Part shown: positions 1 to 64,000 of the stretch, one piece after another
Layout: each line of letters starts with the position of its first letter
Position numbering within the stretch: position 1 is the first letter of the stretch
Assembly (NCBI GenBank): GCA_964016885.1
Contig: OZ024742.1
Coordinates: 60,078,001-60,142,000 of the forward strand
Length of the DNA stretch: 64,000 nucleotides
Direction of reading: 5' to 3'
Origin: Eledone cirrhosa
Taxonomy: Eukaryota
The notes under the pieces: generated by a model
Seen by the model: the letters and a program-made list of their open reading frames with translations, nothing else
Database searches by the model: none
What the model was told of the DNA's origin: nothing
Made by a program: the position numbers and the translations under genes

Positions 1-17126: not shown

Positions 17127-17603
17127 ATAATAATAAATTTGAAGACTAAAATCCAAAGAGGGCTCGATAAGGATAAATAAATTTTAGTCTACGACTTCAG
17201 TTATACCATTTACGTGGTTTTGTCTTTGCGTGCAATTGTTCTCCCCACTCCACATAATTACGTATTATCTTCGTGTTTTCCGTTCATTGCCAGAGAACGT
17301 CTCCATGAACCACCCAATCGAATATTAGTCTACGACTTCTTTTATACCATAAACGTGGTTTTGCCTTTGCGTGTAATTGTTTTTTTACCGCTCTAAATAA
17401 TGACGTATTATATTCATTTTTTCCCGTTCTTTGCCAGGGAACGTTTCCACGAACCAAAGTATCGTCTTCCTGTCTTCCTCCTGTTGCAACGTTTTTTGAA
17501 ATATTTACTACTGCGTTCACAGATTGATTTTTTAGTTTCAGAAGATCCTGTTAAGCGTGAAAGCAGCGATTCTTTGCTTAAATTTCAATCTGTTATTTTA
17601 ATA
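17122..17603. mobile_element. Family F PLE pseudo-LTR composite (inverted tail plus forward 3' end)
   Basis: 17122-17180 matches 60083-60140; 17183-17603 matches 61667-62078; HHR-like motif at 17534-17585. Confidence 0.85.
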
Positions 17604-17760
17604 TATATATATATACACACACACGGTAAAATATATGTGTGTGTATGTATATCATGAAAAAACACGTGAGAGAAATATAGGAAACAGAAATCTCGAAGGA
17701 CAAAAGCATATGGACAATTCCCGCTAATTGGCTGTCATCTGACTATCATTATAATTATAG

Positions 17761-17874
17761 TCTGAGTTCAAATCCCGCCGAGGTTGACTTTGCCTTTCAT
17801 CCTTACGGGGTCGATAAAATAAAGTACCAGTAATGCACTGTGTAATTGCTGGCCTTGTGCCTAAAGTAGAAACA
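17761..17874 (+). mobile_element. 5'-truncated SINE with ~13 bp TSD
   Basis: Same family as 14246; attataatta(t/g)ag on both sides. Confidence 0.88.
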
Positions 17875-17968
17875 ATTATAATTAGAGTTGTCTTTAAAAG
17901 ACATGTATATATATATATATGAAACGAAAGGCGTTGTGTGGTTACTGTAAACAAAGTTTAAGATTGTA

Positions 17969-18010
<42 letters not shown>

Positions 18011-18014
18011 TACA

Positions 18015-19030
18015 ATCATCATCATCATCACGGGTTGTCCTGTTGTGGGCAGTGTCTGGTCGGCTGACCATGCCTTGTTCATACAGGAACTGATTTGGCT
18101 TGATTTCTACAGCCGGATGCCCTTCCTAACACCAACCTCATTTACAGTGAGTGCTGGGTGCTTTTTCGTGGTGCTTTTTCCTGTAACTGCCTGACAAGGA
18201 AGAGGGCATTAGTGGTGCCTCTTCCTGGTACAAACCCAAATTGCATCTCGTCTAGTTTCACCCGGTCCCTAATCAACTGTGCTATAACTCTTTCTGTTAC
18301 TTTCATGACCTGGTCCATCAGCTTTATACCTCTATAGTTTCCTCTATCTAGTGCATCACCTTTACCTTTGTAGCAGTGGACAATTATGCTGCTGCACCAA
18401 TCTTTTGGTATGACACCCTCTAGTATTACCTGGTTAACAATACGTGTGGTTATAGTGTGACCTACAGACCCAGATGCCTTCAGCATCTCGGCAGCTATAC
18501 CCGATGGACCGGTTGCCTTCCCCATCTTCATATCTTTGATTGCCTTACTTACTACGCTGATGCTGACTTGTACTGCTGGCCCCTCTATAGGGTCTACTTG
18601 GGGTAGGGTCTCTTCTTCCCATGCATTCTCCTCATTTAGTAATCTATCATAATGACTCTTCCATGCATCTTTCTTCTCAGCACTTGCGAGGGCAAGCTCA
18701 CCTTTATGATTCCGGATACATTTCTCTCCAATGACATCACAATTCTCTCTGACACACTGCCTCGCAATCTTGAACACCTCCTGTTTCTGGTCCTCACGTT
18801 GCAAAACATGCTTGAATTTTCTATCCTCTGCTTCCCTCCTAGCTAAGTATACTTGTCGCCTAGCTTCCCTCTTGGTCTCTATGTAATGTACCCTGCTCCC
18901 CCCGTTCTTCCATTCTTTCCATGCCTGTCTCTTGGCCTTATCTGCCTCATCTACCTTATTGTTTCACCACCAAGTCACTCTCATCCTGCTGGTGGTCTTA
19001 CTCCAGCCACAGATCTCATCCGTCGCCTCT
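18015..19030 (-). mobile_element. RTE-clade LINE fragment, 5'-truncated and internally deleted
   Basis: GKATGPSGI, YKGKGDALDRGNYRGIKL and QFGFVPGRGTT motifs; 3' UTR ggttggtgttaggaagggcatccggctgtagaaa; (GAT)n tail. Confidence 0.88.
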
Positions 19031-19093
19031 AGTTATTTATATATATTCTAAGTTATTTATATATATATATATATATATATAGATATAGATAGG

Positions 19094-19521
19094 TAAATAT
19101 ACACGGGTGTGTATGATTGTGTATAGAAGATTATATTAATAAGAGGAATTCCAACTTTGTCTGATTTACTCGTTTTATTTACAATCCTTTAAAATATATA
19201 TAATATGGTATTATAATGAAATAGTATGATAGAATATTAAATTCTAAGTGTTAATTGAACAAGTACTTTCATGCTTTCGCAATCTTCAGGTTCATGATAT
19301 GTGGTGACAGTCGAGTTTGCAATTTTCAACAGTTGAAAATTGCAAACTCGACTGTCACCACATATCATGAACCTGAAGATTGCGAGAGCATGAAAGTACT
19401 TGTTCAATTAACACTTAGAATTTAACATTCTATCATACTATTTCATTATATATATTATATATATTTTAAAGGATTGTAAATAAAACGAGTAAATCAGACA
19501 AAGTTGGAATTCCTCTTATTA

Positions 19522-19525
<4 letters not shown>
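19094..19525 (-). mobile_element. Fold-back element, family A copy 2 (opposite orientation)
   Basis: Centre at 19331; tail 19094-19132 is the reverse complement of 9035-9070; HHR in both arms. Confidence 0.9.
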
Positions 19526-19599
<74 letters not shown>

Positions 19600-19949
19600 T
19601 CGACTGATTTCTCTACAACTTTCGGCTTCCAAGTTGGTCTTGCACAACCTTGAGGCATTGAGGAACCAGAGGGTATAATAGAAAGTAATTTTAAGCAAGA
19701 TGCGGCACGATATTCATTCGGATTCTTCGCTTTCTGCAGATATCATTGGGAACCCTGTGTAAGCAAGCGCCTTTTTGTTCCATATTTTAGCCACTCTTAC
19801 ATGTGCCATCAATTAAATTAATTTATATTCTTTTTATATTCTTTTCATAGATGTATTTTTTTCACTAACATTCTTATCGTAAAACTTTAGTCACCTTAGA
19901 TATTTGTATTGGCATTATCATTTTATAATAGCAACTGCTTGTATACCTT

Positions 19950-20525
19950 TTACAGACCACCTGGCCTATTTTCACCCCTAAAATAAGCTTCAGTTACTAC
20001 TATTTTACCATTTGGCCAATTATTAACTTTCTATTGGGTAATTCTAAACCTCTTACCAAACAGACAGAATATATTAGATCTTTGTTGGTTTTATTCAATG
20101 AACAAATAAAATTATTTCTGAGGTCAGCGTAAGACCTATTTCTTCCCTAAAATAATCCTTCATTCATAATATTCTTTTCCATCCAAAACTGAAATCTACC
20201 TTCCTCTACCCATAATTTAAGGTCCTTCTACTACTATATTACTATCTTGACCCTCACTATCACTCTATTGGTCAATTCAAAACCTGTTCCCAAACAGACC
20301 TATTGTATTGAATCTTTGTTTTTTTCAATAAACAAATATCATTATTTCTGAAGACAGCATATATATGTGTAGGTATGTATATTCCCTCTGATAGTTTGTA
20401 TAAATATTGTACATAGATCTATAGAATATGCATACCAACTCTAACACATATATATCCTAGAAACGATCGTAAAATGATGAATTTTTTTAATATAAGGAAC
20501 TGTTTCTTTGTTTATTCATTATTTT
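19950..20525 (+). mobile_element. Repeat with diverged internal duplication and a long-stem-II hammerhead; partial inverted copy at 55310-55570
   Basis: 20030-20130 resembles 20265-20360; homology to 55310-55570. Confidence 0.7.
20339..20480 (+). ncRNA. Type I hammerhead ribozyme (predicted) with ~105 nt stem II
   Basis: tcattattt CTGAAGA ... GAA ACGATCGT A aaatgatga; stem II pairs atatatatgtgt/acacatatatat and ggtatgtatattc/gaatatgcatacc. Confidence 0.65.
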
Positions 20526-20529
20526 ATTA

Positions 20530-20587
<58 letters not shown>

Positions 20588-20604
20588 GTATAAATATATA
20601 TATA

Positions 20605-20669
<65 letters not shown>

Positions 20670-20993
20670 TTATATATATGTATAAATATATATATATATA
20701 TATACACATATGTTTTTTTTATCATTATTTTGCTTTTATTCATACATTGTAGATAGTTTCCAACTTTTCAAAGATTAATTTACTTCCAGTAGATTGTCTC
20801 ATGTATATATATATTAGATTAGAGTAAACATCACGGACGCTCTATCTCAACATTATTTTTGAAAACCATTAGAAATGCGCAACCGGTAAAACTTAAAACC
20901 AAAACTGAATACTAACCAATACTATTACTAATTTTTACTTATTCCTAACTATTTTTCACTGGGAACAATTTGTCACCATTTTCTTTTCTGTTT

Positions 20994-22155
<1,162 letters not shown>

Positions 22156-22161
<6 letters not shown>

Positions 22162-22940
22162 GATAAGCAGAACAAGTAAAATTCAATCAATTTTTCAAAA
22201 TACATTAACAAATATAATATAAATATTTACCTCTTCTAGTGGCCCTTACTGATCAGTTTCGCTTTGTAAAACCTCATAAATCCGATGATTTATGATGGAA
22301 AACCAAAGCTCATCAGAGAAGCATTTTCCCTTCCTAGGGCTAAACGTCCCAGGAACGACAAAATATACAACCTCCTGCCAGCTAATAAAGGTCTGAAAGG
22401 TCGTAAAATTGACCCGTATGTAAACTGGACCGAAGTAAAAGCGGGAAAATCAAAGACTTGCTGTCTACAATTACTACTAAAAAAATAGCAGCCAAGTAGA
22501 GCAACAGATTTGTTCTCAACGGACGGAGAAAATCTACTTGGCTGCTATTTTTTTAGTAGTAATTGTAGACAGCAAGTCTTTGATTTTCCCGCTTTTACTT
22601 CGGTCCAGTTTACATACGGGTCAATTTTACGACCTTTCAGACCTTTATTAGCTGGCAGGAGGTTGTATATTTTGTCGTTCCTGGGACGTTTAGCCCTAGG
22701 AAGGGAAAATGCTTCTCTGATGAGCTTTGGTTTTCCATCATAAATCCATCGGATTTATGAGGTTTTACAAAGCGAAACTGATCAGTAAGGGCCACTAGAA
22801 GAGGTAAATATTTATATTATATATTTTAATGTATTTTGAAAAATTGATTGAATTTTACTTGTTCTGCTTATCTTAATATTAAAGTTCTGGTGTATCAAAT
22901 TAACACCATTGAACAACCTTGAATCATAGACAACCTATGT
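22156..22940 (+). mobile_element. Fold-back element, family B (~345 bp arms, 32 bp spacer, 3' tail)
   Basis: Arms 22156-22500 and 22533-22878 are nearly identical; tail 22879-22940. Confidence 0.9.
22711..22792 (+). ncRNA. Type I hammerhead ribozyme (predicted), family B
   Basis: ttct CTGATGA GCTTTG..TCATAAATCC atc GGATTTATGA..CAAAGC GAA ACTGATCAGT A aggg. Confidence 0.8.
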
Positions 22941-23287
22941 ATATATATATATATATATGTATATATATACATGAGACAACCTACTGGAAGTAAATTAATC
23001 TTTGAAAAGTTGGAAACTAACTACAATGTATGAATAAAAGCAATATAATGAGGAAAAAAAAACATCTTTGACATAGTTGAAAATTTGTTGTTCAGATATG
23101 ACAACGTGTAATAAAAATAATATAACTATGAATAATAATAAATATTATGTGAAAATAAAATAACATTTTATAACAATATGTAATTATTAATTTTGTTGTC
23201 GATTTAATATTTGTTTGTCATAGATATCGTTCTTTCATCACATAAACTTTCTATTTTACTTTTGCAGTTTGACGTTCTCTTAATAAT

Positions 23288-23472
23288 TGTTTCTACTTTT
23301 GGCACAAGGCCAGCAGTTATTCCAGTGCATTACTGGTACTTTATTTTATTGTCCCCGTAAGGATGAAAGGCAAAGTTAACCTCAGTGGGATTTCAACTCA
23401 GATCATAAAGGGATGTAACTCTATGCTTCAAAGCATGGCTTTCGACCCTCTACCGATACTGCCCATCCGCCG
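23288..23472 (-). mobile_element. tRNA-derived SINE
   Basis: Reverse complement of the SINE consensus; cttaataat on both sides. Confidence 0.9.
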
Positions 23473-23477
23473 TTTCC

Positions 23478-23479
<2 letters not shown>

Positions 23480-23518
<39 letters not shown>
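23480..23518. repeat. (AAT)n, left target of the Tx1-type LINE
   Basis: Direct sequence. Confidence 0.95.
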
Positions 23519-23520
<2 letters not shown>

Positions 23521-23768
23521 TTTCTTTATTAACAACAAGGGTTTACATAAAGTAGACATTAAGGACAATACAGGACAATACAGGACGAACCTAATGGGCA
23601 TTTCTGCGTGTAAAAAACAAAAACAGAGGATGTAACAAAAAAATAACAATGAAAAATTCCCCAATAGGGGAAGACTTCGGAGGGACATTTGTGGAGAAAG
23701 CCCAGTAAAAGGCCACAGTGACACTGACCACCAAGGCAAGTGCCCTATACCAGTTTTCTACCTTTAAT

Positions 23769-26700
23769 TTACAGATATATACTCAGAGTAGGCCCATTCA
23801 CTCGGGCCATTCTTGCTTCTCTCACCCATCTTTCAACAAAATGCTGGGAAGAGAGCACTTCCCTCTCTACTCTGATTTTCCTTTTCAAATGAAATTTGAC
23901 AAAGTCAATCAGAGCATCACCGAAGAGGTAAGTGCTCGTCTTCAGCCCTTTCAAACGTGTCCACCATACTATCTCTTTCGCCATGGCCACCAGACAGATA
24001 AAAACTGCCTGCCCTTCCAGGCTAAAGGAGGAGGGCGGGGCAATCCTCACGATGGACTCAGATGATAGCCGGATCCGTCCTACACGCGACAGCAGGTGTT
24101 CGACTTAAACCCACAAGTCAGCAATTTTCGGACACTGGACGAGTGCGTGCAGGACGGTTTCGTCGTCCTGCACGCATCTCGGACATGCCCGGCTGACGGC
24201 ACCTCCATGGCTGTAGAGTTTATCCCGAACTGGCAAGGCTCCTCGGTAGCACTGCCAGGCCAGAGATTTCTGGAAGTTGTCCATAGGTCCCAGCTCGAAA
24301 GTTCCTCCGAAGAGATTGGCTAGTTGATTTTCGTCGTCGCCTAGAGTGTCCCCAAGTACGTCGTCGCTCTTCCCCTCCACTAATCCTCTATAGAACGCTG
24401 AGGTGGGGTTTCCACCGATCACATTGCCCGATTGGTCGAGGGCTGTGAGCGCCTGAAGATATTCCAGTCTCCAGGCGCTCCCTCTCTGTCTTCGCTTGAC
24501 CCAGGACTGCAGCTCCGTCAACGAAACGAGCTGGGGAAATACGTGTTTAGCAAACGGCGACCACACCTGATCACCGTCGAGGAAGAGGTTGAGATGTCGT
24601 AGCCTGAGCGCGTGTCTGCGCATCATCATCCACGGCATGCCCAGCCCTTAACGTAGTGGGTGTTGACAGCAGATGGACCGCCTGACCATGGGAGCGCGTC
24701 CCTTCCACAAAAAGCGAAAGAGCAAACGCTCCAGCGCAGTCAGGCGAGGCTTAGGACAAGGTACGACGGTCAGGCGGTAGCAGATGACAGACGCGATGTA
24801 CGCGTTAGCCACCTCCGCTCGACCTTTCAGGGATAGCTTCCACTCCGCCCATTTCTGGGTGAGAGAAGCCACCCTGCTCGTCACCTCGTCCCAGTTTTTG
24901 TCTGTCTGGAGGTCCGGACCGAACCAGACCCCTAGCATTTTAACCGGTCCGTCCGTCCAGCGTCCGGCGATGCTGTTGGACGGCATGGACCTGCCTCTCC
25001 AGGTGCCGAGCTGCAGGCCCACTGACTTTTCCTGCTTGATCATTGTTCCTGTCACCGCTTCGTATTCGACACCACTACAGTGATATCGTCCGCATATACT
25101 GACACGGATCTTCCGCATCCTAGTTCGCGTGGGACGCCCCTCAACGTCTCCAGTTTGTGCAGTAATGGCTCGAGAGTCAATACGTACAAGAGGGACGAGA
25201 GGGGACATCCTTGGCGGACCGAGCGCATGATGTTGAACGGTTCCGAAAGGTGACCGTGCACTCTCACCACAGAGCAGATGTCGCTGTGCATGGCAGCGAC
25301 CCAGCCTCTGAAGACGGGCCCAAAGCCAGCCGCCCTCAGGACTGCCGCTAGGTAACGATGGTCGACCCTATCGAAAGCTTTCGACTGATCTAAATTTATC
25401 AAGGACCCACCCGTGCCAGGTTCCCTAGCTACCCTCTCTACGATGTATCGCATGAGGTGGAGGTTGTCGGGGATGGATCTGTCAGGAATGGCGCATGTCT
25501 GCGCCTCTCCCACCAGACCACCAACGACAAGCGCCAGCTTCTTTGCTAGCACCTTGGCCAAAATCTTGAACTCTGTGTTTAGTAGAGTTATGGGCCTGAA
25601 ATTATCTATGTTATCCCCCTTTTTCGGATCCTTTCTCAGCAGTGCCACCGCTCCTCGGCTCACAGAGCTGGGAATTCTCCCATTCTGTTGCCAGTATCAG
25701 TAGACGTCCGCCAAGAGGCCTCCGAAAAAGTCTGGCATCTGTACGTAAATTTCATAGGGCAGACCATCCAAACCAGGCGATTTACCCCCTGTGCAGCCAG
25801 TCATTGCCTCCCGTACTTCAGTGGCTGTTATCGGCTTTTCGCAACACTCCGCCTCAGTGGCCGAGAGCCGCGGCAGTCCGTCGAGGTAGACACTAAAGTC
25901 CATCCCTCGACCCGGCCCACCGCTGCCCCCGAACAGCTGAGCGAAGTGTCGCTGAAAAGCTTCACACATTTGCCCGAGATCGAGTAGCATGCGCCCGTCG
26001 TGGATCCCAAAGACCGGATCGTGGCTTTGTTGCCACACCGCGCCTTCATCACTCGGGCCCATTGAACGGCTTTCGTCCCCTCGTGTCTGAGAGCACGCAC
26101 CCTAGCTCTGACAACGCAGCCTTCGTGCTTTGCATTGAAGAATTGGTCAAGGGCCAATTTCGCCGCAAGCACGTCGGTCGCGATGCCTTTGCTAAGCGCC
26201 TCGTCTAATTTTCTAACTAGCTCTCCCTCTGCTCAATTTTTCTCTATTGCTAAAGCCTTACTAAACATAATGGATTCTATTCTAATCGCTCTTTTCAGAG
26301 CAAACCACCACTTGTTGTTGACGATGGCCCCCGTCGACGCCCGCTTAACTAGTTCGCTAATCCGGTCTCTGTAGGCATTGCGCGCTGGTAAGGACGCGTT
26401 TATCTTCCAGTAGCCGGGTCCTCGTCTATGAAGCCTATCTAAGTCAAGCACACAGATCACGAATTTGTTGTCCGTGTAGCTGACTATCTTGAATTGTGGA
26501 CAGCCTATGCTAGACCTATCTATTTCCCTACAAAATACTCTATCTAGATATGATCTGGATGACACTATGCGATTTGTCCAAGTCCACATTGGCACATTTG
26601 GGAAATCCAATCGGTACCTGTCAGACAGTTCAAAACGACTGAGCAGGTTGGTGAGACTCTTGCGCCCTCCACCCTATCCGCTAATCCCACACAGTCCCAG

Positions 26701-27145
26701 CGTACATCTGAGATCCCGTTCCAGTCGCCCACTAACACTAAAGAGTGGGACGTTCCAAGAAAGGTCTCCAGACGCCGGAAGAAATCAGGCCGCCCTGCTC
26801 CTGTCGGGGCATAGACGGCCACTAGCCTGAAAGCTTGCCCATCTCCGCTGGTCACGTCCAGCACCACCAGCTTACCCTCTGGGACAGGAAGATGGCCCGT
26901 ATGGCGAGATTCAAACCTCTCCGAAAAAGCACAGCAACTCCTCCCCCCGATACAGGACGACTGGGAGATGCGTACACATCGTAGCCGCCGAAGATCGGTG
27001 CGAAGGCCCGTGCTTCGGAGATTCTGGTCTCGCTGATAGCCACTACATCTATGTTTAGTGACCTGAGGTCATTGAGCAGGTGATCCTCTTTCCATGACGA
27101 CCCCAAGCCACGCGCATTTATGCTGCCTATTCTGAGTGAGGTCAT
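23769..27145 (-). pseudogene. ORF2: AP endonuclease, RT and C-terminal zinc finger, with several frameshifts and stops
   Basis: SINARGL, ISET, VYAP, GDWN, SYLDR, GPGYWKIN, KSPGLDGLP, FRPITLLN, DQSKAFDRVDH, VRQGCPLS, YADD, CPRC...ETVLH...C. Confidence 0.92.
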
Positions 27146-29116
27146 GTTTAAAATGGAGTGGAAAAGATGGGAAAGACCACTTACTGTACTTTTCGTAGAG
27201 GAAGGATGGTCTCCATCCCTTTTCACTTGATCGTCTGGTGGAGGGACCGTTGAATCGTCCCTTCGGCTGGTCGTCGGCTCTTCTATGAGTATGTCCGAAT
27301 ATACTCTCCGGTTGAGAGTCCCTGCTAGGTCTCTGAAATCACCAACTGCGTTGGGGAATTTCGTTTTAATGTTTGTGTATTGTTTCTGTGCTATTTTTAG
27401 CAGTCTTATGTTCGTTGGTGTTTTGATTGGTGCTGGTATTATGTGGTCTTGCTGTGAAATGTCTGTGTGTTCAATTATGTAAGTCATTAGTTTCTTGTTG
27501 TGTGTATTTATTGCCGTGCATTTGATTTTCTGGGGGTGGGGTGTGGTTCTGCTATTTTCTTGTCGTTGTTGCTGGGTGTGTGTGTTTTGTTGTTGTGTTT
27601 GCGATGTTGGTGTTTGTGGTGGTGGTGTTGAAGATGTTTTTGTTGTTGGCGGTACGGTTGTCGCCGGTGCCGATGGTGGTGCTAGTGTGGGTGGTGATGA
27701 TGTTGGTGGTGTTGCTTCTGTGAGTCTCTTTGCAGTAGCCGTTACCCTTTTTTCATTTCTTTCCTCCCTTTTCGAAGGCGACGATGCGCTGCTTCTGCGT
27801 TTGTGCCTTCTTACGACCTCTTGCCATCCCTCTCCCACCTCACACTCCATGTCTGATTCTGTGAGGTCGGGGAGGGGTACCAGCTCTACTATTTCACTTG
27901 TTGTTGGTGATGTTTGCAGTGGAGTCTCTGTTGCAGGCGCATTTGGTATTACTGTTGTTGTTGTTAATACTGCCACTGATGCTGCTGTTCTTGATTTCCG
28001 TGGCGTGGGTATGGATGCCACGGACCTATCGTTCCTGCCTGCCGCCTGTCCTGTTGCTGGTAGCAGTGGAGCCGGTTTCGGAAGGAGGGGGGTTTTCTCC
28101 TTTCTCAGGGTCTTCTCGTTGCAGAAGGCCCTGAGGTAAGTCTTCGATCCACAGCGAAAGCATTTCGGGCGTCTGCCCTCAACACTTATGGGAAGTTGAG
28201 TGCCGTTATCGAAGTCTATCACATCCGGGATAGCTTCGATGCACTCCTGGTTGGTTTGTATTAATATCTCAATGGAGGTGCCGACCCAATCTTCTCTTAC
28301 TTTTTTCTGTACTTGCAGTACAGTTGTTTTGTCCTCGATTCCGACGAAGACAGACGCGGCCAGACAAGAAGGGGCCATCCCGGGGGGGAGGGGGGTCAGT
28401 TTGACCCTCACAATATTTTGCCCGCAGTAGGAGGGCACCAACACCATTTCCTCGCTCCTTAGGGTCACTAAGGATTGAGCTTTTGCCTCCTGGGGTGTGG
28501 CAAAAAGCACGTCTACGGTGGCATATTTCTTGCCTCGGGCGATATGCGTTTTTAGCTGCCACACAGACCCTAAGGCATTTTGTATTTCAGCCTCTGTGGC
28601 TCTTTCAACCCTACGGGATATTGTGCTTACTGTACGGTACGTGACCGTACAGTGCTGTTGGGTTCCGAAACATTTTTCGGCTGCCTTGCAGATTGCTCGG
28701 TGTCCGGTTTTCGTCACCATCTCCTTCGCTTCCTGTAATTCCTCATTTGTTATGAGGATGGTTTCCATGTTCTTTGCGATACCTGCAAACGAGATTGGTT
28801 TTTCTTTGCTGCTGTTGTTGTTGTTGTTGTTGTCGTCAGAGCTGCTGTTACTTTTGTTGTTGCTGCAGGTACTACGACTGCTGCCGCCGTCGCTGTTGCT
28901 GTGGTTGTTGTTGTTGCTGCTGCTGTTGTTGTTGTTGCTGCTAATGCTGTTGTTGTTTATGCTGCTGCTGATGCTGTTGCGGCTGCTACTGTTGTTATCC
29001 TTGTCACTGTTGCTGCTGCTGCTGTTATTACGGCTGCTACTGCTATTATTCATGACGTCAGACGAATGAAATGGGTTTTCGTATTTCCCGCACACCTTTT
29101 TCGTCGTTGTCGTCAT
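27146..29116 (-). CDS. LINE ORF1 (gag-like nucleic-acid-binding protein)
   Basis: Open frame; zinc knuckle CFRCGSKTYLRAFC (CCHC with H replaced by Y); N/S-rich N-terminus and P/T-rich region. Confidence 0.8.
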
Positions 29117-29498
29117 CGTCGTGGAGGAAATGTTGCACGCTTTGCACGTGATTTTTCTTTACTGGTGTCGCTTGCGAAATAGAAGGGAGGGAGAGAGACA
29201 ATCTTCTCTCTGCTGTAGTGACGATTGAGGAAGAAGAAGACGGAATGAGTGGGAGCGACTTGTGAAAATTCTTTTTCGTAGCCATGTTTTTTTTGTTTAA
29301 AATAAATATTGGGCGCAAAACCCCAATAAGCGATTATTTAACCCCGAAGGGCCAAATAACAGGCAGAAAGACCCATCTCACGAGGAGGAGGGTGTTTTTG
29401 TCTACAATTTGGTTAAAGTTTTAAACAATTTACAATTGTTATAGCGGTCAAAATTTACAATACCTTACAGAGCCGAGCCTCCGTCAACCATAGCATTC

Positions 29499-29531
<33 letters not shown>

Positions 29532-29532
<1 letters not shown>

Positions 29533-29682
29533 GGAACACTTCAAAAGGCATGTTTGCTGGGAACAGCAAGTACCCTCCGATACGTCCTGAATATCTGAGG
29601 CTGCAGGTAGTGGCTTGATATTCATTTCAACAAACATTCCAGTTAACCAACATCAATGCCTGAGACTCAAAGAACAATAATA
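29532..29682 (+). mobile_element. Short 3' fragment of a Dong/R4-like retrotransposon
   Basis: Near-identical to 30467-30605 (GTLQKACLLGTA.TLRYVLNI* plus UTR). Confidence 0.85.
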
Positions 29683-29688
29683 AAAAAA

Positions 29689-30632
29689 CAGCATAGAAGA
29701 CTGTGTTCAGATGGAGAAAAACAACCTAAACAAATGCGTGACTGATAGTAGGGAGCCAATGCTCAGAATTGTACTAAATGTGAGGGCAACAGACTAGGGG
29801 ATGTCCAAGGAGGAAATAACAACAAGGAGAAAGAGCAACCTTCATGAAAAATCGCTTCCTAGTATCTTCTTTGAGAAAACTGAATTCAGAGATCCACAGA
29901 CATGGAACTGGTTGAAAAGAGGAGACCTTAAAAAGGCTACGGAAGGAATGCTAATGGCGGCGCAAGAGCAGGCCCTCAAAACGAAGTGGCTGAAACACCA
30001 TATAACAAGGAGGTGGCTCACATTGTATCCGAGTGTAAACACATAGCCCAGACTCACTATAAAGGCTGGAGACATGATAGGCAGGGTGATCCACTGGCAC
30101 CTAAGCAAAGTAAACAATTTACCACATTCTATGAGCATAAGCCAGAGTCGGTGATAGAAAACGATCAGGTGAAGGTGCTGTGGGATTTTAGGATACAGAC
30201 TGACAAGAAGCTGGAACACAATAGTGGTGGTTTTGGACAAGGGAAAAAGATCGTGCCTGATTGTGGGTGTAGCCTGCCCATTCGACACGAGAGTGCAAGA
30301 AAAGGAGAGGGCGAACATTAACCGATACCAGGACTTAAAGTGGGAGGTAAAAAGGATTTGGAACTGCCATGAGGTCAAAATGGTCCCGATTGTCATAGGC
30401 GCACTAGGGACTATCTCAAAAAGTTTCCAGGGATGGTTAAAGAAAATTGGTCCCGCCCCGCTTTTTGGAACACTTCAAAAGGCATGCTTGCTGGGAACAG
30501 CAAGAACCCTCCGATACGTCCTGAATATCTGAGGCTGCAGGTAGTGGCTTGATATTCATTTCAACAAACTTTCCAGTTAAATAACATGAATAACTGAGAC
30601 TCAAATTATAATAATAATAATAATAATAATAA
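29689..30632 (+). mobile_element. 5'-truncated Dong/R4-like RLE retrotransposon with (TAA)n tail
   Basis: TEGMLMAAQEQAL, HIVSEC, PESVIENDQVKVLWDFRIQTD, ACPFD, VPIVIGALG, KACLLGTARTLR; frameshifted. Confidence 0.88.
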
Positions 30633-30806
30633 TTGTTTCTACTTTAGTCACAAGGCCAGCAATTACCCAATGCATTACTGGTACTTTATTTTATCGACCC
30701 CGTAAGGATGAAAGGCAAAGTCAACCTCGGCGGGATTTGAACTCAGATCGTAAAGGGACGTAAATATGCTGGAAAGCATGGCGTCCGACCCTCTACCGAT
30801 ACTGCC
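30633..30806 (-). mobile_element. tRNA-derived SINE
   Basis: Reverse complement of the SINE consensus, abutting (AAT)n. Confidence 0.9.
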
Positions 30807-31187
30807 AAAATAATAAAAACAATAATGATAGTAATAATAATAACAATAACGACAGCAATAACATATTTCTAATAATCTCTTCCTTCAAAAAATAATCTAA
30901 AAAAAAATAAATTCCAAAATGTTTCTCTTCAATTCTATCGTATGTCGTATCGTATCTAATAATATCAGTAACTGCAATCATTACTCATTGTTTTGGGGAT
31001 CTGAGAGCAAGGTACAGTTGATAACAACTGGGCGGAAATACGGTTTCTAGAAAGTTCATTGTTTCTTTATTCTGTAAATATCTATCATTATGTTGTTCAC
31101 TTGTCCATGTATTCACTACCATTATAATATGGAACCGGCTGCGTATATATATACATATATAACTTTTATATGTTATGCGACGTGCTG

Positions 31188-31263
<76 letters not shown>

Positions 31264-31430
31264 GGCTTAAAAATAATAATAAGAAGAAGAAGAAAGCAAG
31301 AACGGGGGGGGGGAGTTTTCCTCGTCAGTTGTCTGCTGGGGTCTCATATCCAAGATCCCAGCAGACAACTAACGAGGATCCCCCCCCCCCGTTCTTGCTT
31401 TCTTTTTATTCTTATTCTTATTTTTAAACC
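31264..31430. repeat. Imperfect fold-back, ~165 bp
   Basis: aagaaagcaagaacggggggggg...cctcgtcagttgtctgctggg / cccagcagacaactaacgagg...cccccccgttcttgctttctt. Confidence 0.8.
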
Positions 31431-32197
31431 GCTACAGCTTAACTACCAGCTACACAGCTAATCCTATTCTCTCTCTCTCTATATATATATGTTTGTGCGC
31501 ACGTGTGTGTGTGTGCTTGTGTGTGTGTGTGCTTGTGTGTGTGTGTGCTTGTGTGTGTGTGTGTGTGTATGTTATGGTGCTGTTCTGTTTAGGATAGATA
31601 CATTGTATGTCATAAGAAGCGTCTGAAAGGGTGGATGCCACAACCAGCATCTATGTAAATCATTGTCCCGAAATGCCACCCATAATGAGTATGAAACTCT
31701 TCATGGCATTTGCAAAACTAATCCCTTCTTCTGTTTGTGAAAATGGACTTCAACCACGGTGAATATATGGCTGCGATATACATTTAATACGCTAAACCCG
31801 GTTGCGAAAGATAATCCCTTTAATATACACAATGGAAAGAGCATAGAAATATATATAAAACGAGTATATGCTATGGAAAGAGCTCTATGGATACGTATTT
31901 AACTGCTGTACACTACGTAATGAAATCATAGTATATATACATATATATCAGGAAGACTGTGCGATGCTCTCTACATTTGAATGGTATTTTAATAAAGCAG
32001 TGGAAAGATTCAAATATTTCGAGGCTGTGTTGTGGGATGATGGCAGATAGGAAACTGATTTAAGTGCAACAATTGCAGGAAATGGGGCAATAATGCTCCA
32101 GCTACACCAATCGATATGGGTGTCGTAGGTGTACAATTTAAACTCACCAGCTTCAGTTCGGTATTCGTTCCAACCTTTACACATGGCCATTAACATA

Positions 32198-32228
<31 letters not shown>

Positions 32229-33040
32229 AAGACCATATTTTACATTTTAACGGTTAATGTATAATTAAAGATATGTGAATCACGTATATTAATCTAAAGA
32301 TAGAATTGATATTAACATATTGCTAGGATCACGTAATGTAAAATATTAATATGTACTTGTGAACAAAAATAGAAAATTATTGAAATGTATTGATCTCATA
32401 CTTGTTTCTAAGGAACTTATGTAACTGGAAAATCACGTTGAATTAAACATAAATGGATCTCCAATACATTCATGGTGGAAAAGCTAAAGTTCTAAGATCA
32501 ACAGAATGGCTGACTCTTTAAATTAACGCACATGTGGCTAAGTGTTACATGGGACATGACTATAGTTAACATAATTCTCAATGACATTCAGCGGGAGATA
32601 TTTTGCTGTGAGGCTTATCCTTGAATTACACTAAATATCAAGAATTGTTGTGCCTCTAATTGGATGAGTATTCCACGGACATATGTATACCATTAACATT
32701 TTTCTTCGGGATATTCATCCTAGCACAGTCTCTGACAATGATGCCCATTTGAATTATAACTACAATTCCTCCGAATGACTACGAAATAGATTTCGTTTAC
32801 ATAGCTTTACTTCATTCTGAGGCTATGACGAAGACAAATATCCCAAATACCACGTAGTGAATTAGAACCCCAAACCGCATCATTGTAAAGCGAATTTCCT
32901 AATTTTAATTACCATCATGTCAGAAACATTTGTTTATTGATTTTGGAAGGTTGATGATTAGGAGGATGGGGAGGAGTTTCGCATATGAACCAATATACAA
33001 GGATATGTAGTAAGATATAAACCATACCTAAAATGTTCTT

Positions 33041-33612
33041 GTGAATTGGCAGTATCGGTAAAGGGTCGGACATGCTTTCCAGCGTAGTTACGTCCCTTTA
33101 CGATCTGAGTTCAAATCTCGCTGAGGTTGACTTTGCCTTTCATCCTTATGGGGTCGATAAAATAAAGTACCAGTAATGCACTGGGTAATTGCTAGCCTTG
33201 TGCCAAAAAGTAGAAACAATTATTGTATGGTAGAGGGCCGGACGCCATGCTTTGCAGCATAGAGTTACGGCCTTTTAGGATCTGAGTTCAAATCCCGCCG
33301 AGGTTAACTTTGCCTTTCGGGGGTCGATAAAATAAAGTACCAGTCACGCACTGGGGTCGATTTAATTGACTTTCCTCTCCCCCAAAATAGATGGCCTTGT
33401 GCCTATATAAGAAACCATTATTGTATGGATTGGCAGTATCGGTAGAGGGTCTGACGCTATGCTTTGCAGCAAAGAGTTATGGCCCTTTATGGTCTGAGTT
33501 CAAATCCCTCGGAGGTTAAGTTTGCTTTTCATCCTTACGGAGTCGATAAAATAAAGTACCAGTAATGTACTGGATAATTGCTGGCCTTGTGACAAAAGTA
33601 GAAACAATTATT
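33041..33612 (+). mobile_element. Three head-to-tail SINE copies
   Basis: Copies at ~33041-33218, ~33229-33416 and ~33428-33606, each followed by attattgtatgg. Confidence 0.9.
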
Positions 33613-34559
33613 GTATGGAATATCTAGAGGGGGTTATTGCAACTGATTCGACTCCATTGAAGACAGGAGTTACTGCTGTTTTAGGAATCAATGCATTAAA
33701 AACCCCTCCCATTAACAGGCACAGTTTTTCCTACAGATTCGTTCAAACCCTTGCCTAGACCCAAAGCTAATTTGACACAGTTTTCCAATTTACCGCAAAG
33801 GTGGATCAAACCAAGAACCTGGCAATTGCCGACGCGCACAGTGCCTATATAGCATTATCCGTATCCTAAATGCAAGTCTTTACACGTGGAAACAGATTTG
33901 ATGAATGTTCAGAAAACAACAACACCGATTATGAAAATAATTCGACCTGTCAATTTATTGATATGTGAACGCTTCATTTTGAGATATACATTTTTTTTCA
34001 CATATACATTCCAAATTTCAAAGTACATTATATATATTATTTGCAGAAAGATATCATTATGAATAGAAACATAAGGCATTATCCCATTTTATATAGTCTG
34101 TGATCTATTCAACTCGAGACTTTTTATATTATACAAATGAGTTTATTGGATGTTATATCGAGTCCAGTAACGTTGGCTGTTCTTAATCTTAGATCACCTT
34201 TTATATCAATTAGTAATACTTCATCTCTAAACCAAATGAGACTGTATTCTCTTTAAGCAATATTTTACATTGTTGGTATCATATAAACAAATGAAATTCA
34301 GCAGACACCTAATGATTAGGACTCTTCTACAACGACAGAAAGGGCTGTCCACGTAGGCTATTATTCGACAATGCTGTCTTCGGGTAGATCAAATCAATAT
34401 TTCAAAGCCATAGATAGGGATGTCTACACTATTATATCATTTCAGTATAGTGTCACTGATTAGGTCATATCCAACGCGGTGTCGATCTAAACATTTTTCA
34501 TAGGCTTCATGTGAATTCCGAACAATTTGACATATTCTCTGATGGTTCTCTCATTGAAC

Positions 34560-35100
34560 TGTATATATTGATTTTCATAATGTATAAATACTATTCCTTT
34601 CATGAAATATATATATTTTCTTTTCAACTTTGCATGTAACATCCTTCCTATTAACAGGTGGAATAATGTCAATTAATAGGAAAATATTATTAGTGTTAGT
34701 GGGCCTCAGAGCACCAGTTGTGTATTGACATATTTCTTTGAGAAGGTGTTTCAAATATTTTGTATGTGAAAGCCTAACATACGTTTTGAATTTAGGTAGC
34801 ATAGCACCAATATTTCATCCCAAGTTTTTAGCAAATTCTACCTCATTGGGAAATGATTATAGGATATTCTGTAGACTCAATGTTTTTCTTGTATCTCTCA
34901 AGGGTTTCCTAAATGTCAGAATACGCTCCGTGTACAAAACACTGAGATATTTGGGAATACACCTCTGTGGAATACGGGAAAACAATCCCGCTAACAAGGA
35001 AGCCTCGGCACGGCCGACTGTCCTGCAAGAAGTTGCAGACAATTCCTTATCAAATACCACCCTACGTTATATTGGCAAGTTGGATAAGCGCTGAGGTGAA
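34560..35100 (-). pseudogene. Old LINE RT C-terminal remnant (Ingi/Vingi-like)
   Basis: PKYLSVLYTERILTFRKPL (cf. PKYLGVTLDRTLTF) and TGALRPTNTNNIFLLIDIIPP. Confidence 0.6.
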
Positions 35101-37168
35101 GCGACATGACAACAACCATCTCCTAATGCTTACGAGTATACATGGACGCTTAATATTCTAGAACTATCTAGAAAACTAGAAACTTGATCAATTTTGCGAT
35201 TTGGAGTTACAAATTAGCGAAACAAAAAACAGAACATTAACTAGAATTGATTCAAAGAATACACACATGAACATGTAAAAGAACGCACCGAGTTATATAA
35301 CATATATGTAACCCAATGTTTGAGATTGATTTATTGTAAGAGACAGACTTTAGACGTGAATTCGATTATGAGACCGGACGAAGTGTTGTGCCCTTGAGCA
35401 AAGTGCTTCATTTCATGCTGCTTTTCTCTATAGGAGTGTGGTCACTAAATTTAAAACACAAGAAACCTATGCGATTCTACTTCGTAGTAGGATAGCCACA
35501 TATTTTCAAGCTTTAAATTGCATTTATGTCGCAATTGCTCATTAAGAAGAAACCCCAACGTAGCTTCCTCAATCCCTCCCCATTTTAAACATTAATGAAG
35601 TACCTTCTTCGCCCAAACACCATATCAACAAGACACATGTTTCGATAATTATATATAATTTCAATAATTGTATAGACAATTGTCACCCCCATTTCAACCC
35701 CATGTTTCCTAAATTCCTATTCAAATTTGAATTTTCCTCCAATAAATTCTTTCACACAAGTACCATATTAATAGAACTAAATTTTCAAATTTCAATTATT
35801 ATTTGCAAAATCTATTCGACGAGCTTTGGAACAGTTTTCGTCTATCTAATATTATTCACAAGGCTTGAATCGAGCCTAGTATAAGGTAAAGTCAATATGT
35901 CACGTAATGGAATCGAACCGATGAGTTCATGATTGAGAACGTCTCCACCACTAAAACATGCCTGGCTCCACAACATTACATTATTACTGCATTGAAAAGA
36001 AAGAGTTTGTTCAGACACAAGAAATATTAGCTGGATCATGGAAAAAAATTTGTTTAGCGTTTGTTTTGAAGTATTTAACAATGCTCTATTATATGTTCGT
36101 TACGGTGTAATTTCCGATAAAATAGATGTGTGTATGAAAGTGAAAGTATAAAACCATGTGAAGAACTGGTAAAATTGGACTCATTAATCTTTAGCTTGTA
36201 ACGGCAGAACAGCAGCTTTGATCTAATAGGTATAACATATTGATGGAGTCCAAATTAAGTTTGACAGTGGGCAGTAAGTAGGTATCTCTATAGCGCGGCT
36301 GAGATTGAATCTTGAAAGCAGAATTTATCAGCCAACAGGTCAAAATTGAATAAGACAAGAAACATGTTCGGACACGGACAGTGTTGGATATTTATTAACG
36401 AAGTGAAGAAACTGAGAGAAAATGCAGGATATTTTTATATGTATATTTCCTATTTCACTGCAGCTAAATCATGAATAATTTAATTAGGACATGCTGACTT
36501 AGAGGTAACATTACGCAAATTGTTTAGTAGGGAACAGTAATAGAATATATAGAATACTGGTCTTTTAGTCACATTCTATACATTTCATTCTAGGAAGGAT
36601 GTCGTTTGTTATATCGTTACATTTACTACACTAGGTGATTGAATAAATGTAGTTTTGACAAAGTTTACAACTACGCTTTTTTCTAACTAGTACATAAACC
36701 ATTGTTTTATGGAGGGAATAACTAATATTCTGTTTCTTCCCCAAACGTTAACAAAAGTACGTTTGTGGTTTATATATATAAAGAGAGAGACAAAGAAATA
36801 GATATCATTGTTAACAGAGAATGCTTCTTTCTGTCAATAATGAAACCATTTTAGAATATTTCCCTAACGCGTTCTCTTTCTTTGTGGTTCATGAATTCTA
36901 AAGAAACATTTTCGAAGGGTTGGACAGATCGTAGCATTTGTGTTACAGGGTACAAAAAAGTTTTAAAGTTATTATGATATAGGCTATAGTTTCTGGACTT
37001 GAATATATTCATGGTATTAATGGTACAATTATTAAGAGTAGAAAAATACCTGTTGCTACTGAGCTCATACTTTTATCTTCTATCAAATTCCGCCAAAGTT
37101 GACGTTACATTTTCTCCTTCTAGGATTGATTAATGAACCTTCCCTTCTTAAGTATTATTATTGGATCC

Positions 37169-37355
37169 AAGGGCGGTGGATTGGCAGTATCAGTAGAGAG
37201 TCGGACGCCATGCTTTCCAGCATAGTTACGTCCCTTTACGGTCTGTGTTCAAATCCCGCCGAGGTTAACTTTGCCTTTCATCCTTACGGGGTCGATAAAA
37301 TAAAGTACCAGTAATGTACTGGGTAATTGCTGGCCTTGTGCCAAAAGTAGAAACA
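37169..37355 (+). mobile_element. Full-length tRNA-derived SINE with 12 bp TSD
   Basis: ATTATTGGATCC at 37157-37168 and 37356-37367; A and B boxes present. Confidence 0.92.
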
Positions 37356-39159
37356 ATTATTGGATCCTCCTTTACTTTCTCCAGTCTTGGAGGCCTTGCG
37401 TAGGTTGAAGGGCACAGCTTTTCTCAATCTCAATATAACGAGCTCATTAATTTCGTGACACATGTTGAAGACTATATAATACAATAACATTATGAGGATT
37501 TTAGCAAGAAAGACTATATAGGCTAAATATCAGGAGTAACCTGTTTCACCCTTTCTACATTTAAGCAGAAAATGCCGTTGGGAATAATCTCCCCATGATT
37601 CGTGACTCTTCTCACGGCACATCACAACTGATTCAAACAGAGAGAGATGAGGAGAGAAAATGCAGACATCTGTTCTTCATAGCACATTATCGACATTTAA
37701 AAGATGAAAATAAACTTTCCCCGACAGAATCTGTCCTTAGAGGGCAGCAAGGCGAAATAAATAACGCAAGAGATTCTATTCGAGACCTTAACTACGTTGT
37801 AAATCCGTTGCCATTTTCCCGGCTAAATAGACTATGAAAATCCAATTGAGTTTGCAGGTTTTAATCAGTATAGCTACATTGAAAGATTAAGCAATTTAAT
37901 ATTTTAGACTAAAATCTTTTGACCGAGTTCGTAGAGCACTGGTCGACAGAAGTGAAATAAAGAAAGTTGTTAAGTGAAATATTAGGAAGATAAGAGGGAG
38001 TGAAATCCTTTAAAAATATAAGCACAGCACTTGGTTTTATATAGTATACTGCTCTTTTATAGCAATGAAAAGCAACGACAAAAAAGTAGATTAATAAATA
38101 TGGGGTACTGGCTTCAGGAAAAGATGAACAATACGAATATGTCTGCCATTTACCTTCATTTTGAATAAAACAAATATTTGTCTATCTTTAGAAATAAAAT
38201 AAAAGAGGAAAATGTTGGAGTGATTCAATGAAATGTGCTTGCAGTATTCCTGTAATCATGCAACTGTGTCATTTATATCCGGTTAAACCTTTTGTCTGCT
38301 CGAAAAGAACAGTTAAGTTTGTCTAAATTTTATTCAAGATGTATTGCAATTTACATTGTTAATTTGTATTTGCTGTATTGTTTACATATAGGTTGTTGTT
38401 GATGCTCTTGGTGATGGTGGAATAAAAAAAAGCAATTAAAGAAAAAACACGATAAATATCTTTCACCATATCTGTTTTGAAGCTGAATAAATATTCCCAA
38501 TAAACCAAACAAAAGACCGTATAGATTTTAAATAGGTTTTCTTTTCTTTTTCGTCATTTTTTTCTTCTGAAGTGGAATGGATTTTGTGAGATCATTTGAA
38601 AGGTATATTGTTATCATGTGGCTTTCTTCGATATAGATCTTTGTATATAATATGTAATAGAAATCTGAATATACCTACACATGTACAAATATAAGTATAT
38701 ATATACATGTATATACAAATATATATATATGTATATATGTAATGAAATGACAGGAGGCTGGATTTGTGTAAATCCTTGAAAGGTTTATTATACTATGATC
38801 ATTTCAATGACCGGGTTCCGTATGAATCCGGTGATATCATCAGGTATTCGAAATATAATACGTGAATGTAATAGGTAAAATCCATGGGGCTGAAAATCGA
38901 GACCCGAGGGCGACCGCTATTCTGTTCCTTCAACCTCAGCCGGTTCGAACTTTGGCTACCCGGTGTTTTCGCCTGGCCCTTTGCTACTCCCCTCACAGAA
39001 TATCCGAACTTCGACGAAACTCCACGGACTGGACCATAACATGTATTGTACTGCACTGAATTAACTAAATGGCTACCCTATACTTCTGGGCATGTATAAC
39101 TCACACTGAACTCCCAGACTCGAACACACACTGTTTCCACATCTATATGCATTATCTGA

Positions 39160-39865
39160 CTGCAACTTGAACTATATTGTATTTCTCCTGTGTCTTGAAC
39201 TCTCCATTTAATAGACAACGACTCTTGTTTGTTTATTTATATCTTTACATCTTTATTTGCTGTATTAATGCTCCTCCACGTATTCTACCTCTATACATCC
39301 ATGTACTTTCTACTTCCCTTATTCGGACTTTTACTCGCGTGTACCCTTAGCACTCGTCACTGGAATATTTCCCCCTGGGAACATAAATACCGCAACCTGA
39401 ACTATATTGTATTTCTCCTGTCTCTTGAACTCTACATTTACTAGACAACGACTATTGTTTGTTTATCTATATCTTCACATCTTTGTTTGCTGTATTAATG
39501 TCTTTCCACGTACTCTACCTCTATACATCAACGTACTTTTTACTCCCCTTATTCGGACTTTTACTCGCGTGCACCCTTAGCACACGACACAGGATTGCCC
39601 CCCCGGGAACATAAATACTGCAACCTGAACTATATTGTAATTCTCCTATGTCCTGATTTCTCCATCTTACTCCAACACCACTCTTGTTGGTTTATTTACA
39701 TGTTTATACCTATATATTGATATGTTTATATATTTATACCTCTGCTGTACCAATGTGCTCTTCCACGTATTCCACTTCTATGTATCCATGTATTTCTACT
39801 CCTCACATTGGGACCTGTACCCATTAGCACACGACACTAGAATGTCTCCTCCTGAGAACAATAAT
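39160..39865. repeat. Three diverged tandem copies of an ~230 bp unit
   Basis: gcaac.tgaactatattgta.ttctcct at ~39162, ~39392 and ~39620. Confidence 0.88.
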
Positions 39866-40101
39866 TAAACATTACACGACTATATCCCGTACTCTACATC
39901 CCACTAGGATAAATTACAGATCTACATAATACAATTAACGTTTCTTCATAAAAGACTATTTAATTAAACCCCGCAACCCAAAACCTCATAGAAGTTATTT
40001 GAATGTTTAATCTTCAATTTTCTGTTTGTTCAATTCTCAATCCTCTTACTCCTTAGTTTTATAATGTTATTCTGAATTCTTTCAACTTCATCCGATAGAG
40101 T

Positions 40102-41122
40102 TAAGCAAAATTATAAAGTTCCAACTTTCTGTCGGACCGTTGGGTGGGTTTTGGCGGCGGCGCGACCAGCTCCCTGGCGAACGGGCTCACCTTGAGTGCT
40201 TGGAAAAATAAATTTCCCCTTCTTTCGGTAAATGAAAATACTCGGCGTGGCTTAATTCGCCATGGGGCCCGGGGCGCGGCCGGTGTTTTAACCGCCAAAT
40301 AGTACCTTTAAATTACAGAACAAATCGGAACTATTATATATATCAACCTGAAACTGTTGAGCTTTAAATTTTCTAACCTCTTTAATATGGAATATTGATT
40401 ATTAATTTATTAATTTTTTAACTTCATCCTATAAGTCTAAACATTGTAACACACTGACCCCCAATATATTCACTTCTGCTAAGATGCGAGTCCCTGTGAA
40501 AATTTTGTCGCGCCACTCCTGGCCCGACTGTGGTGTGACATTAATATCGACCTTCCTTCCTCTCTCTTTCTATCTTCCTTCTTGTAGCTATCAACCATTA
40601 CTCTTTTACTTCTCTAAGCAAAATTTTAAAGTTCCAACTTTCTGTCGGACTGTTGGGTGGGTTTTAATGGCGGCGCGACCGGCTCCCTGGCGAACGAGCT
40701 CACCTGGAGTGCTTGGAAAAATAAATTTCCCCTTCTTTCAGTAAATGAAAATACTCGGCGTGGCTTAGTTCGCCATGGGGCCCGGGGCGCGGCCGGGGTT
40801 TTAACCGCCAAATAGTACCTTTAAATTACAGAATAAATCGGAACTATTATATAATTAAATGTTAAACTGTTGAACTTTAAATTTTCTAACCTCTTTAATA
40901 TTGAATATTGATTATTAATTTTTTTAACTTCATCCTAGAAGTCTAAACACTGTAAAACACTGACTCCCAATATATTCATCTCTGCTAAGATGCGGGTCCC
41001 TGTGAAGATTTTGTCCCGCCACTCCTGGCTTGACTGTGGTCTGACATTAATATCGACCTTTCTTCCTCTTTCTTTCTATCTTCCTTCTTGTAGCCATCAA
41101 CCCTTACTTTTCTACTTCTCTC
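40102..41122. repeat. Two tandem copies of an ~510 bp unit
   Basis: aaagttccaactttctgtcggac at 40115 and 40628; units align to their ends. Confidence 0.9.
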
Positions 41123-41508
41123 TTCCCATCCTTCTCTTCTCCCCTCCCCCTGTCTTCCTCCCGCAGACTTATCTTCCTTCCCCCTCTTGCTTGCCTATAT
41201 CTGACCAGTAGTAGTTGCCTTCCTCATTTAGCTGACATTAACCCTGGCTTCTCTTCTTCTTTCTTTCCCCTTCTTCTCTCTCCTTCCTTTCTTTCTTTCT
41301 TTTACCTTGTGTCAGGGGATCGACGTTAACCTATGCTCCCATCCCTTTCTGTTTTCGTTCATCTGACCGGTAGTAGCATACTGTAAAATTTAGCCACGTC
41401 ACTCCAGGGCGACCGGTTGAGGTTGAAGGAACAGAATAACGGTCGCCCTCGGGTCTCGATTTTCAGCCCCATGGATTTTACCTATTACATTCACGTATTA
41501 TATTTCGA

Positions 41509-41566
41509 ATACCTGATGATATCACCGGATTCATACGGAACCCGGTCATTGAAATGATCATAGTAT
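41509..41566 (+). ncRNA. Type I hammerhead ribozyme (predicted), family D
   Basis: atac CTGATGA t at.accgg...ccggt.at t GAA ATGATCAT A gtat. Confidence 0.78.
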
Positions 41567-42049
41567 AATAAACCTTTCAAGGATTTACACAAATCCAGCC
41601 TCCTGTCATTTCATTATAATATTTAACTCCGTAATAGCACCACCAACTACAAAAACAAAGACGGTTGAACTGCTTTACGTTGAGTACTCTCTATATTATT
41701 GCATTACGATTGACCATACGGAATAGACCAGCTCTATACAGTGGTGAACCTCAAACCTGAATATGTATATATGTATGTAGGTGTATGTATATATATCCGG
41801 TTAAACCTATGTATATGTATGAGTATATATATATATTAAAATGGATCCAATAAAAACCTATTAGACCTTTACTCACTAGTGTACTCAATACTTGTGGTAG
41901 TAGAGTGTGGTAATATGATAGATTCAAGACTCCGACGGCCGAGTTCCTGCCGTTTCAACGGCTAGTTCGGAACTAGCTGCTGAAACGGGAAACCGGAAAT
42001 AGCTTAGCCATCGGCTTCCCAACTCACACATCAATGCTTTTAACCGTGC

Positions 42050-42520
42050 CCATAATCTGTGTGCACAGTTCCTACCTCCCATCTCCTGGGGCCCTCTTGG
42101 CTCCCGTCCATGTTATCACCCTCACTGTAATACATGCCCCTATATCCCCAGCTTCACCATTCTAACAGGTAAGAACAATTCCCTTTGCATTCGCCACCCC
42201 TTCGGTTGCACCTCCACCAACGTCATCTACACCCTTTTGTACTCCCTTTTGTGTGTCCATCTACATCGGATAGACAGGCCGTCATACGGCGGACCGGTTC
42301 ACCGAACACCTTAGGGACATACGGCTATGTAAAGACATTCCTGTCACTAATCACTTCCGTTCCCCCAAACGCTCTACTCAAAACCTCACTGCCCCAAGCT
42401 TCCTTTTACATCACGGATCCACAGCAAATTGCACCAGGACCGAGCAGAACATAATCTTCCACATTGGAAGCTCTTTTCGGTTTGGAAACCCCCGCCACAC
42501 ACACAGTTCTTTTAATCTCC
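42050..42520 (+). pseudogene. Penelope-like (Neptune-type) GIY-YIG endonuclease remnant
   Basis: Manual translation: CNTCPYI...FGCTSTNVIY...CVSIYIG*TGRHTADRFTEHLRDIR...PVTNHF...EQNIIFHIG. Confidence 0.82.
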
Positions 42521-44293
42521 CTTAACCCTTCCTCTCACACGCAAACACACAGACTGAACTCCAGGAACCACTCAAACCACACCTACATTTAAAACATCCG
42601 TATTTCTATACACTCAACACTTGTCTAGTTCTGTACAGACCTAACCATCCACCCTACATTTTCCGATGCGAGAACAGGTATGTGTACCTGCCGACACCCA
42701 CTATCGACCCACTTTCCTTGGCTCTCATCCACGTGTGCTTGCTTCTCTTGCACGTTCGACTGGCATGTTCGTGTGGCACCCAGTGCCGCGGCTGTTTCAT
42801 CGGTGGTGAATGTTTTCTAGCATTTACTCCTTCCTCACCACTTCCCGTCTCCATCCACGCTCATAATGACCCTGCACCTTGCAGCTTAGCCGTTTATGGT
42901 TGTACCACTGCATCGTTGTATGCGAAGTTATGCATTTTCTCTTAGCACCATTTCAGGTAATGAAACATAGCTGCGACTACCTTTTTTTCACTACCCGTTC
43001 CGCTGCTGCTATGTGCGTTTATGCACGTATATGTAGAAATCATATATTTGCTATACACCCTCTTACGCAGCTTGCTACTGTCTCAGCAGACTCCATGTCG
43101 TGCTTCAAGGCCTCAAACATACGAACACACCTTCACTTGAGATGATATAAAACGTCATCTAATTAATAAAAAATTATAGCTTTCCCTCCTCTTTGAGCTA
43201 ACAGATGTCAGTAAAATAGTAAAATTTTCTGAAATTGTGGTTTTATTATTTGCAAATCTAAAAGTAGAATAAGTCGGATAGAATCAAATGACAAAGGACG
43301 ATTATGAAGCACCTCGGTCTCGTGTGAGTTTATATCCCTTCTAGGGAAATTTTTCCATTCATATATTCGGCGTCTATAGATAACGTACAGGGTCAATGAT
43401 GTGCTTAACGAAATTGATATAGCATCAGATAAGGTGTTTATCTTATTTGTTCCGTCTTTCCGCTTTCTAATTTCAAATCAAATTTTGTCCTATATCGCTA
43501 AAACCTTTGCCATTCTTAAAAGTTCCACTGGTATCTTGACTGCATTTAATGAATTACCGCTGTTGTATGCATTCGATTCAGGACTGCGGTTTGAGGATAT
43601 ATTCTTCCTTCCCGAGAGTAGTCACAAAATACACAGCTAGGCTTATAAATGTCACAAATTGTAGTAAGAAATAATGTTTTAGCAATATTCTGATCCTATT
43701 TTGATATTTATAGGTTCATTTCAAGTTAAATTGTTTTGGGTTTCTAGTATTACAGTCTCAATCGACAAGACAACATATTTTATTAAAATGGCTGTGTCGA
43801 AAAGAGGTTGAATTCGTAACTACGTGGTTCCTAGATGTGCCTGGCACATTAGGTAAATGTCTTCTCGTATAGCTTCGGTAGATCAATGTCCTGTGTATTA
43901 TCACAATTTAAAGACTCTACAAAGGTATCGGTCTTTATAGAAATCAGTAGCAAAGAAACGATTAGCTCTCATTGGCAAAATACATATATTATATTTTTAT
44001 ATAAACTGAATTTAGTTGATAATAGCACGTCCCAATTAATTAGTGATTGATTAACATTTAAAAATCTTGGTTACTTCATTCAATGGCAAAAAAAACGAAA
44101 AAGAAAATGGCTTCGGAAAGCTGCACCTGCCTTTCCTTTGATGAAAAGCTTTTCCAAATTAAAATCCATATTAACGCGTAAACAATTTTGATGGACATAT
44201 AGTGATTTTCTTTCATGATTTGACAGCCTTAATTATGTTTTAGATTAGCAAATAAGAAAATGTCGGTATCTATTTAACCCCTCTACCATTTGT

Positions 44294-44371
<78 letters not shown>

Positions 44372-44602
44372 TATTAGATTTTGCAATATACCGTCGTGGA
44401 ATTATAGGTTTTTTAAAATATCAATCAGTAAATACGTCTCTTTTTAATAGCAACAGTGACGAAAGATTATCAGGGTGTCTTGGTGCGTGCACAAAACACA
44501 TGACATGTACCGCTTTGAAAATACCAGTCATTCTGTTTCCCAACTATATTTATAATTATTGCCAACACACACACACACATATATACACACAGACACACAC
44601 AT

Positions 44603-44635
<33 letters not shown>

Positions 44636-44637
<2 letters not shown>

Positions 44638-45790
44638 AGTATGTATGTATACGTACATACATATATGTATACAGACGTACAGTAGTATGTATATATATAT
44701 ATACATACATGCACACATATATATATGCACGTATCTAGCAACCATATATATATGTACGTGTCTAGCAACCATCGTTGCTCATTTGTTCAACACTGATAAA
44801 GGAACGCTGTACTAATTTCAAGCTTATTAGCTATCGTCAGCAACGTATACCTTCCTGCCAGATGATTGAACGTCTGAAAGTATATACTTTCCTTATGCAT
44901 ATTAACGGCTGAGCAGCCTAATTTGCATATCGAGTGAGTTAATCGGCCGGGCGCACTGAAAACGATAAACGGAAAAAATGGAACGAAATTTCATTTCTCA
45001 CTCTTAGTACGGCTGTTACTTAAATATAAGTAAATATGTATACGTACATACATATATGTATACAGACGTACAGTAGTATGTATATATATACATACATGCA
45101 CACATATATATATGTACGTATGGATTCACCGAACATTTATTATAATGCTCCGTGTGTTTGTAAACAAACATCCCGTATTAAGCCGTACAGTGTCTAGCAA
45201 CCATCGTTGCTCATTTGTTCAATACTGACAAAGGAACGCTGTACTAGTTTCAAGCTTATTAGCTATCGTCAGCAACGTATACCTTCCTGCCAGATGATTG
45301 AAGTAACAGCTGTACTAAGAGTGAGAAATGAAATTTCGTTTCATTTTTTGCGTTTATCGTTTTCGGGGCGCCCGGCCGATTAACTCACTCGATATGGAAA
45401 TTAGGCTACTCAGCCATTAATATGCATAAGGAAAGTATATACTTTCAGACGTTCAACCATCTGGCAGGAAGTTATACGATGCTGACGATAGCTAATAAGC
45501 TCGAAACTAGTACATCGTTCCTGTGTCAGTGTTGAACAAAAAGGTGACGTGTTGCCTAAACACTGTACGGCATAATTCGGGCTGTTTATTTGTTTACAAA
45601 CAAACCGAGCATTATAACAAATGTTCGGTAAACCGATACATGCATATATATATCTGTGCATGTATTTATATATATATACATACTACTGTACGTCTGTATA
45701 CATATATGTATGTACGTATACATACATACATACTTACATTTAAGTAACTGCCGTACTAAGAGTGAGAAATGAAATTTCGTTTCATTCTAT
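44636..45790. mobile_element. Family R: tandem plus inverted ~435 bp hammerhead-bearing monomers (retrozyme-like)
   Basis: Minus-strand units 44636-45300 with HHRs 432 bp apart, then plus-strand units 45301-45790 with a 441 bp period. Confidence 0.85.
45476..45518 (+). ncRNA. Type I minimal hammerhead ribozyme (predicted), family R
   Basis: acgatg CTGACGA t AGCT aata AGCT c GAA ACTAGT A catcgt. Confidence 0.82.
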
Positions 45791-45814
45791 TCCATTTAAA
45801 TATATATAAATATA

Positions 45815-46019
45815 TAGTAATAATAATAAATGTGAAGACTAAAATCCCAAGGGGTCTCGATAAGGATGAATATATATCAGATATATAAGAACCCTAGTGC
45901 AAATATTTATTGAAATAACAGATTAAGGTTTAAGCAAATAATCGCTGCTTTCACCCTTAACGTTAAGGGTGAAAGCAGCGATTCTTTGCTTAAACTTTAA
46001 TCTGTTATTTTAATAAATA
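45815..46019 (-). mobile_element. Family F copy folded back at the HHR stem II loop
   Basis: Palindrome centred on cccttaac|gttaaggg (45961/45962). Confidence 0.85.
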
Positions 46020-46045
46020 AATAAATAAATATATATATATATATA

Positions 46046-47349
<1,304 letters not shown>

Positions 47350-47728
47350 TCAGATTTGCATTTTATCCTTTCGAGATCGAAATAAAAAATAATTGATTCT
47401 TCTCTTATATGTCTTTCTCACTTCCATTCTTTCGCTCTCTATCCTTCTCCAGAAGAAATCAGTTGTATTCACGCGTGGAGAGGAGAACAGCATCGCCAGG
47501 TTTAAAATTAACTACGAATCAGCGTCGTTCAATACCGCGTCTCTACGACTCCTTCACGATTTAAGGGATGAGAAAGAACAATACACATATACACACTCAC
47601 ACACACACACACAGGCACACAGACACACACAATGTCAACATGAATGGACCTGTTATTTTTATTTAAAGACATCATTTTTTCCAATTACAACCCACCCGTC
47701 CCTTCAAACTATCTTATTTCTCATTCTA

Positions 47729-47764
47729 TCTTCTGATGAAGGACTAGCGTCCGAAACATTAAGA
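47729..47764 (+). ncRNA. Minimal PLE-type hammerhead (predicted)
   Basis: tctt CTGATGA a GGAC tagc GTCC GAA ACAT T aaga; homolog at 13248-13281. Confidence 0.72.
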
Positions 47765-47954
47765 CCCTCTTCCTGCTATTTCAAGTGTTAACCTAATATA
47801 TTCCTTCCATATACTGAACTGACTGTGTTGTTATTTCTGTTTACCTTTTACATACATATATATATGTGTATGTGTGTGTGTGTGAGTGTGTGCGTATGTA
47901 TATGTCTGTGGGTGTGTGTATGTGTGTGTGTGTGTTTGTCTGTTCTTGAATACT

Positions 47955-48219
47955 AATATATTACAGGCGAAATTTTACACGACATTACACATCGATCTGA
48001 CTGCACAACACCCTGGACATTCACTTTCTTCCCATCCTCAAATTTCCCAATATTTCTGAATGGAACTTGGAATATCTCTATCTTCCCGATGCACATACAC
48101 ACAAGCACTCCTACCTAGAAATATTGGGGAATTTGAGAATAGGAAGTAAGTCAATGTCCAGGGTGTTCTGCAGTCGGATTGATGTGCAGTGTCGTGTAAA
48201 ATTTCACGCGTAATATATT
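47955..48219. repeat. Older inverted repeat with ~100 bp diverged arms and ~60 bp spacer
   Basis: aacaccctggacatt/aatgtccagggtgtt; aaattttacacgaca/tgtcgtgtaaaattt. Confidence 0.82.
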
Positions 48220-49070
48220 CCTATCCAGGAATATATTATTCTTCATATTATGCAAAGGGATTGTTAAATGGACAACAATTTATAATGATAGGAATCAGAG
48301 AAATAGGTCATGCAATTGAATTTATAACAGATACAAACCTATATTACAGATGTAAACTTTATTTTAATTAGTATAAAGTCGGTTATGCTGAAAATTGGTA
48401 GATCGTTACAATGTCGAATAAAATGCTTTCAAATACTTTTTTCGGGTCCCTGCCATCTGAGTTCAAATCCCACAAATATCAACTTTCCCTCTCAATTATT
48501 CGATGCAAATAAAAGAAATATCAGCCCATTACTTGGTTCGATTCTTGCTCTATATCTCTTTCACACTTCATTTCTATCATTTTTTTGTTCTCTCTAACAA
48601 ATCAGCTCGGTTCAAAACGTTCCTATGTCGATGCTTTTGCGATTTTATCTGGTGCTGTGAGTCTATATATACATACATAACGTACATTTTAATAATGCCC
48701 ATATGAATTATCTCGGTTAAGGCCTGGGATTAGAGAAGCATGATTCTCTGTAACCTGAGATTACATCAGCCGGAAGTTAAACAGAATGACCTCTCCAGTC
48801 CATCCATTGATAATTTCAACTTATAAACTGGATTTGACCTTTGTTCTTTAAACTTTGCTGTTGGTGATCGAACTTTGTGGAGAATCATATCCCATGTTGA
48901 TGCGTAGTCGGCAACTGTTAGCGTCTAGAGAGATCACTATAATACCAACTGGGATGCAATCACTAACGAGCTATCACATGCTGACTGGTCTTTCACACAC
49001 GCTATCTCACTGCTCGAATTAAAACGTATGTATATAACCTCCAGCAATGCAAGAAGAAGAAGTTTTCGTG

Positions 49071-49684
49071 ATTAGTAATTTTCTTTGCTAAATGAAATGG
49101 CGAAGTATAAGCAAATATGTGTAGGCAAAATTGTATTTTTTTACTTTTAAAATGCATTTTTGCTTGCAATAATTACTTTTAATATGCTATACGTAATTAC
49201 ACCTAAAAATGTATTATCACTGAAATAATTTTATTTCAGTATATACTTATATTATTGCTACTCCCTTTAATTAATGAAATTAGTCTAGTTTGAGTTGTCT
49301 ATATTACAGGATTTTGTTACTCACTTCTAGCTTCCCTATTAACCTTTGGCTTTTAAAGTTATAAAGCTAAAATTACGTGATTTTTAAAATATTTAACAAC
49401 CGCGTCGCTTTTGCTGTGAGAGTTTTACTGTCTGGACGTTTTAACACCACAAGGTAATTTTACTTGGTTTTTTCTTGTAAAAGCTGTAATTTATATTTAA
49501 GACCAAGTTTACTAATGAATCTGACGTCTTAATTACTGGTTGATTATCTTAATTAGTAATTTTCTTCGTAAAATGAAACCGCGCTGTATAAGCAAATGTT
49601 TGTAGGTAAAATTATATTTTTCTTTTCAAATACATTTTGCTTGCAATGTTTAGTTTTAATGTTCTAAACATAATTACACCTAAA
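49071..49684. repeat. Diverged ~135 bp direct repeat (49071-49207 and 49552-49684)
   Basis: attagtaatttt...aaatgaaa...gtataagcaaat...taattacacctaaa occurs twice. Confidence 0.75.
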
Positions 49685-49791
49685 TCTAATTTGTATAAAT
49701 GTGACTCTACAATTTATAGGTTTAGCCGGATATGTATTGATCTATTTTATGGTGTAAAACTTTTATTTTGAATCTCTCTCTCTCTCTCTCT

Positions 49792-49849
<58 letters not shown>

Positions 49850-49913
49850 CTGTGTGCGTGTGTGTATACACACACACACACGCACACACAAATTAATTTG
49901 ATCAAGTTCGGCG

Positions 49914-49954
<41 letters not shown>

Positions 49955-49959
<5 letters not shown>

Positions 49960-50160
49960 ATAATAATAAATTTGAAGACTAAAATCCAAAGAGGGCTCGA
50001 TAAGGATAAATATATATCAAATATATAAGAACCGTAGAGCAAATATTTATTAAAATAACAGATTAAAGTTTAAGCAAAGAATCGCTGCTTTCACCCTTAA
50101 CGGGATCTTCTGAAACTAACAAAGTCAATCTGTAAACGCAGAAGTGGATATTTCAAAAAA
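49955..50160 (-). mobile_element. Family F pseudo-LTR, single arm with tail
   Basis: Matches 60083-60282. Confidence 0.88.
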
Positions 50161-51912
50161 TAATATATGTATATATATATATATTACGCCGAACTTGATA
50201 AAATTAATTTGCCTTTCCTGGTGATTTTAAACAAATTAAACACTTATTTTTTGACATAGGATATGGTCCGGCTAACACTATTCGAATTATGACCCTTTCA
50301 CGCAATCACCAAGTAGATATAACGAACTAAATAAATAGACGACATAATCAACGATACTCTTTCCAAGCGTTATCCCAGCATGGCCGCTCTCCAAATACCG
50401 AAGCACAACAAAACCACAAATAGAAAATACAAAATTAAATGTAATATACATGTAGTGTCTGATTTCAAAATTATAAATTATGGCGTTCATAATTACGGGG
50501 ATAGATTTGATTTCTGTCTTCTTCCAGTTGAAAATAAAATAATTTCGTCATTCCTAATTAGGTTAACGATTACAGTCATTATGGAAAAGTATCTTTAAAC
50601 CCAAATGCATTTACGTAATTAGTTAACATTAATTTTATTATTGTTGTTTACTTCACCAAATTAATTCATGAATATTACCACCAATTATTTTTGTATAATT
50701 AGTTTTATACCCCCATGAAATGTTGAATATAATTTATTAACGTTGTTACATATTAAAACTGATTCATAGTTTAATTATATTAGGAACATCTTCAATTTAA
50801 TAACCTATATTCAAGGCAATTAGAAATCAATAGTTATCGTGTATATATTATATCGTCTCGATATGCACGAACATTGCTGTTTGGTTAAAGATGTCACCTG
50901 GAATCCACTAGCTTTAGGGTTCGGTCCCTGTGTGTATCACGCCGAGCATGTATTAGTCGTGTTGGTCCATACGTTGTGAGTGATATTTGGGAAACAGAAG
51001 TTGTTTGGATAGCCATCGTATATTTGTGTGTCTTTGTATTTATGTTTACTGCTAGCTTATAACCCATTAATTAGCGCTTCGACAAAAAGAATAGATAAAA
51101 TAAGTATCAAACTTACAGCAATAGCAATTGGTGGTGATATGATCGATTAAATTCTTTCATGGTGGCGTCGAAAAATGAAAGGAAAATATAATCTCAGCGG
51201 TATGTAAGCTCAGTTCGCAGAGAGCAAGCAAAGAGGTCGCTTGTCATGCTGGCCTACACACTAACGACTCTGCCAGTTCACTGTCTATAAAATTTAGTAA
51301 TGTTATTTCCAAAATATTAGTTTGTTAAATGAAACGCTAGACTGAGTTTTGTGAAAGTCTGATGCTCAGGAAATATTGATATAGTTATGGATGTTTGGAT
51401 ATAAAATTGATTGTTTTCGTGGGGAGTTTGATGAATTAAATACTATTTTGGTAGTTGGAGGATTGAATGGATAGAACGTTGTACGAAAATACATTGTGGC
51501 TTTCAGTTATATCAATTTACGTTCTGAGTTCAATCCTTAATCTGCTCTACAATGAACTTGCTATTTCTGGTCTCGTTAAAATGAAGTCTCTAAATAGTCA
51601 CTCGACTGGTTACATATAGCAGCCAATGTATTAAAATAGATCCGGTACAAATACACCAAAGGACCTCATCCCGACGCTCTTTCATGCTCACGTCAGAGGC
51701 TATAATTTTATGGAAAACAGGATATATGAACTAATAATATTGTTTGAAGCTTGCAAGAGAAAAATGACATGTTTATAGCTAGCATGTTGTCCTCCATTAG
51801 TGATCACCTCGTGTGAGACAACAAATCCGACAAGAATGTATGCATTCTGATCTTGATATAATTAAATATACTTTAGAAGGTTATGCCTAATGATTACTGC
51901 AATTAAAATAAT

Positions 51913-52022
51913 TGTTTCTTCTTTTGGAGGCACACGGCCAGCAATTAACCTGTACATTACTGGTACTTTATTTTATCGACCCTGTAAGGATGAAAGGCAA
52001 AGTTAACCTCGACGGAATTTGA
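51913..52022 (-). mobile_element. 5'-truncated SINE with 17 bp TSD
   Basis: ACTGCAATTAAAATAAT at 51896-51912 and 52023-52039. Confidence 0.88.
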
Positions 52023-52514
52023 ACTGCAATTAAAATAATGAATAAATAATAGGCCACAACGGGAGTCGAACTCAGAACACACTGAGACAATATAAATATT
52101 GAACGGCATTTCAATGCGAATCTCTAATAATTCCGCCTATCCGCCTCATTTCAATGCACGGTAAGTTATTTCATAGAAATTAGAAGGGTGGAGAGTAAAT
52201 GTAACCTTTATATGATTGGAGCACAATGCGCAGTGAGACGGAGCAATTATCATATCATTTGGTCATACGTTCTGGAATTTTGGCGGATTAAATTAAGGCA
52301 TTTCAGTAATAATGGCAGCACCTATATTTTATGTAACGATGGTCGTGCTGTGGCGGGGCCTGGGACATTCAGTCAATCCTTTCGATTATAGTACACCTTT
52401 CTTAAAATCTGGTATATATTCTATTGATATTTATTTGTCGCATCACTACGTTACAGATTTAAACAGACTGTAAGCATTAACACTCGCACACACCCAAACA
52501 TAGAGGCACACACA

Positions 52515-52573
<59 letters not shown>

Positions 52574-52577
<4 letters not shown>

Positions 52578-52774
52578 TTAATATAGAAGAGATTCTACAG
52601 GACTAGAACTGTTTCATTCATTAGAAATCATCAGGAATCTGAGATTCCTGATGATTTCTAATGAATGAAACAGTTCTAGTCCTGTAGAATCTCTTCTATA
52701 TTAAAACTGTTATACTCTGCTATGTATTGAGTACCTTACTTACTGTGATTACCTCCGATTCAACCCGGAATAAC

Positions 52775-52776
<2 letters not shown>
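52574..52776 (+). mobile_element. Minimal fold-back element, family C (67 bp arms, 1 nt centre, tail)
   Basis: Perfect palindrome 52574-52708 centred at 52641; tail to 52776; pure (TA)n on both sides. Confidence 0.92.
52641..52693 (+). ncRNA. Type I hammerhead ribozyme (predicted), family C
   Basis: gagattc CTGATGA t TTC taat GAA t GAA ACAG ttctagtc CTGT A gaatctc. Confidence 0.85.
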
Positions 52777-52850
<74 letters not shown>

Positions 52851-54483
52851 GTGTGTGTGTTTATGTATGTATGCATAACGGAATTCTCCACACATTCTGA
52901 CGACCAAGTTTACCGCACAAGGCGCCGGTCTACGTGATACTGTAGTAGAAAATATCCTAAGATTCCATACACTTGAATTTAGACCGAATCAATAAAAGCA
53001 AAACAATTTATCAGAGAAACATGCCGCTGTCTGTTCAGTAGTTAATTATTAATCAATGCAAGTAGATCTAGCATTTGTTTAACAACATTATAGACTGGTT
53101 TATTTCATGTTTAATTTCGATTGATTGATATGAGCGAGAGGCATCACTGTGGGGTAAAGATGTTCCCTTAGCAAGCATCAGGCTGCAGGTATCATTCCAA
53201 TTAGTGGTATGTGGACACGTGACTTTGCCATAGCTGTGGGTCGGCCTAAGCCACATCAATGAAATTGAGGTGACGGAAGCTGTATATAGACCTCCCGGAT
53301 TGAGATTACCTGTAACTCAAAGATTCAACCTTGACGCATTTAATGTTACATTCGTTCATCTTGCGAATTAGACTAAGGGGTATATGTGATTCAATAATAA
53401 ACTATTTACTCTTTAATTCAAGAGTTGTATATTCAGTTGATAGAATAACTGATTGCTCCTCGTCAAAACCGACGGAATATCTATTATCTTCAGTGGAATT
53501 TTTAATACATGAGAAGCAAATATCAGTGAAACAACGAACAACTAATAACATATTTGCTGTAATATTTGCTCAAGCATAAACAAATCTCCGAAACAAATAT
53601 AATAATTACGTGTATGAAGAGATGATAATTCTTATCATTTAGAAACATAGCAAAATACTCTTCTCCGACGGGCATTCGTGGCACAAACTAGTGTAGTAAC
53701 GGCAACAGCAACAATATTAACAGCGACTGCAGCAGCAACACCACCACCACAACAACAATAACACTAGTTCCATGACACCAACCATAAAAACAACAAGCAC
53801 AAGATGTATTCTCATGAGGAATACAATGAAGTGGAGAGGCGAAATGATTAAGCATAACGGATATTGACGTTGGTATAACTCCCAATTAAAGATGGCTGGT
53901 AAATTTCTGTTTGAACATAAAAAAAACGACATCCTGCAATTGAGATAAAAACCTGCAAGTCAAATGTACTATTGGCAGCAATGCATCTTCTTCGGTTGTG
54001 TATGATTATCTATTTTGAAGAGGGGAAACATATTTCTTCTGGTCAGTTCATTAAAGAGATTCACGTTATTCTCATTGATTAATAGCTTCCATAATTAATC
54101 TGTGTAGCCGGGCTAAGTTCCGAAATAAATGAATAATTTGTTTCAATTTGTTTTTCTTTCAGATATAACATATTTCACATTATTTCAGCCAATAAAAAAG
54201 TCATAAATATTATTTGAGACTAAAACAAATGTAAACTGATATAACATACTAAGCATTTTATATGAGATTGCGTGTGTAATTGAACTAAATTAAATGCATT
54301 GCAAGAACATAATCATTTGTGATTTTTTTTCTTTTTACAATCTCTTTGACAGAAGCGTACTGATCGTCTGGAAAGGCAATGTTCATAGTCAGTCTTCAAG
54401 TGCCCCAAACACGCCCTCTATCACTATGATGCCCTTATCACTCCAGCAACAATACATACGGTACAGTCACAGCCACCCACCCA

Positions 54484-54484
<1 letters not shown>

Positions 54485-54552
<68 letters not shown>
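54485..54552. repeat. (CA)n microsatellite
   Basis: Direct sequence. Confidence 0.95.
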
Positions 54553-54558
<6 letters not shown>

Positions 54559-55005
54559 AATATATATGGATATTAAGGACACAATGAAGACTTACAGACA
54601 CACACATAAACCAAACTAACAAAACAAATCAGACACACACAGCTAGAACAAGTAAATAAACACATAGATAAATAATAAAATCAAACCCACACCCTGATGT
54701 AAAGCATATGCAAACTAAGCGCACAACACACAACAACATAGTGAGAGGTGGGATAGAAACCGAAGTGTACCATAAAGTTATGTCTTATTCAATTTTCGGA
54801 TGAAATTGGACCCTTATCAAGAGATGAGCATATCATCCTGAAGCTAGTGATAAGATTGTGTATTCATTCTCAATAATTATATATAAACATGCAACATTCA
54901 TAAATACATGTGAAGATATATTATTGCTGAAGCTAGGCGTGTGGCTATAGTCACTACTCATAGCGAAAGGCCTTCAAAATGTTTTAAAATAAACATAGAG
55001 TATAT

Positions 55006-55182
55006 TGGCAGTATCGGTAGAGAGTCGGACGCCATGCTTTGACGCATAGAGTTACGGCCCTTTCCATTCTGAGTTCAAATCCCGCCGAGTTTCACTTTGC
55101 CTTTCATCCTTACGGAGTCGATAAAATAAAGTACCAGGAATGCGATGGGTAATTGCTGGCCTTGTGCCAAAAGTAGAAACAA
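55006..55182 (+). mobile_element. tRNA-derived SINE
   Basis: Matches the family consensus. Confidence 0.9.
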
Positions 55183-55677
55183 TTATTAAATATACAATAC
55201 GTACATTCGTATATACATCGGTTATAGGAGCTTCAACACAAGTACACAAGTATATATATATATATATATACATGTATACTTGTGTTGGAGCTCTGATGTA
55301 CCGATGTATAATGAATAAAAACAAAGAAACAGTTCCTTATATTAAAAAATTCATCATTTTTCGATCGTTTCTAGGATATATATGTGTGTGTTGGTATGTA
55401 TATCATATAGATCTATGTAACATTTTTACAAACTACCAGAGGGAATATACATACCTACACATATATATGCTGTCTTCAGAAATAACGATATTTGTTTATT
55501 GAAAAAAAACAACAAATATTTTATACAATAGGTCTGTTTGGGAACAGGTTTTAAATTGACCAATAGAAAGTATATATATATATACTTGTGCTGGAGCTCT
55601 GATATACCGATGTATATATATATATATATATAGTGACGAAACATAAGTCAATTGCATGAACTCATAATCCTTTATTT

Positions 55678-55733
55678 ACTGCTATATATATTTCGATGAT
55701 AGCCATTGAATGGCTATGACCTCATCAGGCAGT
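55678..55733 (-). ncRNA. Type I hammerhead ribozyme (predicted)
   Basis: actgc CTGATGA ggt c ATAGCCATT c AATGGCTAT c atc GAA ATATATAT A gcagt. Confidence 0.82.
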
Positions 55734-56906
55734 TAGTCAGTTCTTAGATATGCCAGCTCTGTGTTTATAGTTTTGCTGGTATCAGAGCCTTGGGACATAT
55801 GAGCTTGTTAGGAATAATTTAATGTTGTCAGCAGGAATAATCTTAATTCTCATTGGTCAGTTTGTAGATGCTAGTAGGGTTTGTATTTGACCTCAAAAAG
55901 GCAGGTGGTGTTGTAAAGTTCAAACTATCAGGCAAGATGACAATAGTTCCATATGACTGATTTTCACAAAAAGCATTCCTGGTCAGATATATATTCAATT
56001 GGGGTTTATAGTATGAAATTCGATACTACAGGTCAATCTTAAATTGAGGAATTTATGTAGGGTGGTACTACTGAAAATTATGGTTAGAGTAGAATACTAG
56101 AAAATTTACATATAAAAAGACTTATGTTGGTTGACTTGCACATACATTCACAGACGCCCCCACAGACACACACACACATCTACACACACAAATCCATACA
56201 GGTGTGTATATATATATGTACGCACAAGTGCATATATATATATACGACAGAGGCCCTCAAATCCAAGTATAAGGCAGATATAAAACTAGGTGGGTGTTAT
56301 TTTTAAAGAAAAGTAAAGTGGGTGTTTGGAAAAGTTATTGTTTAGACTAGACAAAGTAGAGTGTGATATATATCTTCACAGCAATAGCTTGAGGCTTTGG
56401 AGCTTAGGCGAATTCCTTATAACAGATACACATACCCAGCCACACTTTTATACCTCTGGATGTGCGTGTATGGCGTGTATGTCTATATACACATGTGCAC
56501 TCATACAAGAGAGCATATACAAACATACTCCTAAGCATACACTTGAACATTTTTCAAATGCAACCTGGGGTATTAGTATTTCGTTGCGTTCACATGAGTG
56601 TGTACACTCACGTAATCCCAGTATACACACACCATGTACGGTTGCGGGCACTCATTCATGTGTATAGGGTTAGTAACTTGGTATGATTGTTCTTCCTGTG
56701 AGGGCCACTCCCGGGGTGGGGTGGGGGTGTTCCTCAGGATCAGTAAACGAGGTTTTTGTTGCTTCCTAACCGGAAGAGGATCCGGTGGGCAATCCAACGT
56801 AGGGACCACAAACTATGGGTGGTTGTAGTCCATTGGTCATTGGTACGGGGTGTAGGGGACCTACAGGGGGAGGAGAAGGGGCGTTGTGGGAGGCCAGAAC
56901 CGGGGT

Positions 56907-57465
56907 TTATCCATATAGCTTGAGGAAAGTTCCCGTCCTTAGGTGTCTGCAGGAGCCGAATAAGTCGGCCCTTCTGTTTAATAGCTTGGCTCCGCCATGA
57001 AGTATCTCAAATGTCTCACTAAGACAGAGGTTGCAAATACCAGACCCACCTCTTTCTAACCACGGACCAGACCAGAGAGTGCGGGGTCTTTTCAAGTTTG
57101 AGCTTCCATATCAATTCAGAAAGAACCGTACATTTCCTCTTTTCTATTCTGTTAAAGGAATGGCGATGGTTATACCACCTATCTTTGAAGCTCGTCGCCG
57201 TGGATCCTATGTAGTGGTGCTCCGAGTTAGGGGTTGTGACCTTGCACCTGTAGACTACGTTTTTCGTCATGCATTCATTACTAAGGGGGCATAGTCATAA
57301 GTCTCTGCAATTGCATGACTTCTTAAGCCCCAGCACATGTACCGCGTGGTTACCATCACTCGGGGCTTGCTGGGTAGCCGTCGCAATCAGCACAGGGTCG
57401 TTGGGTTCCAGTGTGCTAGATGGGCCTGTCCGGGGACTGGTGTGTCCCGTCTGCTGGTTCCGTTG
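56907..57465 (-). pseudogene. PLE GIY-YIG endonuclease remnant
   Basis: CNCRDL*LCPLSNEC..NVVY...YIGST..FKDRWYNH..SF...TVLSELIWKLK...CNLCLSE...LLNRR...CRH. Confidence 0.88.
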
Positions 57466-57561
57466 GGTATATATATATATACTTGTGTTGGAGCTCTGAT
57501 ATACCGATGTATATATCAATGTACGTATTGTATATTTAATAATATACTCTATGTTTATTTA

Positions 57562-57625
57562 TAATAGAAAAATGGGTTCTACAGGACTAAAACTGTTTAA
57601 TTCGGGAGAAATAATCAGGAAGCCG
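57562..57625 (-). repeat. Degenerate family C arm with mutated HHR core
   Basis: ctacaggactaaaactgtttaattcgggagaaataatcagg resembles 52594-52636. Confidence 0.65.
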
Positions 57626-58257
57626 ACAGTCTAAGTAAAATGCAGGTATTTATACCTTTTCTGGTGTTAGGAGAGGATGGTAATTGGGAGGGGTTGATGG
57701 GTTTAAAGAAAATGGAATTCTTTAAAGACTATATTTAGAGTAACAAAATCAGGAAAAATTCAAGCTAAATGCATGTAGACAGATTCACACTGGGGGGAGG
57801 GGCACTCCTGATTTTTAAGGTTCGTTTAAATAGTTATTCATTGGTAGGTCTATATATATATATATATATATACATACACCCCATCCACACACATATATAT
57901 ATACATAGACACACATATATATACACACATACACATATATATATATACACACATACGTATACATATATACACACGCACAGACGCATATATATATATATAC
58001 ACATACGCGCAATACAAGTGGAAAAGGCAAGTAGATAAGAAGTACTTACATAATTTTAGTACCATGAGGCGGATCGAGGGCAGCCGGGGGGGGGGGGGAC
58101 TTGCTATAAGGGTAGGGGGTAGGATGGGATGGAGGAGGAGGGTATATTTTGCAGAGTTGCGTTTTTTTGAAAATTATCCATCTGGCAGCAAGACTGGCTT
58201 GAAATAAAAGTTTTTCTGCATGCAATATATATATTGCATGCACATAAACATTGCAAG

Positions 58258-59628
<1,371 letters not shown>

Positions 59629-59629
59629 T

Positions 59630-59715
<86 letters not shown>

Positions 59716-59879
59716 CATATAACTGCTCTGTAAATCATCTGATGTTTTTACATTGAGCTACTTAACTTACTGGTAATAAGGTAGTAATACATTACTGCCT
59801 ACCACTATTTAGGGTGTGTGTAAAATACTTACAACTGCTTAAGGTTTTGTGTTTACATAACCATAAATAGTATAACTAA

Positions 59880-59951
<72 letters not shown>

Positions 59952-60283
59952 AAATATAAATAAATATATATATATATATATATATATATTTATTTATATA
60001 ACTTGCAATGTTTATGTGCATGCAATATATATATATATTGCATGCAGAAAAACTTTTATATATATATATATATATAAATATATAGTAATAATAATAAATT
60101 TGAAGACTTAAATCCAAAGAGGGGTCGATAAGGATAAATATATATCAAATATATAAGAACCGTAGAGCAAATATTTATTAAAATAACAGATTAAAGTTTA
60201 AGCAAAGAATCGCTGCTTTCACCCTTAACGGGATCTTCTGAAACTAACAAAGTCAATCTGTAAACGCAGAACTGGATATTTCG

Positions 60284-61079
60284 AGCGTATTTTCAACGAC
60301 CATTCCACTTATTACAATGAAGCTCTTGCTCGAAGTGGATTTGTCGATAAGGTAGCATATACAGAGTACGAAAATAGACCTAGAAGAAATAGATCCCGTC
60401 GCATTTGTTGGTATATCCCACCATATAACATGGAGGTGGCCACACCATTAGCTAAGATCTTTCTTTCCATAATTACGTAGCATTTTCCCCCTACACATAA
60501 AATAGTAAAATTTTTAATAGAAATACTATTAAAATTTCTTACTCTACGACTCCTAACCTTGCACATAAGATCACAGCTTCAAATTTAGCTAAACTACCTA
60601 GCCGTAGGAACACGTGCAACCCTGTAGTTAGTAGTAACTGTAATTGTAGGAATCGGGTTGATTGCCCCCTATCCGGGAAATGCCTCTCTAGTAACATTGT
60701 CTACAAATGTAAGGTTGTAACACCCACGTCCCGTAGGGCCTACATAGGGTTAACTGCCAATAGATTCAAGCAGCGTCTTTACATGCATACCCATTCTTTT
60801 CGTTACCCTATATGAAGGAATATGACGTCACTTTCAGCTTATATCTGGAGTCTAAAAGACAACCACACCCAATATAAGTTACACTGGGAGGACCTAGCTA
60901 GGGCTAGATCGTATAACGGAAATAAAAGACCATGTGACCTCTGCGCCGCTGAGGCCCTGGAAATACTCTACGCCACAGACCACATCTTAAACAAAAAATC
61001 TGAGGCAATTTCGGCTTGTAAACAGAAATTGCACAAAACTTTCCTGTATTACAGCCCCACGTTATACCCTAACGGATAG
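60284..61079 (+). pseudogene. PLE RT C-terminus/linker and GIY-YIG endonuclease remnant
   Basis: WYIPPYN...HFPPTH..KIFNRNTIKISYS; CNCRNRVDCPLSGKCLSSNIVY...YIGLT..FKQR..H..SF; TSLSAYIWSLK; CDLC..E; LNKKSE. Confidence 0.9.
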
Positions 61080-62008
61080 TACGATCTATACGTGGATATT
61101 TTACGTCTCGATGTGGGAGCTAAGTATATGTTTTGTTTATACCTTTACTTATTTGCATAGGTAAGTATATATTATCCGTATATTTTGTGAAGGTACGTAT
61201 ACCTTCTCGTACGTATATCTGATTGTTATGGCGTATAATTTTTTTAATATATTCTGGTACATATGGTTCGGCTATGTGTATACGGGAGTTTTGCGTCTGT
61301 GTGAGTATGTAGGTTCGTACGTATGTAGGGCGTGTGTGTATGTGTACTTCATGTTTTGCTTGACTTACGTCTCAGAACACTCGTGTATTTACATGTGGGT
61401 ATGTGTGCGCGCTTGTTATATACGTATTTATTTATTTATATACGTTTATATAATTATTTTTTTATTGGTATACACGCTTACACACACACACATATTTACA
61501 TGTGCGTGGTTTTGTGTACCTATGGTAAGTAAATTTTTGCGTATGCTTGTGTATGTACGTATTTGTTTGCGTGTATGCATTTATTTATTTCTGTTACTTT
61601 TGTATTGTAATTATTTACTTTGTTCTTAACTCTGTAGCGGAGATTCATTCGGTCTCCTAGTTAGAATTTAGTCTACGACTTCTGCTATACCATTTACGTG
61701 GTTTTGTCTTTGCGTGCTATTGTTCTCCACGCAGCACATATGACGTATTATCTTCGTTAATTGCCAGAGAACGTCTCTATGCACCACCTAAGAGAACATT
61801 AGTCTACGACCTCTTTTATACCATAAACGTGGTTCTGTCTTTGCGCGTAATTGTTTTACACCGCTCCTATTAATGACGTATCTTATTTGTTTTTTTCCCG
61901 TTCTTCGCCAGCGAACGTTTCCACGAACCAAAGTATCGTCTTCCTGTCCTCCTCCGGTTGCAACGTTTTTTGAAATATGCAGTTCTGCGTTTACAGATTG
62001 ACTTTGTT

Positions 62009-62059
62009 AGTTTCAGAAGATCCCGTTAAGGGTGAAAGCAGCGATTCTTTGCTTAAAAT
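62009..62059 (+). ncRNA. Variant hammerhead (CAGAAGA core), family F
   Basis: agttt CAGAAGA t CCC gttaa GGG t GAA AGCAG cgattct TTGCT T aaa(c/a)t. Confidence 0.62.
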
Positions 62060-62079
62060 TTAATCTGTTATTTTAATAA

Positions 62080-62148
<69 letters not shown>

Positions 62149-62251
62149 TATATATAAATAAATATATATATATATATCTATATAAATATATATATGTGTA
62201 TAAATATATATATAAATAAATATATATATAAATAAAATATATATATATATA

Positions 62252-62683
62252 TACAGGTACACATACATATATGCACGCATCAGTTTAGCGGACGCTTATT
62301 ATAACGCCGCTTTGTTCGTTTGTAAACAAACTGAACAGCCTGAATTTATGCCATACGGTGTTAAGGCAACCACGTCACCTTTTTGTTCAACACTGACACA
62401 GGAACGATGTACTAGTTTCAAGCTTGTTAGCTATCATCAGCACTGTATATCCATCTGCCAGATAGTTGAACGTTCGAAAGTATATACTTTCCTTATGAAA
62501 ATTAACGGCTGAGCAGCCTAATTTGCATATTGAGTGAGTTAAATCGGTCAGGCATACCGAAAACGCTAAGTTGAAATGAAATGAAAACGAAATTTTATTT
62601 CTCACTCTTAGTATGGCACTTACTTAAATGTAAGTATGTATTTATACGTACATACATATATGTATACAGACGTACAGTAGAAT

Positions 62684-62736
<53 letters not shown>

Positions 62737-63167
62737 GTGCATGCTACTGTACGTCTGTATACATATATGTATGTACGTATACATACATACTTACATTTAA
62801 GTAAGTGCCATCCTAAGAGTGAGAAATGAAATTTCGTTTTCATTTCATTTCAACTTATAGTTTTCGGTATGCCTGACCGATTTAACTCACTCAATATGCA
62901 AATTAGGCTGCTCAGCCGTTAATTTTCATACGGAAAGTATATACTTTCGAACGTTCAACTATCTGGCAGATGGGTATACGGTGCTGATGATAGCTAACAA
63001 GCTTGAAACTAGTACATCGTTCCTGTGTCAGTGTTGAACAAAAAGGTGACGTGGTTGCCTTAACACCGTATGGCATAAATTCAGGCTGTTCAGTTTGTTT
63101 ACAAACGAACAAAGCGGCGTTATAATAAGCGTCCGCTAAACTGATGCGTGCATATATGTATGTGTAC

Positions 63168-63228
<61 letters not shown>

Positions 63229-63342
63229 TGCTACTGTACGTCTGTATACATATATGTATGTACGTATACATACATACTTACATTTAAGTAAGTGCCATAC
63301 TAAGAGTGAGTAATGAAATTTCGTTTTCATTTTATTTCAACT

Positions 63343-63345
<3 letters not shown>
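62252..63345. mobile_element. Family R palindrome centred on (TA)n, with tandem continuation
   Basis: Arms ~62252-62688 and ~62737-63172; HHRs at 62404-62446 (-) and 62978-63020 (+); 63225-63342 repeats 62739-62857. Confidence 0.88.
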
Positions 63346-63374
<29 letters not shown>

Positions 63375-63471
63375 TATAAATATATATATATAAATATATA
63401 TATATAAATATATATATAAATAAATATATATAAATATATATATAAATAAATATATATAAATATATATATAA

Positions 63472-63516
<45 letters not shown>

Positions 63517-63561
63517 TATATATATAAATATATATGTATATATATATATATATATAAATAA

Positions 63562-63652
<91 letters not shown>

Positions 63653-63663
63653 TATATAAATAA

Positions 63664-63710
<47 letters not shown>

Positions 63711-63780
63711 TATATAAATAAATAAATATATATATATATATATATAAATATATATAAATAAATAAATATATATATATATA

Positions 63781-64000
63781 TAGTAATAATAATAAAATTG
63801 AATACTAAAATCCAAAGAGGACTCGATAAGGATAAATATATATCAAATATATAAGAACCGTAGTGCAAATATTTATTAAATAACAGATTAAAGTTTAAGC
63901 AAAGAATCGCTGCTTTCAACCTTAAAGGGATCTTCTGATTGCAACGTTTTTTGAAATATCTAGTTCTGCGTTTACATATTGATTTTGTTAGTTTCAGAAG
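63781..64000. mobile_element. Family F fold-back, running off the window end
   Basis: 63781-63938 is the tailed arm; 63939-64000 switches strand and matches 61958-62019. Confidence 0.85.

Follow-up and report, generated by a model that had tools for sequence, protein, structure and literature searches.

The 64,000-nucleotide stretch of Eledone cirrhosa DNA analysed here (hereafter the window; contig OZ024742.1, positions 60,078,001 to 60,142,000) contains at 52574-52776 a hammerhead motif facing its own mirror image, with a tail on one side only and TA repeats on both. In a preliminary description this sequence had been taken for a distinct minimal element of about 200 bp and for the cleanest copy available for experiments. 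The locus raises the question of what the sequence is and how a hammerhead came to lie head to head with its own mirror image.

Table 1. Features of the copy at 52574-52776 and its flanks (window positions; +1 = 52642)
Feature	Position	Strand	Basis or remark
(TA)n target, left half	52518..52573		pure TA; A52574 may also be target repeat
Inverted arm, +1..+67 of the family pLTR RNA	52574..52640	-	perfect match to sense arm; outer-end clustering in sampled copies
Mirror hammerhead with a stem I of 6 bp; cut predicted after 52596	52590..52640	-	mirror core on minus strand
Unpaired centre G	52641	+	junction base
Type I hammerhead, from the inferred transcription start	52642..52692	+	motif and fold analysis
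Stem I	52642-47/52687-92	+	native 6 bp
Core CUGAUGA	52648-52654	+	motif
Stem II	52656-58/52663-65	+	3 bp, closed by U.U
GAA	52667-52669	+	motif
Stem III	52670-73/52682-85	+	4 bp
GUA cleavage triplet, predicted cut after 52686	52684-86	+	motif
Sense arm, +1..+67	52642..52708	+	arm plus tail one base different from long copy L089
Tail, +68..+134, one side only	52709..52775	+	5′ leader in parent; family end positions
(TA)n target, right half	52776..52850		97% TA

The perfect 135-bp palindrome (52574-52708) was found as described, with two perfect 67-bp arms around a single unpaired G (Table 1). Its surroundings had been called pure (TA)n, which is correct for the left flank, up to and including A52574, whereas the right flank is only 97% TA; A52574 and T52776 may be part of the target repeat. 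The sense arm contains the CUGANGA, GAA and UH core of a type I hammerhead and three helices of 6, 3 and 4 bp, among them the full stem III and the GUA triplet noted earlier, and the mirror core on the minus strand confirmed that the motif is encoded by both strands. The centre had also been placed at the first base of a 7-bp stem I. This holds for the plus strand, where the seventh pair is due to the junction G; the long copies and the minus strand carry C there, the native stem I has 6 bp from 52642, and an RNA beginning at 52641 would gain a non-native pair. The canonical G10.1-C11.1 pair is absent from stem II and U.U occupies its place, as at the stem II base of two hammerheads listed in the available part of the Hydra-clade account (PMC8557442); the hammerhead as a whole was unlike the Hydra rows compared there, and its 4-bp stem III and 3-bp stem II distinguish it from the Penelope-like element (PLE) hammerheads in the available parts of PMC4209133 and PMC3846280.

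An Rfam search gave no match at the gathering score. The isolated arm folded no better than its shuffles (z -0.26), and the predicted share of the full hammerhead fold was 0.04-0.07 for the arm alone and 9e-6 when the tail was included. Among 12 related variants 97.4% of the helix cells were paired, compared with 35-46% when the helices were slid. Two of the 13 pairs, both among the six of stem I, had changed on both sides, and these compensatory changes, seen in related sequences at a level matched in 77 of 500 shuffles, are suggestive only. Loop III is predicted to be able to pair as a dimer. By these models the hammerhead is weak as an isolated motif, and its self-cleavage is a prediction. 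Read-through RNA of the palindrome was predicted to form a single hairpin (-107.8 kcal/mol, z -23.6) in which the probability of all 13 hammerhead pairs is about 1e-53, thus the hammerhead fold is excluded there and the earlier expectation that the hairpin would block the ribozyme was borne out.

A 26-nt word from the tail was matched exactly at 8,565 places in the 3.0-Gb genome. Through long copies extending upstream, a parent element (L078) was found, which consists of a pLTR, an 811-codon open frame, a 3′ region, a second pLTR and an inverted arm. Its 3′ region is long and microsatellite-rich, including a TA/TG microsatellite of approximately 1.8 kb (L078:5440-7240) at which certain copies, for example L032, have an internal end, and the unit is approximately 4.8 kb. 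The parental ATG is at +182, and what is tail in the window copy is 5′ leader in the parent, ending 48 nt upstream of this ATG. The parent protein (P0001) is a single ORF in which the reverse transcriptase (RT) is followed by a C-terminal YIG motif, and it carries RWR, DKT, YRDD, CxCX5C, and CxxC and CxH next to E and N. Among 70 sequences RW[KR]A was found in 62, DK[TS] in all, the CxCX5C linker in 67, and CxxC and CxH beside conserved E and N in 69 each, while the CCHH motif was present in none of the 70 and is also absent from the parent protein. A Pfam search with P0001 gave nothing significant, GIY-YIG was detected by Pfam in two of seven homologues, and PDB sequence searches gave no significant match; in the structure model (pLDDT 87) the top Foldseek matches were telomerase RTs (TERT). 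Of 8,000 candidates scored, 1,274 were homologues of the parent protein, and the sole species-named one among the 120 homologues listed was from a bivalve.

The Hydra clade of PLEs is defined by an RT with C-terminal GIY-YIG, RW[KR], DKT, CxCX5C, CxxC and CxH next to E and N, the lack of CCHH and (TA)n targets (PMC8557442, available part), and PLEs in general are known for inverted 5′-truncated copies, for tails and for TA targets (PMC8557442, PMC3846280, available parts). In our sample (described below) a TA run followed the tail in 86 of 91 copies and an adjacent inverted arm was present in 56; tandem plus inverted pLTRs with the hammerhead were seen in L077 and L078. Judged from the motifs of its parent family, the window copy is the truncated hammerhead-plus-tail end, with an inverted arm, of a new family of Hydra-clade Penelope-like retrotransposons. 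It shares with that clade the hammerhead in the pLTR, the inverted 5′-truncated copy and the (TA)n targets, whereas Hydra elements are usually shorter than 3 kb (PMC8557442, available part) and here the unit is longer, with a microsatellite-rich 3′ region. Naiad, which the cysteine motif had first suggested, was rejected on domain order and motifs: Naiad/Chlamys PLEs have an N-terminal endonuclease and are not expected to carry a canonical hammerhead, while here the endonuclease motifs lie at the C-terminus and the pLTR has a hammerhead.

A decayed relative of the same pLTR, with a TATA box and a damaged hammerhead core, lies at window 57558-57790 (minus strand), and 3′ fragments of other Hydra-type ORFs, with 34-48% identity to the parent protein, at 56859-57315 (minus) and 60220-61076 (plus). 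Further hammerhead-like cores of other families, mostly head-to-head pairs, were seen at 22150-22900, 38750-41620, 44750-45640, 46050-47230, 47733 (with a canonical G-C stem II), 55728 and 62270-63170. The 427-codon open frame at 11374-12654 (minus) resembles a host seven-helix receptor, and those at 668-3049 and 24108-29158 (both minus) have the look of LINE-type reverse transcriptase elements.

To see where the copies end, 92 loci were taken from the first 100 entries in the list of tail matches, all from the first 57 Mb of one contig; dropping a duplicate context left 91 distinct copies. As an exact tail match was demanded, the sample favours young tail-bearing copies. Positions were counted from +1. 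The minimal form seen in the window accounted for 48 of the 91 copies. The earlier view of a distinct element and cleanest copy is thus not supported. No other product class of this large Penelope-like family is as common, and the exact junction of the window copy recurred in 3 of 30 sampled G-junction copies. The furthest 5′ reach was at -1..+3 in 35 copies, +4..+15 in 14 and beyond +15 in 11, while 4 ended at -60..-2, 15 at -397..-61 and 12 further up. The same wall was met by the inverted arms, 30 of whose 56 inner ends were at -1..+3, and their outer ends fell mainly at +59..60 (18) and +66..68 (25). The two arms were joined through microhomology in 27 cases, insertions in 20 and blunt ends in 9. 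Only in a few copies (L118, L122, L124, L171) do the arms look non-overlapping. Ribozyme cutting was rejected as the maker of these ends in the minimal class: the cut site lies within 55 of 56 inverted arms and within 76 of 91 sense arms, and only 3 of 91 sense ends come close to it, at +44..+48. The long copies could have originated from a cut and religated circle.

In long subfamily variants, +1 lies 30 nt downstream of a TATA box, TATAAATA, in an initiator-like context. The palindrome centre is thus likely to be the transcription start of the pLTR RNA, which would be capped there, and it is this probable start, not the ribozyme, that places the centre at stem I. As to the base before +1, genome-wide 7,269 matches had CC (long copies carry C), 2,068 had G, and 468 had A or T. 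By a scripted rule, 16 of 30 sampled G loci and 6 of 20 A/T loci were explained neither by the partner arm or the target nor by stem I or a long copy; correction by hand (L191 and the duplicate L201 out, L182 in, L216 out of A/T) gave about 15 and about 5, which scale to roughly 1,000 unexplained G versus 120 A/T. Among the 16, G was on the tail strand in 7 and on the arm strand in 9, and both arms carried it in L203/204 and L227-L231. T precedes G in 14 of the 30 G loci, therefore templating by stem I contributes to the extra G, but it was rejected as the main source and can account for at most a part, as stem I sequence was reached beyond G in only 116 of the 2,068 matches. A G-bearing parent subfamily was also rejected, promoter-like upstream sequence being found at one of 30 G loci (L197).

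In a second family, with 35,316 matches, the two 3′ ends are the same and the wall stands about 29 nt downstream of a TATA-like box; G was found there at 5,420 matches versus A at 890, and the partner arm could supply the G at 8 of 20 G loci. The putative start of this family (L031:6192-6420, loci L265-L324) falls within stem II of the hammerhead. RNA made by the family promoter would therefore be missing the first ribozyme half, and only read-through RNA could cut. At L031:6220-9175 the inverted end of the first family is joined to the ORF and tail of the second via a short common word, possibly a product of two RNAs. The wall of a third family lies about 31 nt below its TATA box; it is uninformative on the cap because the base tested was mostly C (28 of 30) and the few G cases have a templated source. 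Elsewhere in the window, the palindromes at 8644-9036 and 19212-19450 belong to another hammerhead-bearing family and have a common centre at the wall of that family, about 31 nt below a TATA box; the centre word has 4,645 genome-wide matches. Capped full-length LINE-1 insertions are marked by an extra G (PMC11702581, available part), and the excess of G before +1 suggests a cap signature of the same kind. Across the family the unpaired centre G is likely cap-derived; G52641 itself is ambiguous, as it could equally be the C at -1 read by the inverted arm.

As the simplest account, to which we give a probability of roughly 0.6, we propose that a (TA)n target was cut, that each of its two ends primed a cDNA on a single capped transcript, and that the two cDNAs were joined head to head, which left a promoterless by-product. 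The TATA promoter of the pLTR would start the RNA at +1, the first base of stem I, and the endonuclease of the element, given the preference of the family, would cut (TA)n. One DNA end would prime at +134, so that the tail end marks the start of the first cDNA, and the other at +59 or +67; in the window copy the inverted arm would be the cDNA primed from the left target end at this second site (+67), and the stretch between the two sites would appear as the one-sided tail. Both cDNAs would traverse the uncut hammerhead to the RNA 5′ end, where the cap may often be copied as C, and their 3′ ends would be joined via microhomology or short insertions. The template would be one capped RNA, or RNAs from one locus. 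The TATA box is missing from the window copy, which is probably a dead end, inert because it has no promoter and its read-through RNA would be double-stranded.

Self-priming has already been proposed for PLE palindromes (PMC3846280, available part), and the same family and RNA start could be combined with a mirror arm made by a single cDNA folding back at the RNA 5′ end, the hairpin then being nicked at +59/+67 or its new 3′ end being joined to the target. The two arms had one subfamily haplotype in 32 of 32 readable minimal copies (chance 0.28 each), as expected from fold-back, and the inverted arm reached further 5′ than the sense arm in 26 copies and less far in 7, the two differing by no more than 4 nt in another 23, a direction of skew predicted by fold-back with nicking. 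Both observations therefore fit this route too, and junctions through stem I do exist (L092, L176, L228; 116 matches). Nevertheless, a single fold-back route gives only one of the two asymmetries, so two separate routes would be required for both, and likewise for a G that is found now on one strand and now on the other opposite a short partner arm (L181, L199, L200 versus L177, L179, L185). Fold-back would also not produce the solo arms found between TA runs (L178, L182, L183), and could not start from a one-base loop such as that of the window copy, since a hairpin loop of one base is impossible by established RNA and DNA geometry. We regard a fold-back origin as a serious but less probable alternative.

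The wall itself could be a 3′ splice site, with G-A-G as the end of the upstream exon in a spliced RNA. The walls of all three families resemble an acceptor, having a pyrimidine tract plus YAG, and the intron of D. virilis Penelope runs up to the 5′ border of helix I (PMC4209133, available part). However, the sequence upstream of G is not constant (18 different 4-mers among 30 loci, 12 among 20 in the second family), a TATA box stands at -30, and two families would both need a GAG-ending exon with the cDNA stopping there, which makes this explanation improbable.

It is very improbable that the 200-bp unit propagates by itself like a retrozyme or SINE, being transcribed, self-cut and re-inserted. 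The short copies number in the thousands, retrozymes have been reported to derive from PLE pLTRs (10.64898/2026.07.22.740005, available part), and like non-LTR retrozymes the window copy is non-coding, pLTR-related and has a type I hammerhead. Such retrozymes, however, are head-to-tail tandems, while the window copy is a single head-to-head pair and not clonal: 43 different junctions among the 48 minimal copies indicate separate origins in place of unit propagation. Minimal copies also lack the TATA box, their ribozyme cannot fold in read-through RNA, and the sense ends rarely lie near the cut site. A retrozyme-like head-to-tail trimer of the hammerhead region with a 221-nt unit (-20 to about +200) does exist (L226:1040-1720; G000:C1:67880850-67881330), yet its junction is confined to this single locus. 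The CC pattern before +1 had 5,041 forward and 2,228 reverse matches, every other pattern being balanced, which points to an extensive tandem array of this hammerhead region lying on one strand; the trimer was rejected as the source of the skew. A fold-back read or assembly artefact is hardly credible: perfect palindromes amid TA runs are difficult to assemble, and in an empty-site look-up contigs ended at the TA runs of the locus and none spanned it, but such arms occur in 56 of 91 copies, their outer ends are defined and their junctions differ, and in 12 of the 32 arm pairs the arms have diverged from each other.

The proposed course has its closest counterpart in the Anolis PLE PAc (Poseidon), which in vitro cuts and extends both strands on uncut RNA, its RT starting internally at two sites that bound the tail; hammerhead cleavage, which occurs only with the protein, is not needed (PMC11167929, available part). 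Two internal starts, extension of both strands and an uncut template are common to both. PAc has a short tail and identical start sites on the two strands, whereas here the tail measures 67-75 nt and the start sites of the two sides for the most part differ. The available part of that account neither explains inverted repeats nor mentions a cap. LINE-1 twin priming is alike in the second cDNA from the other DNA end, the end joining and the extra 5′ G, but the inverted L1 piece abuts the first cDNA within about 10 bp (PMC11702581, available part). Here, both arms usually cover +1..+60, with an overlap of 67 nt in the window copy in place of the little overlap of L1-type pieces, therefore the RNA was copied twice and a palindrome results. 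Opposite-strand hammerhead pairs, the location of most motifs in truncated PLEs, palindromes at inverted junctions and a palindromic loop III are also known (PMC4209133, PMC3846280, available parts); cleavage of dimers and an antisense template for self-priming have been suggested there, while the junctions studied here point to a sense, capped one. The D. virilis Penelope promoter is internal and TATA-less (PMC2377424, available part), which differs from the TATA-directed start proposed here. Neither the start-site wall nor the extra G is described in the available part of the Hydra-clade account (PMC8557442), and a literature search including few subscription papers did not find the wall, the cap G or two-ended priming as a source of PLE palindromes. 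What is new is thus the wall, the cap G and the two-ended priming reading, the element itself being a truncated copy in a known clade.

The origin of PLE inverted repeats has been named as open (PMC8557442, available part), the earlier proposal being self-priming on an antisense template (PMC3846280, available part). Thousands of junctions now speak for a template that is sense and capped and is copied from the two DNA ends, in agreement with the PAc system in vitro. We give an even chance to the broader view that Hydra-clade PLEs routinely integrate in this way, each DNA end copying one and the same RNA, capped and uncut, from a separate internal start, which would explain at once why PLEs have an inverted pLTR, a tail on one side and palindromes at their junctions. 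About half of the young copies would then be 5′-end duds, whose extra G would locate start sites without RNA data and map the promoter of each family from DNA alone.

Follow-up and report, generated by a model that had tools for sequence, protein, structure and literature searches.

Two-ended insertions of a Penelope-like retrotransposon (PLE) family in Eledone cirrhosa carry two different 3' ends, one long (L) and one short (S), in 89 of the 95 cases counted. We have found this family in a window of 64,000 nucleotides (the whole stretch that was analyzed, contig OZ024742.1, positions 60,078,001 to 60,142,000), where the insertion at 60082-62083 is almost certainly a dead, 5'-truncated and broken copy of a young and abundant PLE of the Hydra clade, located in a (TA)n tract. 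The locus is in itself ordinary; what lifts it above that level is an end pairing that is near-strict, a long tail and an altered hammerhead. Judging from the sequence, the best explanation of the whole is probably a 5'-truncated Hydra PLE in (TA)n together with two cDNAs that one complex would have primed at S and L.

The origin of inverted pLTRs and one-sided tails in PLEs has been named an open problem (Craig et al., 2021, PMC8557442), and the parts of the PLE literature that we drew on put the tail "often" on one end. New here is the one-sided tail counted, with controls, as a near-strict rule. No comparable count of end pairing was found in aimed searches of the literature available as full text, which leaves out subscription papers such as Arkhipova (2006), and the rule may be known.

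The insertion at 60082-62083 and its family

The (TA)n tract abuts both outer ends of the insertion, whose features are collected in Table 1 together with the other copies of the family in the window. A masked self-BLAST aligned 60171-60282 with 61972-62083 as reverse complements over 112 bp at 98.2% identity, confirming what an earlier note on this DNA had described: inverted arms of a terminus that it called family F, bracketing a Penelope-like ORF remnant. The arms are unequal, the left one extending 89 nt further to reach 60082. The 3' end proper to the element forms the right arm; the left one is formed by a further 3' end, inverted, 5'-truncated and provided with the 89-nt tail. The idea that the arms were terminal inverted repeats that had captured the ORF had therefore to be abandoned. 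The ORF remnant (60282-61079) corresponds to nt 1332-2130 of an open 709-aa copy found elsewhere in the genome (96.9%, one 1-nt gap), and has an in-frame stop at 60813-60815. In translation, three short frames between the arms make up the end of the PLE protein; the first 18 codons of the listed 83-aa frame derive from the inverted arm and not from the gene.

Table 1. Features of the insertion at 60082-62083 and other copies of the family in the window
Feature	Position	Strand	Remarks
89-nt tail ending at the long (L) 3' terminus	60082..60170	-	leader between pLTR and ATG in full-length tandem copies; L end 42 nt before ATG
Left arm, inverted, 5'-truncated pLTR end	60171..60282	-	reverse complement of 61972-62083
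Antisense type I hammerhead-like motif	60195..60245	-	all modelled pairs standard
Last 799 nt of the PLE ORF, about aa 445-709, with the end of the RT thumb, the linker and the GIY-YIG endonuclease	60282..61079	+	
Head-to-head junction, left arm / ORF remnant	60282		1-nt overlap
CxCX5C linker motif, Hydra diagnostic	60639..60665	+	from the translation; definition in PMC8557442
GIY-YIG core (IVY...YIG), lacking the cysteine pair that lies inside the CCHH motif	60696..60749	+	
3' UTR / pLTR region, ending at the short (S) terminus	61080..62083	+	
Internal duplication of about 130 nt inside the 3' UTR / pLTR region	61668-61730 ~ 61799-61861		
Hydra-type hammerhead-like motif, core CAGAAGA	62009..62059	+	sense to the ORF; one stem I mismatch
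Two-ended non-coding insertion, L + S	17121..17608		older, about 88% identity
Minimal two-ended insertion, L + S ("tiny palindrome")	45814..46019		
Single-ended, 5'-truncated copy ending at L	49954..50160	-	
Two-ended insertion, L + S	63780..64000		S end at 64063, beyond the window edge, read in locus L149

As had been noted earlier, the terminus is also present in the window alone (49954-50160), as a tiny palindrome (45814-46019) and as composites (17121-17608 and 63780-64063); the masked self-BLAST placed the related pieces at 17123, 45810, 49957 and 63783. The four two-ended copies in the window are all of the L+S type. With their inverted ends and TA flanks, the short palindromes and composites have a MITE look.

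The family was then followed in the 3.0 Gb genome by scoring 40 of 722 first-look terminus candidates and 40 of 2034 ORF-start candidates; all loci are top-scoring matches and not a random sample, and the copy number of the family is a lower bound only. The earlier note had tied the non-coding fold-backs to a PLE, a link that ORF copies elsewhere without the family F terminus could have contradicted. We found the terminus 3' of the ORF, in sense orientation, in 28 of the 29 other ORF copies, and the link stands. These other copies carry the ORF 1331 nt further upstream than the window junction, and in locus L063 a direct, 5'-truncated pLTR continues through the leader into the ATG. The extension to a full RT plus GIY-YIG ORF that had been proposed also succeeded: open ORFs of 708-710 aa, with YRDD and YIG, were present at 6 of 38 loci chosen by ORF start, and open ORFs within about 700-720 aa at 27 of 53 loci chosen by protein score, both sets being biased toward intact copies.

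Pfam and PDB sequence searches gave nothing significant for either the remnant or the full ORF. An AlphaFold2 model of the ORF built on 117 sequences (pLDDT 93) had telomerase RTs as its best fold matches (E 1.6e-8), the top six being TERT structures. A single ORF thus joins a telomerase-like RT to a C-terminal GIY-YIG endonuclease, as in EN+ PLEs, and the anatomy is that of a PLE as well, with a partial-tandem pLTR, an inverted 5' copy and a tail. Among PLEs, inverted pLTRs that carry a tail on one side have been described before (PMC8557442, PMC3846280); the family F terminus is a PLE pLTR plus tail, an architecture already known.

Capture of a PLE fragment by the terminal inverted repeats of an independent MITE or fold-back DNA transposon would suit the MITE-like short copies, with their inverted ends and TA flanks, but is extremely improbable, because the terminus is colinear with the 3' end of the ORF in the same 28 of 29 copies and runs into the ATG in tandem copies, and because junctions and arm lengths vary in every insertion. 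We rejected a MITE or TIR DNA transposon on the ends, which are unequal by 89 nt, and on the internal structure, which is not constant. For annotation, a class of MITE-like palindromes in this genome is explained as PLE products. One of the minimal L+S insertions, of 144 bp, forms a head-to-tail tandem array of at least 4 units (locus L321 1341-1954, G000:C7, ~62.727 Mb), which is a satellite born from a PLE end.

Concerning the clade, Hydra PLEs are defined by RWK, DKT, a CxCX5C linker, absence of CCHH, CxxC before a conserved E and CxH after a conserved N, and (TA)n targets (PMC8557442). The CxCX5C linker is found at 60639-60665 of the window and in 112 of 120 homologues. DKT replaces DKG in the ORF (DK[TS] in 118/120), RWK is present as the variant RWR (RW[KR] in 110/120), and both CxxC before the conserved E (118/120) and CxH after the conserved N are found in the ORF. 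A CCHH-type pattern was absent from the ORF and from all 120 homologues, and so was the CX2-5CxxC zinc-finger linker of Nematis and Neptune. Since a CxCX5C linker without CCHH indicates Hydra and not Nematis, whose PLEs have both CX2-5CxxC and CCHH, the "Nematis-type" label of the earlier note fails and the Nematis assignment was rejected. By its motifs, this appears to be a new family of the known Hydra clade. In a protein search for a second Hydra family, the top matches, where checked, were this same family. A 604-aa RT frame of a different PLE-like family adjoins one copy (locus L078, minus strand, frame from 3838).

The rest of the window is rich in other elements. The only host gene seen among the repeats is a 427-aa single-frame rhodopsin-family G-protein-coupled receptor at 11371-12654 on the minus strand (PF00001, E 4e-25). 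A broken non-LTR retrotransposon, which we take to be L1/Tx1-like, occupies 24105-29158 on the minus strand, where endonuclease-like and RT pieces (RVT_1, E 2e-24) come after a 768-aa frame. A second non-LTR RT remnant, presumably RTE-like, lies at 18142-18963 (minus strand, weak RVT_1), and similar frames flank loci L067, L070 and L080. At 40102-41121 there is a 514-bp tandem duplication (91%) within 38741-41615, a segment with 204-bp inverted repeats (99%) at its ends. Fold-backs of unrelated families, near-perfect and often located within TA tracts, were seen at 46049-47137, 22161-22873, 8655-9025, 19143-19515, 62256-63341 and 44754-45798; they may be two-ended products of other PLE families.

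Two 3' ends and the pairing rule

Copies of the family have two main 3' ends, S and L, which in the tandem copy lie 131 and 42 nt ahead of the ATG with a spacing of 89 nt, besides a rare middle end. Both S and L end in TAT followed by (TA)n. A TA flank was found at 216 of 236 termini versus 39 of 142 other ends, in line with the (TA)n insertion typical of Hydra. Target-site duplications are unreadable within (TA)n.

Among 189 complete insertions, 69 had two outward-facing termini: 66 were L+S, one LL, one SS and one L plus the middle end. In the sets not selected on end type, L+S made up 55 of the 57 L/S pairs (p 1e-14 against 50%), the expectation of 50% coming from the single-ended copies of these sets, which use L and S about equally (39 L, 40 S). 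In a held-out set of 53 loci, 23 of 26 two-ended insertions were L+S, with 12 L and 25 S among the single-ended ones. The six exceptions in the pooled 95 are two LL, one SS and three with a middle end, one of these (L128) turning out to be an S end when inspected. The L+S rule also holds for four very short second arms detected among 98 single-ended copies. These counts, made in this one family, leave out insertions less than 60 nt from a locus edge, matches shorter than 35 nt or below 80% identity, and insertions without a recognised terminus (22/189 in the main set, 8/71 in the held-out set).

As a control we took tail-to-tail neighbours across a short TA tract. The raw matches were 23 of L with S, 34 of S with S and 102 of L with L, the latter two counted partly on both strands and the L with L pattern being less specific; there was no preference for L with S. 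The pairing rule is therefore specific to the ends of one insertion. Short inverted or duplicated pieces of the L end are found just outside some termini (flanks of L234, L154 and L129); together with the excess of L with L neighbours, they may reflect repeated priming at L.

The same neighbours bear on self-priming, in which an RNA 3' end at L would snap back and prime at S, the resulting L-to-S hairpin being later opened and inserted. Such a reaction would force L+S pairing, and it is a variant of an idea put forward for the Penelope elements of rotifers (Arkhipova et al., 2013, PMC3846280). We hold it to be very unlikely. None of the 23 tail-to-tail matches of L with S is directly joined, S with S and L with L neighbours are at least as common, and sense self-priming predicts tail-to-tail and not head-to-head structures (PMC3846280). 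The direct snap-back was rejected, since a TA-rich spacer is present in all 23.

How the two ends may arise

Near-strict L+S pairing in two-ended copies, together with the controls, excludes independent priming and plain copy-back and indicates a coupling, in which each of the two sites serves once whenever both strands are primed. We lean towards target-primed reverse transcription on both strands, begun at two non-equivalent sites of a single complex, as the likely source of this pairing. The transcript would be a partial tandem (pLTR-leader-ORF-pLTR), the GIY-YIG domain would nick both strands of (TA)n, and each 3'-OH would prime reverse transcription after a TAT able to pair with the target. 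S and L would be occupied non-redundantly, as for a protein dimer with one RT per site, which seems the simplest account of the coupling. Each cDNA would halt at a variable point and the two would be joined head to head through a microhomology of 1-5 nt, while a single surviving priming would leave a single-ended S or L copy. The palindromes and composites of the window would be short products of the same reaction and not a separate MITE family.

A purified protein of this type has been studied in the anole Poseidon element, where it cleaves and extends both strands, two internal start sites delimit the tail and a dimer is predicted (PMC11167929). In that assay the start site was the same for both strands and was not homologous to the cut DNA, which counts against the proposal by analogy, as the strict pairing and the TAT ends found here are unlike it.

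The arms and their junctions provide further evidence. The parts shared by both arms differ by 2.3% within and 4.2% between insertions, the value within being lower in 40 of 45. Minor alleles of L arms recur in their own S arm in 58 of 147 cases versus 175 of 3827 in the S arms of other insertions, and 11 of the 37 alleles seen in only two arms sit within one insertion. This similarity could also stem from gene conversion between inverted repeats or from shared age. Exact scoring was possible at only 20 of the 53 simple junctions, two of which carry extra bases; an overlap of 1-5 nt was found in 16 of the 18 that are not gapped, versus 44% by chance. The resemblance between the S and L start sites (TAT|TTG..CTC..CGGTT) ranks 1 of 3585 for one window, selected post hoc, and 4 to 66 for three others, and we treat it as a lead only. 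Folding the pLTR-leader region as RNA gave no improvement over shuffles (z +0.82).

Allele sharing between arms and a one-sided tail would also be accounted for if the unequal ends were made at the DNA level, a single cDNA acquiring its second arm by template switch or fold-back and keeping the tail after asymmetric resolution by the endonuclease. Asymmetric resolution is a reading of tails offered by Craig et al. (2021, PMC8557442), and both ends do lie in AT-rich sequence that an endonuclease could cleave. We consider this origin unlikely, because plain copy-back would be expected to give LL or SS ends with symmetric junctions, against the observed L+S excess and differing arm starts; besides, single-ended copies terminate directly against (TA)n at either of the two sites, and the tail ends of anole Poseidon map to RT start sites (PMC11167929).

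L1-style twin priming on one tandem transcript, at its 3' pLTR and at its 5' pLTR/leader, would make a dimer unnecessary. The microhomology at the junctions fits, and so do the full-length copies with a direct 5' pLTR and leader, which place both sites upstream of the ORF. This is less likely still: twin priming gives no reason for the near-absence of LL and SS; S and L terminate the longer arm equally often (28 and 25 of the 53 simple junctions); and several pairs of long arms are only 0.3% apart, although a source copy may carry two pLTRs that are not identical.

Priming at both strands from one complex has the advantage of being testable, as the L+S count yields a sharp in vitro prediction. 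With a young family, many open ORFs and a simple target, this element is suited to a first biochemical study of a Hydra PLE.

The hammerhead-like motif and known elements

The earlier note had pointed to a hammerhead-like motif co-oriented with the ORF, and one is indeed found at 62009-62059, sense to the ORF and with a layout that matches that of Hydra hammerheads (PMC8557442). Its core is CAGAAGA in 202 of 210 copies and CTGAAGA in one, a family-wide U4A change versus CUGANGA that is absent from all Hydra hammerheads listed in supplement S2 of PMC8557442. Rfam gave no hammerhead match in 61600-62085, and the best 150 of 277 matches in another Rfam scan were mostly microsatellite hairpins. 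The hammerhead fold has -4.8 versus -8.8 kcal/mol for the minimum-energy fold. By these counts U4A is fixed in a recently spread family, and the motif is a putative ribozyme. A U4C hammerhead has lower activity in vitro that is sufficient in vivo (PMC3088659); this passage was the only related one that a literature search returned, with no activity report for U4A hammerheads. Insertion did not depend on ribozyme cleavage in the anole Poseidon assay (PMC11167929).

A more general proposal, which we put forward tentatively and rate below even chances, is that Hydra PLEs integrate by a coupled two-ended reaction. A dimeric RT-endonuclease would sit on two repeated RNA docking sites 89 nt apart, cut both (TA)n strands and copy the template twice. 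In this view integration would normally yield inverted pLTRs, the tail would span the gap between the two active sites, and the family may have fixed a U4A hammerhead, dead or protein-dependent, while spreading.

Compared with described Hydra PLEs (PMC8557442), the family has in common all the listed protein motifs, the (TA)n targets and a hammerhead layout with U on each side of stem II. Hydra-1_Obim likewise has 709 aa and is homologous by eye over the 400 residues compared, and a 5'-truncated inverted copy has been noted at the 5' end of Penelope-13_HM, also of this clade (PMC8557442). The unit of about 3.3 kb is longer than the listed Hydra families, most of which are below 3 kb, because of its 1-kb 3' UTR. 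The hammerhead matches none of those listed for Hydra, RWR takes the place of RWK, and the tail has 89 nt versus the 30-40 bp given for PLEs (PMC8557442).

The Penelope elements of Adineta vaga (Arkhipova et al., 2013, PMC3846280) likewise have an inverted 5' pLTR, a tail on one inverted pLTR and head-to-head palindromes. They differ in their low copy number, a tail of 31 bp and readable target duplications of 8-10 bp, and we found no count of end pairing in the passages of that study that we drew on. The other close parallel is Poseidon_Ac (PAc) of the green anole (Frangieh et al., 2024, PMC11167929), a member of another clade. It also has two internal start sites bounding the tail and AT-rich targets, and carries a hammerhead in the pLTR where the present family has a hammerhead-like motif; both strands are cut and extended there, a reaction that the genomic copies would reflect here. 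The start sites of Poseidon_Ac are inside its ORF (+111 to +118), unlike those of the present family, which precede the ATG (-131 and -42), end in TAT and pair almost strictly.
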